The notes under the pieces are model-generated. The model was not told where the DNA came from and made no database searches. It saw only the letters and a program-made list of their open reading frames with translations. From Nitrospirota bacterium (lineage in GTDB: Bacteria > Nitrospirota > Thermodesulfovibrionia > Thermodesulfovibrionales > Dissulfurispiraceae), in assembly GCA_040758355.1 (NCBI GenBank), contig JBFLWF010000002.1, forward strand, positions 32,001 to 96,000: a stretch of DNA of 64,000 nt, given 5' to 3'. Positions within the stretch are counted from its first letter, which is position 1; the number at the start of each line of letters is the position of its first letter. Below, in pieces: positions 1 through 64,000 of this stretch. The translations under genes were made by a program, and so were the position numbers.

Positions 1-1
1 C

Positions 2-958
2 ATTAATAAATGCAGGTTCTGTGCATTTTACCGTGATGTGGAAAGCCCTGATGCTTACCTTCTCAGCATGGATGATCTCTTTAAAAAAATAGACGAGACC
101 GTTTCCCTCGGCGGTACGCAGATTCTTCTTCAGGGAGGGATACATCCTGAGCTTGGGTTGGATTACTATACTAATCTCCTGAAATCCATTAAGGACAGGT
201 ATTCTATAAACATACACGGCTTCTCACCACCAGAAGTAAACTACCTTGCAGAAAGGCATGACATTACAATCAGAGAGACCTTGCTGATATTGAGACAGGC
301 AGGGCTGGATTCGATACCGGGAGGCGGAGCAGAGATACTTTCAGACAGAGTGCGAGAAGTCTTAAGCCCGAAAAAGATAAAATCATCTCAATGGCTGAAT
401 GTCATGGAAGAAGCCCATAAAATAGGGATGAGGACAACAGCGACCATGATGTTCGGCAGCGTTGAAGAACCTGAAGATATAATCGAGCACCTCGATGCAA
501 TAAGGACTCTTCAGGACAAAACAGGAGGCTTTACCGCATTTATCCCGTGGTCTTTCCAGCCTAAGAATACTGAAATAGGGTCAAGGGTCAACAGTCAACG
601 GTCAAAGGGGACTGTCCCAGATTTACGGACTGAGCGAAGCGAAGTCGTAGAATCGGGACTGTCCCCGTGGGGTGCTACTGCTGTGGATTATTTAAGAGTG
701 CTTTCACTATCGAGGATATATCTCGATAATGTGAGAAACATTCAGGCATCATGGGTTACGCAGGGACTGAAGCTTGCACAGGTTGCATTGAGATTTGGAG
801 CCAATGATTTCGGCTCTACAATGATAGAGGAGAATGTTGTCAGGGCAGCAGGCGTGAGTTACCGTGTATCGAAAGAGGACATAATACAGGCAATAAAAAG
901 CGCAGGATTCAAGGCTGCGCAGAGGGATACGTATTATAATCTAATAAAGGAATTTTAG
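2..958 (+). CDS. mqnC: Cyclic dehypoxanthine futalosine synthase (radical SAM, MqnC/CofH family), 5'-truncated by the window edge
   Basis: Frame open from base 2 (INKCRFCAFY, end of CxxxCxxC); LLQGG, PGGGAEIL, TATMMFG, QASWVTQG and GANDFGSTMIEENVV motifs; mqnB nearby. Carries a repeat-derived insertion at 578-666. Confidence 0.88.
   Translation: MNKCRFCAFYRDVESPDAYLLSMDDLFKKIDETVSLGGTQILLQGGIHPELGLDYYTNLLKSIKDRYSINIHGFSPPEVNYLAERHDITIRETLLILRQAGLDSIPGGGAEILSDRVREVLSPKKIKSSQWLNVMEEAHKIGMRTTATMMFGSVEEPEDIIEHLDAIRTLQDKTGGFTAFIPWSFQPKNTEIGSRVNSQRSKGTVPDLRTERSEVVESGLSPWGATAVDYLRVLSLSRIYLDNVRNIQASWVTQGLKLAQVALRFGANDFGSTMIEENVVRAAGVSYRVSKEDIIQAIKSAGFKAAQRDTYYNLIKEF
607..666. repeat. 60-bp REP-like palindromic element inserted in frame in mqnC
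   Basis: GGGGACTGTCCC-AGATTTACGGACT-GAGCGAAGCGA-AGTCGTAGAATC-GGGACTGTCCCC; imperfect inverted arms, length a multiple of 3. Confidence 0.75.
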
Positions 959-966
959 GAGGTCTT

Positions 967-1908
967 ATGTCGGAGTTATATGATGTAGTTATAATCGGCG
1001 GCGGCCCTGGTGGCCTTAGCGCTGCCCAGTATGCATCGAGGGCAAAGCTTAAGACAGTTGTTATTGATAAATCTGCAACTGCAGGCGCACTTGCATTTGC
1101 AAGCCTGATAGAGAATTATCCGGGCCTCGAAAGGCCTGTAACAGGCAAGGAATTGCTCGATATATTCCGCAAGCAGTCCATTGATTTCGGTGCAGAGTAT
1201 GTTGAGGCGCAGGTCATAGGCGTTTCGCTTGAAGGAGAGACAAAACAGGTCTTTACAATGGATAAAACGTATGAAGGGAAGACCGTTATTATTGCTACAG
1301 GTTCTATGGGAAGGAAGCCTACTATTAAAGGCGAGGCTGATTTTCTTGGCAGGGGCGTAAGCTACTGCGCTGTCTGCGATGCCGCATTTTTTAAGAGTAA
1401 GACCGTATGCGTTTTAGGCGATTCCGAAGAGGCCGCCAAAGAGGCAGCGTATTTGTCGAAGTTCGCAGAGACGGTTTATCTCATATCGCCGTCTAAGAAA
1501 TTGAAGGTGGATGACGACTATCCTGCATTAAAGATTCCGAATTTAAAAGTTATTTTAGGCAACACGGTAACATCAATAGAAGGAGATGAGCTTGTTGAGA
1601 GGATAAGGCTGAAAGATGCAGAAGGAAGTGAAAGAGCTATCGAGCTTTCAGGAGTATTTGTCTATCTTCATGGAAGCAAGCCTGTAATCGATTTTCTTCA
1701 GGGTGCAGTAGAGGTCTCGGAGGAGGAGTGCGTGTCCACAAACAAGATGATGGAGACAAATATCCCGGGTGTGTTCAGTGCAGGGGATGTGACATGTACG
1801 GAGGTGAGGCAGGTTGTGGTTGCAGCAGCGCATGGGTGTATTGCTGCGCTTTCGGCGGAGAAGTATATCTTCCACAGGAAGAGGAGAAGGTACGACTGGC
1901 ATGGATAA
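967..1908 (+). CDS. trxB: Flavin thioredoxin reductase, probably the NADPH-independent (DTR/FFTR) type
   Basis: GGGPGG FAD motif, SYCAVCDA redox motif, AGDVT; NADPH motifs degenerate (GDSEEA, ISPSKK); C-terminal ...YDWHG tail. Confidence 0.85.
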   Translation: MSELYDVVIIGGGPGGLSAAQYASRAKLKTVVIDKSATAGALAFASLIENYPGLERPVTGKELLDIFRKQSIDFGAEYVEAQVIGVSLEGETKQVFTMDKTYEGKTVIIATGSMGRKPTIKGEADFLGRGVSYCAVCDAAFFKSKTVCVLGDSEEAAKEAAYLSKFAETVYLISPSKKLKVDDDYPALKIPNLKVILGNTVTSIEGDELVERIRLKDAEGSERAIELSGVFVYLHGSKPVIDFLQGAVEVSEEECVSTNKMMETNIPGVFSAGDVTCTEVRQVVVAAAHGCIAALSAEKYIFHRKRRRYDWHG

Positions 1909-2281
1909 TGAATTAAAGGCAATGGTTCTGGATTACATGGAAAAAGGGTTTCTTGAGAACATCATCGATATGTTCAGGCATGATGAAAGCCTTTTCCCAA
2001 TGATAATCGATATGATGAAGGACGAAAGGGTGCGTGTGAGGCTTGGGGCTACTGCCCTCGTGGAGGAGTTGATAAAGCTTAAGCCAGAGCCGCTCATAAG
2101 GATGATTCCAGATATTGCGGAACTCCTGAAGGATGAAAATCCGACTGTCCGGGGCGACGGGGCAAATCTTCTTGACATTATAAAACATCAGGATGCACTT
2201 CCTTTTCTTTTAATTGCCGGAAACGATGCTGATTCAAATGTGAGAGAAATCGTCAAAGACGCAATTCAGAATATCCAGTAA
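1901..2281 (+). CDS. Small HEAT-repeat protein
   Basis: ATG 1901 overlaps the trxB end; LKDENPTVRGDGANLL and DADSNVREIVKDAI are HEAT-like repeats. Confidence 0.7.
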   Translation: MDNELKAMVLDYMEKGFLENIIDMFRHDESLFPMIIDMMKDERVRVRLGATALVEELIKLKPEPLIRMIPDIAELLKDENPTVRGDGANLLDIIKHQDALPFLLIAGNDADSNVREIVKDAIQNIQ

Positions 2282-2372
2282 TCTTTGTTTAATTTTTATT
2301 TAATGGCAGGTTGATTTTTTGTAGGCGAATGTGCCATTATAAATACGGAGTTTCAGAAGTTTTTGAACTGGT

Positions 2373-2408
2373 AAGGCCACAAAGACTTTTAGCTTTGTGG
2401 CCTTTTTT
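2373..2408 (+). terminator. Terminator-like hairpin in the csp upstream region
   Basis: AAGGCCACAAAG...CTTTGTGGCCTT followed by a T-run. Confidence 0.6.
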
Positions 2409-2460
2409 ATTAAGGTAACAGTTTCTGGGGCTTTAGTTTGTAAGTAAGGAGGTAAAAGAA

Positions 2461-2661
2461 ATGGCTAATGGAACAGTGAAGTGGTTCAATGAATCCAAGG
2501 GTTTTGGCTTTATAACAAGCGAAGACGGCAGTGATGTCTTTGTCCACTATTCTTCCATCCAGAGCAATGGATTCAAGTCCCTTGCCGAGGGTGACTCAGT
2601 CAGCTTTGATACTGAAAAGGGACCGAAAGGCCCCAAGGCGATCAATGTAGTGAAGCTGTAA
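2461..2661 (+). CDS. cspA: Cold-shock protein
   Basis: [15 protein letters not shown] (RNP1), DVFVHYS (RNP2); SD AAGGAGGT. Confidence 0.95.
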
Positions 2662-2669
2662 TTGACAAT

Positions 2670-2708
2670 ATCCCCCTTGCTACTGCACTGCAGGGGGGAT
2701 TTTATTTT
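2670..2708 (+). terminator. Rho-independent terminator after csp
   Basis: ATCCCCCTTGC...GCAGGGGGGAT followed by TTTATTTT. Confidence 0.6.
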
Positions 2709-2718
2709 AGAGGAGATA

Positions 2719-3099
2719 ATGACTAATAGAAATAATTATGCTGCAAAGATGGCATTAAAAAGGCAGAGCAGGTCTGCTGCCGGTCTTGTTTCAGAACGGT
2801 TCCCTCAGGTTTTAGACATTGTAATCCATATGACCTATTATCAAAAGGGACCAAATCCGGTTCTTATGCTGCGTACTGTAAATATCTTTCCTGCCTCTTA
2901 TGCCTATTTTAAGATGGATTGTGTGATAAAAGGCTGTGACGGGGGCGGTTTTGACCTGACATCTGTAGTTGACGACATGGTTAAAACCCATAAGAGGGTG
3001 AAAAAGGGGGCTCTTGTTTGTCGTGGAAAAACCGATACTCATTCTCCTGACCATGCAAGTATCGAGTATGACATCGCGATAAAGTATAACAAAGCTTAG
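2719..3099 (+). CDS. Hypothetical protein with Cys/His residues, csp-linked
   Basis: SD GAGGAG before ATG 2719; CVIKGC..GGFDL..LVCRG..H pattern. Confidence 0.65.
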   Translation: MTNRNNYAAKMALKRQSRSAAGLVSERFPQVLDIVIHMTYYQKGPNPVLMLRTVNIFPASYAYFKMDCVIKGCDGGGFDLTSVVDDMVKTHKRVKKGALVCRGKTDTHSPDHASIEYDIAIKYNKA

Positions 3100-3136
3100 A
3101 CAAGCATAAAGACGAATTTCACTGAGAGGAGGACCC

Positions 3137-3286
3137 TTGGCAAGAGCCGGAGCATATAAGAGCGAGAAGAGAAAAAAGGAATTATTGAGGCAGAAAAAAC
3201 AGGAAGAGAAGAGACAGCGGCGATTAAAAAAGGACTCGACAACAGACGAAAAAGATGAACAGAAGACTATCGAAGAAAAAGAGTAA
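3137..3286 (+). CDS. Small charged protein, 49 aa (MARAGAYKSEKRKKELLRQKKQEEKRQRRLKK...), not in the ORF track
   Basis: Strong SD GAGGAGGA, TTG start, open frame to TAA 3284-3286. Confidence 0.65.
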   Translation: MARAGAYKSEKRKKELLRQKKQEEKRQRRLKKDSTTDEKDEQKTIEEKE

Positions 3287-3316
3287 CAGCCAGGCCCCTG
3301 AGTAACACTCCTTAAT

Positions 3317-4213
3317 TTAAATCCTTGCCTTTGCCGATTTTACGGTATTCTCAAGAAGCATTGCGATAGTTACAGGTCCTACACCGCCGGGCACAGGCGT
3401 AATCAGGGACGCCTTTTTCGATACGCTATCGAAATCTATATCACCAACCACACGGCTGTTTTCGAGGACATTTATTCCTATATCAACAACAACGACGCCG
3501 TCTTTTACCATGTCACCAGTGATGAGATTCGGCCTTCCTGCAGCAACGCATAAAATATCTGCCTGCCGCGTCATCTCTGCAAGATTCTTTGTCTCCCTGT
3601 GGCAGACAGTGACAGTTGCCTCTTTTGTCAAAAGCATGAGGGACAGGGGTTTTCCCACCGCGAGGCTCTTTCCTATTACAACAGCATGCTTTCCTTTTAT
3701 TTCCACATTATAATATTCAAGCAGCCTTATTACACCAAATGGCGTACACGGCAAGAAACCCAGATGTTGTGTTATTGCCGGATCGTACTGTTTTGAGTAA
3801 AGCTGGAGCGTTGATTCCTCAGCAGCAAACTTTCCTATTGGAATTGAGCCGAGGCCGTCAACATCCTTTTCAGGAAGTATTGAGTTTACGATTTTCCTGC
3901 TGTTTATCCTTCTCGGAAGGGGAAAGAACACGAGCAGCCCGTGAATGCGTTCATCGTTATTTATAGCATGTACAGAATTTAATAGTTCGTTCATGCTGAC
4001 CGATTCTGGAAACCTGTATTCGTAAGGTGTTATGCCTGTGCTTTTGCATGCCTTTAAGGTGGCAGAAAGATATTGCTTTGATGATAGGTTATCCCCTACG
4101 AGCATTAATGCGAGTCCTACATCAATGCCCATGCCGTCGAGCATCTCGACTTTCTGCTTTACATTGTTTTTTATCTCCTCTGCAAGTCCCTTTCCTTCCA
4201 TTATCTTTGCCAT
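3317..4213 (-). CDS. folD: Bifunctional methylenetetrahydrofolate dehydrogenase/cyclohydrolase
   Basis: PEKDVDG, PCTPFG, VGKPL, ITPVPGGVGPVT motifs. Confidence 0.93.
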   Translation of the reverse strand: MAKIMEGKGLAEEIKNNVKQKVEMLDGMGIDVGLALMLVGDNLSSKQYLSATLKACKSTGITPYEYRFPESVSMNELLNSVHAINNDERIHGLLVFFPLPRRINSRKIVNSILPEKDVDGLGSIPIGKFAAEESTLQLYSKQYDPAITQHLGFLPCTPFGVIRLLEYYNVEIKGKHAVVIGKSLAVGKPLSLMLLTKEATVTVCHRETKNLAEMTRQADILCVAAGRPNLITGDMVKDGVVVVDIGINVLENSRVVGDIDFDSVSKKASLITPVPGGVGPVTIAMLLENTVKSAKARI

Positions 4214-4214
4214 G

Positions 4215-4898
4215 CTATACCCCTTTTATTGCCTTTAAAAAGGCATCTGTATCTGAAAGGTCTTTCATTACCAAATCTGCGCCGGCTTCCACAAGGCTGC
4301 TGACAGAATAAGGCCCGGTGGCAACTGCAATGCAGGATGCACCGTATGGCTTTGCACAATGGACATCCCGTGGCGTATCGCCGACTATTATGCAGTCGTT
4401 GAAATTTATTTCTTTGCCGGAAATGCCTTTAAACCTTTCTAATGCGATTGGAAGCAGTTTATTTCTGTCCTCGTCATCATTGCCGAATGCGCCTGAAGGG
4501 AAATAGCTGTTCAATCCGAAAGGATCGAGCTTTATCCGCGCCCCCTGTTCGATATTTCCTGTAAGAAGTCCGAGTTGGTAATTGCCATTTCCGGATGTAA
4601 GCATTTTTAAAGCCTCTTTAATGCCGGGTTTGACATGCTTTTTGTCATTATTTATCTCTATGACGAGATTTTTTATGTATGTATTGATAATCTCGGGAAG
4701 TATTCCGTTTTCTGACGGCAGATTGTGTTTGGCAACGCCCTCCTTCATTATCTGGATATCCGTCTTTCCTGCCATGCTGATGCCTTCGAAGGCATTGTCA
4801 ACAGAAAAAAGTTCCTTGAATGCAAGGTCTAAAGAGCGTGTTCCTGCACCTCCTGAATCGATGAGCGTGCCGTCAATATCGAACAGTATGAGCTTCAT
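4215..4898 (-). CDS. HAD-superfamily hydrolase (phosphoglycolate phosphatase-like)
   Basis: LFDIDGTL motif I, LLTGN, VGDTPRD; ATG 4898 preceded by a promoter-like sequence. Confidence 0.85.
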   Translation of the reverse strand: MKLILFDIDGTLIDSGGAGTRSLDLAFKELFSVDNAFEGISMAGKTDIQIMKEGVAKHNLPSENGILPEIINTYIKNLVIEINNDKKHVKPGIKEALKMLTSGNGNYQLGLLTGNIEQGARIKLDPFGLNSYFPSGAFGNDDEDRNKLLPIALERFKGISGKEINFNDCIIVGDTPRDVHCAKPYGASCIAVATGPYSVSSLVEAGADLVMKDLSDTDAFLKAIKGV

Positions 4899-4983
4899 GT
4901 GTTTACAATAATCGGTTTTCTTTCTGTAAGTCAACGGATATGCGAAGATGTTATAATAGTGCCTGAATTCGACAGGAGGTTTT

Positions 4984-5559
4984 ATGAGGGACAGACTTAT
5001 ACGATTAATTTACGAAAGGGCATTTAAATACAGCGAAGAACCGATATTCAAGCTGGTTTCGGGTCGCATGAGCAATTATTATTTCAACTGCAAGATGGTA
5101 ACGCTTAATCCCGAGGGGATGTATCTCATAGGCAATATCGTATTTGATATGATAAAAGACATGAAAGTTAAAGGCATCGGAGGCCTCACCCTCGGTGCAG
5201 ACCCGATAGCGGATGCTGTTGCCTATACGTCATATCTCAAAGAAAAACCAATCGAGGCATTTGTCGTCAGAAAGAGTGCAAAGTCCCACGGAACAATGCA
5301 GTGGATAGAAGGCGATGTAAAGGCAGGGGATGGAATTGTTATTGTTGACGATGTAATTACCACAGGCAAATCAACGATTGAGGCAATAACAAGGGCAAAG
5401 GAGGCAGGGCTTGAGATTGTTAAGGTAATTGCCCTTGTTGACAGGCAGGAAGGCGGATACGAAAACATAATGGAGCAATTGAAGGATATCAAGGTTGACT
5501 ATAAGCTTGTGGAAGCGGTTGTAACGAGGGATGATGTGATGAGATTATATAAAAAATGA
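4984..5559 (+). CDS. pyrE: Orotate phosphoribosyltransferase
   Basis: FKLVSGRMSNYY, RKSAKSHG, VDDVITTGKS PRPP motif. Confidence 0.93.
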   Translation: MRDRLIRLIYERAFKYSEEPIFKLVSGRMSNYYFNCKMVTLNPEGMYLIGNIVFDMIKDMKVKGIGGLTLGADPIADAVAYTSYLKEKPIEAFVVRKSAKSHGTMQWIEGDVKAGDGIVIVDDVITTGKSTIEAITRAKEAGLEIVKVIALVDRQEGGYENIMEQLKDIKVDYKLVEAVVTRDDVMRLYKK

Positions 5560-5572
5560 CAATGATTTGCTG

Positions 5573-5736
5573 ACAGCAGGGTGGGGCTGACTTGAAGCAA
5601 AATTTCTGGGTTCTCTAAGGGGCAAAGTAACGACTGCCCCCTACTTTTGCACTGAATAGAATATTTATATTCTGTTTTAGCTTAGATAAAGCACAAAGGA
5701 TTAATAATTTTGCGAAAGTCAGTCCTACCCTGCTGT
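5573..5736. mobile_element. MITE-like element with ~31-bp imperfect terminal inverted repeats
   Basis: Left ACAGCAGGGTGGGGCTGACTTGAAGCAAAATT versus reverse complement of right arm ACAGCAGGGTAGGACTGACTTTCGCAAAATT; non-coding AT-rich interior; fills the pyrE/mqnB gap. Confidence 0.6.
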
Positions 5737-6407
5737 TAAGGTGCGATTTCTAAAAAGAATCTCTGCGCATTCCCCGCTGCTTTGATAATGGTTGCTTTAT
5801 TGAGCGGCTCTGCTGTCCTATCCTCGATAATATTGCTTATACCTCTTATCTCTGCCACAGGAATACCTGATAATGCACATATATTGGCGATTGCAGCACC
5901 TTCCATATTTTCGCAAATTGCATTGAATCTTTTTTCTATCTCTTTCCCCTTTTCCAATGTGCCAGTGCATGTTGACACAGTAACAAAGTTACCCTTTACC
6001 ATGGAGTTACTCAATTTTTCTGGAACGAACATGGGAAAATCGTTTTCAGTATATCCGAGAATCTCTTTTATGGTGAAAAAGCCATTCTTCGCCATTAATC
6101 CTTCGTCGCCGTAAATCTCTTTTTTCGCAATGACTACATCTCCGATTTTTAATCCCGATGACGGATATGCTCCTGCAATGCCGATGTTCCACACAAAATC
6201 GGGCTTGAATCTTTCTATTAGGAGTGCTGTCCCGTGAGCGGCGTTAGTCTTGCCTATACCGCATATGCAAATAACTGCATGAATATTTTTACCTAACGAA
6301 CCTTTATAGAAGTACTTTCCCTGTATAGAGATCTCTTCTTTTTCTGAAAGCTGTTTTATGACTAAATCAGCTTCTATTTGTGTTGATGCAATAATTCCTG
6401 AGAGCAT
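5736..6407 (-). CDS. mqnB: Futalosine hydrolase
   Basis: GIGKTNAA, GIAGAY, EIYGDEG, TVSTCTG, ENMEGAA, RGISN (PNP/MTAN fold). Confidence 0.85.
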   Translation of the reverse strand: MLSGIIASTQIEADLVIKQLSEKEEISIQGKYFYKGSLGKNIHAVICICGIGKTNAAHGTALLIERFKPDFVWNIGIAGAYPSSGLKIGDVVIAKKEIYGDEGLMAKNGFFTIKEILGYTENDFPMFVPEKLSNSMVKGNFVTVSTCTGTLEKGKEIEKRFNAICENMEGAAIANICALSGIPVAEIRGISNIIEDRTAEPLNKATIIKAAGNAQRFFLEIAP

Positions 6408-6892
6408 CAATCGCTTATCTCTTTTGCCGGCTCTTTTTCTTCGAGGATGTATTTCACCTTTACATCCATATCCTTCCTCAGAGAGTTATAAACAGAGCAG
6501 TACTTTTTGTGGGAAAGCGATATTGCACGCTCAACCTTTTTGTGGTCTAAGTTTTTCCCTGCAATGTTTAATATCATCTCAACTGCCTTGAAATATTGTG
6601 GAGGGGTTGGATTTCTCTCTCCAATAATATCCATCTTAAAATTGGCTATTTCTGCCTTCATCTTTTGAAGGAACATCACCACATCGATTCCCATGCACCC
6701 TGCAAGGCTCAGGAGTAATGCGTCTGTTGGTTTGCATCCCCACTGCACATGGGCATCGAACTCTATCTCATATCCCTCATTGGTTCTGCCTACAAATATA
6801 AGATCTCTATCCCACGATAATGTGGCTTTTACAACCGGACTGATCTTTTCTTTATATCCTTTCAGGGATTCTTCGAGTTTTTCCTCTGACAT
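6407..6892 (-). CDS. OsmC/YhfA family protein
   Basis: KPTDALLLSLAGCMGIDV and KKYCSV motifs. Confidence 0.85.
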   Translation of the reverse strand: MSEEKLEESLKGYKEKISPVVKATLSWDRDLIFVGRTNEGYEIEFDAHVQWGCKPTDALLLSLAGCMGIDVVMFLQKMKAEIANFKMDIIGERNPTPPQYFKAVEMILNIAGKNLDHKKVERAISLSHKKYCSVYNSLRKDMDVKVKYILEEKEPAKEISD

Positions 6893-7046
6893 CTTAAAAT
6901 CCTCCTCCGATATAATTTCATGGATTTTATTTAAACCGGCAATACGTAGTCAAGATGCACTTTAATTCCTTAATGTTCTATGATAAATTATCACATCTGC
7001 TTTTACGGAAAATAATAACATTACACATATATTGCGGAGGGGAGAG

Positions 7047-7370
7047 ATGAAGATTTTGGCAGGCCGGATTTTGACTATAGTGCTGATAATGTTTTTTCTT
7101 GTTGGTGTTGCTACGGCGGTTCCGATTGGAAGGGTTCTGGAATGGAAGACAGGAATAAGCACGGTTGTTTTCGACGGCGGCATCCATGCTCAAAAAGGTT
7201 TTAAGTGCAGCGACTGCCATCCCGACCCGTTCATGATGAAAAAGGGATATGCAAAAATGAAGATGGTTGAGATCATTAAGGGGAAATACTGCGGCAAATG
7301 CCATGACGGCGAAAAGGCATTTGCTTCAAATAAGGCAGAATTTTGTGCACGGTGCCATAAGAAGATGTAA
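7047..7370 (+). CDS. Periplasmic c7-type triheme cytochrome c
   Basis: Signal peptide; three CxxCH motifs (CSDCH, CGKCH, CARCH); HDGEKAF. Confidence 0.88.
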   Translation: MKILAGRILTIVLIMFFLVGVATAVPIGRVLEWKTGISTVVFDGGIHAQKGFKCSDCHPDPFMMKKGYAKMKMVEIIKGKYCGKCHDGEKAFASNKAEFCARCHKKM

Positions 7371-7395
7371 TTAAAAGGAGCAGGCAGGCGATAAA

Positions 7396-8934
7396 ATGCA
7401 AACCATCGATACAGATTTCCTTGTCATCGGCAGCGGCGTTGCAGGGCTCAGGGCAGCTATAGAGCTTGCCCGGCACGGCAGGGTTACTGTTGTCACTAAA
7501 GACATCCCCACAGAAAGCAGCACAGAGTATGCACAGGGAGGGGTAGCAGTTGCATTAAGCGATGAAGACGAAGTAGGCATTCACTTCGAAGACACCATAA
7601 AGGCAGGCGACGGCCTCTGCAGGGAAAATGCAGTGAAGGTGCTTGTGGAAGAAGGGCCTGCAAGAATCCTTGAGCTTATAGAGTGGGGCGCGGAGTTCGA
7701 CAAGGAAGGGACAAAGCTTTCCTTTACCATAGAGGCAGCCCATTCAAGGAGGAGGATACTCCATGCCCACGGAGACTCAACAGGCAAGGAACTGGAAAGG
7801 GTGCTCATAAATAAGGTCAAAACATTCAAAAATATACAGAGACTTCAATTTTGCACGTCAATCGACCTCATTGTTGAAGATGAAAGATGTCTCGGGACAT
7901 ATGCGTTAAAAGACGGCGATATTATTGCTGTTCATGCGAAGGCAACATTGCTGGCAACAGGCGGCGCAGGGCAGGTGTTTTCGAGGACAACAAATCCTGC
8001 TGTTGCGACTGGTGACGGCATGGCCATTGCGTACAGGGCAGGAGCTATTCTCGAGGATATGGAGTTTGTGCAGTTTCATCCCACCGTGCTCTTTGCACCG
8101 GCTGCCCCGCAGTTTCTATTGAGCGAGGCAATGAGGGGAGAAGGAGCAATTCTGAGAAATATATTTAAAGAGCCGTTTATGAAGAACTATCATCCTGATG
8201 CAGAGCTTGCACCGAGGGATGTAGTCTCAAGGGCGATTATATCGGAGATGGTGAGGACAAACAGCAGCAATGTATATCTCGATCTCACGCATCGGGATTC
8301 GGAATTTGTTAAGAAAAGATTTCCGAGGATTTATTCCACATGCCTTCAGTATGACCTGAACATAACAAGGGAATTGATACCTGTATCGCCTGCAGCTCAT
8401 TACATGATGGGAGGTGTAAAAACAGACCTCAATGGTGCAACGAATATAGATGGCTTGTATGCAGCAGGAGAGGTTGCATGTACAGGTGTTCACGGCGCCA
8501 ACAGGCTTGCAAGCAACAGCCTCCTTGAAGGGCTTGTGTATGGGTACAGGGCAGGAGTTGCCGCTGCGCAGCAAGGAGGTCAAGGGCCAAGGGTCAAGGG
8601 TCAAGAAAGAAAAACCTCTGATATATCCGCGCCTGATTTTGATCTGGAAGAGGTGAGGACATCACTCAGAAGACTCATGTGGGAAAAGGTCGGGATAATA
8701 AGGTGCGGCGTTTCTCTTAATGAAGCAATGGAGAAATTATCGGAGTGGAAGCATATACTCGAAATGGATTTTAATACGAGGCGCGGGCTTGAGTTAAAGA
8801 ACATGCTTACCGTGGGATTTTTGATAACCGGGACAGCATTGGAGAGGAAAGGCAGTGTCGGTGCTCATTACAGATCTGACTTTAAAGAGCGAGGCGAAAA
8901 CTGGCAGAGGCATATAAGTGTGAGCAGGGAATAA
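7396..8934 (+). CDS. nadB: L-aspartate oxidase
   Basis: GSGVAG, AQGG, EAAHS, QFHPT, ELAPRDVV, AHYMMGG, HGANRLASNSLLEG. Confidence 0.95.
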   Translation: MQTIDTDFLVIGSGVAGLRAAIELARHGRVTVVTKDIPTESSTEYAQGGVAVALSDEDEVGIHFEDTIKAGDGLCRENAVKVLVEEGPARILELIEWGAEFDKEGTKLSFTIEAAHSRRRILHAHGDSTGKELERVLINKVKTFKNIQRLQFCTSIDLIVEDERCLGTYALKDGDIIAVHAKATLLATGGAGQVFSRTTNPAVATGDGMAIAYRAGAILEDMEFVQFHPTVLFAPAAPQFLLSEAMRGEGAILRNIFKEPFMKNYHPDAELAPRDVVSRAIISEMVRTNSSNVYLDLTHRDSEFVKKRFPRIYSTCLQYDLNITRELIPVSPAAHYMMGGVKTDLNGATNIDGLYAAGEVACTGVHGANRLASNSLLEGLVYGYRAGVAAAQQGGQGPRVKGQERKTSDISAPDFDLEEVRTSLRRLMWEKVGIIRCGVSLNEAMEKLSEWKHILEMDFNTRRGLELKNMLTVGFLITGTALERKGSVGAHYRSDFKERGENWQRHISVSRE

Positions 8935-9002
8935 ATACAATTAACTGAACCGCTGACTTTTTGTGATATACTGTATAAAGTAAGTTGGTTGGAGGGTTTT
9001 GT

Positions 9003-9254
9003 ATGTTAACAGAATATATTGAAGAGGCCCTAAAAAGGGCTCGTTATGAGATTATAGACGACGAAGAGCCTTATTACGGGGAAATAGACGAACTTAAAGG
9101 TGTATGGGCTTCAGGGAAGACCCTTGAAGAATGCAGAAATAATCTTAAAGAAGTTGTAGAGGGCTGGATACTTTTGAGTATTAAAAGGGGGCTTCCAATT
9201 CCGCCTTTAGGAAAAGTCGAAATAAAAGAAATACCCGAAGAAGCCCTTGCTTAG
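9003..9254 (+). CDS. hicB: HicB-family antitoxin (short, no DNA-binding domain)
   Basis: YYGEIDELKGVWASGKTLEECRNNLKEVVEGW. Confidence 0.85.
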   Translation: MLTEYIEEALKRARYEIIDDEEPYYGEIDELKGVWASGKTLEECRNNLKEVVEGWILLSIKRGLPIPPLGKVEIKEIPEEALA

Positions 9255-9479
9255 ATGTCTAAACTGAAGCCTGTCTATCATAATGAACTTATAAAAAGAC
9301 TCAGAGAACTCGGGTTTAAAGGCCCATTCAGCGGCGGTAAACATCTATACATGATTAAAGATACTTTAAGACTTACCATTCCCAATCCACATAAACAGGT
9401 CATCGGAATTGATCTTTTAACAAGAATCCTCAAGCAGGCGGGCATTGCAAGAAATGAATGGATAAGAGAAGAAGAGTAA
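9255..9479 (+). CDS. hicA: HicA-family toxin
   Basis: LGF..GGKHLYM..LTIPNPH..IG..LL.RILKQAGI. Confidence 0.88.
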   Translation: MSKLKPVYHNELIKRLRELGFKGPFSGGKHLYMIKDTLRLTIPNPHKQVIGIDLLTRILKQAGIARNEWIREEE

Positions 9480-9501
9480 AAAACTCTCTCGGAGTGATTA
9501 T

Positions 9502-10911
9502 ATGAGAAAAGCAAAAATCGTCTGCACGATAGGCCCTGCATCCGGCAGCAGGAAGGTAATCAGCGAATTGATTAAAAGCGGCATGGATGTTGCCCGCTTG
9601 AACTTTTCCCACGGAGATCATGAAACCCATCAAAAAGTTGCATCCATTGTCCGTGAGGAATCATCAAAACAGAACAGAATCGTATCTATCCTTCAGGATT
9701 TGCAGGGCATAAAGATAAGGCTGGGCGATATAGAGGGCGGGGGTATGACTCTGAAAACAGGAGATGAGGTCTTTCTCCGTCCGGGAAAGGAAACAAGCGA
9801 TAAAAAGAATTTGTTCATTACTTATCCAGCTCTGTTAAAGGATGTGAAGGCCGGCGACAGGATACTCATAGATGACGGACTCATAAAGCTCGGTGTGGCA
9901 GGCAGGGCAAGGGATGCCTTATTTGCAAAGGTTCTGGAGGGAGGGGCAGTAAAATCGAGGAAGGGCGTTAACCTGCCGACTTCAAAGACAACACTGCCTG
10001 CATTTACAGAAAAGGACAGGAGAGACCTCGAATTCGGACTTAAGATGTGTGTCGATTATGTTGCAATATCATTTGTGAGAACGGCAGAGGATATAAAGCT
10101 TGTACTGGATTGGGCAAAAAGGAAGGGAGTAAAGCTGCCACCCATAATAGCCAAGATAGAAAAACCGGAGGCTCTGGATAATATCAACGAGATTATGGAC
10201 ATGGTTGACGGTATCATGGTTGCGAGGGGTGACCTCGGCGTGGAAATGCCCACAGAGAAGGTCCCCATGATCCAGAAGATGCTCATAGACCTTGCAAACA
10301 AAAAGGGCAAGCTCGTCATAACAGCCACGCAGATGCTTGAGTCCATGACGCAGCATACACGGCCCACAAGGGCTGAGGCAACGGATGTTGCAAATGCTGT
10401 TTTAGACGGCACGGATGCATTGATGCTTTCAGCAGAAACAACAGTTGGTAAGTACCCTGTTGAGTCTGTGAGGATGATGGATATGATAATAAAATACACA
10501 GAGGCAAGTTTCACACGCAGGGCTGTGTCTCCATATGAGATAGGAAATACATTTCCTGAGGCCATTGCCGATAGTGCGTGCGAAGCTGCACACGATATCG
10601 GTGCAAAGGCTATTGTTGTTTTTACCGGTTCCGGATTTACCGCAAAATTAATCTCAAAACTCAGGCCGGATGTGCCAGTAATAGCCTTTACTCCGGATGA
10701 AACGGTTTTGAGGAGAATTTCGCTTTATTGGGGGACATCTGCAAAATTGATAAGGCGCAGCGATATGGAAATCCTCGATGCGAAGTTTATGTCAGAGATA
10801 GAAAAATCCCTGATAAAGGAGCGATTGGTCAAAAAAGGCGACAGCATTGTATTCGTCGCAAGCTCTCCATTTTTAGGCAAGCCGAATATCATAAGGCTGC
10901 ACAGGCTTTAA
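9502..10911 (+). CDS. pyk: Pyruvate kinase
   Basis: KIVCTIGPAS, RLNFSHG, IAKIE, MVARGDLGVE, ATQMLESM. Confidence 0.97.
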   Translation: MRKAKIVCTIGPASGSRKVISELIKSGMDVARLNFSHGDHETHQKVASIVREESSKQNRIVSILQDLQGIKIRLGDIEGGGMTLKTGDEVFLRPGKETSDKKNLFITYPALLKDVKAGDRILIDDGLIKLGVAGRARDALFAKVLEGGAVKSRKGVNLPTSKTTLPAFTEKDRRDLEFGLKMCVDYVAISFVRTAEDIKLVLDWAKRKGVKLPPIIAKIEKPEALDNINEIMDMVDGIMVARGDLGVEMPTEKVPMIQKMLIDLANKKGKLVITATQMLESMTQHTRPTRAEATDVANAVLDGTDALMLSAETTVGKYPVESVRMMDMIIKYTEASFTRRAVSPYEIGNTFPEAIADSACEAAHDIGAKAIVVFTGSGFTAKLISKLRPDVPVIAFTPDETVLRRISLYWGTSAKLIRRSDMEILDAKFMSEIEKSLIKERLVKKGDSIVFVASSPFLGKPNIIRLHRL

Positions 10912-10952
10912 GCATTGAAAAATCAGCATATATTGCTGTATCATTAAAAACT

Positions 10953-12056
10953 ATGTCCGAGAACAAAGAGATAAACGCCAGCCTCGAAAAACTCAGGGAA
11001 GAGATAGACGGAATCGATGCGGGTATACTCGAGCTTTTAAATAAAAGGGCTAATATAGCCATAGATATAGCCAATATAAAGAGAAAGGCAAGCCTCAAAT
11101 TTTATTCCCCTGAACGCGAGAGGGCAATCCTTGAGCGCATCACTGAATTAAATAAGGGACCGTTCCCCAACGATGCATTGAAGGTCATTTTCAGGGAAAT
11201 AATGTCGGCATCGCTCTCCCTCGAAGAACCCCTCAAAGTGGCATACCTCGGGCCCGAAGGGACATTTACCAACCTTGCTGCAATGAGGCATTTTGGTTCT
11301 TCTGCCAGGTATATCCCTGTTGACAGCATAAAGGCTGTGTTTGACGAGACAGAGAGCGGGATGGTGAATTATGGAGTCGTTCCCATCGAAAACTCAAATG
11401 AAGGCGTTGTCAGCTATACCCTCGACATGTTCATGGATTATGACCTGAAGATATCGGCAGAAGTGCTTCTGGAGGTTTCGCACAACCTCCTGTCAAAAAG
11501 CGGTGAAAGGGAAAAGGTGAAAAAGATATATTCACATCCACAGGCTACTGCCCAGTGCAGGGTTTGGCTTGAGGCAAGTATGCCAAACATCCCGATACTC
11601 GAATCCACGAGCACTGCGAGGGCAGCAGAGATTGCTTCGCAGGACGAAGAGGCCGCTGCTATTGCGAGCGAGCTTGCTTCAAGGGTCTATGACCTGCAGT
11701 TTGTGGAGAGGCATATAGAGGACAATAAAAACAACTATACAAGGTTTCTGGTGATATCAAAGGATTACCCTTCAAAATCGGGTAAGGATAAGACATCCAT
11801 ACTGTTTTCTGTGAAGGACAGGCCCGGGGCCCTTTATGATGTGCTGCTTCCATTCAGAAAATCGAAGATAAACCTCACGAAAATAGAATCGAGGCCTTCA
11901 AAGAGGAGGGCATGGGAGTACATCTTCTTTGTTGATATGGAAGGCCATATGGAAGACAAGAAGGTCAGAAAGGCAGTAGAAGGAATAAAGGAGATATGCC
12001 TTTATTTAAAACACCTCGGTTCGTATCCCATCGACGAGAGAACCGAGAGGGAATAG
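10953..12056 (+). CDS. pheA: Chorismate mutase/prephenate dehydratase (P-protein)
   Basis: N-terminal AroQ (LREEIDGID, PERE), PIENS, TRF, ACT domain with IESRP. Confidence 0.93.
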   Translation: MSENKEINASLEKLREEIDGIDAGILELLNKRANIAIDIANIKRKASLKFYSPERERAILERITELNKGPFPNDALKVIFREIMSASLSLEEPLKVAYLGPEGTFTNLAAMRHFGSSARYIPVDSIKAVFDETESGMVNYGVVPIENSNEGVVSYTLDMFMDYDLKISAEVLLEVSHNLLSKSGEREKVKKIYSHPQATAQCRVWLEASMPNIPILESTSTARAAEIASQDEEAAAIASELASRVYDLQFVERHIEDNKNNYTRFLVISKDYPSKSGKDKTSILFSVKDRPGALYDVLLPFRKSKINLTKIESRPSKRRAWEYIFFVDMEGHMEDKKVRKAVEGIKEICLYLKHLGSYPIDERTERE

Positions 12057-12060
12057 CATT

Positions 12061-13191
12061 GTGCCAAAAAATAAGCCAAAGAATAAGCCAAAAAATAAGA
12101 TAATGCCTCTGGAGTATGTATCCGCGATAAAGCCTTATGTGCCCGGAAAGCCTGTTAAGGAGCTTGAGCGTGAACTTGGTATAAAGGACAGCATAAAGCT
12201 TGCATCCAACGAGAATCCTCTCGGCCCGTCTCAAAAGGCACTAAAGGCATTGCGGGACTTCCTTCACAACGGCAGCGAGCTGAGCCGTTATCCTGACGGA
12301 GAAGGTTATTACCTGAAAAGCGCCATTTCCGAAAAACTAAGTGCAGGGACGGACGAGATAATTCTTGGCAACGGCTCCAATGAGCTGATAGATATAGCTG
12401 TCAGGACATTTATGGGGACTGGGGATGAGGCTATTATGGCAGCGCCGTCGTTTGTTGTCTATTCCATGGCGACAAGTTCTGTTGGGGCTAAATCATTGGA
12501 GATACCTCTTACAGATTACAGGCATGATCTGGCGGCAATGGCTGATGCGATTACAGAGAAGACAAAGATTGTCTTTATCGCAAACCCAAACAATCCAACA
12601 GGCACAATAAATAAAAGGGACGAATTCGAGAGGTTTATGGATAAGGTTCCCGATGGTGTGCTTGTTATTATCGATGAGGCATACTACGAGTATGTGGCGG
12701 ATTCCGAATATCCCGATACCATTAAATATTTTATGGATGGAAGGGATATCCTTATTCTCAGGACATTCTCAAAGGCTTATGGACTTGCAGGGCTGAGAAT
12801 AGGCTACGGCATGGCCAGAAAAGATATAGCAGCAGAGATGAACAAGATCAGGAATCCCTTTAACGCAAATACACTGGCGCAACTGGCTGCAATGAATGCA
12901 TTAACGGATGACGAGCATCTGAGAAAATCGGTTGAAATTAATGGGCAAGGAAAGGAATTCCTCTATAGGGAGCTTGATTCCATGGGAATCACGTATGTTC
13001 CTACAGAGGCGAATTTTATATACATGCCCTTGCATGTGGAATCAAAGATCATGTATGACGCCCTTTTGAGAATGGGCGTGATTGTAAGACCTGTGGGGCC
13101 GAGGGAAATAAGGGTTACCATAGGACTGCCCGAGGAAAACAAGCGCTTCATTGAAGCATTAAAAATAGTCATAAAATCGTTGAGTAATTAA
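12061..13191 (+). CDS. hisC: Histidinol-phosphate aminotransferase (start uncertain; 12-bp tandem repeat at the 5' end)
   Basis: KLASNENP, GNGSNE, NPNNPTG, DEAY, RTFSKAYGLAGLRIGY. Confidence 0.92.
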   Translation: MPKNKPKNKPKNKIMPLEYVSAIKPYVPGKPVKELERELGIKDSIKLASNENPLGPSQKALKALRDFLHNGSELSRYPDGEGYYLKSAISEKLSAGTDEIILGNGSNELIDIAVRTFMGTGDEAIMAAPSFVVYSMATSSVGAKSLEIPLTDYRHDLAAMADAITEKTKIVFIANPNNPTGTINKRDEFERFMDKVPDGVLVIIDEAYYEYVADSEYPDTIKYFMDGRDILILRTFSKAYGLAGLRIGYGMARKDIAAEMNKIRNPFNANTLAQLAAMNALTDDEHLRKSVEINGQGKEFLYRELDSMGITYVPTEANFIYMPLHVESKIMYDALLRMGVIVRPVGPREIRVTIGLPEENKRFIEALKIVIKSLSN

Positions 13192-13209
13192 ATAATAGAG
13201 GAGGAAGTT

Positions 13210-14235
13210 ATGGATATCATAGTGCTGAGCCCGGATACGCCTGAAGAGGATGTAAGGCATGTCCTTAAAAAGCTTGAGAGCAAAGGACTGAAGGCAACCG
13301 TATCCCAAGGGACAGAGAGGACTATCATCGGCGTAATTGGAGATACATCAAAGGTTACGGAAGAGGAAGAAGATGCCATCCGCGCAATGACCGGCGTTGA
13401 GAATGTGGTGAGGATTCTCAAGCCTTACAAGCTCGCAAGCCGTGAATTCAAGAAGGAAAATTCAGAGATAAATGTGAGGGGAAATATTATCGGAGGCAAA
13501 AAGATTCCTGTGATGGCAGGGCCTTGCGCCGTGGAGAATAAGACCATACTCATGAACATAGCAGAGAAGGTGAAAGATGGCGGGGCAACATTCCTCAGAG
13601 GCGGGGCTTATAAGCCGAGGACGTCTCCATACTCATTCCAGGGGCTCGGTGAGGAGGGTCTAAGATACCTCGCAGAGGCAAGGGAAAGGACAGGGCTCCC
13701 CATCATTACAGAAATAATGGACCCGAGGGATATGGATGTAATCGTTGAGTATGCGGACATCATTCAGATAGGCGCAAGGAACATGCAGAACTTTAGACTG
13801 CTTCTCGAAGTCGGCTCTGTTGACAAGCCCGTACTCCTTAAGCGCGGGCTTTCCGCAACCATAAAGGAATGGCTTATGTCCGCAGAATACATAATGTCCA
13901 GGGGAAACCAGGATGTCATGCTGTGCGAAAGGGGCATAAGGACATTCGAGACAGCAACAAGGAATACCCTCGACCTCAGCGCAGTGCCTGTACTTAAGAA
14001 GCTGACCCATCTCCCTGTAGTAGTTGATCCGAGCCATGGCGTCGGCAAATGGGATCTGGTTGCGCCGATGGCAAAGGCTGCAGTTGCAGCAGGCGCAGAT
14101 GCGCTTATTATAGAGGTTCACTCAAATCCTGAAGAGGCGCTTTCCGACGGCGAACAGTCATTAAAGCCTGATATGTTTGTACAGCTTATGAAGGAGCTCA
14201 AGCCCATAGCACAGGCAGTTGGAAGGGAAATGTAA
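13210..14235 (+). CDS. aroF: DAHP synthase type I-beta with N-terminal regulatory domain
   Basis: [34 protein letters not shown]. Confidence 0.93.
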
Positions 14236-14261
14236 AGACAGTGAAAAGTGGATAGTGAATA

Positions 14262-15128
14262 GTGAATAGTGAAAAAAATATATTTTTTAATAAAGTATCC
14301 ATCATCGGCGTTGGCCTCCTTGGCGCATCTTTTGCCCTTGCATTAAGAGAAAAAGGTTTATGCAAAACTATAATTGGCTATGGCAGGAGCGAGGAGAATC
14401 TAAAAAGGGCAAAGGAAAGGGGGATAATAGACGACTACAGCCTTGATGTGAGGAAGGCCTGCGAAGATTCCGACCTTATACTCCTTTCGACACCTGTCGG
14501 CGCATTCAGAGAGATTGCCGAAAGGATAAAAGATACTTTAAAGCAAGACGCCCTCATAACAGACGTGGGAAGCGTAAAAGGCAGACTCGTCCATGAATTA
14601 GAGTCATTAATGCCGGATAGGGCGCATTATATCGGCTCGCATCCCATAGCAGGCAGCGACAAACCAGGCATTGACGATGCGAGGGCTGATTTATTTAATA
14701 ATGCAAGGTGTATTGTTACGCCTACCGAAAAATCAGATGAACCGGCTAAAGAAAAAATCATATCGCTATGGGAGGCAGTCGGCGCAAAAGTAGAGGTGAT
14801 TGACCCGTTTACTCATGATGAGATATATGCGGCAGTAAGCCACTTCCCGCATATTATTGCCTACTCCATCGTGAATACAGTCGGAGACGTCGATTCAAAG
14901 TATATAGGATACGCCGGAAAGGGTTTTAAAGACACAACGAGGATTGCCCTCAGTTCTCCAGAGATGTGGAGGGACATATCCATATTCAATAAAGAGAATC
15001 TCATCAGGATGATGGATGTTTTCAGGGAAAACCTCGATAAGATAACAAAATGCCTCATGGAAAATAATGCCTCCGGGATCGAAGAGGAGTTTTTAAGGGC
15101 ACAGACATTAAGGAAAAAGCTGAAATAG
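14262..15128 (+). CDS. tyrA: Prephenate/arogenate dehydrogenase
   Basis: GVGLLG, DVGSVK, HPIAG, HDEIYAAVSHFPH, DTTRIA. Confidence 0.92.
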   Translation: MNSEKNIFFNKVSIIGVGLLGASFALALREKGLCKTIIGYGRSEENLKRAKERGIIDDYSLDVRKACEDSDLILLSTPVGAFREIAERIKDTLKQDALITDVGSVKGRLVHELESLMPDRAHYIGSHPIAGSDKPGIDDARADLFNNARCIVTPTEKSDEPAKEKIISLWEAVGAKVEVIDPFTHDEIYAAVSHFPHIIAYSIVNTVGDVDSKYIGYAGKGFKDTTRIALSSPEMWRDISIFNKENLIRMMDVFRENLDKITKCLMENNASGIEEEFLRAQTLRKKLK

Positions 15129-15131
15129 TGA

Positions 15132-16436
15132 ATGGAAATCGTAGAATTAACAAAGGCAAAATCCTTAAAAGGCGAGATAACCCCTCCACCTGACAAATCC
15201 ATTTCCCACAGGGCAGTGATGTTTGCCTCCATTGCAGATGGCAAAAGCATTGTCAAAAATTTTCTCAGGGCAGAAGACCCCATAAGCACCATGAATGCAT
15301 TCAGGATGATGGGAATCGAGATAGAAGAGAAAGCTGGCAATGAGCTTGTTATTCATGGCAAAGGACTATATGGTTTAAGAGAGCCATTTGATGTTATAGA
15401 CTGCGGAAATTCAGGAACGACTGTGAGACTCATATCAGGGATACTCTCAGGGAATCCATTCTTCTCTGTTCTTACAGGAGATGATTCCTTAAAACAGAGA
15501 CCCATGGCAAGGGTCATAAATCCATTAAAAGAGATGGGAGCAGAAATCTCTGCAAGAGATAACGACAGATACCTTCCAATTGCAATTAAGGGCAAAACAC
15601 TCAAGTCTATAGATTACACAATGCCTGTGGCATCTGCACAGGTAAAATCATGCCTTATTCTCGCTGGGCTTTATGCAGAGGGCATAACAACGATCCATGA
15701 GCCACAAAAGTCCCGTGACCACACAGAGAGGATGCTAAAGGCAATGGGTGCGGAGATCAAGGTTGAAGGTCTTACAATAAAGGTAAAGGGTGAAGGGTCA
15801 AGGGTCAAGGGATTGCAGCCAATTGATATAACAATTCCATCTGATTTCTCATCTGCTGCGTTTTTTATTGCAGGCGCTTTAATCGTCCCTGATTCACAAA
15901 TCTTAATCAGAAACGTCTGTGTAAATCCAACAAGAACGGGCTTGCTTGAAGTGATTAAAAATATGGGCGGAGATGTAAGGGTCGAAAATACGAGGGATGT
16001 CTCCGGAGAGCCTGTTGCAGATATATATTGCAAAAGTGCAGGCAGTTTAAAGGCAGTAAAAATCAGCGGTGATATTATGCCTTCCCTGATAGATGAATTC
16101 CCTATCCTGTGTGTTCTCGCTACACAGGCAGATGGAATTACCGAGATAAGAGGCGCAGAGGAGTTAAGAGTCAAGGAGTCGGATAGAATTAAGGCAATGG
16201 CAACGGAACTGAAAAAATTAGGCGTTGAGCTTGAAGAATATCCTGACGGCATTTCAATTAAAGGCAAGACATCTTTAAAAGGCGCTACAGTAGAGAGTTA
16301 TCACGACCATAGAATCGCCATGTCCCTCGCAATTGCTGCACTTGTTGCAGAAGGCACAATAACCATCAATAACCCATCCTGCGTAGACATATCATTCCCG
16401 GGATTTTTTGAAGAATTGAAGAGGATAGCGCGCTGA
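15132..16436 (+). CDS. aroA: EPSP synthase
   Basis: DKSISHR, GNSGTT, RPM, SAQVKS, RDHTERM, RVKESDRI, DHRIAM. Confidence 0.96.
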   Translation: MEIVELTKAKSLKGEITPPPDKSISHRAVMFASIADGKSIVKNFLRAEDPISTMNAFRMMGIEIEEKAGNELVIHGKGLYGLREPFDVIDCGNSGTTVRLISGILSGNPFFSVLTGDDSLKQRPMARVINPLKEMGAEISARDNDRYLPIAIKGKTLKSIDYTMPVASAQVKSCLILAGLYAEGITTIHEPQKSRDHTERMLKAMGAEIKVEGLTIKVKGEGSRVKGLQPIDITIPSDFSSAAFFIAGALIVPDSQILIRNVCVNPTRTGLLEVIKNMGGDVRVENTRDVSGEPVADIYCKSAGSLKAVKISGDIMPSLIDEFPILCVLATQADGITEIRGAEELRVKESDRIKAMATELKKLGVELEEYPDGISIKGKTSLKGATVESYHDHRIAMSLAIAALVAEGTITINNPSCVDISFPGFFEELKRIAR

Positions 16437-16689
16437 GGTTTTTTTAACTTACCCTTTACACAGGTAAAGAAATTGTCTGCAATTTACCTGTATAGAGGTA
16501 CAAAATGCGGGATGTGGAGATAGTATATAATAGCGGGAAAGGATTGCGAAATGGGATGCGATTATTAGACCGCATTTTTCTTGTTTGAAAAATAAGGATA
16601 ATTTAGGGGTATAATAAAAAAATTATTAAGCTGCTCGATTATTTTAAAAGAAAATCCATACAGATTATTTGAAGTATAAAAAATATATC

Positions 16690-16718
16690 TTGACAAACGT
16701 ATTCAGTTATTGTATGCT
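16690..16718 (+). promoter_or_regulatory. Sigma70-type promoter (sense) at the head of the defence island
   Basis: TTGACA-N17-TATGCT. Confidence 0.75.
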
Positions 16719-16724
16719 TTTCCC

Positions 16725-16799
16725 ATGAAGCATATTAAATCATTCAAAAAAAAGGCTCTGTGCCGCAAACACAGAGCCTTTTTTGTCCACTCGGGCTGA
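16725..16799 (+). CDS. Putative leaderless 24-aa leader peptide MKHIKSFKKKALCRKHRAFFVHSG
   Basis: ATG lies 6 nt after the -10 box; the ORF reads through the terminator hairpin. Confidence 0.4.
   Translation: MKHIKSFKKKALCRKHRAFFVHSG
16746..16784. terminator. Bidirectional intrinsic terminator
   Basis: A8-GGCTCTGTG-CCGCAAA-CACAGAGCC-T6. Confidence 0.8.
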
Positions 16800-16826
16800 G
16801 AGCCGGAGCGACCGTGGTTAAGTCTA
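16746..16826 (-). ncRNA. Predicted ~80-nt antisense sRNA
   Basis: Bounded by the minus-strand promoter (16832-16860) and the minus-strand U-tract of the bidirectional terminator; no ORF evident. Confidence 0.5.
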
Positions 16827-16831
16827 TTCGT

Positions 16832-16860
16832 AGAATATCAGTATCGAGTCCTCCTGTCAA
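16832..16860 (-). promoter_or_regulatory. Sigma70-type antisense promoter
   Basis: Reverse strand TTGACA(16860-16855)-N17-TATTCT(16837-16832). Confidence 0.7.
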
Positions 16861-16983
16861 TAAGCTCAGCCGCAGAAAAAAGGAGGTGATGCCCTGATAG
16901 CCCTTACTGACTGGGCACGCCAAAAGAGTTTCTTTGAAACCTTCGGCGGCTGAGAACGAGAAGTTTTAGGAGGACGTAAAGGT

Positions 16984-17280
16984 ATGGCTTCAATACCGCA
17001 AGTGATTCAGGAAATGGATGACCATATTAAAAACAATGGTGGGGGATATTCATCATGGTACGCAGGCATTGCCTCTGATCCTCGCAAGCGGCTGTTCAAC
17101 GATCATAGTGTTCAGGAAAAAGGTGACGCCTGGATATACCGCGACTGCGGATCGGACATAGCCGCAAGACAAGTCGAAGAACATTTTCTCAAGAAGGGTT
17201 GCGACGGCGATACGGGTGGAGGCGATGCAACGACAAAGTACGCATATGCCTACAAAAGGAATAGCCACACCAATCCTTAG
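16984..17280 (+). CDS. Small GIY-YIG-like protein (98 aa)
   Basis: SD AGGAGG; WYAGIASDPRKRLFNDH and ARQVE resemble the YxG-x-D-x3-R-x4-H...E core of GIY-YIG nucleases. Confidence 0.6.
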   Translation: MASIPQVIQEMDDHIKNNGGGYSSWYAGIASDPRKRLFNDHSVQEKGDAWIYRDCGSDIAARQVEEHFLKKGCDGDTGGGDATTKYAYAYKRNSHTNP

Positions 17281-17292
17281 TCGGTAGTTTGA

Positions 17293-17322
17293 AGAGGCCG
17301 TCTTATATGATAGGCGGCCTCT
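17293..17322. terminator. GC-rich hairpin after the GIY-YIG-like gene (weak U-tract)
   Basis: AGAGGCCGTCT...AGGCGGCCTCT. Confidence 0.45.
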
Positions 17323-17341
17323 CTTAAAAAATAGAGGGGTT

Positions 17342-17935
17342 ATGAAAAAGAAAATAACAGAAATAGCGGATATTCAGCTTGGGTATCAGTTCAGGAAAAA
17401 GATTGAGCCTGCCGGCGATGGCACTAACCGTGTAATCCAGATTCGGGACTTTGATGAAAATCATATACTTAACAAAGCGGGTCTCGCATCTGTTACACTT
17501 GATAAACCGATGGATAAGTATCTAATTAACAAAGGCGATGTTCTGTTTCTTTCACGCGGGCATCGCAATTGGGCAGCCCCAATTATATATGATTTGAAAG
17601 ATACGGTGGCTGTAAGCCACTTCTTTGTAATCAAGCCCAAGCAGAATAATATTTTGTCGGAGTATCTTGCCTGGTATATCAATCAGACCCCGGCGCAGGA
17701 ATACCTTCACAACATAGCCAAGCGCGGCACTCATATGCCGCTAATCCCCCTGTCAGCTTTCAAGGGGCTTGCAATAGAAATCCCGGATATAAAGACTCAG
17801 GAAAAAATTGTTGAATTGAGCAAGCTGATGGAAAAAGAAAAAAAGCTTCTCGCTGAACTTCAGGTGAAGAAATCACTTCTTATTAACGCAGTATGTTTAA
17901 AGGCATCCAAGAGCAAAAAGGAGAAGATAAAATGA
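17342..17935 (+). CDS. Half-size type I R-M specificity subunit (single TRD plus helix)
   Basis: IADIQLG, INKGDVLF, LSEYLAWYIN, IEIPDIKTQEKIV then a coiled coil. Confidence 0.8.
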   Translation: MKKKITEIADIQLGYQFRKKIEPAGDGTNRVIQIRDFDENHILNKAGLASVTLDKPMDKYLINKGDVLFLSRGHRNWAAPIIYDLKDTVAVSHFFVIKPKQNNILSEYLAWYINQTPAQEYLHNIAKRGTHMPLIPLSAFKGLAIEIPDIKTQEKIVELSKLMEKEKKLLAELQVKKSLLINAVCLKASKSKKEKIK

Positions 17936-19491
17936 CAACGAAAGTATCTCAGGACGAAATCAATAATGTTGCGTGGGCGGCATGCGATACCTTCCGCGGT
18001 CCAGTTGACCCTGCACAGTACAAGGACTATATCCTTGTGATGCTGTTTTTAAAGTATATCTCCGATGTGTGGAAAGATCATTATGAAGAATACCAAAAGC
18101 AATACGGCAATAATGAAGAACGTATCAGACGGAAACTCGAACGGGAGCGTTTTACACTGCCTTATATAGATTATGAAGACAAAGACACAAAGCAGAAAGA
18201 AAAATTTCATGCGGATTTTTACAGCCTTTATGAGCGGAGAACCAGAGCGAATATAGGCGAACTCATTAATATTGTTCTGGATGCCATTGAAGAATCAAAC
18301 AAGGCCAAGCTCGAAGGCGTGTTCCGCAACATTGATTTCAACAGCGAGGCAAATCTTGGAAAGACCAAAGACCGTAACCGCCTCCTGAAACATCTTCTCG
18401 AAGATTTCAATAAACCTCAGCTCGATATGCGGCCAAGTCGTGTATCCGAAGATGTAATCGGGAATACTTACATTTATCTTATTGAACGCTTTGCCTCTGA
18501 TGCCGGCAAAAAGGCCGGAGAGTTTTATACGCCTCACAAGGTCTCGGAACTGCTTGCAAAACTTGTCCAGCCGAAAAAGGGTGACCGCATATGCGATCCG
18601 GCTTGCGGTTCGGGTGGCCTTTTGATTGAGGCAGCTAAAGAAATAGGCAGCAGCGATTTTGCCTTGTTTGGCATGGAAGTGAATGGGAGCACATGGGCGC
18701 TGGCAAGGATGAACATGTTCCTGCACGGCATGGACGCCGCGCGCATAGAATGGTGCAATGCGCTGACAAATCCTGCATTGGTTGAGAAAGACCGTCTCAT
18801 GAGATTCAATATCGTTGTCGCTAATCCACCTTTTTCTCTCGACAAATGGGGTGCAACAGAGGCAGAACATGACCGCTTTAACCGCTTCTGGCGCGGCATG
18901 CCGCCAAAAAGCAAAGGCGATTATGCCTTTATCAGCCATATGATAGAAGCGGCCATTGAAAAAGAAGGCCGGGTAGCAGTGGTTGTACCGCACGGCGTAC
19001 TTTTCCGTGGAGGAGCCGAGGGGCGCATCCGTCAAAAACTAATTGAAGATAATCTGCTTGATGCAGTTGTGGGACTTCCAGCTAATCTCTTTCCCACAAC
19101 ATCAATTCCAGTTGCAATTCTCATCTTCGACTGTTCGCGAGAAAAAGGCGGGATAAATGAAAAGCGTAAAGATATACTTTTCATTGACGCAAGCAGGGAT
19201 TATCAGTCAGCAAAGACCCGGAATCTTCTGCTCGAAGAACATATCGAGAAGATTGTTGCCGCATACAAAACCCGCAAAGATGTTGATAAATACGCCCACG
19301 TCGTAACATTTGATGAGATAAAAGAAAATGATTTCAACCTCAACATCCCGCGTTATGTGGATACCTTTGAGGAAGAGGCGGAAATAGATGTTGCAGCAGT
19401 GCAGAAAGAGATTGAGCAGTTAGAAGCGGAGTTGGTAGAAGTGAGGGGGAAGATGAAGCAATACTTAGAGGAGCTTGGACAGCATGCTTAA
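17932..19491 (+). CDS. hsdM: Type I R-M adenine methyltransferase
   Basis: GEFYTP, DPACGSGG, NPPF, PHGVLFRG, NLNIPRY. Confidence 0.95.
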   Translation: MTTKVSQDEINNVAWAACDTFRGPVDPAQYKDYILVMLFLKYISDVWKDHYEEYQKQYGNNEERIRRKLERERFTLPYIDYEDKDTKQKEKFHADFYSLYERRTRANIGELINIVLDAIEESNKAKLEGVFRNIDFNSEANLGKTKDRNRLLKHLLEDFNKPQLDMRPSRVSEDVIGNTYIYLIERFASDAGKKAGEFYTPHKVSELLAKLVQPKKGDRICDPACGSGGLLIEAAKEIGSSDFALFGMEVNGSTWALARMNMFLHGMDAARIEWCNALTNPALVEKDRLMRFNIVVANPPFSLDKWGATEAEHDRFNRFWRGMPPKSKGDYAFISHMIEAAIEKEGRVAVVVPHGVLFRGGAEGRIRQKLIEDNLLDAVVGLPANLFPTTSIPVAILIFDCSREKGGINEKRKDILFIDASRDYQSAKTRNLLLEEHIEKIVAAYKTRKDVDKYAHVVTFDEIKENDFNLNIPRYVDTFEEEAEIDVAAVQKEIEQLEAELVEVRGKMKQYLEELGQHA

Positions 19492-20668
19492 GTATGGTCA
19501 TATCCTTGCTGATGGTTGGCAATGGAAGAAACTTTCAAAAATTGCACAGATTAACCCTCCCCCGCAAAAGGCAGAAGATGAAAGCGAAGTCACATTTTTG
19601 GGTATGGCGGATGTGTCAGAAGCAGGGAAGATCATTAACGCGCAGATACGGAAATTTAGAGAGGTCTCGTTAGGATTTACTTCGTTTAAAGGAAATGACG
19701 TTCTCATTGCGAAAATTACTCCATGTTTTGAAAATGGAAAAGGTTGTCTTGCTGAAGGCCTAAAAAACAATGTAGGGTTTGGAAGTACAGAATTTCATGT
19801 ATTGCGTCCAACACCTGAAGTATTGCCGCGATATCTTCATTTATTAACAGTAACTCATCATTTTCGTGGTATTGGTGAAATTTATATGACAGGTAGTGCA
19901 GGGCAAAAAAGAGTACCCGCAGATTTTTTGAGAGATTATATTATCCCATTGCCCCCAATTGCCGAACAAGAAAGAATAATAGACATAATTTTAAGCTGGA
20001 GCCACGCCATCGAAAAAACAGAAAAGCTGATTGAGGCGAAAAGATCATGGCATGTTGCTCTTGCAAATAAGCTGCTCAGCAGAAAATCCAGTGCAGTCCC
20101 GCTAAAGAAAATTCTTAAATTGACCCTGCGAGATGTTGCAAAACCAGACAAGCCATATTGGGCTTTGGGAATCAGGAGTCACGGCAAAGGCACATTCCGG
20201 CGTTTTATAGAAAATCCGGCGTCCGTTGCAATGGACACTCTTTATCGTGTAAGGCATGATGACCTTATCGTAAATATCACATTTGCTTGGGAAGGCGCTA
20301 TAGCATTCGTTGACAAGGCAGATGAAGATTGTTTGGTTTCGCACAGATTTCCGACATTTGAGATTGATATTAATAAAGCTTTGCCTGCTTATCTGCGGCA
20401 TGTAATAGTTCAAAAAAGATTTGTCCGAAATCTCGCTTTAATATCACCCGGTGGCGCAGGGAGAAACCGCGTGTTGAACAAAACTGATTTTCTTAACTTG
20501 AAAATAGCTCTGCCTGAAATTAAGGAACAGGAGAAAATCGGCGATGTCTTAAACACATCGCTTCGGGAGATATCTCTCCTCGAAGCAAAACTCGAATTGC
20601 TGAAAAAGCAAAAGCGCGGCTTGATGCAGAAACTGTTGACCGGCGAGTGGCGGGTGAAGGTAGAGTGA
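19484..20668 (+). CDS. hsdS: Type I R-M specificity subunit
   Basis: Two TRDs (KITPCFENGK/GSTEFHV; second TRD), PLPPIAEQ and LPEIKEQ, KRGLMQKLLTG. Confidence 0.92.
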   Translation: MLKYGHILADGWQWKKLSKIAQINPPPQKAEDESEVTFLGMADVSEAGKIINAQIRKFREVSLGFTSFKGNDVLIAKITPCFENGKGCLAEGLKNNVGFGSTEFHVLRPTPEVLPRYLHLLTVTHHFRGIGEIYMTGSAGQKRVPADFLRDYIIPLPPIAEQERIIDIILSWSHAIEKTEKLIEAKRSWHVALANKLLSRKSSAVPLKKILKLTLRDVAKPDKPYWALGIRSHGKGTFRRFIENPASVAMDTLYRVRHDDLIVNITFAWEGAIAFVDKADEDCLVSHRFPTFEIDINKALPAYLRHVIVQKRFVRNLALISPGGAGRNRVLNKTDFLNLKIALPEIKEQEKIGDVLNTSLREISLLEAKLELLKKQKRGLMQKLLTGEWRVKVE

Positions 20669-20740
20669 GGAAAAAACCAATGGACAGCGTGGACTGAATG
20701 GACAACGGAATGGACAAACAACTAAAGAAAGGATTTTGAA

Positions 20741-21343
20741 ATGCTTGAAAATGAAGGTCTGATTCCAAAGCATGGCGGCTACCGCAAGCTGAAGAGCTAT
20801 CAGATTGCTCAGCTTGTTTATGATGTGACAGTGCGGTTTTGCAACAACTACATAGACCGCAAATCGCGCACGCACGACCAGATGGTTCAGGCAGCGCGAA
20901 GCGGGGTTCAAAACATTGCCGAAGGCAGTCAGGCATCCGGCACATCGAAAAAGACCGAACTGAAACTTACTAATGTTGCACGCGCCAGTCTTGAAGAACT
21001 GCGTCTTGATTATGAAGATTATTTGCGGCAGCGGCGCCTGCCGCTCTGGAATCGTGAAGACCCTCGCCGTGCGGAGCTAATTGAGCGGAGGTTCACGACT
21101 GCTGATGCGGTTGAGGAATGGGTGAAAGAAAAGGCAGAGAAGTCCACAATGTCCACTTCGTCCACGCAGTCCACAAGTTCTTCTCTCTCTGAAATCGCGG
21201 CTAATGCTGCGCTGGTGTTGATTACGGTTGCCTGCAGTTTATTGGATCGCCAATTGGCTGCGCAGGCTGCTGCATTTGAAAAAGAAGGCGGCTTTACAGA
21301 AAGATTGTATCGCACGCGCAGCCAGACAAGGAAACGCACATGA
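20741..21343 (+). CDS. Four-helix-bundle protein (23S rRNA IVS/Avd-like) with C-terminal suffix domain
   Basis: GGYRKLKSYQ, DQMVQAARSGVQNIAEG, ARASLEELRLDY, EGGFTERLY. Confidence 0.85.
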   Translation: MLENEGLIPKHGGYRKLKSYQIAQLVYDVTVRFCNNYIDRKSRTHDQMVQAARSGVQNIAEGSQASGTSKKTELKLTNVARASLEELRLDYEDYLRQRRLPLWNREDPRRAELIERRFTTADAVEEWVKEKAEKSTMSTSSTQSTSSSLSEIAANAALVLITVACSLLDRQLAAQAAAFEKEGGFTERLYRTRSQTRKRT

Positions 21344-24300
21344 AAAGCTTCAGGTTCAATGAAAAATATTTATCACAAATCCCTGCATTGCAGCAGCTCA
21401 TAAATCTTGGGTTCAACTACCTTACACCTGAGCAGGCACTAACAGAGCGTCAGGGCAGATTTGGAAATGTTTTGCTTGAGGGAATACTGCGGAAGCAACT
21501 TAAGTCCATTAACCGCATTCAGCACAGAGGGCAGGAATATCTTTTCAGCGAAGAGAATATCCAGTCTGCAATCCAGAAACTTAAGAATGTTAAATGGGAT
21601 GGGCTGCAAAAGACTAATGAGGCTGTTTATGACATGCTCACTCTGGGGACATCGCTGGAGCAGACCATTGAAGGGGATACAAGGAGCTATACACTGAGAT
21701 ATATTGACTGGGGTGATTGGAAGAACAACATTTATCATGTTACTGCGGAATTCAGTGTCGAGCGAACCAGAAGCGATGAGACTACCCGGCCCGATATTGT
21801 ACTTTTCGTAAACGGCATTCCCTTTGCAGTGATAGAATGCAAGTCGCCGAAGGAGGACATAAATAAGGCAGTCGAACAGACTATCCGCAACCAGCAGGAT
21901 GAATTTATCCCCAGACTCTATTCATACTCGCAGCTTGTCATAGGAATAAACAAAAACGCTGCCGTTTATGCTACTGCAGGTACTGCGAGGAGGTTCTGGA
22001 GCAGTTGGCAGGAACTTCGGTACAAAGATAAAGATGTCGAGGTAAGCGTTAAAAGACATCTTAAGCCTGAGATAAAGGATGAACTTTTTTCAGGTGACTT
22101 CGGTCATGCGCGAAAATTCTTTGATGATATGGAAAAAGAAGGCGGCCGTGAAATTACAGAGCAGGACAGAGCTGTCTTCAGCCTCTGCAAGCCGGAGCGA
22201 TTGTTGGAGCTTGCCCATAAATTCACTATCTTTGACGGTGGCATCAAAAAGATAGCCCGCTATCAACAATACTTCGTTGTCAAATCAACGATTGACAGGG
22301 TGAAGCAGTTCGATTCGGAAGGACGGCGCAAGGGCGGAATAATCTGGCATACACAGGGATCTGGAAAATCTCTCACAATGATATGGCTTGCGAGAAACCT
22401 TGCCCTTGACCCTGACATCTCGAATCCACGGATTGTTCTTGTAACAGACCGCGTTGATCTTGACAGGCAGCTCAGCAATACCTTTGCCGCCTGTGGACTT
22501 GATAAGCACCGGGCAAAAACAGGACGGGACCTTCTTGACCTTGTTTCTGAGAAAAAGGCTGCTATTGTAACAACCTTGGTTCACAAGTTTGACAAGGCTC
22601 TTAATGTCAAAAAATATCAGGATGAATCCATAGATATCTTTATGCTTGTTGACGAGGCTCACCGGACTCAATTTAAAAACCTTCACGCGCGTATGCGCCA
22701 GATGTTTCCAAGAGCCTGTTATCTGGGGTTTACCGGAACTCCGCTTATGAAGAAGGAGAAAAACAACTTCATTAAGTTCGGCGGTTTGATTGAACCTCAC
22801 TATTCGATAAAACAGGCTGTAAAGGATAAACAGGTTGTGCCGCTTCTGTATGAAGGACGCTATGTGGAAATGGAGCAGGACAAGGCAGCAATAGACCTGT
22901 GGTTTGAAAGGCATACTCAGGGGCTTACGCCTGAACAAAGGGCTGACTTGAAAAAGAAATATGCACGTGCAGAGATGTTGAACAAGGCGGATAAGGTTAT
23001 CTATATGAGAGCCTTTGATATCAGCGAACACTACAGACAGAACTGGCAGAATACGCCGTTTAAGGCGCAACTCGTAGCTCCAAGTAAACTGGCTGCACTT
23101 AAGTATCATGAATTTTTGAACGAGTTTGGTCATGTGACCTCTGAGGTAATTATCTCTCCTCCTGATCAGCGCGAGGGTTATGAAGAGGTTGAGGAAGGAC
23201 CAGTTGATGAGGTTGTGAAATTCTGGCAGAAGATGATGAAGCGATACGGTTCAGAGGAAGAATACAATAAACAGATTACGAGTCAGTTTTTGTATGCAGA
23301 AGAACCTGAAATCCTGATTGTGGTGGATAAACTACTGACGGGTTTCGACGCACCGAGAAACACAGTCATGTATCTTTGCCGCACTTTGCGAGAGCATACG
23401 CTGCTTCAGGCCATTGCCCGCGTGAACAGACTATATGAAGATGAAGCGCATAATCCAAAGGAGTACGGTTATATAGTTGATCATGCCAGCATTTTAGGCG
23501 AGTTGGATAAGGCCTTGACGATGTATGCCGATGCAGGGCTCGAAGATTTTGATGAGGAGGATTTGGAAGGCACGCTCACTTCGATTCATCGGGAAGTGGC
23601 CAAATTGCCGCAGGCTTATTCCGACCTCTGGGATATTTTTAAGGAAGTCAGAAACCGTTATGATGAGGAGGTATACGAGTTACTGCTTGGCGACGAAGCT
23701 CTGCGGGAGGAGTTCTATCAGCGACTGGCAGAGTACAGTAAGATTCTTGCAATGGCTCTTTCAACTGAGCAGTTTATAATAAATACCCCCGACGAAAAGC
23801 TGATGCAATATAAGAATGCGCTTAAGCGATTCCATAACCTGAAGGCGTCTGTTAAGCTTCGTTATGCAGAGACCATTGACTACCGTGATTATGAACCGAA
23901 GATCAAGAAGCTGCTTGATACCCATATTCAGGCGAATCAGGTTATCCAGCTCAATGAGCCGGTGAATATTTTTGACGATAAGATGTTCTGGCAGGTGAAA
24001 GAGGAGCAGGGCGTCTATGTCACAAAAACAACGGCATCAAGAGCGGATGCCATCGCACATGCCGTAAAGAAAGTAATAACTGAAAAGATGGAGGAGGACC
24101 CTGCCTTTTATGAAAAATTCTCAAAACTGATTCAGCAAGCAATTGACGCATACAGGGCTAAGCGAATCTCCGACATAGAATACTTAAAGAGGGTCACTGA
24201 AATTCGCGACAAGGTGGTAACCCGCGAGCATGATGATATTCCTGCGAAGCTGAATAAGAACGAGGATGCTCAGGCATTTTACGGCGTTCTGAAACCGATC

Positions 24301-24561
24301 TTTGATGGGCAACAGTTTGATGCACAGACATGTGAAGATGTGTCAGCGGATGCCGCCTTAGCTATTCAGAATATTCTGAAATGTAACTGGAAGGTTCATT
24401 TTTGGAATGATGCAGACGCTCAGAAGAAGGCTATTAATGATATTGACGATTTCCTTTATGACGAGATAAAGGGCAGGCGGGGTATTCCGCTTTCTACCGA
24501 GCAGATGGACGAGATTATTGAGCGGGTAATGCATCTTGCTCAACGCAGGATGTCATTATGA
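21340..24561 (+). CDS. hsdR: Type I restriction endonuclease subunit R
   Basis: PDIVLFVNGIP..IECK nuclease motif, HTQGSGKS, DEAHR, FTGTP, LTGFD, QAIARVNR. Confidence 0.95.
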   Translation: MKSFRFNEKYLSQIPALQQLINLGFNYLTPEQALTERQGRFGNVLLEGILRKQLKSINRIQHRGQEYLFSEENIQSAIQKLKNVKWDGLQKTNEAVYDMLTLGTSLEQTIEGDTRSYTLRYIDWGDWKNNIYHVTAEFSVERTRSDETTRPDIVLFVNGIPFAVIECKSPKEDINKAVEQTIRNQQDEFIPRLYSYSQLVIGINKNAAVYATAGTARRFWSSWQELRYKDKDVEVSVKRHLKPEIKDELFSGDFGHARKFFDDMEKEGGREITEQDRAVFSLCKPERLLELAHKFTIFDGGIKKIARYQQYFVVKSTIDRVKQFDSEGRRKGGIIWHTQGSGKSLTMIWLARNLALDPDISNPRIVLVTDRVDLDRQLSNTFAACGLDKHRAKTGRDLLDLVSEKKAAIVTTLVHKFDKALNVKKYQDESIDIFMLVDEAHRTQFKNLHARMRQMFPRACYLGFTGTPLMKKEKNNFIKFGGLIEPHYSIKQAVKDKQVVPLLYEGRYVEMEQDKAAIDLWFERHTQGLTPEQRADLKKKYARAEMLNKADKVIYMRAFDISEHYRQNWQNTPFKAQLVAPSKLAALKYHEFLNEFGHVTSEVIISPPDQREGYEEVEEGPVDEVVKFWQKMMKRYGSEEEYNKQITSQFLYAEEPEILIVVDKLLTGFDAPRNTVMYLCRTLREHTLLQAIARVNRLYEDEAHNPKEYGYIVDHASILGELDKALTMYADAGLEDFDEEDLEGTLTSIHREVAKLPQAYSDLWDIFKEVRNRYDEEVYELLLGDEALREEFYQRLAEYSKILAMALSTEQFIINTPDEKLMQYKNALKRFHNLKASVKLRYAETIDYRDYEPKIKKLLDTHIQANQVIQLNEPVNIFDDKMFWQVKEEQGVYVTKTTASRADAIAHAVKKVITEKMEEDPAFYEKFSKLIQQAIDAYRAKRISDIEYLKRVTEIRDKVVTREHDDIPAKLNKNEDAQAFYGVLKPIFDGQQFDAQTCEDVSADAALAIQNILKCNWKVHFWNDADAQKKAINDIDDFLYDEIKGRRGIPLSTEQMDEIIERVMHLAQRRMSL

Positions 24562-25271
24562 GAAGTTACAGAAGCAGTATTAAATATGGAAAAGAGAAAA
24601 TAACCTTTGATGTTTCACACGCAGACCGGAAAACCATGGAGATAGGCGTGCATCCGGACATTCGGGTGATAGTAAAAGCGCCGGAGGGTGTAGCGCCGGA
24701 AGTTGTTAAGAAACGTGTCGCAAGGCGGGCCAGATGGATAAAGAAGCAAATAGACTATTTTAGAAAGTTTGAGCCGCGCACTCCTGATAGATGTTATGTC
24801 GGGGGCGAAACACACCTGTTCCTCGGTCGGCAATATAGATTGAAGATAAGAAAGCATAACAGTTGTGAAGTGAAGCTTAAGGGTGGATATTTTTATGTAA
24901 CGACTTCCGCTCCTAATAATACTCAGAAGATCAGGGATATGCTCTTTGATTGGTATAAGTCTCGCGCTATTGTTATATTCTCCAGACGTCTTGAAGTTTG
25001 TTATGAAGCGGCTAAAAAATTGGATATCGGGTTTCCAAAACTGCGCGTTAAAAAGATGTCTAAAAGGTGGGGTAGTTGCGGTAAATCTGGTGATATTATT
25101 TTGAATACCGAACTTGTTAAAGCGCCTATATATTGTATTGATTACGTAATCATGCATGAGCTTTGTCATCTGAGAGTGCACACGCATAATAATGAATACT
25201 ATCGGCTTTTGTCGAAATATATGCCTGATTGGGAGAAGAGGAAAGATAGACTGGAGAAGGTTTTTTTATGA
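24558..25271 (+). CDS. YgjP/DUF45-like (M48/SprT-type) zinc metallohydrolase
   Basis: RWGSC and YVIMHELCH (HExxH); typical hsdR neighbour. Confidence 0.88.
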   Translation: MRSYRSSIKYGKEKITFDVSHADRKTMEIGVHPDIRVIVKAPEGVAPEVVKKRVARRARWIKKQIDYFRKFEPRTPDRCYVGGETHLFLGRQYRLKIRKHNSCEVKLKGGYFYVTTSAPNNTQKIRDMLFDWYKSRAIVIFSRRLEVCYEAAKKLDIGFPKLRVKKMSKRWGSCGKSGDIILNTELVKAPIYCIDYVIMHELCHLRVHTHNNEYYRLLSKYMPDWEKRKDRLEKVFL

Positions 25272-25310
25272 AACAGCGTGATTATTATATGTGTGGGAGG
25301 TGTAAATAGT

Positions 25311-25868
25311 ATGGGGATGTTTGACACTATCTATTTTGATAAACCATATCTTTGTCCGAAGTGCAGGGCAAAGATAGCCTCTACCCAGACAAAGGCCTTT
25401 GAGCAGGCATTGATTAATTTTCATGTGAAGGACTGTGCAGCCCATGCAGAGGAAATAAGAATCATTAAAGAAGAACTATTTTGTAATAAGTGTTCAAGAT
25501 TTACTGGGCAACATGTTTACATTGCCATATTCAGAGGCATTCTTGCGGGCGTGGCTGATTCATTGCAAGAAGCTAAGGACATGGTTGATGACATGAATTT
25601 TGAGAAATTGATTCTGTGGTATCACGATTTATATAAGGAATACGACAGGACAGTTAGAGAAAAAGAGGGTGTCATTAGGTTTCTGGGAAGTGTGGTCGAA
25701 TGGTTCGAACAAGGCCGCCATAAAAAGAAAAAGGATAAGGCGGGAGGTATCGGCGATATCCTTTTCCTTTTTGATAGGGAATACCTGAAGGGAGCGAAAG
25801 ACCCTCTTGAGGCGATAAAGAGATTTCTGGCAGCGAAACAAAAAGAGAAAAAGAACGGGACATATTAG
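25311..25868 (+). CDS. Hypothetical zinc-ribbon protein
   Basis: MGMFD start with SD GGGAGG; CPKC...QTK...CNKC. Confidence 0.65.
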   Translation: MGMFDTIYFDKPYLCPKCRAKIASTQTKAFEQALINFHVKDCAAHAEEIRIIKEELFCNKCSRFTGQHVYIAIFRGILAGVADSLQEAKDMVDDMNFEKLILWYHDLYKEYDRTVREKEGVIRFLGSVVEWFEQGRHKKKKDKAGGIGDILFLFDREYLKGAKDPLEAIKRFLAAKQKEKKNGTY

Positions 25869-25869
25869 A

Positions 25870-26460
25870 ATGACCAAAACTGAAACCGAGAAAGTATTTT
25901 TCAAGGATATAATTCGCTACTGCACCTTTAAAAAAGTAAAAGATGCCTTGCTGGAACTTTATCCCGACCAAAAGAAAGTAGTAAAAGGATACAAATATGT
26001 TTTTGAAACCTTAAAGCTTATGAGACTCAGATACAGTAAAGACGGGATGGTTATTGATATACGAAGAGTCGGCAGAGGCAGGAATGCATATTTCTCTGTC
26101 AGCGGTGTTTGTAGTCAGGATGGAGTGAAACAGTCGTATGCCATTGAATATATGCCCTGGTCGAAGTGGCTCGGATGTGAAGTGGATAGAAAAGTTTTAA
26201 GGAAAATGACGAGGGAAGAAATAGCAGCTCATTGCCTATGGGAGATGACCTTTGCCGGCTTTACTCAGGACAGGATCAGGCGTGAGATAAATAAATTGAG
26301 AAAGCGGGTAGAGGATCTTAAAGCAGGCAGGGTGAAGACTATTCCCCACGAAGAAGTAATGAAAATGCTTAAAGATAAATTAGGTAATATCAACAACCGA
26401 CAGCTCATGGCTCTGATGGAGGATAGGCAAATCTTTGCCTATCCCCAGTTTATTTATTAG
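25870..26460 (+). CDS. Hypothetical protein (resembles DUF6557-type proteins from memory; unverified)
   Basis: YAIEYMPWSKWLG...EIAAHCLWEMTFAGF; starts 1 nt after the preceding stop. Confidence 0.6.
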   Translation: MTKTETEKVFFKDIIRYCTFKKVKDALLELYPDQKKVVKGYKYVFETLKLMRLRYSKDGMVIDIRRVGRGRNAYFSVSGVCSQDGVKQSYAIEYMPWSKWLGCEVDRKVLRKMTREEIAAHCLWEMTFAGFTQDRIRREINKLRKRVEDLKAGRVKTIPHEEVMKMLKDKLGNINNRQLMALMEDRQIFAYPQFIY

Positions 26461-26471
26461 TTGAAACCGAT

Positions 26472-26519
26472 GGGCTTAGGTCTGTTCCTTGACATTTCAC
26501 TATTTATTAGAAACTCGGC
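26472..26519. repeat. ~50-bp direct repeat, copy 1
   Basis: GGGCTTAGGTCTGTTCCTTGACATTTCACTATTTATTAGAAACTCGGC. Confidence 0.65.
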
Positions 26520-26615
26520 AACATTTGTACACCAGCATTTTCAAGTCAACAAATAAATAAAGTTATTGCGGGAAACCTGACTTAGCTGATCATTGCAGGG
26601 TAAAAGTCTTTCCCA

Positions 26616-26890
26616 TTACGCCCTCAGAATCCGCTGTTGTAAAAGCTCTTCGCAGTTGCGCCGGACGTCAAGCACGGCGTGGATGAAAACGGTTTTGCCA
26701 CTGACTTCATATATGATGCGATAGGGTTTGAAAAATATTTCCCTGAAATCGAGTATTCCCAACCGCTGCATCTCAGGCGGGTGATTGCCTCGGGCAGGCA
26801 TTGTTTCAAGGGAAGTCATTGCCTTTTGTATGTTGTCAAGCAGATGCTCTGCCTTCCGCGGAGAGTCGTTATTCGCTACATACCTGTAGA
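26616..26890 (-). pseudogene. 5'-truncated near-identical duplicate of the RelE/ParE toxin at 27452-27778
   Basis: Same sequence from IYRYVANND to RILRA; first ~17 codons and the antitoxin are missing. Confidence 0.8.
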
Positions 26891-26905
26891 TTGTCAACAA
26901 TGACT

Positions 26906-26954
26906 GGGGTCAGGTCTTGCTTCTTGCCATTTCATCATTTATTAAAAACTCGGC
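26906..26954. repeat. ~50-bp direct repeat, copy 2
   Basis: GGGGTCAGGTCTTGCTTCTTGCCATTTCATCATTTATTAAAAACTCGGC. Confidence 0.65.
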
Positions 26955-27020
26955 TTGGCAGAGTCTTGCTGAAGCACTCAAACAGTGCAATAGAGCAGAA
27001 GCGCGGAAGGGGAATTTAAA

Positions 27021-27236
27021 TTACTGAGCGTGTAATGCGAGGTCTTCGAGTGTAACTTTCTTGAACACGTCCTTTGTCCCAAAACGCTTCACTGCATCTA
27101 ATATCTCAATGCCTGCTATTTTACCTTCGGCATCGTAATCCACTGCGATCCCTTCAGCAACATGCTTGGTTGTTACTGTTGTCTCTATGAAACGGATGTA
27201 CAGAGCATCAACCTCAGAGTCATATGTTATTCTCAC
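27021..27236 (-). CDS. DUF2283-family putative antitoxin
   Basis: YDSEVDALYI...VDYDAEGKIAGIEILDA. Confidence 0.85.
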   Translation of the reverse strand: MRITYDSEVDALYIRFIETTVTTKHVAEGIAVDYDAEGKIAGIEILDAVKRFGTKDVFKKVTLEDLALHAQ

Positions 27237-27251
27237 CCTTATCCCTCCTTC

Positions 27252-27305
27252 TCAAATGAAAATAAGTTGTTCTTTTGCATGTCCTGATAACCTTATTGGT
27301 TTCAT
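27252..27305 (-). pseudogene. Remnant of a DUF4258-like partner toxin (MKPIRLSGHAKEQLIFI*)
   Basis: Family-typical N-terminus (xIRLSxHAKE) directly upstream of DUF2283; only 17 codons long. Confidence 0.55.
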
Positions 27306-27388
27306 TGTAAGCACATTTTATACTAAACGCGTCAATTTTTCAGCACTAATCTTTGCCTTCTTCAATCTCATCACAGTGTTTGGTGTTT

Positions 27389-27439
27389 GGGATCAGCTTT
27401 TGATTTTATATTTACATAATTTTTTAGAAACCCAGCTTG
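27389..27439. repeat. ~50-bp direct repeat, copy 3 (degenerate)
   Basis: GGGATCAGCTTTTGATTTTATATTTACATAATTTTTTAGAAACCCAGCTTG. Confidence 0.5.
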
Positions 27440-27451
27440 TCGATACTTGAA

Positions 27452-27778
27452 TTACGCCCTCAGAATCCGCTGTTGTAAGAGGTCTTCGCAGTTGCGCCGG
27501 CCGTCAAGCACGGCGTGGATGAAAACGGTTTTGCCCTTGATTTCATATATGATATGATAGGGTTTGAAGAATATTTCTCTGAAATCGAGTATTCCCAATC
27601 GCTGCATCTCAGGCGGGTGATTGCTCCGTGCAGGCATTGTTTCAAGGGAAGTCATTGCCTTTTGTATGTTGTCAATCAGATGCTCTGCCTTCCGCGGAGA
27701 GTCGTTATTCGCTACATACCTGTAGATTGCGTAAAGGTCGCCTGACGCTACATTATCTATGCGGACTTCGTATTTCAT
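27452..27778 (-). CDS. RelE/ParE-family toxin
   Basis: A.GDLYAIYRY, LETMPAR, PYHIIYE, VLDGRR. Confidence 0.88.
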   Translation of the reverse strand: MKYEVRIDNVASGDLYAIYRYVANNDSPRKAEHLIDNIQKAMTSLETMPARSNHPPEMQRLGILDFREIFFKPYHIIYEIKGKTVFIHAVLDGRRNCEDLLQQRILRA

Positions 27779-28059
27779 GCCTTCCCGGCAGAGCGTATTT
27801 TCTTTTTCAATTCTCCGAATGCCTGATGAAGGGGTTTATGCCTGCCTTCAAGCATATCTTTTCTTCCCATTGCCAGGATCTTCAGCATAGCCATGCTTTC
27901 GCGGTCTTTTTCATATTCCTTTATGTCCTGAATTATTGCCCGCGCCTCTCCGTTTACGGTTACGACAACTGGATTGCCGGTTTCGGATATTTCTCCGATT
28001 ATTTCCGACGCGTGAGATTTAATATGGCTTATGGGTTTGACGGCTGCGCTCAGTTTCAT
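27775..28059 (-). CDS. Phd/YefM-family antitoxin
   Basis: KPISHIKSHASEII...PVVVTVNGEARAII; 4-bp overlap with the toxin. Confidence 0.88.
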   Translation of the reverse strand: MKLSAAVKPISHIKSHASEIIGEISETGNPVVVTVNGEARAIIQDIKEYEKDRESMAMLKILAMGRKDMLEGRHKPLHQAFGELKKKIRSAGKA

Positions 28060-28220
28060 CTCTTCCTCCTTAAATGACTAAAATTAAGTCTTTATTCAGT
28101 CTATCAAATTTTAATGAGAAATTAAAGCATTTTTTGAGCGCAGGGACCTGTCCGAGGCTCACTGAAGCATGCCTGCCTTACATAAATCTCTCAATTTAAG
28201 TTAGAATAGCACCAATCTAT

Positions 28221-28871
28221 ATGGGTAAGGTAATCGCCATAGATGGGCCATCAGGCGCAGGAAAAAGCACAATATCAAGGCTTGTTGCTGAGAAGCTGGG
28301 TTTTCAGTTTCTCGATACAGGCGCATTGTATCGCGCCACGGCGCTGCATTTAAGGAGAAAGGCAATTGAGCCGGAAAGCCATGACAGCGAAATCCTTAAT
28401 GCGCTTAACGGCGTCACCATAAACTTTAAAAATGGCTGTGTCTTCTTAAACGGCGAGGATGTCTCAGAGGAGATAAGGACAACCGAGGCAGGCCATTATG
28501 CATCCGTCTTTTCGGCTAAGAAAGCTGTAAGAGATTTCCTGCTCCAGATCCAGCGTGATGCTGCTATTGAAAACGATATTGTGGCAGAGGGCAGGGATAT
28601 GACGACTGTCGTATTTCCCTCTGCATGGAAGAAGTTTTTCCTCGATGCCTCTGAGGAAGGAAGGGCAAGAAGGCGTTATCTTCAGTTAAAGGAAAAAGGC
28701 ATGGGTATAACAATGGAAGAGGCATTGAGGGACGTGCAGGAGAGGGACAAAAGGGACAGCAGCAGGGATATTGCTCCGCTTAAAAGGGCTGATGATGCCA
28801 TTTATATAGACACCACTGATTTGAATCTCGAAGAGGTTCTAAAAAAGGTATTGGAGGCAATAGGCAATTAA
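28221..28871 (+). CDS. cmk: Cytidylate kinase
   Basis: IDGPSGAGKST, DTGALYRA, AEGRDM, RDKRDSSR. Confidence 0.95.
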   Translation: MGKVIAIDGPSGAGKSTISRLVAEKLGFQFLDTGALYRATALHLRRKAIEPESHDSEILNALNGVTINFKNGCVFLNGEDVSEEIRTTEAGHYASVFSAKKAVRDFLLQIQRDAAIENDIVAEGRDMTTVVFPSAWKKFFLDASEEGRARRRYLQLKEKGMGITMEEALRDVQERDKRDSSRDIAPLKRADDAIYIDTTDLNLEEVLKKVLEAIGN

Positions 28872-28908
28872 AATCCTTCATCTTCTTATCCGGCCTGTAG
28901 CCTATCTC

Positions 28909-29472
28909 TTGTTCAAGGTATTTTTCGGGCTCAAGGTTTACGGCCCGGAATTTATTCCTGAAAAGGGCGGTGTGATAATCGCTGCCAATCATGTAAGCTT
29001 CCTCGACCCTCCTCTTCTTGGGGTAGTTTTAAAGAGAAGGGCGACCTTTATCGCAAAAAGGTATCTCTTTTCTGTGCCGATCATAGGGCATATAGTGAAG
29101 CTTTATTCCATTCCTGTTGATGCTGGCAGGACACGGCCTTCAACCATAAAGGAGGCGGTGAAGAGGCTTAAGATGGGAGAATTGGTCGTTATATTTCCTG
29201 AAGGGGGAATAAACCTGAATGGAAGTTTTATCGACGCAAAGAGGGGGATAGGACTGATTGCTGCTATGAGCGGCGCCTACATAGTCCCCGCCTTTATTGA
29301 CGGTACGCAGAGGGCGCTGCCTGTTGGTTCGAAGTTTTTGCGGCCAGCGAAAATAGAGTTGCATTTCGGGCATCCTTTAAAATTAGAAGAAAACGAGGAT
29401 GCAAAGGAGTTTGAGGAAAGGATATGCATGGATATAATGGGCAAAATAAAGGCATTGTCCTCTTGCCTATAG
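28909..29472 (+). CDS. plsC: 1-acyl-sn-glycerol-3-phosphate acyltransferase (start may be ~14 codons upstream)
   Basis: NHVSFLD, FPEG. Confidence 0.88.
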   Translation: MFKVFFGLKVYGPEFIPEKGGVIIAANHVSFLDPPLLGVVLKRRATFIAKRYLFSVPIIGHIVKLYSIPVDAGRTRPSTIKEAVKRLKMGELVVIFPEGGINLNGSFIDAKRGIGLIAAMSGAYIVPAFIDGTQRALPVGSKFLRPAKIELHFGHPLKLEENEDAKEFEERICMDIMGKIKALSSCL

Positions 29473-29508
29473 CCTGTTCAATCCTGTATCCTATATCTGG
29501 ATTGTATT

Positions 29509-30384
29509 ATGGGTACCGGTCTTAAAATAATTACCGCGAAACGGGCAGGCTTCTGCTTCGGTGTAAAAAGGGCTGTTGACATGGCCTTTGATGCTGCCCA
29601 TAAAAACGGCCAAAAAGATGATAAAGAATGCTGCGATGTATATACCCTCGGCCCCGTCATCCACAACCCTCAGGTGATAGAGAAACTGAAGTCAGAAGGC
29701 GTACAGCCCACAGACGATATAGACAACCCAAAGATAAAAACCATTATAATAAGGACTCACGGCGTCCAGCAGGAAGTATCGGACAAACTGTCCAAAAAGG
29801 GATATAAAGTGGTGGATGCCACATGTCCCTTTGTTAAAAAGGCGCAGCAATATGCTAAACTCCTGAAGGAAGACGGCTATCAGGTTATTATCATTGGAGA
29901 TAAGGATCATCCGGAGGTCAAGGGCTTGATGAGCTATGCGGGTGAAGATGTGGTCGTTGTTAATAAAGACGACGGCTTGCCTCATCTTAAAAGCAGGGTC
30001 GGGTTTGTCGTGCAGACAACGCAGCCTCTGAGCGTCCTGAAGAAATTTATATCCGAGGCAGTAGAGCAGGTAAAGGAGATGAAGGTGTTCAATACCATTT
30101 GCAATTCCACCGCACTGAGGCTTAAAGAGACCAAGGAGATGGCAGGGAAGGTGGATGTGATGATCGTTGTGGGCGGCAAAAACAGCGCCAACACAACCCA
30201 GCTTGCCCAGTTATGTAATTCCATGTCTATTCCAGCGTACCATATAGAGACGGCTTCGGAGATAAAGGACGAATGGTTTTCAAATGCAGATAAAGTCGGA
30301 ATAACTGCAGGGGCATCGACCCCTGATTGGATCATAAAAGATGTGGAAAAAAGAATTAGGGATATAGGAGGAGAGGGATCGTAA
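29509..30384 (+). CDS. ispH: 4-hydroxy-3-methylbut-2-enyl diphosphate reductase
   Basis: GFCFGV, HN, DATCP, HPEV, TICNST, SAN, TAGASTP. Confidence 0.95.
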   Translation: MGTGLKIITAKRAGFCFGVKRAVDMAFDAAHKNGQKDDKECCDVYTLGPVIHNPQVIEKLKSEGVQPTDDIDNPKIKTIIIRTHGVQQEVSDKLSKKGYKVVDATCPFVKKAQQYAKLLKEDGYQVIIIGDKDHPEVKGLMSYAGEDVVVVNKDDGLPHLKSRVGFVVQTTQPLSVLKKFISEAVEQVKEMKVFNTICNSTALRLKETKEMAGKVDVMIVVGGKNSANTTQLAQLCNSMSIPAYHIETASEIKDEWFSNADKVGITAGASTPDWIIKDVEKRIRDIGGEGS

Positions 30385-31997
30385 TGGAAACACAAACAAA
30401 GGAAGAAACAAAAGACCTTGAGAAGCTCTATGCCGAGACGCTGCATAGAGTAGAAAGGGGAGGCATCACAAAGGGCAAAATCATTGCGGTGAAGAGCGAT
30501 GTCGTGGTGGTGGATGTGGGGTACAAGTCAGAGGGGATAATTCCTGTTGCCGAGTTTACCGAAGATGAGCTTTCGAACTTAAAAGAGGGCGATAACGTAG
30601 AGGTATTTGTAGAAAGGATAAACGACCAGGAAGGTGTTGTAATTCTTTCCAGGGACAGGGCATCAAAGATAAGGACATGGGAGATGTTGACCGAGGCGCA
30701 CAGCAGCAATGTCAGGGTGGAAGGAAGAGTGGTTGGAAAGACAAAAGGAGGATTGTTTGTTGATATAAAGGGCATAAAGGCATTTCTTCCGTCTTCGCAG
30801 ATAGATATCAAGGCGGTTAAAGACATAGATTCTTATATAGGACAAACTATGGCCGTGAGAATACTCAAGATAACGCCGCCGAGGGGGTATGCCAATGTTC
30901 TCAGTAATCAGGCATCGGTGATTGTATCCCGGAGGGCTGTGATGGAGGAAGAGAGGCATGTAAGAAAGGAAGAGACGCTTAAACTGCTGAAAGAGGGTGC
31001 TCTACTGAAAGGCATTGTAAAAAATATTACCGATTACGGCGTATTTGTCGACCTCGGCGGCATCGACGGTCTTCTTCATATATCGGACATATCATGGAGA
31101 AGGGTTAATCACCCTTCGGAATTCTTCTCTGTAGGCGACGAGAGGGAGTTTGTTGTACTTAAATACGACGAGGGTACTGAGAAGGTTACACTCGGGTACA
31201 AGCAGAAAAAGCAGGATCCGTGGATTTCTGTGGAAGATAAGTATAAAGCCGGGATGAAGCTCAAAGGGAAGGTTGTAAGCATAACGGATTATGGTGTTTT
31301 TGTTGAGATAGAGGAAGGACTCGAAGGCCTTATCCATGTATCGGAACTGGATTGGGCCCCGAGGCCAAAGCATCCTTCAAAATATGTCTCCGGCGGAGAC
31401 GAGGTAGAGGCAGCAGTTATCAATGTCAATAAGGACGAGAGAAAATTATCCCTTACCATCAAGCAGTTGAAGCCCAGGCCGTGGGACCTTGTAGGCCAAA
31501 ATTACAAGGTCGGACAGAGGATAACCGGAAAGGTAAAGACTGTCACCGATTTCGGCGCCTTTGTGAGGCTCCCGGAGGGTGTTGACGGGCTTATACATAT
31601 TTCGGACCTGTCATGGATAAAGCACATAAAGCATCCGTCAGAGGTATTGAAAAAGGGCCAGAAGATCGATGCTGTCATCCTCGGCCTTGAGCCTGATAAA
31701 GAAAGGATGGCCCTTGGAATAAAACAGATGACCCCGGACCCATGGCAGAGCGAAATCCCGGCAAAATTCAGGCTCGGGGATGAGTTCAAGGGAAAGGTGT
31801 TAAGGATTACTGACTTTGGGATTTTTGTAGAGCTTGAAGGAGGAGTGGAAGGACTCGTTTATTCGTCAGAGGTGGATGCCTCCATGGAAATTAAAGAGGG
31901 CGATGAAATATGGGTGAGGATTATAAAGGTGAATGTGGAGGAAAGAAAAATAGGTCTCAGTATGAAGAACCTGAAAAGTGCAGCAGTGGAGCGATGA
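30384..31997 (+). CDS. rpsA: 30S ribosomal protein S1
   Basis: Multiple S1 domains (DYGVFVDLGGIDGLLHISD etc.). Confidence 0.95.
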   Translation: METQTKEETKDLEKLYAETLHRVERGGITKGKIIAVKSDVVVVDVGYKSEGIIPVAEFTEDELSNLKEGDNVEVFVERINDQEGVVILSRDRASKIRTWEMLTEAHSSNVRVEGRVVGKTKGGLFVDIKGIKAFLPSSQIDIKAVKDIDSYIGQTMAVRILKITPPRGYANVLSNQASVIVSRRAVMEEERHVRKEETLKLLKEGALLKGIVKNITDYGVFVDLGGIDGLLHISDISWRRVNHPSEFFSVGDEREFVVLKYDEGTEKVTLGYKQKKQDPWISVEDKYKAGMKLKGKVVSITDYGVFVEIEEGLEGLIHVSELDWAPRPKHPSKYVSGGDEVEAAVINVNKDERKLSLTIKQLKPRPWDLVGQNYKVGQRITGKVKTVTDFGAFVRLPEGVDGLIHISDLSWIKHIKHPSEVLKKGQKIDAVILGLEPDKERMALGIKQMTPDPWQSEIPAKFRLGDEFKGKVLRITDFGIFVELEGGVEGLVYSSEVDASMEIKEGDEIWVRIIKVNVEERKIGLSMKNLKSAAVER

Positions 31998-32000
31998 GTA

Positions 32001-32855
32001 ATGAAGGTTAAGAAGACCTGCATTTTCATAATACTATTTTTGGTGATTCTAATAGCCATCAGCGCCCTCTTTACGTTTTTTCAGAAAGAGGTCCCGCTGA
32101 AGGAAAAAGTGGCGCTGGTTAATGTTGAGGGGCCTATACTCCAGGCAAAGCACACGGTGGATGAAATCAAGGACTATGTAAAGGACAAATCCATAAAGGC
32201 CATAGTCCTGAGGGTTGACAGCCCTGGAGGAGGCGTTGTCCCTTCTCAGGAGATATACGAAGAGGTCAGGAAGGCTGCTGCCCAGAAAAAGGTCATCGTA
32301 TCCATGGGCTCTGTTGCAGCCTCGGGAGGCTACTACATATCGGCCCCTGCGAGCAGGATTATCGCAAATCCAGGCACTATAACAGGCTCCATAGGTGTAA
32401 TCATGGAGGTTCCGAACATTAAGGGTCTTATGGATAAGATCGGAGTAAAGACCGAGGTCATAAAGAGCGGAAAACATAAGGATATAGCTTCTGTATTCAG
32501 GGAAATGGGGAGCGAAGAGAAGGAAATAATACAGGGAGTGATGAACGACGTCCATGAACAGTTTATCAAGGCCGTATCCGACGGAAGGAGAATCCCCATC
32601 GAGGATGTAAGGAAGATAGCAGATGGGAGAATATTCTCAGGGAATCAGGCAGCAAAGATCGGCCTTGTGGACGAGATCGGAGACCTTGAATATGCAATCA
32701 AGGCAGCAGCAAAAATGGCCGGCATAAAGGGCGAGCCTGATGTGGTAACAAAGAAAGAAAAATCTCCTCTTCTTGAACTGCTTAACGGAAAGATTTCTGA
32801 AAGTGTTTCGAAGGTTGTTCCTAAAATAGAACTGAAATATATGTATATGCCATAG
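32001..32855 (+). CDS. sppA: Signal peptide peptidase (S49)
   Basis: DSPGG, AASGGY, TGSIGV, DGRIF. Confidence 0.92.
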   Translation: MKVKKTCIFIILFLVILIAISALFTFFQKEVPLKEKVALVNVEGPILQAKHTVDEIKDYVKDKSIKAIVLRVDSPGGGVVPSQEIYEEVRKAAAQKKVIVSMGSVAASGGYYISAPASRIIANPGTITGSIGVIMEVPNIKGLMDKIGVKTEVIKSGKHKDIASVFREMGSEEKEIIQGVMNDVHEQFIKAVSDGRRIPIEDVRKIADGRIFSGNQAAKIGLVDEIGDLEYAIKAAAKMAGIKGEPDVVTKKEKSPLLELLNGKISESVSKVVPKIELKYMYMP

Positions 32856-32931
32856 AAAAGTAATAAGCACTAAATCCAAAATTCAAATTTCGAAATTAGG
32901 ATTTGGAATTTGTTTTAATAGGAGGTATTTT

Positions 32932-33219
32932 ATGACAAGATCGGTCTTAATAGAGAAGGTGACGGAAAGGCTGGAAGGGCTTACCAAGAAACAGGTGGAG
33001 ACGATTATCAACACGATCTTTGACGGTATGAAAGATGCCCTTGCACGTGGAGAAAAGATAGAGATAAGGGGCTTCGGGAACTTCAGGCTTAAACAGAGGA
33101 ATGCAAAGACAGCGAGAAATCCGAGGACTGGAGAAAAGGTTCAGGTGCCTGCCAAGCAGGTGCTGCACTTCAAGGTCGGCAAGCCGTTCCATAATGCACT
33201 CAACTCAGCTAATGAGTAG
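32932..33219 (+). CDS. ihfB: IHF-beta/HU family DNA-binding protein
   Basis: IEIRGFGNF, ARNPRTG; rpsA-sppA-ihfB synteny. Confidence 0.85.
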   Translation: MTRSVLIEKVTERLEGLTKKQVETIINTIFDGMKDALARGEKIEIRGFGNFRLKQRNAKTARNPRTGEKVQVPAKQVLHFKVGKPFHNALNSANE

Positions 33220-33265
33220 ATGAGTAGATGGGTACACCATTTACTCATTCACCCATTTACTCATA

Positions 33266-33709
33266 ATGAAGAGAAGGGATTTTCTAAAGAGGGCAATAAA
33301 GGTTTTTTTCTCGATCCTTGCTGTTTCCATTTTATCTGTTCTTGCCTATATATATCCCTCAAATATTAAAAAGAGAAAGCTACATTATATGTACCTCATG
33401 GATGAGGATGACCTGCCGAGGAGGGGTGTAAGGAAAATAGAATTCGAATATAAGCTTGAAGACAGGGCAATCACCAATCGGGTTTTTGTCGTTGCCGGCA
33501 ATGACGTATTGACTGCATTTTCACCGGTGTGCACTCATTTAGGATGCCTGGTGAACTGGGATAACAATAAAAAGGAATTCCTGTGTCCGTGTCACGGCGG
33601 CAAGTATAATATGAACGGCGAAGTGATTGCAGGGCCTCCTCCGAAGCCTTTGACGAGGCTGCCGCTTGAGATTAAGGACGGAAAAGTTTATGTTGGTATT
33701 AAGACATAA
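33266..33709 (+). CDS. Rieske [2Fe-2S] subunit of a bc/b6f-type complex
   Basis: Tat motif RRDFL, CTHLGC, CPCHG. Confidence 0.92.
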   Translation: MKRRDFLKRAIKVFFSILAVSILSVLAYIYPSNIKKRKLHYMYLMDEDDLPRRGVRKIEFEYKLEDRAITNRVFVVAGNDVLTAFSPVCTHLGCLVNWDNNKKEFLCPCHGGKYNMNGEVIAGPPPKPLTRLPLEIKDGKVYVGIKT

Positions 33710-33724
33710 GGCCGAGCAATTTTA

Positions 33725-33776
33725 TATATGTCAGGCACTACTCCAAGACGCCTCTTTTCGCAGCACCTGACATATA
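33725..33776. repeat. Palindromic element; internally deleted relative of 43779-43944
   Basis: TATATGTCAGGCACTACTCCAAGA...TCTTTTCGCAGCACCTGACATATA. Confidence 0.7.
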
Positions 33777-33788
33777 TTTTTTAGCATT

Positions 33789-34436
33789 ATGGGTAAAATC
33801 TTCGATTGGATAGACAGCCGTTTCGGCGTGAAGGAGCCTCACAAGAGGTTTATGCAGAGGCCTGTGCCTTCAAATGTCAATTACTCCTACTGCCTCGGAG
33901 GCATGGCATTCACGTATTTTCTGATGCTTGCATTTACAGGCCTATTGCTGTCCATATATTATGTGCCATCAGAAAAAGAGGCATTCAAGAGCGTGGTGGC
34001 TATTACAAATGAAGTGACTCTCGGATGGCTTGTTAGAAGTCTCCATAAATGGTCTGCGAATCTCTTTATCATTTTCACAATCCTTCATACCATCAGGGTC
34101 TTTGTGTATAAGGCATACAGACCTCCGAGGGAATTAAACTGGATGGCGGGTGTTTTGGGTTTTGTAATATCAATGGCATCGGGCTTTACAGGCTATCTAT
34201 TGCCGTGGGACCAGAAGGCATACTGGGCAACAGAGGTTGGTACATCAATGTTCGGGACAGTGCCTTTGATAGGCGATTATCTGATGTATGCTGTGAGAGG
34301 CGGACTGGACATCAACGGCACAACACTTATAAGGTTTTACAGTTTTCACGTCCTTTATCTGCCTGTCTCAATGGCGGTGATTCTCTGGGCGCACTTTCAT
34401 ATGGTTAAAAAACAGGGGATAGCTGGAGGACTCTGA
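33789..34436 (+). CDS. Cytochrome b6-like N-terminal subunit
   Basis: YCLGG (heme ci Cys), RSLHKWSA, TGYLLPWDQKAYW, RFYSFHV, AHF. Confidence 0.92.
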   Translation: MGKIFDWIDSRFGVKEPHKRFMQRPVPSNVNYSYCLGGMAFTYFLMLAFTGLLLSIYYVPSEKEAFKSVVAITNEVTLGWLVRSLHKWSANLFIIFTILHTIRVFVYKAYRPPRELNWMAGVLGFVISMASGFTGYLLPWDQKAYWATEVGTSMFGTVPLIGDYLMYAVRGGLDINGTTLIRFYSFHVLYLPVSMAVILWAHFHMVKKQGIAGGL

Positions 34437-34469
34437 GAAATTCAGTGGAGTGATGGAGTATCGGGAGTA

Positions 34470-34892
34470 ATGGGGGAACAGAAAAAAGATAAGAAATTCC
34501 AACCTGATTATCTTTTAGAAATGATCAGGAAAAAAGATAAGAAATTCTATCCTGATTATCTTTCGGAAATAATAGTCGCTATCTTAGTTGCTTCAGAAAT
34601 CTTGATAATTTTGGCACTGCTTTATTATCCTTCCATCGGAAGGCAGATAGACTTTACAAGGCCTTTTCAGCCAAAACCCGAATGGTATTTCCTCTGGCTT
34701 TACCAGCTTGTGAGGTATTTCCCGGGCAAAAGCGCATTTATAGGTACGGTGGCGATTCCGGTAGTTTCAGTGCTTTTGCTGCTATTGATTCCATACATTG
34801 ATAGGGGTAGAAATGGAAGATTAAAGGCAATGGCCGTTGGGACTATTCTATTGCTTATGCTTGTGGTTCTTACACTGCTCGGTGTTATATAA
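34470..34892 (+). CDS. Cytochrome b C-terminal/subunit IV-like protein
   Basis: KPEWYFLWLYQ, PYID; duplicated N-terminal segment. Confidence 0.85.
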   Translation: MGEQKKDKKFQPDYLLEMIRKKDKKFYPDYLSEIIVAILVASEILIILALLYYPSIGRQIDFTRPFQPKPEWYFLWLYQLVRYFPGKSAFIGTVAIPVVSVLLLLLIPYIDRGRNGRLKAMAVGTILLLMLVVLTLLGVI

Positions 34893-34900
34893 GTATGCTG

Positions 34901-35119
34901 TCAGGCCGTAACAGCACGGACATTAGATGGTAGCCTGCTAAGAATCAGTTCTTTGAGTTGAACTTTTATGCTGGCATTGTCAATGTCAATGCCTACTAAA
35001 TTACCCTCGGCATCATAATCGAGCACGATACCCTCAGAAATTTCTTTGCTTTCCACGCTTGTTTTTTCAGAGAGATCAATATAAAGAGAGTCTGTTTCAG
35101 GATAATAATTAAGTTTCAT
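34901..35119 (-). CDS. DUF2283-family putative antitoxin
   Basis: YYPETDSLYI...LDYDAEGNLVGIDI. Confidence 0.85.
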   Translation of the reverse strand: MKLNYYPETDSLYIDLSEKTSVESKEISEGIVLDYDAEGNLVGIDIDNASIKVQLKELILSRLPSNVRAVTA

Positions 35120-35357
35120 GCTTAAACCTCCTATCAGGAAATGCATTGTGAATAGTTAGCTTATCTTCCAAAGTTACAACTCTCAAGATGCGTCCTTCAA
35201 GCTCATCAATTATGCCCCAAAACCGAAAACGATTATGTTCTTGGGGCTCCATCTTAATCGGATTTTCAATTACATGGATGCACCATTCCTTTTTGATATA
35301 TGGCCGCTTCCTAAGCACTTCATTTTCAAAATAAGCCGTAAACTTATAATCGCCCAT
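35109..35357 (-). CDS. Putative RelE-like/DUF4258-type toxin paired with DUF2283
   Basis: Overlaps its partner; RFRFWG...ILRVVTLED..TIHNAFPDR. Confidence 0.65.
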   Translation of the reverse strand: MGDYKFTAYFENEVLRKRPYIKKEWCIHVIENPIKMEPQEHNRFRFWGIIDELEGRILRVVTLEDKLTIHNAFPDRRFKHET

Positions 35358-35469
35358 GTCCTGTAGAAGTATTTTAACTTATTATACATTTTATTGCTCC
35401 TAACTTTTTTAGTTTTTAAATCAGCGGTCATATTGACAACTAATCTGGTAAACCCTTATCATCCTCTGT

Positions 35470-36429
35470 ATGTCCGTTTCGCTTCTTAATATAAACAACC
35501 TCTCTGTATCATTCAAGACAGACAAAGGCCCCATCAAGGTTGTGTCTAACCTTTTTTTTGACATTAAAAAGGCAGAGGTCTTTGGCCTTGTTGGAGAAAG
35601 CGGATGCGGTAAGAGCCTTACTGCCTTGTCCATTTTGGGAATCCTTCCGAACAATGCATTTGCAGAAGGCGAAATCTCGTTTAATAATAAAAATCTTCTG
35701 ACACTCAGAGATGCTGAAATGCGCAATCTGCGCGGCAAGGATATATCAATGATCTTTCAGGAGCCCATGACATCCCTGAATCCTGTTTTAACCATCGGCT
35801 ACCAGATAGCAGAGGCATTGGTTACGCATTTTGGTATATCAAAAAAAGAAGCCATGGACAGGACTGTGGAATTGCTGAAGGCTGTGAAAATACCGTCTCC
35901 TGAATTAAGGATAAAGGACTATCCCCATCAAATGTCAGGCGGAATGAGACAGAGGGTAATGATAGCAATGGCAATTGCATGCAATCCATCTCTTTTAATT
36001 GCCGATGAGCCGACAACCGCCCTTGATGTTACGATACAGGCGCAGATACTGGAGCTCCTTCAAGGATTGAGAAAAGAAAGAGATATGGCTATCCTTTTAA
36101 TAACCCATGACCTGAGCATTATCTCGGAGCAGGCAGACAGGGTTGCCATAATGTATGCAGGAAGGATTATGGAGCTTACCGATGTGGATGAACTTTTCAG
36201 AAACCCACTCCATCCGTACACGCATGGCCTATTGCAATCCCTGCCCGTGGCTAAAGGAGTTGCATTAAAACCCATAACAGGTTTTGTACCTAATCCTGAA
36301 AACCTTCCGGCAGGATGCAAGTTTTCGGACAGATGCTATCTTGCATCTGATGAATGTAGAAGGTCTGAGCCAGAGCTGGTGGAGGTCTCGAAGAATCACC
36401 ACGTGAGATGTATAAAAATCAGGCAGTAG
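35470..36429 (+). CDS. oppD: Peptide ABC transporter ATPase (OppD/DppD)
   Basis: [34 protein letters not shown]-terminal Cys domain. Confidence 0.9.
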
Positions 36430-36441
36430 GCGATAGATATT

Positions 36442-37443
36442 ATGGGAAATAATACTATTTTAAAGGTCGATTCCATCAAGAAATATTTTCCGGTAAAAGG
36501 CAGAGGCTTTGGTAAACCGCATAAATGGCTTAAGGCTGTCGATAATGTCAGCTTTGAGGTAAAGAAAGACAGCGTCTTTGCTATCGTTGGCGAGAGCGGA
36601 TGCGGCAAATCAACAATTGCACGGCTTGTGCTGAAGCTGCTTCCGCTCACAGAAGGAAAGATATATTTTAAGGGAGAAGATGTTTCTTATCTTGCAGGCG
36701 ATGCCCTCAAGAAGTTCAGACGCTCCGTGCAGATAGTATTCCAGGACCCATTTGCGTCGTTGAATCCGAGGATGAGGATTATCGATACGTTATCAGAACC
36801 ATTTAAGATACATAAGATAATGCCTAAGAATAAGATGAAAGACAGGGTTGTGAATCTTCTTGAGAAGGTAGGTCTGAATGCGGATGCAGCGAACAGGTAT
36901 CCCCATGAATTCAGCGGAGGACAGAGACAGAGGATATGCATAGCAAGGGCGCTAACTGTTTCGCCTGAACTCATAGTTGCCGATGAGCCGCTGTCGGCCT
37001 TGGATGTATCGATTCAGGCACAGATACTTAATCTGCTACAGGACATTAAAAGAGAATCAGCCATATCATTGATTTTTATAAGCCACGACCTTAAGGTGGT
37101 TCACTATCTGAGCGATGAGGTTGCGGTTATGTACTTGGGGAAGATTGTGGAAAAGGCAAAGACAGAGGACTTATTCAAATCGCCAAAACATCCGTATACA
37201 GAGCTATTACTTTCATCTGCACCTAAAATTAGAGTTCAGAGTGATGAGTCAGGAGTTATGGATAAAGAATCTAAACTCAAAACTCTTAACTCTAAACTCA
37301 TAACCGACGTTCCCAGTCCTATCGATATTCCAACCGGCTGTCCGTTTCATCCAAGGTGTCCCAAGAGGTTTGATATCTGTGATAGGGTAGTGCCCGAGCT
37401 GAAGGATATAGACGGCAGGCTTGTATCATGCCATCTGTATTAA
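36442..37443 (+). CDS. oppF: Peptide ABC transporter ATPase (OppF/DppF)
   Basis: [35 protein letters not shown]; repeat-derived insert at 37230-37304. Confidence 0.9.
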   Translation: MGNNTILKVDSIKKYFPVKGRGFGKPHKWLKAVDNVSFEVKKDSVFAIVGESGCGKSTIARLVLKLLPLTEGKIYFKGEDVSYLAGDALKKFRRSVQIVFQDPFASLNPRMRIIDTLSEPFKIHKIMPKNKMKDRVVNLLEKVGLNADAANRYPHEFSGGQRQRICIARALTVSPELIVADEPLSALDVSIQAQILNLLQDIKRESAISLIFISHDLKVVHYLSDEVAVMYLGKIVEKAKTEDLFKSPKHPYTELLLSSAPKIRVQSDESGVMDKESKLKTLNSKLITDVPSPIDIPTGCPFHPRCPKRFDICDRVVPELKDIDGRLVSCHLY

Positions 37444-37445
37444 TG

Positions 37446-37922
37446 TCAGAGGTTGTCGATATTCTTGAGGGAACTGAACATCATCTCGGCAGTATCCTGT
37501 TTTAGCCTTACCACGGCATCCACTAAGGAAAGGAGCGTGTCTGCATCCATCAATGTCCGTGCTGTTAAAACTATTTTTCTGTCTTGACGGTTTTCGGATA
37601 ACATCCTGATTATTACATCCAGTGCATCTTTGCTCATGTTATTAATGTCGTCGACAATCAATAGAGGTTGTTCGGATTTTACGGAATCGAAATCTCTGAC
37701 ATTATGGAGGACAGTTGCCGAATCATTATACTTGCTGATATTTGATTGAGTATTAATCTCCGATTCGGTGTAATAGTACACATCCCACAATCCTCTGGTT
37801 GACTTAAGAGTTGCAACAGTTTTCCCTGTGCCTTCCCATCCCGATACAAGGATCCTCGCGTGCATTTTTATTATATTTCTCAGGATTTCTTCTTTTGCAG
37901 CGAATGCTATTTGTGGGTCCAT
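37446..37922 (-). CDS. Small P-loop NTPase-like protein
   Basis: ILVSGWEGTGKT (Walker A), LLIVDD (Walker B). Confidence 0.65.
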   Translation of the reverse strand: MDPQIAFAAKEEILRNIIKMHARILVSGWEGTGKTVATLKSTRGLWDVYYYTESEINTQSNISKYNDSATVLHNVRDFDSVKSEQPLLIVDDINNMSKDALDVIIRMLSENRQDRKIVLTARTLMDADTLLSLVDAVVRLKQDTAEMMFSSLKNIDNL

Positions 37923-37964
37923 ATAAAAAGTGTCAAAGTTTCAGAGTGCCGGATACCTTTAAAT

Positions 37965-39515
37965 TCAGTATCCCTGTATCTGTTTTATCGCCATAACTGT
38001 CTGGTCACGGAGTATCTTGAGGTAATTCAATTGTCCGCTTGATACCGTTTGAAAGCCCCCTTTATCCCCTTCGATATAAAACATGCCTATTGGTTTGTTG
38101 TTGATGATGATGGGCAGGAGGATGATGAATGCCTGGGAAGGTGCCTTGCTTCTGTACCAATCGGGCAGCAATCCCTTTATGTCGCTTGCAGTAATGTCCT
38201 TTATGACCAGATCCTTCTGCTTTAAGACAGCAACAGCAAATATATTGTCCGTATTTTCAAAGCCTATCTTGAACCATTTTTTTATTTCTTCGATACTGCC
38301 GCCGAACCCAAACCGTATGCTCATGACAGGAAGCTTTGTATCTTTTATGAAGAATAACACATTGGAGAGCCCTGACAACTGCATTCCCCTGTACATGGTT
38401 TCAAGGACGATCCTGATGATGTCATTCAGAGAGAAGTTGCTCATGATTGCGCTGTTGACATCCTGAATCCCCTTTGTAAATATGCTTTCCGGTGTATCTG
38501 CCTTTTCGTTTTCAATGATGCTGTCGATCGTCTTAAGGGAATCTGTTGTAAAATCAAACTGTGCAAGGTCTTCAGCACTCCCGGGCTCCCTGTCTTTCGG
38601 CAGGCCTAAAAGCTGTCTGCTGAATGGAACATTGTTCAGGTTGAGATTAAAGACATTTGAGAACTCGACCAAATCCTGTATTGATGCATCTATTATATCA
38701 ACCATTTTATTGGCGATTACCCCGAAATGGTCTTTAAATGATTTTATGAGTTTGTCTATCTTTTCGCTCCGCTCTTTTTTGTCCGGATACATTGCCATGA
38801 TGCGCGAGATCTTATTCGAAAATGTGGAAAGGCTCCGCAATTTATCCATTTCAGAGGGTTTGGGGGTAATCTCCGATATGCTGAAATCGGGCATGCACTG
38901 TATGATCCTGGAGGGGAAATTCCATTCCTTTGCGAGGGACATGCCGATCCCCTCATACGATGTCCCTAAAACAGAATGGGCTGCAAGATCTTCGGAAATC
39001 CCCTTTTCCTGACTGAAATGCTTTATCTCATCGATCTTCTCCGGAATGGAGAATGCAACCATGAGTCTGCCGAATGTATGAAATAGGGAGCATATGAATA
39101 CCTCTTCCTTATCTCCGAAATTGATGTCCTGAGATATTTTTTGTGACAATATTGCACTGTAAAAAGACTTTACGACCGTATCCATGAGTTCGCTGTCGGA
39201 GCTGTGCTTTTGCAGGTGATCGAAAAGTACGAGGGTAACGGCAATGTTCTTTATATTCTCAAAGCCCAGAAGTATAATCGCCCTTGAAATTGTGGTCACT
39301 TCTCCGAACTGTGCATAATTGACGCTGTTCACCAGCTTTAGAATCCTTGTGGTTAATGCGTAGTCTTTTAAAATGATATTCGCAAACTCGGAGATTGAGG
39401 CATCCTCCGAGGACTTGAATTTGTTCAGGAGATTGACCGTGTTTGACATTGCAGGGAAATCGCTGTTCCGCTGCAGACGGAAAAGGATGGTATCTTTTAT
39501 GTTTTGATTGTCCAC
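37965..39515 (-). CDS. HDOD-domain protein with C-terminal GAF-like domain
   Basis: DFPAM, ILKDYALTTRILKLVNS, TISRAIILLG, LFHTFGRL, WNFP; C-terminal LLPIIINNKPIGMFYIE. Confidence 0.85.
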   Translation of the reverse strand: MDNQNIKDTILFRLQRNSDFPAMSNTVNLLNKFKSSEDASISEFANIILKDYALTTRILKLVNSVNYAQFGEVTTISRAIILLGFENIKNIAVTLVLFDHLQKHSSDSELMDTVVKSFYSAILSQKISQDINFGDKEEVFICSLFHTFGRLMVAFSIPEKIDEIKHFSQEKGISEDLAAHSVLGTSYEGIGMSLAKEWNFPSRIIQCMPDFSISEITPKPSEMDKLRSLSTFSNKISRIMAMYPDKKERSEKIDKLIKSFKDHFGVIANKMVDIIDASIQDLVEFSNVFNLNLNNVPFSRQLLGLPKDREPGSAEDLAQFDFTTDSLKTIDSIIENEKADTPESIFTKGIQDVNSAIMSNFSLNDIIRIVLETMYRGMQLSGLSNVLFFIKDTKLPVMSIRFGFGGSIEEIKKWFKIGFENTDNIFAVAVLKQKDLVIKDITASDIKGLLPDWYRSKAPSQAFIILLPIIINNKPIGMFYIEGDKGGFQTVSSGQLNYLKILRDQTVMAIKQIQGY

Positions 39516-39526
39516 TTTAATATATC

Positions 39527-40109
<583 letters not shown>

Positions 40110-40129
<20 letters not shown>

Positions 40130-40985
40130 TCTTCAATACGCCCTTTAGTTTTTCTTTGTTTGCCTTGGACATTTCGCAGAGCGGCAGCCTGAATTCCTCC
40201 TTGATCTTTCCCATCATCACAAGGGCTGTTTTCACCGGTATCGGATTCGTCTCTATGAACATGGCTGAGTTAATGGGTTCGAGTTTATAATGCAGTTCTC
40301 TGGCCTTTGCTATGTCGCCATTTGCCCACGCATTATACATCTCGGCAGAATCTTTTGGAGCGACATTTGCCGTAACCGATATGGCCCCATGCCCGCCGAG
40401 GGCAAGCAGCGGCAAAGTGGTAAAATCATCTCCTGAAAGCACTGTAAGTCTGTCCCCGCAGAGCCTTATGAGCTCGCTTGCCTGTTTCATGTCGCCGGTG
40501 GCCTCTTTTATGCCAACGATATTCTTACATTCCGTGAGGCGTGCCACTGTTGACGGCAGCATATTCACAGCAGTCCTTCCAGGCACATTATAAAGGACAA
40601 TGGGTATCTTCACCGCATCTGCAACTGCCTTGTAGTGTCTGTAAAGCCCTTCCTGTGTCGGCTTGTTGTAATACGGTGTGACGAGCAGAGCTCCATCAGC
40701 GCCCAATTTCTTTGCCTTTTTGGTTATCTCGATTGCCTCGTCGGTGGAATTCGCACCTGTGCCTGCAATGACCGGAATCCTTTTGTTTGCAGCCTTAACA
40801 GCGACCTCGATGACCCTGTAATGCTCTTCGAATCCGAGGGTTGATGCCTCGCCTGTTGTTCCGCAGGGCACGATGCCGTGAGTGCCTTGCTTTATGTGCC
40901 ACTCGATCAGGTCACCGTAGGTCTTTTCATCGAACTTTCCGTTTTTAAAAGGTGTTACAATTGCAACTATCGAGCCTTTAAACAT
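40110..40985 (-). CDS. dapA: 4-hydroxy-tetrahydrodipicolinate synthase
   Basis: CGTTGE, PYYNKP, LYNVPGRT, GIKEA, NPIPVK. Confidence 0.96.
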
Positions 40986-41000
40986 TTTGTTCCTCCTATT

Positions 41001-41285
41001 TTAAATAAACATCAATCCTGCTCTGTATTTTTCGCTAACCTTCATGCTCCATTGAACAATTGCTATCTTAAGTATAGACGGATTTTCCTTGCTTTTGAAT
41101 ATAATAACCTGCCCCGGTTCCAAAGGGCAATCAGAGGTAAGGCCGATGCCTCCTTCGCTTATATCAATGGATACAGCCGGAAGCATATTCTCGGACTTTC
41201 CGGCCCTGAAGTATTCCAGTTCGGCATCGTAAGGTTTCCTTTCGTACTTCCTTTTTTCCTTTTTATCTTCCTCTGTCAAAGGCAT
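41001..41285 (-). CDS. Stand-alone PilZ-domain protein
   Basis: RKYER (RxxxR) and DISEGG (DxSxxG). Confidence 0.85.
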   Translation of the reverse strand: MPLTEEDKKEKRKYERKPYDAELEYFRAGKSENMLPAVSIDISEGGIGLTSDCPLEPGQVIIFKSKENPSILKIAIVQWSMKVSEKYRAGLMFI

Positions 41286-41326
41286 ATCTCCCTTCCGCTT
41301 AAGTTTATTCTACTACGATTTTCCGG

Positions 41327-42436
41327 TTAAATGAACATCAATCCTGCCCGATACTTATCTCTGTCCTTTTTGCTCCATATTACGACGGCACTTTTCGGAT
41401 GCGGGGTATCCTTAATCTTAAACGTGATAATCTGTCCAGTCTCCATCTCGTGATCCGAAGTGATGCCCATCCCTGATTCGCTGATATCAACACAGATGCA
41501 GGCACGGGAAGCTCCCTTTGATTTCCCCTTTTCAGAGAACTCCAGGGGCATGGAGCAGGTATGTCGCTGGTGCCTTCTTCTGTCCTTCCCTTGTGCTGCT
41601 GAATAGTGTACCATGCCCTGAAAGACTTCTGATGCCGGGCCGGTCATATAGACATGGTTATTTGCATGCCATTCTATTAAAAGATTTCCGCCGAGGATCT
41701 GTACGGATACATTCCTTTCTGTTAATCCCTTTAGCATTGCAGCCACACCGGTTGCCGATGCGCCGGTCCCGCACGCCATTGTCTCGCCCGAGCCCCTTTC
41801 CCATACCCTCATTAATAGTTTGGTTCTGCTTTGCACATTAACAAACTCCACGTTCGTCTTCTTTGGGAACATAGGATGTTTTTCGATCAGAGGGCCATAC
41901 GTTGATACAGGGAAGTCCGATATGTTCTCGCCGAGAAAGATTACTGCATGTGGATTGCCCATGGACACGCAGGTTATTTTAAAGCCCCTGTCTTTAATTT
42001 GCAGAGGATAGTCTATTATGGGCGGTGAGGACTTAATATTCACGGGAATCTTCTCTGGTTCCAGAATGGGTTCTCCCATATCCACTTTCACCATATCTCC
42101 GGCACGCTCGGGTTTTATTATTCCTGCGAGGGTCTCTATTTCGAGGATGTCTTTTCTTGAAAGTTCCCTGTCCCATATATATCTGGCAAAGCACCGTATG
42201 CCGTTGCCGCACATCTCGACCTCGCCGCCGTCGGCATTGTATATCTTCATCTTGAAGTCAGCGATTTCCGAAGGACAGAGGAGCAGTATCTGGTCGGCGC
42301 CTATGCCGAATCTCCTGTGGCAGAGGGTCTTGCTTAAGTCTTCAAGCTCCAGACCGGTGACCTCTGGCTGCTCTATGCAGTCAATGAGAATAAAGTCATT
42401 TCCAGATCCATGCATTTTTGTGAACGATATTTCCAT
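41327..42436 (-). CDS. dapF: Diaminopimelate epimerase with C-terminal PilZ domain
   Basis: KMHGSGNDF, EMCGNG, SMGNPH, ERGSGETMACGTG; then RRHQR and DISESG. Confidence 0.92.
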   Translation of the reverse strand: MEISFTKMHGSGNDFILIDCIEQPEVTGLELEDLSKTLCHRRFGIGADQILLLCPSEIADFKMKIYNADGGEVEMCGNGIRCFARYIWDRELSRKDILEIETLAGIIKPERAGDMVKVDMGEPILEPEKIPVNIKSSPPIIDYPLQIKDRGFKITCVSMGNPHAVIFLGENISDFPVSTYGPLIEKHPMFPKKTNVEFVNVQSRTKLLMRVWERGSGETMACGTGASATGVAAMLKGLTERNVSVQILGGNLLIEWHANNHVYMTGPASEVFQGMVHYSAAQGKDRRRHQRHTCSMPLEFSEKGKSKGASRACICVDISESGMGITSDHEMETGQIITFKIKDTPHPKSAVVIWSKKDRDKYRAGLMFI

Positions 42437-43689
42437 CAGACAAACTCCGGTACGGCCTCTCCTCTAATAATATCACTAAAAGTTTCTCTTTTCCTTATCA
42501 ATTTATATTTCTTGCCTTTTACCATGACCTCTGCTGCTTTCGGCCTGCTGTTATAGTTGGATGACATTGTAAAGCCGTAAGCACCAGCACTCATTACAGC
42601 AAGGTATTCACCATTTTTGACCTTCTGCATCTCTCTGTCTTTTGCCAAAAAATCACCAGATTCGCAGATTGGTCCTACGATATCGGCAATTATCTTGTCC
42701 CTTTTATTTTTAATAACCGGCTGGATATGATGGTATGCGCCGTAGAGGGTCGGCCTCATTAAATCGTTCATTCCAGCATCAACGATCACAAACTCCTTTT
42801 CGTGCCCCTTCTTTAAATAAAGGGTCTTTGTTACAAGAATCCCTGCATTTCCTACGAGAGACCTTCCTGGCTCAAGGACAACGGTTACTTTCCTGCCTTT
42901 GAGTAATGGCAATATGTTCTTTGCGAGTTGAGCCGGATTCGGAGGCATTTCATCCCTGTACGTGATTCCAAGACCTCCTCCTATATCCAGATAGTTGATA
43001 CCGATTCCCTGCTTTGTAAGTTCATCCACGAGTATCAGTATCCTTTTTAATGCATCTACAAATGGCGATACCTTTGTAAGCTGAGAGCCTATGTGCTTGT
43101 GTATGCCAACAATCTTAATGTTTTTAAGGCTATTAGCGAGCCTGTAATATTCCAATGCATCCTCGATAGGAATGCCGAATTTGTGCTTCTTTAACCCTGT
43201 CGAGATGTAGGGATGCGTTTCAGGGTCTATGTCAGGGTTTATTCTCAGGGCAATTGGCGCCTTTGTCTTCATCTTTTCTGCAATCCTGTCGATCTCCCTG
43301 AGTTCATCCTCGGACTCCACATTGAACATCAATATCTTGCTCTTCAATGCGTATATTATCTCTTCCTCTGTCTTTCCGACCCCTGCATATACTATCTTTT
43401 TAGCCGGCATGCCTGCCTTCAATGCCCTGAAGAGTTCTCCTCCCGAGACAACATCGGCGCCGCCGCCGTTTTTTGCAAAGAGCCTTATTATGGCTGCATT
43501 GGAGTTTGCCTTTAATGCAAAACAAATAATGTGTGGAAAACCGTCAAATGCTGTTTCGTAGGCCTTGAAGTGATTCAGAAGCGTGTTGTAGCTGTAGATA
43601 TAAAGCGGTGTTCCGAATTCTTTGGCGATTTTCCTGACAGGTACGTCCTCTGCGTATAATTCGCCGTTTTTATACTGGAAGAGGTGCAT
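42436..43689 (-). CDS. lysA: Diaminopimelate decarboxylase
   Basis: FALKAN, HIGSQ, DIGGG, EPGR, GPICESGD, SSNYN; SD before ATG 43689. Confidence 0.95.
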   Translation of the reverse strand: MHLFQYKNGELYAEDVPVRKIAKEFGTPLYIYSYNTLLNHFKAYETAFDGFPHIICFALKANSNAAIIRLFAKNGGGADVVSGGELFRALKAGMPAKKIVYAGVGKTEEEIIYALKSKILMFNVESEDELREIDRIAEKMKTKAPIALRINPDIDPETHPYISTGLKKHKFGIPIEDALEYYRLANSLKNIKIVGIHKHIGSQLTKVSPFVDALKRILILVDELTKQGIGINYLDIGGGLGITYRDEMPPNPAQLAKNILPLLKGRKVTVVLEPGRSLVGNAGILVTKTLYLKKGHEKEFVIVDAGMNDLMRPTLYGAYHHIQPVIKNKRDKIIADIVGPICESGDFLAKDREMQKVKNGEYLAVMSAGAYGFTMSSNYNSRPKAAEVMVKGKKYKLIRKRETFSDIIRGEAVPEFV

Positions 43690-43778
43690 GTAATCTCCTT
43701 TATTTGTTTGATTTTTTTTATGTTTTTTTACCATAATATGCGGAAAAAGTCAAAAAATATAACTAATTTGAGCGATTT

Positions 43779-43944
43779 TATATGTCAGGCACTGCTCAAA
43801 GACTTTAAAAAGTGCTATTTCAAGTGTATATGAAAGATAATAAATATATAATCCAGCAAGTATCCAATGTAGTAGATGACGGATATAAGATAAATGTTTT
43901 TACAAGTGCGTGGTTTAAAGTCTTTTCGCAGCACCTGACATATA
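43779..43944. mobile_element. MITE-like element with ~31-bp imperfect TIRs (outer degenerate arms extend to ~43761-43974)
   Basis: TATATGTCAGGCACTGCTCAAAGACTTTAAA versus reverse complement of right arm TATATGTCAGGTGCTGCGAAAAGACTTTAAA. Confidence 0.7.
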
Positions 43945-43976
43945 TTTTTAGAGTTAGAATCACTCAGTTTAGGTAT

Positions 43977-44153
43977 AAGACACATGCAGGGTATGCTGAA
44001 AAAAGACTTTGCACTTCAGAATATTAGACTGCATAGTCTTGAATCTGTCATCTACAACATTGGTTACTATTTAGGCAAGGCGTTGGTTATCTCTGGCATA
44101 CACAGAGAATAACACTTTGTAAAGGCTTTTTCAGCATACCCTGCATGTGTCTT
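43977..44153. mobile_element. MITE-like element with 27-bp perfect TIRs
   Basis: AAGACACATGCAGGGTATGCTGAAAAA ... TTTTTCAGCATACCCTGCATGTGTCTT. Confidence 0.75.
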
Positions 44154-44241
44154 TACGTTATAATTAGGCAACTTGCGCAATTTGGGGTAAAGAAAGGTTA
44201 AGATTAAGGTTAAGGTTAAGGAAAAGAGGAAAGGGGTAAAA

Positions 44242-46176
44242 ATGGGAAAGAACATTGTACAGAAAATATTTGAGGCTCACAGGGCTTCCGGAGAGATAAA
44301 GGAAGGGAGTCTGATAGGATTAAAGGTCGATCAGGTCTATACACAGGATGCCACGGGAACGATGGCCTGGCTTGAGTTCGAGGCAATAGGCATTGACAGG
44401 GTAAGGGTTCCCCTTGCTGTCAGTTATGTTGACCACAATATGCTCCAGTCAAACTTTATGAATGCCGATGACCATCTGTTTTTACAGACCGCTGCTGCAA
44501 AATTCGGCGCATACTTTTCAAAGCCAGGAAACGGAATATGCCATCAGGTTCATCTCGAGAGGTTTGCAGCGCCCGGTAAGATAGCCCTCGGCACTGACAG
44601 CCACACCCCGACAGGCGGTGGAATGGGCATGATAGCCATAGGTGTTGGAGGGCTTGAGGCTGCAACAGTTATGGCAGGTGCACCCTTTGAGACGAATATG
44701 CCGAAGGTTGTGAGGATTAATCTCAAAGGCAGGCTCCAGAGGCCATGGGTTACTGCAATGGATGTTATCCTCGCGCTTTTGAAGATGCTCACAGTAAAAG
44801 GCGGCGTGGGGAAAATACTCGAGTACGGAGGCGAGGGCGTAAAAGACCTGAATGTCACGGAGAGGGCGACCATCACAAACATGGGAGCTGAGCTCGGCGC
44901 AACAACATCGATATTCCCAAGCGATGAAAAGACTCTTTCTTTTCTAAAGGCGCAGGGCAGGGAAAAGGATTGGATGGAGTTAAAGGCAGATGATGACGCC
45001 GAATATGCAGAAATTATAGAGCTTGATTTAAGCACTGTTGAGCCCATGATCGCACAGCCCCACAGCCCTGACAATGTCGTGGCGATTAAAGAGATAGCAG
45101 GCAAAAAGGTCAATCAGGTCTGCATAGGAAGCTGTACAAATTCATCCTATCAGGCAATGAAGGCTGTTGCATCCATATTGTGTAGAAATACAATTCCCGA
45201 ATGGGTGAATCTTTTGATAAATCCGGGCTCAAAACAGGTTTACGAAATGCTTTCGAGGGAAGGGCTCATAGCAGATATGATCTCTGCCGGTGCAAGGATT
45301 CTTGAGGCATCATGCGGCCCCTGCATTGGAATGGGCGGCGCTCCGGGATCAGGCCATGTATCCATAAGGTCCTACAACAGGAACTTCCATGGAAGGTCAG
45401 GAACAAAGGATGCCTTTGTTTATCTCACAAATCCCATTGCCTGTGCTGTGATGGCTGTAAAGGGGGAGATTATAGATCCCCGTGATGCAGGGCTTAAAAT
45501 CGATGAAATAAAAGAGCCGGATAAGTTTTTGATAAATGACAATCTCATTATCCCTCCGAAGGCCGATACAAAGGATATAAAGATAATAAAAGGCCCGAAC
45601 ATAAAAGAGGTGCCTGTAAAAGAGCCGTTTAAGAAGAACATAGAGGCAGAGGTATTGTTAAAGCTCGGAAATAACATCACAACAGACGACATAATGCCTG
45701 CCGGCTCTAAAGTCCTTCCTTTCAGGTCAAACATACCTGCAATTTCCGAATTTGTCTTTGAGAATATCGACAGGACATTCAGCAAGCGTGCAGTGGAGGC
45801 AAAGGAAAGCGGCGGCGGGATAATCATCGGCGGAGAGAACTACGGACAGGGTTCATCGAGGGAACATGCAGCCATTGCGCCCATGTATTTAGGACTTCAG
45901 GCCGTCATTGCAAAGTCCTTTGCAAGGATACACAGGGCTAATCTCATAAACTTCGGGGTTCTGCCGCTTTTATTCAAGTCAGAGGGCGATTATGAGAAAA
46001 TAGAACAGGGAGACAGGCTTTTAATAAGGGATGTCATCGGCTCTATCAAAGGAGACCAGAACTTCAAGGTCGAAAACCTGACAAAGGGTTATGCCTTTGA
46101 GGTTATATCAAATCTCAATGATAGAGAAAAGGAACTGATCTTAAAGGGCGGGCTTCTGCCGCATGTAAGACGCTGA
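44242..46176 (+). CDS. Aconitate hydratase (single chain, aconitase family)
   Basis: QDATG, DHN, GICHQV, DSHT, GSCTN, CGPCIG, NRNF, TDDI, GSSREHA. Confidence 0.88.
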   Translation: MGKNIVQKIFEAHRASGEIKEGSLIGLKVDQVYTQDATGTMAWLEFEAIGIDRVRVPLAVSYVDHNMLQSNFMNADDHLFLQTAAAKFGAYFSKPGNGICHQVHLERFAAPGKIALGTDSHTPTGGGMGMIAIGVGGLEAATVMAGAPFETNMPKVVRINLKGRLQRPWVTAMDVILALLKMLTVKGGVGKILEYGGEGVKDLNVTERATITNMGAELGATTSIFPSDEKTLSFLKAQGREKDWMELKADDDAEYAEIIELDLSTVEPMIAQPHSPDNVVAIKEIAGKKVNQVCIGSCTNSSYQAMKAVASILCRNTIPEWVNLLINPGSKQVYEMLSREGLIADMISAGARILEASCGPCIGMGGAPGSGHVSIRSYNRNFHGRSGTKDAFVYLTNPIACAVMAVKGEIIDPRDAGLKIDEIKEPDKFLINDNLIIPPKADTKDIKIIKGPNIKEVPVKEPFKKNIEAEVLLKLGNNITTDDIMPAGSKVLPFRSNIPAISEFVFENIDRTFSKRAVEAKESGGGIIIGGENYGQGSSREHAAIAPMYLGLQAVIAKSFARIHRANLINFGVLPLLFKSEGDYEKIEQGDRLLIRDVIGSIKGDQNFKVENLTKGYAFEVISNLNDREKELILKGGLLPHVRR

Positions 46177-46266
46177 GCAGCGGGTAGCGGATTGACAAAA
46201 AAGCCGTACAAATTGTAAATTATTAGTCTTAAACTCGCCAAAAAAATCGAAGATTTTTGGCGCTGA

Positions 46267-46339
46267 GGGCCGCTAGCTCAGTTGGTAGAGCAACGCCCTT
46301 TTAAGGCGTGGGTCGTTGGTTCGAATCCAACGCGGCTCA
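46267..46339 (+). tRNA. tRNA-Lys (anticodon TTT)
   Basis: GGGCCGC acceptor stem, D-arm, ACGCC-CTTTTAA-GGCGT anticodon arm, GTTCGAATC; no encoded CCA. Confidence 0.95.
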
Positions 46340-46340
46340 T

Positions 46341-46415
46341 GTCCCCATCGTCTAGCCCGGCCTAGGACATCGCCCTTTCAAGGCGGTAACATGGGTTCGA
46401 ATCCCATTGGGGACG
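46341..46415 (+). tRNA. tRNA-Glu (anticodon TTC)
   Basis: GTCCCCA/TGGGGAC acceptor stem, CGCC-CTTTCAA-GGCG anticodon arm, GTTCGAATC; no encoded CCA. Confidence 0.95.
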
Positions 46416-46427
46416 CTTGAAAAATAG

Positions 46428-46457
46428 AAAGGGCTTGCTGCAAGCAAGCCCTTTTTT
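46428..46457 (+). terminator. Intrinsic terminator of the tRNA operon
   Basis: AAAGGGCTTGC-TGCAA-GCAAGCCC-T6. Confidence 0.85.
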
Positions 46458-46692
46458 GTTTGTCCTCAAGAGACCTGTTAAAATATCCTACTGCGAATGG
46501 GCGATCCCTAACAGAACTATGAACAAAAGCCAGACCATCATTCCAAGGAATACCCTGTAGAATATTGAATTTGCTCTGTCCATTCTTTCCCCCAAAATTT
46601 ATGCCTAAAATTATCATCGGATTTTTTTAAATATCCTTTACACCTGAAACATTCTCCTTACCCCTATGACCTGTTTTTGCTATAATCAGCAT

Positions 46693-47661
46693 ATGGATTT
46701 TTTAAATGTACTTTTTCCGATTTCGGGTGTAAGAACTAATATCTTCTTACCCCCGCTGGTCGCGATGTTTATCTCTTTTTTCACTTCAATGGGCGGTATT
46801 TCTGGTGCATTCCTTTTGCTTCCGTTTCAGATGAGTGTTTTGAATTACACTGCTCCTTCGGTAAGCGGCACAAATCATGTCTTTAATATTGTGGCAATAC
46901 CGAGCGGTGTTTACCGCTACATCAGGGAAGGCCGGATGGCATGGCCTTTGACATGGGTAGTTGTTGCAGGCACACTGCCCGGCGTCTTCCTTGGCTACTA
47001 TGTAAGGGTTTTGTATCTCCCCGACCCAAGGGCATTTAAATTCTTTGTGGGCTGCGTTCTTTTTTACATAGGGACTCGTCTTTTAAAAGAGATTCTGATC
47101 AGGAATAAAAAATCCTCCGCATCAAAGGCTCTGGAAGAGAAGTTTAAGGCAAGGACGAATGAGATAAGGCAGCAACAGGCTTCAACAATAGTAGCGGGTT
47201 TGCCTGCTGAGGCAGTGGTAAAGACAATAGCTGTTTCATTAAAGGAGATAGAATACGAATTCTGGGGAGAAAGGTTCTCTTTCAATACCATGGGCATGTT
47301 CATCCTTGCCCTTGTGGTGGGGATCATTGGCGGTGCATATGGAATCGGCGGCGGCTCCATTATCGCCCCGTTCTGCGTGGCTGTTTTTCACCTGCCTGTC
47401 TATACCATTGCAGGCGCTGCATTGATGGGGACTTTCATAACTTCGGTTGCAGGCGCACTGTTTTTCACTATTATTCCTGTAGCCGGCGGTGTTTCAGCCA
47501 TGCCTGATTGGCCGCTGGGAATATTATTCGGCATCGGCGGATTTGTCGGGATGTATTTGGGTGCGAGGTTTCAGAAGTTTGTTCCGCAGAAATTTATAAA
47601 GCTGATGCTTGGCATTGTTATAGTCTTTCTTGCAATAAGATATATTGTTCAGTATTTCTAA
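46693..47661 (+). CDS. TauE/SafE-family membrane exporter
   Basis: MGGISGAFLLLP and GAYGIGGGSIIAP half-repeats; many TM segments. Confidence 0.85.
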   Translation: MDFLNVLFPISGVRTNIFLPPLVAMFISFFTSMGGISGAFLLLPFQMSVLNYTAPSVSGTNHVFNIVAIPSGVYRYIREGRMAWPLTWVVVAGTLPGVFLGYYVRVLYLPDPRAFKFFVGCVLFYIGTRLLKEILIRNKKSSASKALEEKFKARTNEIRQQQASTIVAGLPAEAVVKTIAVSLKEIEYEFWGERFSFNTMGMFILALVVGIIGGAYGIGGGSIIAPFCVAVFHLPVYTIAGAALMGTFITSVAGALFFTIIPVAGGVSAMPDWPLGILFGIGGFVGMYLGARFQKFVPQKFIKLMLGIVIVFLAIRYIVQYF

Positions 47662-48818
47662 TGAATAAAAGGCCTACAATCATTCAGTTGTTCCTCTCTT
47701 TTCTGAGGCTCGGCATTACAGCCTTTGGTGGCCCTGCAATGGTTCAGTACATAAAGGAGCTTTCGGTAAAACGCAATAAGTGGGTGGACGAAGAGACATT
47801 TAAGGAAGGTATCGCCCTCTGTCAATCCATACCTGGTGCAACTGCAATACAGATGGCGGCTTATGTTGGATTGAGAACGAAAGGGATAACAGGTGCATTA
47901 TTATCGTATATTGGATTTGGACTGCCTGCATTTATCCTGATGCTGATACTTTCAGCGTTATACGAGAGATCCCATAACATCCCACAGATCATTTCATTGT
48001 TCAATGGTCTTCAGGTTATTGTTGTTGCCCTCATCGCCAATGCAACCTATTCCTTTGGCAGAGGCATTTTAAAAGGTTACAGGGATATTTTTATATCTGC
48101 CATGTCAATCCTCCTTTTCTGGTCAGGCGTAAGCCCCTTTATAGTCATTATAGGTGCTGCCCTGACAGGCATCGTCTTTTTCAGAGGTATCAGCTTCACA
48201 ATCTCTTCAGTTCATGGCAAGAAAAGGAACCGATGGATGTTCAAGCAAATTGCGCTGCTATTTTTAATCCTGCTGGCAGGACTTTCGGTGCTTTATGTTG
48301 TAGACACGAAGCTCTTTAAACTGGCAACAATGATGCTCAGGATAGACCTTTTTGCATTCGGAGGCGGTTTCGCATCACTGCCATTAATGCTTCATGAAGT
48401 AGTAAATGTAAGGGAATGGATGGACCATAAGACATTCATGGATGGGATTGCATTAGGTCAGATCACCCCTGGCCCTATTGTCATCACTGCTACCTTCGTT
48501 GGGTATTTGTTATATGGCCTGTTGGGCTCTATAGTGGCAACCATAGCAATATTTACACCTTCCTTCTTAATACTGGTTGTTGTCACACCTTTCTTTGACA
48601 GACTTAAGACATCCGCGTATTTTTTAATGGCAACAAAAGGAATATTTGCATCCTTTGTCGGACTTTTATTTTATGTGACTTTAAAATTTGCATTGGCTGT
48701 GCCATGGGATATTGTCAGGGTTTTATTAGGAGCGGCTGCTTTCATTGCACTATTAAAAAGGGTTGACGTCCTTTATGTTGTGCTCACAGGCGCTGCCATT
48801 TCGATAGCTGTGTTTTGA
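47661..48818 (+). CDS. chrA: Chromate efflux transporter (long-chain CHR)
   Basis: AFGG..QSIPG and AFGGG..QITPGP duplicated motifs. Confidence 0.9.
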   Translation: MNKRPTIIQLFLSFLRLGITAFGGPAMVQYIKELSVKRNKWVDEETFKEGIALCQSIPGATAIQMAAYVGLRTKGITGALLSYIGFGLPAFILMLILSALYERSHNIPQIISLFNGLQVIVVALIANATYSFGRGILKGYRDIFISAMSILLFWSGVSPFIVIIGAALTGIVFFRGISFTISSVHGKKRNRWMFKQIALLFLILLAGLSVLYVVDTKLFKLATMMLRIDLFAFGGGFASLPLMLHEVVNVREWMDHKTFMDGIALGQITPGPIVITATFVGYLLYGLLGSIVATIAIFTPSFLILVVVTPFFDRLKTSAYFLMATKGIFASFVGLLFYVTLKFALAVPWDIVRVLLGAAAFIALLKRVDVLYVVLTGAAISIAVF

Positions 48819-48910
48819 GGTGGATATTATTGTGAAAGGAGTATTAAAATGGAAAAGTTTTGCATGAGCCCGTTAGAAAATGTTTTTCTAACGAGGTGAG
48901 GAGGGATAGA

Positions 48911-49600
48911 ATGTTCTTAAATGATTATAAAAAAGTTATTCAAGCAACTGTTTTATTGTTTTTTGTTGCAACAATTATTGCATCTGCAAAAGAGCTATAT
49001 GCAGATGAACTTAATATTGATAAGTTAATAATGGATATCCAGGACAATGACTGGTATAGACGTTTGCCGTTATACGGGGGTGCAGAGGGCATAAAGAATG
49101 ACAGGCTGACAGACGCCCTTATCGGCCTTGTAGAAAACAAAATGCTGAACTGGAGATACAGGATAAGGGCAATCCAGCTTCTCGGTGAGAGTAAAAAGGA
49201 GAAGGCACTCAATTTCCTCGAGCGGATACTGAGCGACCCGTTCCTTAACCACGATTGTCCTGCCATAAAGTGGAATGCCGTCACCGCCCTCGGCAATTTT
49301 ACTAAAGACCCGAAGGCAGCCGATATACTCCTCGATGCATCGAAGTTTGAGGACAACCCGGTGGTCAGAGAGGCCATTGTCAAAACCATGGGAAGGGTTG
49401 GCAGTTCAAAGGCTGTGCCGTTTTTGATTTCTGTCCTAAACGATAAGAGTTTTGCGATAAAGTTCAGTGCTATAAGTGCCCTTTCAGAAATCGGAGACCC
49501 GCAGGCATTCCCCCATCTAAGAGATATTGCAGAGAATGAAAACGATCCTCTCATAAAGAATGAAGCCATTACAGCTCTCGAGAGGTTTTCCAAGGGATAA
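48911..49600 (+). CDS. Exported HEAT-repeat protein
   Basis: Signal peptide; AVPFLISVLND..IK.SAISALSEIGD repeats. Confidence 0.8.
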   Translation: MFLNDYKKVIQATVLLFFVATIIASAKELYADELNIDKLIMDIQDNDWYRRLPLYGGAEGIKNDRLTDALIGLVENKMLNWRYRIRAIQLLGESKKEKALNFLERILSDPFLNHDCPAIKWNAVTALGNFTKDPKAADILLDASKFEDNPVVREAIVKTMGRVGSSKAVPFLISVLNDKSFAIKFSAISALSEIGDPQAFPHLRDIAENENDPLIKNEAITALERFSKG

Positions 49601-49606
49601 ATCACT

Positions 49607-50329
49607 GTGATCTGTTATCAGAAGTCAGAAGATAGAATACAGAAGCCAGACTATCAGAAGCCGGACAGTCTGTCCTCTGTATTCTGTATTCTGTGTTCTG
49701 TGTTCTGTCTTCTGGTCGTCTACCAAAGTCATGCAGCGCCTCATGATATTGATAAATTGCTGGTAAAGCTCAGGCATGATGACCCTAAAGTCCGTTTGTC
49801 GGCAGTGGAAGAATTGGGCAGGATTGGAGATGATGATTCTATGAGGGCGCTTATGAGTGTCATCGAAAATCAGGGCGAAGACTGGAAGATTCAGATTAGG
49901 GCAGTAAAGCTGCTGGCGGAAATTAAAAATCCCAGGGCAGTAGATTTATTAATAAGAATATTGGATGACCCATTTTTTAGCTATGACTGCCCTGCATTGA
50001 AATGGAATGCCGCCCTTGCCCTTGGCAATTTCAAAGGACATTCAAAAGTGGCAGATGTGCTGATAGATGCCTTAACCGATAAGACGCTTTATGTGCGGGA
50101 GGCAGCAATACAGTCCCTCGGCGAGATTGGCAGTAGAAAGGCCGTGCCATATTTGATTTTTGCATTAAACGATAAGAGCTTTGCAATCAAGATAAGCGCG
50201 ATAATGGCGCTTGGGAAAATCGGAGATGAGTCAGCGATCCCTTTTGTAAAGCGGGTTTTGGATAATGATGCCGATCCACACATAAGGGATGAGGCTGCAA
50301 AGGCATTGAAAAGATTAAATGAGAATTAG
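49607..50329 (+). CDS. Exported HEAT-repeat protein (paralog of the upstream gene)
   Basis: VRLSAVEELGRIG, VREAAIQSLGEIG; shares DP...DCPA.KWNA with its neighbour. Confidence 0.8.
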   Translation: MICYQKSEDRIQKPDYQKPDSLSSVFCILCSVFCLLVVYQSHAAPHDIDKLLVKLRHDDPKVRLSAVEELGRIGDDDSMRALMSVIENQGEDWKIQIRAVKLLAEIKNPRAVDLLIRILDDPFFSYDCPALKWNAALALGNFKGHSKVADVLIDALTDKTLYVREAAIQSLGEIGSRKAVPYLIFALNDKSFAIKISAIMALGKIGDESAIPFVKRVLDNDADPHIRDEAAKALKRLNEN

Positions 50330-50353
50330 GATTTAGCAGCAAGGAGGTTTTAA

Positions 50354-51580
50354 ATGGCGCATCCAAAGGTTCTTGTATTCGTGCTTGCCGGAGGCAAAGG
50401 TGAAAGGCTTTTCCCGCTGACGGCATTCCGGTCTAAACCGTCAGTTCCGTTCGGAGGAAGATACAGAATAGTTGATTTTGTCCTGAGCAGTTTCATTAAT
50501 TCCCACATATATTCGATCTATCTGCTTGTTCAGTATAAGTCGCAGTCTCTCATTGAGCATGTAAGACAGAACTGGGTTTTGTCGCCTGTTATTAAGGATC
50601 ATTTTGTCACGGTTGTGCCGCCGCAGATGCGCATGGGACCCGAGTGGTTTCAGGGAACTGCCGATGCGGTCTTTCAGAACATAAATCTCATACAGCAGCA
50701 CAACCCGGAATTGGTCATAGTCTTCGGGGCAGACCATATCTACAGAATGGACATCCGCCAGATGATAGATTTCCATCTTCAGAATGATGCCTTTGTAACT
50801 GTTGCGGCAAGGCCTGTCCCTGTTGAGCAGGCATCTGCATTTGGAGTTATTCAGACTAATAGCGAAAGACGAATTGTCGGATTCCAGGAAAAACCAAAAA
50901 AGCCTACGCCAATGCCGGATGATCCGAGCCGTGCTTATGTCTCCATGGGGAATTACATATTTAACAGGGATGTGCTTTTAGATGCGCTGGCAAGGGCCCA
51001 GAGGAAAAAGCAGCATGATTTCGGGGCACACGTTATACCCGGCCTTGTGGATACAGAAAAGGTATTTGCGTATGACTTTGCCACAAATATTATTCCCGGG
51101 ACAATGGAGTGTGAAGAAAGGGGATATTGGCGCGATGTGGGAACCATATCCGCATATTTTGATGCCCATATGGACATGCTGGGCGACCATCCTTTGTTTG
51201 AACTTGGCAATAGATTGTGGCCTATCCATCCGTCAGGTTACGAAGGGCCTTCCGCAAAGATATTGAGGGGAGACATAAGGAACAGCATAATCGGAGAAGG
51301 TACTGTTATCCGTAAGGCCAAAATACGCAATTCGGTTATTAGGAGCGGGGTTGTAATCGAAGATAATGTCAGCGTAGAAGATTGCATAATCATGGACCAC
51401 GCGATTCTTAAAAAAGGATGCAGTCTCAGAAGGGTGATAGTGGACAAACTGAATATAATAAATGAAGGAGAAAGGATAGGCTTTGACCCTGATAAAGACC
51501 GTTTCAGATGCCATATAGACCCATCCGGAATAGCAATCATCCCGAGAGGCGGTAGGCTGATGAGAAGGACTAAGGAATAG
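50354..51580 (+). CDS. glgC: Glucose-1-phosphate adenylyltransferase
   Basis: LAGGKGERL, KPSVPFGG, GTADAV, DHIYRMD, EKP, SMGNY, YWRDVGT. Confidence 0.95.
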   Translation: MAHPKVLVFVLAGGKGERLFPLTAFRSKPSVPFGGRYRIVDFVLSSFINSHIYSIYLLVQYKSQSLIEHVRQNWVLSPVIKDHFVTVVPPQMRMGPEWFQGTADAVFQNINLIQQHNPELVIVFGADHIYRMDIRQMIDFHLQNDAFVTVAARPVPVEQASAFGVIQTNSERRIVGFQEKPKKPTPMPDDPSRAYVSMGNYIFNRDVLLDALARAQRKKQHDFGAHVIPGLVDTEKVFAYDFATNIIPGTMECEERGYWRDVGTISAYFDAHMDMLGDHPLFELGNRLWPIHPSGYEGPSAKILRGDIRNSIIGEGTVIRKAKIRNSVIRSGVVIEDNVSVEDCIIMDHAILKKGCSLRRVIVDKLNIINEGERIGFDPDKDRFRCHIDPSGIAIIPRGGRLMRRTKE

Positions 51581-51592
51581 ATAATTTCAGAA

Positions 51593-52414
51593 TCAAAGGG
51601 CTTTTATATTTGATACAAATCTTAAAATAGCCTTATTCCATCCCTCCGGGCCGATTCCATCAGCTTTTATCAAATTCGGCATGTCTATTTTGCGGTCGTA
51701 GCTTCCATCAGGCTTCTGAACAATTACTGGATAATCAACCCTTTTTAGCATCGGTATATCATTGGGACTGTCGCCTATGGCAATTGTTATAATATCGCCC
51801 AATTTCCTTCTGTATATATCGATTAAGATGGACACTGCCTTTCCCTTGTCGCTATCGCCGAGGATGTGGAAAAATCTGCCCTGTGTGTAATTAAACCCCT
51901 TTGCATTAATTGATTCAAAAAGCCTCTTTAATTCCACATCATCTCCTTTAAATATAAACGGCTCGTCAAAATCCCTTTCCTTTGCCATCCCTGCCTCGTC
52001 AATGGACATATTAGCTATATCTGCAAGTTCCTCTGCTGTCATGTCTCCGAAGCCTTTAACATCAAAACCTTCTTTTCGCAACCCCATTGTCACCCTTCTC
52101 AGGTCAGAATATTTTGCGCCAAGCCTGATTATTCGATACTTGCCGTTTTCCTCAGATTTGAAATTTGAAATTTGGAATTTGAAATACTCTGTAGGTATGA
52201 ATATCCCTCCTCCGTTCTCCGATATGAATGGATGGTGGTTGTTGAGTTTTCTCCTGTAATATTCTATCTCTTTTCTTGTCTTGCTTGAGCAGATTATGAG
52301 GGGAATGTTTTTTTGTTTCAGCAATGTAAGTGCAGGCAATGCCTTTTCAAAAGAGTAGGTGTAATGGTCAAGGAGTGTACCATCGAGGTCTGCGAAGATG
52401 ACGAGTTTTTTCAT
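51593..52414 (-). CDS. Mannosyl/glucosyl-3-phosphoglycerate phosphatase (HAD IIB)
   Basis: DLDGTLLD, SSKT, ENGG, KGKAV, GDSPND. Confidence 0.85.
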   Translation of the reverse strand: MKKLVIFADLDGTLLDHYTYSFEKALPALTLLKQKNIPLIICSSKTRKEIEYYRRKLNNHHPFISENGGGIFIPTEYFKFQISNFKSEENGKYRIIRLGAKYSDLRRVTMGLRKEGFDVKGFGDMTAEELADIANMSIDEAGMAKERDFDEPFIFKGDDVELKRLFESINAKGFNYTQGRFFHILGDSDKGKAVSILIDIYRRKLGDIITIAIGDSPNDIPMLKRVDYPVIVQKPDGSYDRKIDMPNLIKADGIGPEGWNKAILRFVSNIKAL

Positions 52415-53736
52415 TCTATCACCATTATCTGAACATCCATGACATTTGTTCCTGTTGGCCCTGTGATGAGGAGTTCATCGATTTTTTTAAAGAAATTATA
52501 GGAATCGTTGTTATTCAGGTATTTTTCAGGATTAAGCCCAGCCGTTTTTGCTTTCTTAATTGTTTCTCCATCAACAATCGCACCTGCTGCATCTGTTGGC
52601 CCGTCTGTACCATCTGTCCCTGCAGAAAGAAGTGTTATACCATCAATGCCTTCAATCTCCATTGCAAATGATAAGGCAAGCTCCATATTCCTGCCGCCGA
52701 GGCCGTTGCCTTTAACGGTAACGGTTGTTTCGCCCCCGCTAATTAAACACCTTGAACCCTTGAATCCTTGAACCCTTAGACCCTTTGCTATGTTTGCAAG
52801 CCATTTCCCGACTTCTCTTGCCTCACCTGTAACTTCAGACGATATTATCTCTGTTTGTGAACCAAGAGATTCTGCCTTTTCTTTTGCAGCTTCCAATGCC
52901 TTCATGTTACTTCCTATGATAGTGTTTTCAACCTTTTCAAATACAGGGTTGTCATCTTTTGGTGTCTCGGGGATAAGACCCTTTGCACCATTACCGAGCA
53001 TATTGATTACAGATTCAGGTGCTTTTTCTGTCAGTTTGTACTTTTCAAGCACACCTATTGCATGATTGTATGTAGTCTTATCAGGTGCTGTCGGCCCTGA
53101 TGCAATGACATCGAGCCTGTCTCCGATAACATCGGAAAGGATTAATGCGATCATTTCTGCAGGATAGGCGATTTCTGAGAGCCTTCCTCCTTTTACTTTC
53201 GATACATGTTTCCTTACAGTATTGAGTTCATATATATCAACGCCTGCCTTAAGGAGTAATTGAGTGATTTTTTGTTTCTCATCAAGAGAAATGCCTTCGT
53301 ATGGAGAGACAAGGAGTGCAGAACCTCCGCCTGAAACAAGGCACACTACAAGGGTATTTTCATCTGCACCCTTAAGAAGTTTTATTATCTCCTCCGTGCC
53401 TCTTAATCCGTTTTCATCTGGCACCGGATGACCGGCCTCATAAATCCTTATCATAGACTCCTGACTTTTGACTCCTGACCCCTGACTCATACTGTGCCCA
53501 TATTTCGTAATCAAAATTCCGGTATCGATCAAATCTCCCAAATTATCTTCCATAGCCTTTGCCATACTGCATGCTGCCTTTCCAAATCCTATGACGATGA
53601 GCCTTTTGAAGCTGTCGTTCTGATAAACGGAACGGATTTTATCCGTATAAAGTTTTACCGCATTATAAGGGTCGACAGCCTTCAATGCAGCATAAAATAT
53701 TTCAGTGGCTAATTCTTTTCGGGTTGTTTGTTCCAT
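52411..53736 (-). CDS. Glycerate kinase (MOFRL/TtuD family)
   Basis: GKAA, AGHPVPD, SGGGSAL, SDVIGD..IASGP, GGETTV, GGRN, TDGTDG, TGTNVMD. Confidence 0.92.
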   Translation of the reverse strand: MEQTTRKELATEIFYAALKAVDPYNAVKLYTDKIRSVYQNDSFKRLIVIGFGKAACSMAKAMEDNLGDLIDTGILITKYGHSMSQGSGVKSQESMIRIYEAGHPVPDENGLRGTEEIIKLLKGADENTLVVCLVSGGGSALLVSPYEGISLDEKQKITQLLLKAGVDIYELNTVRKHVSKVKGGRLSEIAYPAEMIALILSDVIGDRLDVIASGPTAPDKTTYNHAIGVLEKYKLTEKAPESVINMLGNGAKGLIPETPKDDNPVFEKVENTIIGSNMKALEAAKEKAESLGSQTEIISSEVTGEAREVGKWLANIAKGLRVQGFKGSRCLISGGETTVTVKGNGLGGRNMELALSFAMEIEGIDGITLLSAGTDGTDGPTDAAGAIVDGETIKKAKTAGLNPEKYLNNNDSYNFFKKIDELLITGPTGTNVMDVQIMVIE

Positions 53737-53821
53737 GATTCTATTATAATGTTTTTCAAAAAATTCTTAACTCCCGAAGTACAATATGATAAACTTGAGA
53801 AAAATATTTGAGGAGGGAAAG

Positions 53822-54226
53822 ATGAACTTTTGGGAAAAGGTGAAAAAGGATTTGCAGAAGGGCATTAAGGAGGGTATAGATTGAGGAAAGATTAAAACGG
53901 AGTTGCAAAAAGGGATCAAAGAGGGAATGGTGGTAGTCAAGGAAGGCGCTGCTGTTGTAAAGGAAAAGGCAGAGGAACTCACAGAAGAGGGAAAGAGGCG
54001 ATACAAGATATTTGAACTCAAGAGAAAAGTCCATGAGTGGATGACAGAACTCGGCGGAAAGGTTTACGGATTGAGTTCCAAAACCGAGAATCCCATGCGC
54101 GATACCACGGTGAAACTGATAATAAACAGAGTCAAAAAGCTCGAGGCTCAGATAACTAAACTCGAAGGCAAGCCAAAGGCAGTAGCAAAGAAAAAAACTA
54201 AAAAGGTAGCGAAGTCAAAGAAATGA
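53822..54226 (+). pseudogene. Coiled-coil protein interrupted by an in-frame TGA (53882-53884)
   Basis: Strong SD plus ATG 53822; MNFWEKVKKDLQKGIKEGID*GKIKTELQKGIKEGM continues in frame into ORF 53903-54226. Confidence 0.6.
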
Positions 54227-54258
54227 AATGATAAGTCTTTAAATATGAGGGGGACAAT

Positions 54259-54912
54259 GTGAGGGCAATAATAGTTGTACTTGTTATTTTCTTAGCTGCC
54301 GGTTACTTTGGCCTGATGTCGATCCTTGTAGAGAAGGAGGCTGGTAAACTACGTTCAGAGATTCAGGATCTGAGGCAGAGACTGCAAAAAATAGAGGAAG
54401 AGTCAAAAGCTGCCCCACTTCAGCCGGATGCCGATTATCAGAAGATTATTAAGACTGTTAATGCTGTATATCATAAACTGAACGCACTTGAGGACGCTTT
54501 CAAGAAAGAAATGTCTGCTACTTCAGAGGCGATGAAGAATCAGGGTAAAGCATCGGAAGACGCATTGAAGAAGCAGTCTGAAACGATTGATAAACTGAAC
54601 AAGGAGACACAGGCCAAACTCCAGAAGATTATGTTTGACGCCAGGATGGCAAATATCAGAGGACATATCGCAAAGGCAAGGACAGACCTCTTGTCCAGAA
54701 ATATTGCCACTGCAAAAAACGAGCTTGAACTCATCGACGGCGTTTTCGAAGCATTAAAAGCCTCGGTCTCCGAGGAAGACAGAAAGGCTATAGAAGAACT
54801 ACAGGCAACCCTTAGAAAAGCACAGTCAGAGATAGATGTGAACCTGCCGGCTGCTATTAACAGGATCGACCTTCTTTGGCATGAAATGAGCAAGCTGCTG
54901 AGGAAGACCTGA
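54259..54912 (+). CDS. Membrane-anchored coiled-coil hypothetical protein
   Basis: N-terminal TM, heptad-rich helices. Confidence 0.7.
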   Translation: MRAIIVVLVIFLAAGYFGLMSILVEKEAGKLRSEIQDLRQRLQKIEEESKAAPLQPDADYQKIIKTVNAVYHKLNALEDAFKKEMSATSEAMKNQGKASEDALKKQSETIDKLNKETQAKLQKIMFDARMANIRGHIAKARTDLLSRNIATAKNELELIDGVFEALKASVSEEDRKAIEELQATLRKAQSEIDVNLPAAINRIDLLWHEMSKLLRKT

Positions 54913-54935
54913 TGGATGTCAGCGGTGGAATAAGA

Positions 54936-55160
54936 ATGCTCACAATAGTGCTTTTATCGATTATCATTGCGACGGTGACCATTTTCTCTGTCCAGAATGC
55001 AGCTCCTGTTGCGGTTTCCTTTCTCTTCTGGAGATTCGAGGCATCCCTTGCTATAGTCATATTTCTTTCAGTGCTCACAGGTGTTTTAATAGCAGCAATT
55101 ATTGTATTTTCAGGGCATATCAAGCGTTCTGCAAAAAGGCAGGATAAATCTATAAACTAA
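54936..55160 (+). CDS. LapA/DUF1049-like small membrane protein
   Basis: IFSVQNAAPVAVSFLFW...SLAIVI. Confidence 0.75.
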   Translation: MLTIVLLSIIIATVTIFSVQNAAPVAVSFLFWRFEASLAIVIFLSVLTGVLIAAIIVFSGHIKRSAKRQDKSIN

Positions 55161-55225
55161 CAAATATCGGAGGTGTATAATGCAATGGTTTATTAATCTT
55201 GCTACCGACCATGCTTCTTTTTCTC

Positions 55226-55263
55226 TTGACGTGCAACTATTATTATGATAAATTGTAACTACA
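55226..55263 (+). promoter_or_regulatory. TA promoter with a palindromic operator candidate
   Basis: TTGACG-N17-TAAATT followed by TGTAACTACA. Confidence 0.5.
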
Positions 55264-55285
55264 TGATTTTTTAATAGGAGACTAC

Positions 55286-55546
55286 ATGATTTCTGTCGGT
55301 ATACGGGAGTTGAAGGCAAAATTAAGCAGTTATGTCGATAAGGTACGAAGGGGCGAGCAGGTTGTTATTACCGAGCATGGCGAAGAGGTAGCAATTATCA
55401 ATCCTATATCAAAGGAGCGAAAGGCAATAATGTCGCTTGTTAAATCAGGAAAGGCCCATTGGTCCGGAGGGAGACCAAAAGGCTTGAAAGGCATTAAGAT
55501 TAAAGGCAAACCGATTTCGGAAACTATCCTTGAGGAACGCCAATGA
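55286..55546 (+). CDS. Phd/YefM-family antitoxin
   Basis: VGIRELKAKLS..V..GE.VVITEHG..VA. Confidence 0.9.
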   Translation: MISVGIRELKAKLSSYVDKVRRGEQVVITEHGEEVAIINPISKERKAIMSLVKSGKAHWSGGRPKGLKGIKIKGKPISETILEERQ

Positions 55547-55980
55547 TTCTGTATCTTGGGACGAGCAGTCTTGTGAAGTTATATTTTGAAGAACCATATT
55601 CCGATCTGGCCAGAGAATGGGTTAAGGAGGCTGAGATAGTGGCAACATGCCGCATTGCGTATACCGAGATTATGTCTGCTCTTGATACCAGATTCAGGAA
55701 GCACGATATATCGAGAAAAGATTACGCTCTGTTTGCCAAGGCATTCTTTAAGGATTGGGATGATTTTGTAACAGTCGATTTTGACGAGATCGAGGCAGGA
55801 CGTTTGGTTAAGAAATACGGGCTGAGGCGGTTCGATGCAATCCACCTCTCTGCTGCGAAGCTTATTAAAAAAGAATATAACGATATTTCCTTGTCATTTT
55901 CTTCAGCCAGCGAAAAACTGTGCCGGGCCGCCTCTGCTGAAGGGCTAAGAGTTTTATCATTTGCAGATGTGAGTAGTTAA
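55543..55980 (+). CDS. vapC: VapC/PIN-domain toxin with a degenerate active site
   Basis: MILYLGTSSLVKLY..E, YTE, LRRFDAIHL; 4-bp overlap with the antitoxin. Confidence 0.82.
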   Translation: MILYLGTSSLVKLYFEEPYSDLAREWVKEAEIVATCRIAYTEIMSALDTRFRKHDISRKDYALFAKAFFKDWDDFVTVDFDEIEAGRLVKKYGLRRFDAIHLSAAKLIKKEYNDISLSFSSASEKLCRAASAEGLRVLSFADVSS

Positions 55981-56006
55981 ATAAAAAACGAGAGGAGGTG
56001 AATATA

Positions 56007-56378
56007 ATGAGGAAAGCAATACTGTTGGCTATGGCAGTATTATTTCTCTTCTCCTTCGGATGTGCTACAAAAGACTATGTAAAACAGCAGATAGACCCTC
56101 TGGTTGACAGACTCAGCAAGCTTGAGACAAGGGTTTCAGCACTGGAAGCAAAGGTAAGTGCGCTTGAAGGCAAGGTAGGTTCTTTATCGGCAGATGTAGA
56201 GGCAGCAAAGAAGGAAGCGAGAGACGCTAAGGCATTGGCTCACGATGCAATGAGGATGGCAAAGGAGTCTGCTGACAGGGCTGAAGCTGCTGCAAAGAGG
56301 GCTGAGGCCGCTGCTGACAGGGCTGAAGCCGCCTTTGGGAAGGCTAAAAAGGCCTTTGAATTGCAGCAAAAGAAATAG
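56007..56378 (+). CDS. Alanine-zipper coiled-coil lipoprotein
   Basis: Lipobox SFGC; ADRAEAAAKRAEAAADRAEAA. Confidence 0.8.
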   Translation: MRKAILLAMAVLFLFSFGCATKDYVKQQIDPLVDRLSKLETRVSALEAKVSALEGKVGSLSADVEAAKKEARDAKALAHDAMRMAKESADRAEAAAKRAEAAADRAEAAFGKAKKAFELQQKK

Positions 56379-56474
56379 GAGTCCACGGGAGGGATAAACA
56401 CAGGGGTTATCGCCGGTTTTATCCCTCCATCCGCATAAAGCCTTCCCTAAGAGATATTTGCCAGGGGGTGTAAA

Positions 56475-57710
56475 ATGTCAGATTTTTATCAGACAGGCGT
56501 GGTTGCAACCTTTCACAGGCTTGGAAGGATTAATCTCGAAAAGATAGAGGCAGAACTGTCGTGGTATGCCAATGAAAGGCCGATTGCCCTTGTATTGCCT
56601 TCTCTTTACAGCGAGCTTGAAGGGGAGGCATTGAAGGGAATAGTAAGGGAGTTAAAGGAAGTTAAATATATAAGCGAAATCGTTGTCGCTCTCGGTCCTG
56701 CATCGGAAGAAGAGTTCAGGCACGCAAAAAAATTTTTCTCGGCACTTCCGCAGAAGGTAAGCATTATCTGGAATACGGGACCACGGATAAGCGAAATATA
56801 TAAAACTATCGAGAGAGCAGACCTGCCAACTGGAGAGCATGGAAAGGGAAGGTCCGCATGGATGGCTTATGGTTATGTCCTTTCGCAGCAGAGGTTTCAG
56901 ACCATTGCGCTTCATGACTGCGACATCCTTACATACAGCAGGGATATGCTTGCGCGGCTGTGCTATCCTGTTACGAGCCCGAGCCTCGATTATGATTTTT
57001 GCAAGGGTTTCTACAGCAGGGTAACCGACAGACTACACGGGAGAATGACGAGACTACTTTTCACACCTCTCATAAGGGCACTTCAGAGGGTTATTGGGTA
57101 TCATCCCCTTTTGGTATTCTTTGATAGCTTCAGATATGCCCTTGCTGGAGAGTTTTCTATGGATGTTGATATGGCAAGAATAAACAGGATTCCGGGGGAT
57201 TGGGGTCTCGAGGTAGGAGTTCTCGCAGAAGTCTACAGAAACACATCATTGAGAAGGGTCTGCCAGGTAGATATTGCGGAAAACTATGAGCATAAACACC
57301 AGGAACTGTCTCCCGAGGATGCGACGAAAGGGCTTCACAAGATGTGTATAGATATATGCAAATCACTCTTCAGAACTCTTGCATCTGAGGGCATTGTATT
57401 TTCAGAGGGCTTCTTTAAGACACTCCTGGCAACTTATGTTAGGACTGCACAGGATATGCTTAAAAGGTATGAAGACGATGCAGCCATTAATGGCCTCATA
57501 TTTGACAGACACGCAGAAAGCCTTGCTGTTGAGACCTTTACGAAGGGTATAACGACTGCTGCCCAGGCCATAATGGACAATCCCTTAGGTCCCCCCCTTA
57601 TTCCAAGTTGGGACAGGGTAACATCTGCAATCCCGGATATTCTTGTGAGGATAAGGGAGGCGGTTGAGGAGGACAATAAAATAAAAACCACAAGGAAGAG
57701 GAGGCAGTAA
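56475..57710 (+). CDS. Glucosyl-3-phosphoglycerate synthase-like glycosyltransferase
   Basis: GKGRSAW, HDCD, KGFYSR, GRMTRL, YALAGEF, DWGLEVG, YEHKHQ; matching phosphatase nearby. Confidence 0.75.
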   Translation: MSDFYQTGVVATFHRLGRINLEKIEAELSWYANERPIALVLPSLYSELEGEALKGIVRELKEVKYISEIVVALGPASEEEFRHAKKFFSALPQKVSIIWNTGPRISEIYKTIERADLPTGEHGKGRSAWMAYGYVLSQQRFQTIALHDCDILTYSRDMLARLCYPVTSPSLDYDFCKGFYSRVTDRLHGRMTRLLFTPLIRALQRVIGYHPLLVFFDSFRYALAGEFSMDVDMARINRIPGDWGLEVGVLAEVYRNTSLRRVCQVDIAENYEHKHQELSPEDATKGLHKMCIDICKSLFRTLASEGIVFSEGFFKTLLATYVRTAQDMLKRYEDDAAINGLIFDRHAESLAVETFTKGITTAAQAIMDNPLGPPLIPSWDRVTSAIPDILVRIREAVEEDNKIKTTRKRRQ

Positions 57711-58162
57711 TGAAGAGAATGAATCTTGTCCTGTCGGTTGTGATATTTTCTCTATTGACTGCCGGTTATGCAAACGCTTTATGTGTGAATGCGCAAAAGG
57801 CGAATCTGAGAAGCGGTCCGGGCACAAATTATGATGTAGCATGGGAAATCTATAAATATATGCCGGTTGTAAAGGTTGGCGTCTCCTTATCCGGCGAGTG
57901 GTATGCAGTGAGCGATGTGGACGGAGATGTGAACTGGATATATAAAAACATGGTAACCGAAAAGTATAAATGTGCGGTTGTGGATATGGATGAAGTGAAT
58001 GTGAGGACAGGCCCGGGCACGAACTATTCCAAAAGCCCTTTAAGCCCTGCAAAAAAGTATTATTCCTTTAAAGTTTTAAACAAGAAAGGGCAATGGGTAA
58101 AGGTAAAGGACGAATAGGGCAATACAGGCTGGATTCACCGCAACTTTTTGTGGATCAGATGA
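57710..58162 (+). pseudogene. Exported double SH3b-domain protein with an in-frame TAG at 58115-58117
   Basis: Two repeats (NLRSGPGTNY/NVRTGPGTNY); the second continues past TAG as GNTGWIHRNFLWIR to TGA 58160-58162. Confidence 0.7.
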
Positions 58163-58181
58163 AGGGAGGTCAAAGGGGAAA

Positions 58182-59393
58182 ATGAAAAGGATACTCATAA
58201 CAGCGGTCTTTCTGATAACGGCATTTCTCATGATGCGGGGAGACTTCGACATCTTCGATAAACAGGAAAATGCCGGAGAATATGGAAAATACAGAGAAAT
58301 AAGCGGTACGGTCAAAAAAGGAGAAACCCTCTTCAATATCTTTAAAAGATATAATTTAAATATAACAGAGCTTTTTAAAATTAAAGAGGCATCTGCAAAT
58401 ATTCACAGGTTGAGGGAAGTATATCCAGGACAGCCGTACAAAATAATAATAGATGACAACAACCGGATAAACTCCTTTATTTACTGGATAAACGACGACT
58501 CTGTTTTGAACATCTATCGCACCGAATCCGGATTTTGCGCTGAGAAAAAGGACGTAGAGTATGAGAAAAGAACCCTGCATTTAGGCGGTGTAATAAAGGA
58601 CAATCTCATATCTTCTGTGGGAAACGGCAGGGAAAATATGATGCTGGCGATGCAGCTTTCGGATATATTTGCGTGGGATATAGACTTCGCATCGGATATT
58701 CGAAACGGAGATGCATTCAAGATTGTAGCGGAGGGATTTTATCTGAATGGAGAATTCAAAAAATTCGGCAATATACTCTCTGCGGAGTTTGTAAATAACG
58801 GCGAGGCATACCGTGCCTATAGATTCGAACATGACGGAAATATCGATTATTACGATGATGAAGGGAAGTCCCTGAGAAGGACATTTTTAAAGGCGCCGTT
58901 GAGTTTCAGAAGGGTGAGTTCGGGTTTTTCCATTAACCGTTTTCATCCAGTGCTGAAGATTTACAGGCCGCATCACGGGCTTGATTATGCCGCTCCTGTG
59001 GGAACTCCTGTTTCCGCAATAGGCGACGGAACGGTTGTCTTTGCAGGCAAAAAGGGGCAATACGGCAATCTTGTGATAATAAGACATCCCAACGGCTATA
59101 AGACATATTACGGCCATTTATCCAGATTCGGCAGCGGTATTAAAAGCGGAACAAAGGTTAAGCAGGGGCAGGTTATAGGTTATGTAGGCTCAACAGGACT
59201 TGCAACAGGGCCGCACCTGCATTATGAGATGAGGGTTAGTAACAGGCCTGTTAATCCTGTTACAGTGAAATCGCTGAAGGGAAATTCGATTCCTAAAAAG
59301 TTAATGGCTGAATTCAGGGGTTTTAAAAACCAGATGGACGGAAGGCTTGCTTCCATAATGCCAACGGCTGTTGTCCTTGCTAAAAAACAATAG
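58182..59393 (+). CDS. M23 family peptidoglycan endopeptidase (MepM-like)
   Basis: HHGLDYAA, YGHL, STGLATGPHLHYE; FAWDIDF. Confidence 0.9.
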   Translation: MKRILITAVFLITAFLMMRGDFDIFDKQENAGEYGKYREISGTVKKGETLFNIFKRYNLNITELFKIKEASANIHRLREVYPGQPYKIIIDDNNRINSFIYWINDDSVLNIYRTESGFCAEKKDVEYEKRTLHLGGVIKDNLISSVGNGRENMMLAMQLSDIFAWDIDFASDIRNGDAFKIVAEGFYLNGEFKKFGNILSAEFVNNGEAYRAYRFEHDGNIDYYDDEGKSLRRTFLKAPLSFRRVSSGFSINRFHPVLKIYRPHHGLDYAAPVGTPVSAIGDGTVVFAGKKGQYGNLVIIRHPNGYKTYYGHLSRFGSGIKSGTKVKQGQVIGYVGSTGLATGPHLHYEMRVSNRPVNPVTVKSLKGNSIPKKLMAEFRGFKNQMDGRLASIMPTAVVLAKKQ

Positions 59394-59420
59394 TAACTGC
59401 TAAAAACCAATGGAGGATTG

Positions 59421-60464
59421 ATGGGTATTGGGTTAAAAGACATAGTAATACCCGCTGCCACAGCCATGGTATCAGCATCGGTACTTTTTGTCGTCAGGGG
59501 TATTGCCTTCAGGCTGCTTCACAAGTGGGCCGAAAAAACAGAGACAAGGATCGACGATATAATCATCAGATCATTAAAAGTTCCCTCTGTTTACTGGTGC
59601 ATAGCCATCGGACTTTACATAGGAGTTGCTGTTTCAGATTTTCCTGAGAAATATGTATTTTATTTCAGCAGGGCAATCCATGTAATTGTGATATTGTCTA
59701 TTACCACTGCTGCTGCAAACCTGTCAGGCAAAATATTCAAAAATTATATCCAGAAATCAGACCTGCCTATTCCTACTACGGGCCTTGCATACGGGATATT
59801 GAAAGGGACGATTCTGATTATAGGCTTTCTGATTATACTCAGCGTTCTTGGTATTTCAATAACCCCTATCATTACAGCCCTCGGTGTTGGAGGTCTTGCT
59901 GTTGCCCTTGCGCTTCAGGATACGCTGGCAAATCTGTTTGCAGGGATTCATATACTCGTTGAGAAATCCGTAAGGGTCGGAGATTTTATAAGGCTTGAGA
60001 CAGGACAGGAAGGTTATGTTGAAGACATTACATGGAGGACAACGAGGATAAGGATGCTTCCGAATAATATGGTCATAATTCCGAACAGCAAGCTATCTCA
60101 GAGTATTGTGACGAATTATTATCTGCCTGAAAAAAGAATGGCTTTATTAATTCCTGTGAGCGTCAGTTATTCATCCAACCCGGAAAAGGTCGAGCGGATA
60201 CTTGTAGAAGAAGCGAAGAAGGCTGTTGGTGAGATCCCCGGACTGCTTGGAGACCCTGAGCCATTTGTAAGGTTCATCCCGGGTTTTGGAGATAGTTCCC
60301 TCGATTTTACGCTTATATGTCAGGTTCGGGAGTTTGTTGACCAGTATCTTGCGCAGCATGAATTGAGAAAGAGGATATTCAGGAGATTTCAGGAAGAGGG
60401 CATAGAGATACCATTCCCGCACAGGACGGTTTATCTAAGGGAGGAGAAAGAATGGAAAAGTTAA
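59421..60464 (+). CDS. mscS: Small-conductance mechanosensitive channel
   Basis: LGVGGLAVALALQDTLANLFAG, VGD, IPNS, GIEIPFP. Confidence 0.9.
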   Translation: MGIGLKDIVIPAATAMVSASVLFVVRGIAFRLLHKWAEKTETRIDDIIIRSLKVPSVYWCIAIGLYIGVAVSDFPEKYVFYFSRAIHVIVILSITTAAANLSGKIFKNYIQKSDLPIPTTGLAYGILKGTILIIGFLIILSVLGISITPIITALGVGGLAVALALQDTLANLFAGIHILVEKSVRVGDFIRLETGQEGYVEDITWRTTRIRMLPNNMVIIPNSKLSQSIVTNYYLPEKRMALLIPVSVSYSSNPEKVERILVEEAKKAVGEIPGLLGDPEPFVRFIPGFGDSSLDFTLICQVREFVDQYLAQHELRKRIFRRFQEEGIEIPFPHRTVYLREEKEWKS

Positions 60465-61114
60465 TGGAAGATTTTGAATTCAAGCAATGCGTGAGCCTCC
60501 TTAAATCCACAGGCAGAAAGGCCAGGAATCTGCGTGAACTGAGGGATGTAATAGCTGTTGTGAGTGATGAATCCATATTCCACCACACTTACCAGTATTT
60601 TTTGAAGGGGCACGTCCTCGAATACACCAATGACTTTGCCCATTGGGCAGGTGAAAGCCTTGAAGAAAGGGCATTGTCCGAGCATCTTTCCAACATAGAC
60701 CCTTATGCTTTTAAAAATATAGATGAACTGAGGCAGGAGTTGCTCAATGTAATAGACAGCTATCTTGAAAATTTTCCGGAGCCGAGGGAGGCAATGACAG
60801 GTGATGAATTCTACTTCAATGAAACCATAACCCTTATATTCCCTGTGGGCATAAGGGTCAAGAACCTTGCAGAGTTTTTAATAGCAGTCAAGTATATAGA
60901 TGCCGCAGCCATTTACTACCATTTCTATGAGGCCCGCGTCAGGCTCGGAGTTGATGACTTCTCAAAATGGCTTGAGGACTCGCTAAACAAAAAGGAGCTG
61001 TCGGAAAAAATAAGATCGATAGACCTCTTCATGCACAGCATAGAAGGTATAAGAGAACACATAATAGAGGCTGTTGAGAAAGATGTCAGGACAGGAATGG
61101 AGGCTATAGAGTGA
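60452..61114 (+). CDS. TreT-associated protein (DUF5752-like, internal duplication)
   Basis: Twice ARNL.E / SIFHH/YYH / NDFA.W; immediately upstream of treT. Confidence 0.75.
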   Translation: MEKLMEDFEFKQCVSLLKSTGRKARNLRELRDVIAVVSDESIFHHTYQYFLKGHVLEYTNDFAHWAGESLEERALSEHLSNIDPYAFKNIDELRQELLNVIDSYLENFPEPREAMTGDEFYFNETITLIFPVGIRVKNLAEFLIAVKYIDAAAIYYHFYEARVRLGVDDFSKWLEDSLNKKELSEKIRSIDLFMHSIEGIREHIIEAVEKDVRTGMEAIE

Positions 61115-62325
61115 TGATTACCCAATTCTCAGGCATATCTCCCAAAGGTGATTTGATACTCCTTCATAAGCTGGGTGAGAAACTTAATAACAGATCGTTT
61201 CTTCATATTAATTCGACCCGCGCAGGAGGAGGAGTGGCAGAGATTCTGCACAGGATGATCCCCATACTCAATGACCTCGGCATCGATGCAAGGTGGGAAG
61301 TCATAGAAGGGGACGAAAGGTTCTTTGACATAACTAAAAAAATACACAACTCACTTCAGGGAAATTTTGAAGATATTACCGAAGACATGTGGCAGCATCA
61401 CTATGAAGTCAACAGGAGAAATGCCGAAAGGCTTAATCTCGATGCGGATGCGGTTTTGATACACGACCCTCAGCCTGCACCGCTGGTTGAGTTCAGGAAA
61501 TCGGGCAGATGGATATGGAGATGCCATATAGATGTATCGCATCCGATAAAAGAGGTATGCAATTATTTGCAGCGTTATTGCGGGAAATACGATGCTTCCA
61601 TTTTTTCTGTAGCAAAATTTGCGAGGGCAATGGGTATAGATGAATTCATCATACCTCCATCAATAGACCCTATCAGCGAGAAAAACAGGGAACTTACGGA
61701 TGAAGAGATAAAGGAAACAGTTAATAAATTCCAGATACCAACAGACAGACCAATAATACTTCAGGTCTCAAGGTTTGACAGATTTAAAGACCCCATCGGT
61801 GTGATAAAGGCATACAGACTGGTTAAAAAATACAATGACTGCATCCTTATCCTTGCAGGAAGTCCGGCAACCGATGACCCTGAGGGAGAGGTAGTGCTTA
61901 AAGAGGTTCAGGATTACGTATTGGACGATCCTGACATCCATATTCTTCTTCTGCCGCCCTTCAGCGACAAAGACATTAATGCCCTGCAGAGGGCTGCAAC
62001 AGTGGTACTGCAGAAATCCTTAAAGGAAGGGTTCGGATTAACAGTATCCGAAGCCATGTGGAAAGGGAAACCTGTTATAGGCGGAGCCACAGGCGGAATC
62101 CCTTTGCAGATAATACACGGTGTTACAGGATTCCTTGTCCATTCTGTGGAAGGCGCTGCCTTCAGGATAAGGCAATTCCTCAACAATCCTGAGATGGCGC
62201 ACAGGATGGGAGAGAAGGGCAGAGAATATGTGAGGAATAACTTTCTTATAACAAGACAGATAAGGGATTATCTTTCCGTATGGTATGCGATGGAGAATAA
62301 AGGCAGAAGTGTTCTGGAGTTGTGA
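61111..62325 (+). CDS. treT: Trehalose glycosyltransferring synthase (GT4)
   Basis: NSTRAGGGVAEIL, HDPQP, WRCHID, SRFDRFKDP, KSLKEGFGLTVSEA. Confidence 0.88.
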   Translation: MMITQFSGISPKGDLILLHKLGEKLNNRSFLHINSTRAGGGVAEILHRMIPILNDLGIDARWEVIEGDERFFDITKKIHNSLQGNFEDITEDMWQHHYEVNRRNAERLNLDADAVLIHDPQPAPLVEFRKSGRWIWRCHIDVSHPIKEVCNYLQRYCGKYDASIFSVAKFARAMGIDEFIIPPSIDPISEKNRELTDEEIKETVNKFQIPTDRPIILQVSRFDRFKDPIGVIKAYRLVKKYNDCILILAGSPATDDPEGEVVLKEVQDYVLDDPDIHILLLPPFSDKDINALQRAATVVLQKSLKEGFGLTVSEAMWKGKPVIGGATGGIPLQIIHGVTGFLVHSVEGAAFRIRQFLNNPEMAHRMGEKGREYVRNNFLITRQIRDYLSVWYAMENKGRSVLEL

Positions 62326-62344
62326 TGTCAGAAGGGCTGAGTAA

Positions 62345-63700
62345 ATGAAAAAGAAAGTTCTGGAAAGTTCCATACTTTTTGTGAGCATTGTGAAATGGCT
62401 GTTCCTCGCCTCCTGCGCTGGCATACTTGTAGGCGTTTCTACAGCGGTCTTTCTTAAAACACTCGAAGCCGGGATAAGTTTCGCAGACGGTTACCGATAC
62501 TATTTTATCGCCCTCCCCGCCGTTATGGTAGTAAGTGTTTTGCTCGTTAAGTATTTCGCTCCGCAGGCGGAAGGCCACGGTACGGAAAAGATAATAGAGG
62601 CTGTGCACAGGCATTCTGGAAAAATCAATCCTCTTGTCGTCCCGGTTAAGCTGGTCGCAACGGTTATAACTATCGCAGCAGGCGGCTCTGCTGGGAAAGA
62701 GGGTCCATGCGCCCAGATAGGAGCGGGTCTGTGTTCGACTATTTCGGATATATTCAAATTCGACGACAGGGACAGGAAAAAAATGGTGATATGCGGTATA
62801 AGCGCCGGGTTTGCCACCGTATTCGGAACGCCTATCGCAGGCGCAATTTTCGGCGTTGAAGTATTGTTCGTTGGCGCTATGCTTTATGATGTACTACTGC
62901 CTTCGTTTGTCGCTGGCATTGTAGGCTATCAGGTATCTTCCGCACTCGGAGTTGCATATTTTCATGAACCGTTGAGGTTTGTCCCGGTGTTCAGCAGCGC
63001 CCTGTTTATAAAGGTCTGCATCAGCGGATTGTTTTTCGGTCTCTGCTCGCTTATCTTTATCGAGATGCTTCGTTTTTTTGAGAACACGGGCAGCCGCATG
63101 AAGTTCAATAAAATTTACAAGGCGATAGCAGGCGGCTTGGTTCTTGTAGTTCTTGCATTCATATTCTCCACAAGCTATCTCGGTCTCGGCCTGGAGACGA
63201 TTAAAAACGCTATCGAAGGGGACAATGTGAATTCGGGAGCCTTTATTCTAAAGATGATATTCACTTCGATTACACTCAATTTCGGCGGCAGCGGGGGCAT
63301 TGTTACGCCTATATTTTTTGTAGGTGCAGCAGCAGGCAATACCTTTGGCAGTTTGTTCGGACTTGATAGATCATTATTTGCCGCTATCGGAATGGTCGGA
63401 CTTTTAGCTGGTGCCGCAAACACCCCCATTTCTGCAAGCATTATGGCTGTTGAGCTTTTCGGCCCGCAAATAGGACCTTATGCTGCTGTTGCCTGTATTA
63501 TCAGTTTTCTCCTGACCGGCCACAGGAGCGTTTATCCGAGCCAGATTTTAGCCCTCGCAAAATCTTCATCCATAATTGTATCGAAAGGACAGGAGATGAG
63601 AGGGATAAGCGGCGTTGAATTCGACGTGAGGCCAAAAAGCATCACCGGAGGCATAGCCGAGGGAATAAAAAAGATCAGGAAAGGGGGAAAGAAGTCATAA
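62345..63700 (+). CDS. ClC-family chloride channel/antiporter
   Basis: GHGTE, GKEGP, FGTPIAG..F..E, GGIVTP, ANTP, late Tyr. Confidence 0.9.
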   Translation: MKKKVLESSILFVSIVKWLFLASCAGILVGVSTAVFLKTLEAGISFADGYRYYFIALPAVMVVSVLLVKYFAPQAEGHGTEKIIEAVHRHSGKINPLVVPVKLVATVITIAAGGSAGKEGPCAQIGAGLCSTISDIFKFDDRDRKKMVICGISAGFATVFGTPIAGAIFGVEVLFVGAMLYDVLLPSFVAGIVGYQVSSALGVAYFHEPLRFVPVFSSALFIKVCISGLFFGLCSLIFIEMLRFFENTGSRMKFNKIYKAIAGGLVLVVLAFIFSTSYLGLGLETIKNAIEGDNVNSGAFILKMIFTSITLNFGGSGGIVTPIFFVGAAAGNTFGSLFGLDRSLFAAIGMVGLLAGAANTPISASIMAVELFGPQIGPYAAVACIISFLLTGHRSVYPSQILALAKSSSIIVSKGQEMRGISGVEFDVRPKSITGGIAEGIKKIRKGGKKS

Positions 63701-63730
63701 GAGGAGTTGAAATAACTCCATCAGGAACTA

Positions 63731-64000
63731 ATGAAAATCGGCGCTGATTATAAAGGTAACGGGAGATGCGAATTCGTTGTATGGGCGCCCTTGTTAAAGA
63801 GTGTGTCATTGAAATTAGTGTCTCGGTCCGAACGCATTATACCCATGGAAATGGCTGACAGAGGATACTGGAAAGTCGTGGCAGAAGGTGTTTTGCCCGG
63901 CGCTCTCTATCTTTATAGACTTGATAATAAGCTTGAAATGCCTGATCCTGCATCGCGATTTCAGCCCGAAGGTGTGCACGGGCCTTCTCAGGTTATAGAC
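63731..64000 (+). CDS. treZ: Malto-oligosyltrehalose trehalohydrolase, N-terminus (runs off the window)
   Basis: MKIGADY..FVVWAP..GYW..YLYRLD..PDPASRFQPEGVHGPSQVID. Confidence 0.85.
   Translation, partial: MKIGADYKGNGRCEFVVWAPLLKSVSLKLVSRSERIIPMEMADRGYWKVVAEGVLPGALYLYRLDNKLEMPDPASRFQPEGVHGPSQVID

Follow-up and report, generated by a model that had tools for sequence, protein, structure and literature searches.

Ahead of a small GIY-YIG-like gene in the window (the whole stretch of 64,000 nucleotides analysed), sequence comparison indicates a conserved, uncatalogued leader under the control of an antisense RNA, which would work like the control regions of plasmids pSK41 and pT181 while lying outside those families. 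Comparison of homologous loci shows the antisense gene and how it folds, the competing pairings and the association with the 98-aa gene (hereafter the payload), and we consider it likely that a pre-emptor-type translational switch, run by the cis-antisense RNA, controls this nuclease-like gene (Table 1). The locus supplies a predicted RNA family that is new and has a defined switch, a candidate HsdS_short operator and a nuclease-like accessory gene; plasmid-style pre-emptor control would extend to a defence-island gene, and the locus could be a type I toxin-antitoxin (TA) system or a restriction-modification (RM) guard with a GIY-YIG effector.

The payload is the first gene of an hsdS_short-hsdM-hsdS-hsdR operon, within an island whose flanking genes we take, from their translations, to be aroA and cmk. 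The island site is empty in genomes G003 and G004 and holds different inserts in G001 and G002. All motif coordinates given in an earlier, sequence-only reading of this DNA read exactly as stated, and its list omitted the internal Shine-Dalgarno (SD)-like box, both palindromes and the hairpin 3' of the payload. A GC-rich hairpin follows the gene in the window and in all nine other leader loci that were folded (10/10); hsdS_short starts beyond it in the window, 61 nt past the payload stop. The leader is single-copy in its own genome, where no second copy was found. The island content also includes ParE/Phd genes: two near-identical parE copies, one of them 5'-truncated, lie around a DUF2283 gene together with one phd antitoxin gene (26616-28059), an arrangement that looks like a local duplication. 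At the left edge of the island, a GCGGGATG...TATATAATAG...GGGAAGG stretch (16506-16545) resembles the start of the G001 insert and, in part, that of G002.

Table 1. Features of the leader, the payload gene and the surrounding island (window positions).
Feature	Position	Strand	Remark
Island between aroA and cmk, about 11.8 kb	16443..28219	.	
Palindrome O1, GAAGTAT-N5-ATACTTC type, 5' of promoter	16671..16689	.	candidate operator; accompanies hsdS_short promoters
Sense sigma70-type promoter, TTGACA-17-TATGCT	16690..16718	+	predicted start about 16725
Leaderless ORF, 24 codons (ATG 16725, stop ends 16799)	16725..16799	+	peptide not conserved
Palindrome O2, over transcription start	16727..16745	.	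candidate operator
SL1, antisense-RNA terminator	16746..16784	-	may leak-terminate sense RNA in the window copy too
Predicted antisense RNA, about 79 nt	16746..16825	-	12-nt single-stranded 5' tail, anti-a loop hairpin, terminator
SL2 with box a (GGCTGAG, 16794-16800)	16790..16808	+	pre-emptor and antisense target
Convergent promoter, TTGACA-17-TATTCT, extended -10 TG	16832..16860	- (16860-16832)	
Anti-SD, GTCCTCCT	16848..16855	+	pairs with the gene's SD
Box a*, CTCAGCCGC	16865..16873	+	switching strand
Internal SD-like box	16880..16888	+	no properly spaced start here; candidate anti-SD decoy (a:a* pseudoknot)
Box a2, GCGGCTGAG	16946..16954	+	OFF-fold partner of a*
Shine-Dalgarno of the 98-aa gene, AGGAGGAC	16968..16975	+	P(unpaired) 0.0 in full-length fold
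98-aa GIY-YIG-like protein	16984..17280	+	GIY-type strand at residues 84-92
GC-rich hairpin 3' of the 98-aa gene, no U-tract	17292..17325	+	candidate 3' stabiliser or processing site
hsdS_short, 197 aa, one specificity domain	17342..17935	+	candidate O1/O2 binder
hsdM, hsdS, four-helix-bundle gene, hsdR, YgjP/M48 gene	17932..25271	+	

The sequence-only reading had proposed a short antisense RNA ending at the leader hairpin, and the comparison across loci bears out a predicted cis-antisense RNA whose promoter, fold and terminator are conserved with compensatory changes. A minus-strand -35 element followed by TA at exactly 17 bp was found in 12 of 13 leaders and TAnnnT in 9/13, the final T of the -10 element being absent from 4/13; over the 1932 TTGACA sites of the genome, the background is 173 (9%) for TA and 84 (4%) for TAnnnT. 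Across leaders the predicted RNA measures 71-84 nt and has two hairpins, with a hairpin loop complementary to box a and, in most copies, a short single-stranded tail. The antisense strand from 16826 to 16740 folds with a z-score of -4.51, and in 12/12 leaders the minus strand outfolds the sense strand and has the greater number of G-U pairs. Folding and covariation over homologous upstream regions, the check attached to that proposal, recovered a conserved structure with compensatory changes: in an 8-row alignment 97.4% of cells pair, five pairs are changed on both sides and the covariation score was reached by 0/500 shuffles, figures that are biased in favour of the structure because it was derived from the same rows. 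A U-run is present on the antisense side of SL1 in all 12 leaders and nearly absent from the sense side in L006 and L108, so the hairpin appears to be primarily an antisense terminator, and the bidirectional attenuator proposed earlier does not extend to the leaders in general.

It is very improbable that the leader consists of chance motifs in AT-rich intergenic DNA or is a functionless relic. Promoter-like matches do occur at chance frequency (a consensus scan, uninformative by itself, gave 7 sites against 6.2 expected) and short-pattern matches elsewhere are attributable to chance, but conservation and covariation over divergent loci speak against such an origin, and the covariation largely refutes it. 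A YUNR loop was set aside as a feature: the four loci examined first have it, but several later ones do not.

Two further claims of that reading, the lock between anti-SD and SD and the choice of CTCAGCCGC between two pairings that exclude each other, are likewise supported by conservation with compensatory changes in the aligned loci. Box a* can pair upstream with a or downstream with a2 in 10/10 tested leaders, and the anti-SD can pair with the SD of its own gene in 10/10, with compensatory changes in L104 and L108. The anti-SD can also pair with the internal SD-like box, which is present in all 10 tested leaders and is a candidate decoy. Mean duplex energies of own versus cross combinations were -16.3 versus -12.4 kcal/mol for a:a*, -19.3 versus -12.8 for a*:a2 and -11.4 versus -8.9 for anti-SD:SD; the box sequences of L006, L104 and L108 are wholly different from those of the other leaders. 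In no leader did more than 62 of 1000 shuffles match the a*:a2 duplex, and a:a* was weak against shuffles in 3/10, the window among them (101, 96 and 178 of 1000).

The 260-base leader as a whole (16725-16990) folds at -93.3 kcal/mol (z -4.24), with 0/200 shuffles equally stable. Nascent folds contain a:a* at ends 16875, 16890 and 16945, do not hold it at 16920, and contain a*:a2 with a closed SD from 16960. The equilibrium fold keeps the SD closed with the antisense region free and with it blocked (P unpaired 0.0 in both). Imposing a:a* carries a penalty of 11.8 kcal/mol and raises the unpaired probability of the SD to no more than 0.29; the ON state would therefore have to be kinetic or pseudoknotted, pseudoknots being unscorable by the folding program. 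The SD stem is followed by GTAAAGGTATG, without a U-tract, as in the other leaders whose upstream regions were inspected, which argues for a translational outcome. In L101 and L103, the internal SD precedes a well-spaced ATG that opens an ORF of 2-4 codons (MG, MGWT) overlapping a2, and a ribosome on this short ORF would disturb the OFF stem.

The mechanism that we infer from these features, including its transcription, its kinetics, the pseudoknot, the identity of the repressor and the nuclease activity, would run as follows. In the nascent mRNA, a would pair with a* before a2 exists, and the internal SD-like box might next capture the anti-SD in a pseudoknot, giving a metastable ON state in which the SD of the gene is open and ribosomes can load. 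Binding of the 80-nt antisense RNA to SL2/box a would free a* for a2, and with a*:a2 formed the anti-SD would close on the SD, leaving the gene silent in the minimum-energy OFF fold. Such a switch would set a threshold, with a steady state devoid of nuclease and a pulse whenever the antisense RNA is missing or outrun, either on entry into a new cell or upon derepression of the sense promoter. HsdS_short, with or without HsdM, acting on O1/O2 would provide a second layer.

The sequence-only reading had instead supposed that translation of the 24-codon leader governs termination at the hairpin and that the antisense RNA blocks this translation, which we regard as improbable. The window copy does have a U7 sense tail, and an ATG frame runs across SL1 in 7/8 leaders with at least five sense-side U as against 0/4 with fewer, a coincidence that may reflect a local anti-termination effect. 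However, the sense U-run consists in part of the stem's own A-U pairs, and the ATG lies within a palindrome half-site and may be a by-product. Furthermore, the frames found in 7/12 leaders, 24-92 codons long, have no common frame and no SD, and five leaders have no frame at all, so that a leader peptide is not a general feature of these loci.

The leader is rare. It was found at 13 other distinct loci, two of them truncated at contig ends and 12 of them with hsdS_short-hsdM behind the leader, in organisms that include Syntrophorhabdus, Smithella and Hydrogenedentota (three carriers). Among 54 examined loci encoding homologs of the 98-aa protein (L013 and L139, matching residues 48-73 only, were dropped), 13 have the leader (10 distinct), and 12 of these 13 continue into hsdS_short-hsdM. 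The leader of L098, cut by a contig end, was called by eye, that of L107 has no 5' part, and L006 and L104, whose sequences did not go into the covariance model, scored 35-37 bits. No leader was found in the remaining 41 homolog loci, several of which have little upstream DNA; the near-identical L005, L099 and L100 are the only leaderless loci with the gene inside such an hsdS_short-hsdM operon. All 13 first-round carriers encode a payload at least 54% identical to that of the window, and the leader occurs in 13/18 loci with 53% payload identity or more; the carriers are thus related and the loci are not independent.

A search for hsdS_short, with matches in 16/391 and 14/391 genomes, gave 30 new loci, in which the covariance model detected three more leaders (L233, 76.6 bits; L216, 51.8 bits; L218, 51.4 bits). 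Beyond known copies, the model returned only 22-29-bit matches from 151 order-level and 151 class-level genomes. A pattern search of 401 genomes gave 10 matches versus 4 for the control, none of them new; a loose pattern marked 83 stretches in viral contigs, at the level of chance among the matches listed and none with E < 0.05 using the DNA profile, and a stricter leader pattern gave 0 matches. The DNA query in 60 relatives yielded no copy and one 24-base match only. The Rfam scan suggested in the sequence-only reading assigned the leader to no catalogued family: at the gathering threshold, Rfam 15 recognised only tRNAs in the window and nothing in 11 other loci, and the best sub-threshold match was RefA9 (35.4 of 49 bits, 16725-16781 only). 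Full-text searches of the accessible literature found no description of the element, which could be present in supplementary motif tables of comparative RNA screens.

The leader is kept together with a GIY-YIG-like gene and is lost or degraded without one, which suggests that the switch serves the nuclease gene. The window's sisters in the hsdS_short tree (34 rows; L245 omitted as short), L231 and L232, have no payload; they fall in a supported clade of six rows, the other four of which have both leader and payload. In L231 an 83-nt relic of the leader, 71% identical and decayed, is joined to the hsdS_short start. In L216, where a 16-codon payload remnant persists with its stop overlapping the hsdS_short start, the promoter, antisense gene and SD lock are kept and a:a* reaches only -6.5. 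The earlier suggestion that the RM operon might be under the switch is thus at odds with these relatives, which lost or degraded the leader and kept their RM genes, and the same decay in L231 and L216 makes it less likely that the leader acts for the operon head whatever the payload. An intact leader in L233 precedes a 111-aa protein (2151-2483, minus strand) whose GIY-YIG motifs follow the usual order (Pfam E 0.002); 12-13% of its Atlas clusters match PF01541, and it has no BLAST similarity to the 98-aa protein.

A broader proposal, in which the switch controls the whole type I RM operon during establishment and the small gene is a passenger, appears slightly less probable than the leader-peptide model. 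It would be consistent with the hsdS_short-hsdM genes that follow 12/13 leaders, with the retained L216 elements ahead of a 16-codon ORF overlapping hsdS_short, and with a plausible polarity from an untranslated first gene. However, 27/30 hsdS_short loci have no intact leader, the closest hsdS_short relatives (L231 and L232) lost it along with the payload, and in the window hsdS_short lies behind the 3' hairpin.

The GIY-YIG likeness of the payload noted earlier is strengthened by profile matches within its family and by the alignment of a permuted strand. PF01541 scores 14.2 of 22.6 bits on the window protein, below the curated cut-off and over profile positions 15-40 only, and matches 52/123 family members at E up to 0.05 (best 2e-5). 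With residues 84-92 moved before the core, the mean score over 29 GIY-YIG domains was 10.1 bits versus 6.3 in native order; the best four of 29 permutation windows tried all cover these residues, and their Tyr aligns to the GIY Tyr. The GIY-YIG constellation of Tyr, Tyr-x-Gly, Arg, His and Glu is present in the family, at positions that we take to be the putative catalytic ones: Y88, G28 and H41 are each conserved in 123 of 123 members, Y26 in 118, E65 in 116 and R36 in 110. The AlphaFold model is alpha/beta (pLDDT 93). Its best PDB fold match (Z 4.6) is an unrelated protein, Foldseek found no GIY-YIG match in the PDB, and GIY-YIG proteins rank second and third in BFVD with weak support (prob 0.85 and 0.41, E 0.2-0.33); these aligners follow sequence order, and a permuted fold could escape them. 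We conclude from the sequence features that the 98-aa protein is probably a circularly permuted GIY-YIG protein and a putative nuclease.

The family comprises 784 clusters (E up to 1e-10) and has no model of its own in Pfam, NCBIfam (0) or PADLOC 2.0 (0 families). No homologs were found in PLSDB or INPHARED, and 13 longer relatives inspected for fusions contain no Pfam family. A viral contig (L003) carries two tandem genes of this family (3984-4280 and 4568-4891), identical over the first 70 residues and without a leader. Other leaderless homologs have as neighbours what we take to be a TIR-domain-like pair (L009, 2991-4270) and HTH, RelE-like and Fic genes (L012, 1546-4297).

An equivalent of the sense promoter is present in 11 of the 12 leaders that have a 5' end, and among the 84 TTGACA-17-TAnnnT sites of the 2.77-Mb genome, the window holds the sole convergent pair 120-260 nt apart. 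The palindrome pair flanks the sense promoter in 8/10 scored leader or homolog promoters. At payload-less hsdS_short promoters, 9/22 attain a combined palindrome score of 16 of 20 as against 0/245 promoter-like controls, an optimistic contrast because the motif AGTAW-N5-WTACT was adjusted after viewing the same upstream regions; 4/26 hsdS_short loci had no promoter match, and the window pair scores 15. These pairs occur at hsdS_short promoters with or without a leader (the window, L214, L231, L232, L236, L244, L245 and others), with a half-site of AGTAT among close relatives and of AGTAA among distant ones. The most likely predicted repressor acting on O1/O2, in an additional layer of control, is HsdS_short by itself or together with HsdM, which makes the pair a candidate site of HsdS_short autoregulation; the role of hsdS_short is described as open in the available text of PMC10030836.

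Control by SOS/LexA was discarded: G000 has no PF01726 match, and there is no evident SOS gene in the top 45 palindrome hits. The palindrome profile has 82 genome matches versus 52-57 in shuffled sequence, and O1/O2 are not members of a host regulon. In L145 (G174:C20), a 98-aa homolog has its own promoter between both palindromes without the RNA leader or nearby RM genes, and the same genome holds hsdS_short at another place (L235). In L106, the sense promoter and first palindrome are apparently duplicated in tandem 5' of the leader (475-560).

As to the purpose of the pulse, an accessory defence or guard nuclease is a tentative first choice; an establishment or mobility factor is somewhat less probable, and an addiction toxin or any other role is in each case doubtful. 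A lethal toxin fits entry poorly and most relatives have no antitoxin gene, so the release of an accessory defence nuclease upon derepression seems, tentatively, a better reading than a classical addiction module. It is unlikely that the locus is a type I TA system of the hok/sok or aapA/IsoA kind, in which a closed, stable mRNA reservoir would be activated later, the antisense RNA would destroy the active form and loss of the island would kill the cell. The 5'-overlapping antisense RNA of predicted antitoxin size, the closed SD in the full-length RNA, the strong 3' hairpin after the gene in 10/10 loci, the decay of the leader once the gene is lost and the conservation of the putative catalytic residues would all be consistent with such a system. 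However, no leader ORF is conserved in the manner of mok, and the OFF fold lies within the leader, so trimming at the 3' end would not be expected to open it. The antisense gene is missing from 41/54 homolog loci, and sister loci have readily lost the payload gene.

More speculative than the TA model is a guard of type I restriction, in which an Ocr/ArdA-type DNA mimic would displace an HsdS_short-HsdM repressor and the permuted GIY-YIG nuclease would stop the infection. By inactivating the RM complex, such a mimic from a phage or plasmid would also pull the repressor off the two palindromes at the promoter, whereupon the mRNA would outrun the antisense threshold, the pre-emptor switch would open and the nuclease would be made; the RNA switch itself would have been borrowed from replicon copy-number control.

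The proposed translational switch most closely recalls plasmid replication control. The RNAI of pSK41, as described in PMC5703833, is about 83 nt long, forms two stem-loops behind a single-stranded 5' tail and is complementary to the leader far upstream of the start; once bound, it induces an RBS-hiding stem without termination, so that size, shape and outcome match those predicted here. The target of pSK41 RNAI is a replication initiator, whereas here it would be a small nuclease-like gene of an RM island in the chromosome, the internal SD-like box being an addition, and Rfam indicated no sequence kinship between the two. The same source describes pT181 repC/RNAI and pIP501 repR/RNAIII, in which the proximal arm of a downstream stem is paired with a pre-emptor as long as no antisense RNA is bound; their outcome is transcription termination, whereas no U-tract follows the SD stem here, and pIP501 adds the CopR repressor on the sense promoter, for which the candidate here is HsdS_short rather than an HTH protein (PMC5703833). 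The leader shares with the pSK41/pT181 type a predicted 70-90-nt counter-transcript with its own promoter, two hairpins and a terminator, and an antisense-covered box that competes for the proximal arm of the SD stem, a:a* being weak in 3/10; in place of a replication initiator beside an origin, it is followed by the GIY-YIG-like payload and then RM genes. In I-complex repA/repB/RNAI, the antisense RNA blocks an activating long-range pairing, and rep requires a conserved leader peptide that the window leader does not have (PMC10286972).

Type I TA systems with a 5'-overlapping antitoxin, including hok/sok and symE/symR (PMC3874152), aapA1/IsoA1 (PMC5416894) and timP/TimR (PMC13000454), are described in these sources as having a long structured leader overlapped by a short antisense RNA and an SD closed in the primary transcript, and timP is activated through a structural switch with a pseudoknot (PMC13000454). 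The window differs in that the payload is neither a membrane peptide nor SymE, no leader ORF is conserved and the genome has no LexA match. Control at the RNA or operator level is known from the RM loci EcoRI and Eco29kI (PMC3874152, PMC12707154), RptR (PMC12255303) and AhdI (PMC2275141), all unlike the present case: EcoRI and Eco29kI are type II with reverse promoters in the R gene, RptR is an alpha-helical repressor that binds TAGCTA, and AhdI involves methylation of one promoter site. PrrC and PARIS, as outlined in PMC12707154, are accessory nucleases linked to type I RM and activated at the protein level, whereas release here is predicted to proceed through transcription and RNA folding.

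The window has a single-domain hsdS before hsdM and a full hsdS, and in this it resembles the staphylococcal hsdS_short-hsdM-hsdS_long type I RM variant, with its single-domain hsdS of about 190-197 aa before hsdM, a likeness of gene order and domain type, sequence kinship aside; hsdR comes first there, and the available text mentions no leader, nuclease gene or operator (PMC10030836).

Among the 22-29-bit matches that were inspected, the leader layout was seen in L156 only. Upstream of a 436-aa Rep_trans-like ORF (Pfam E 6e-5), this locus (G554:C242, 595-745) shows a terminator hairpin, a minus-strand TTGACA, pairings resembling a, a* and a2 at -15.7 and -12.0 kcal/mol, and an internal SD-like box; its layout makes replicon control a possible origin of the switch.
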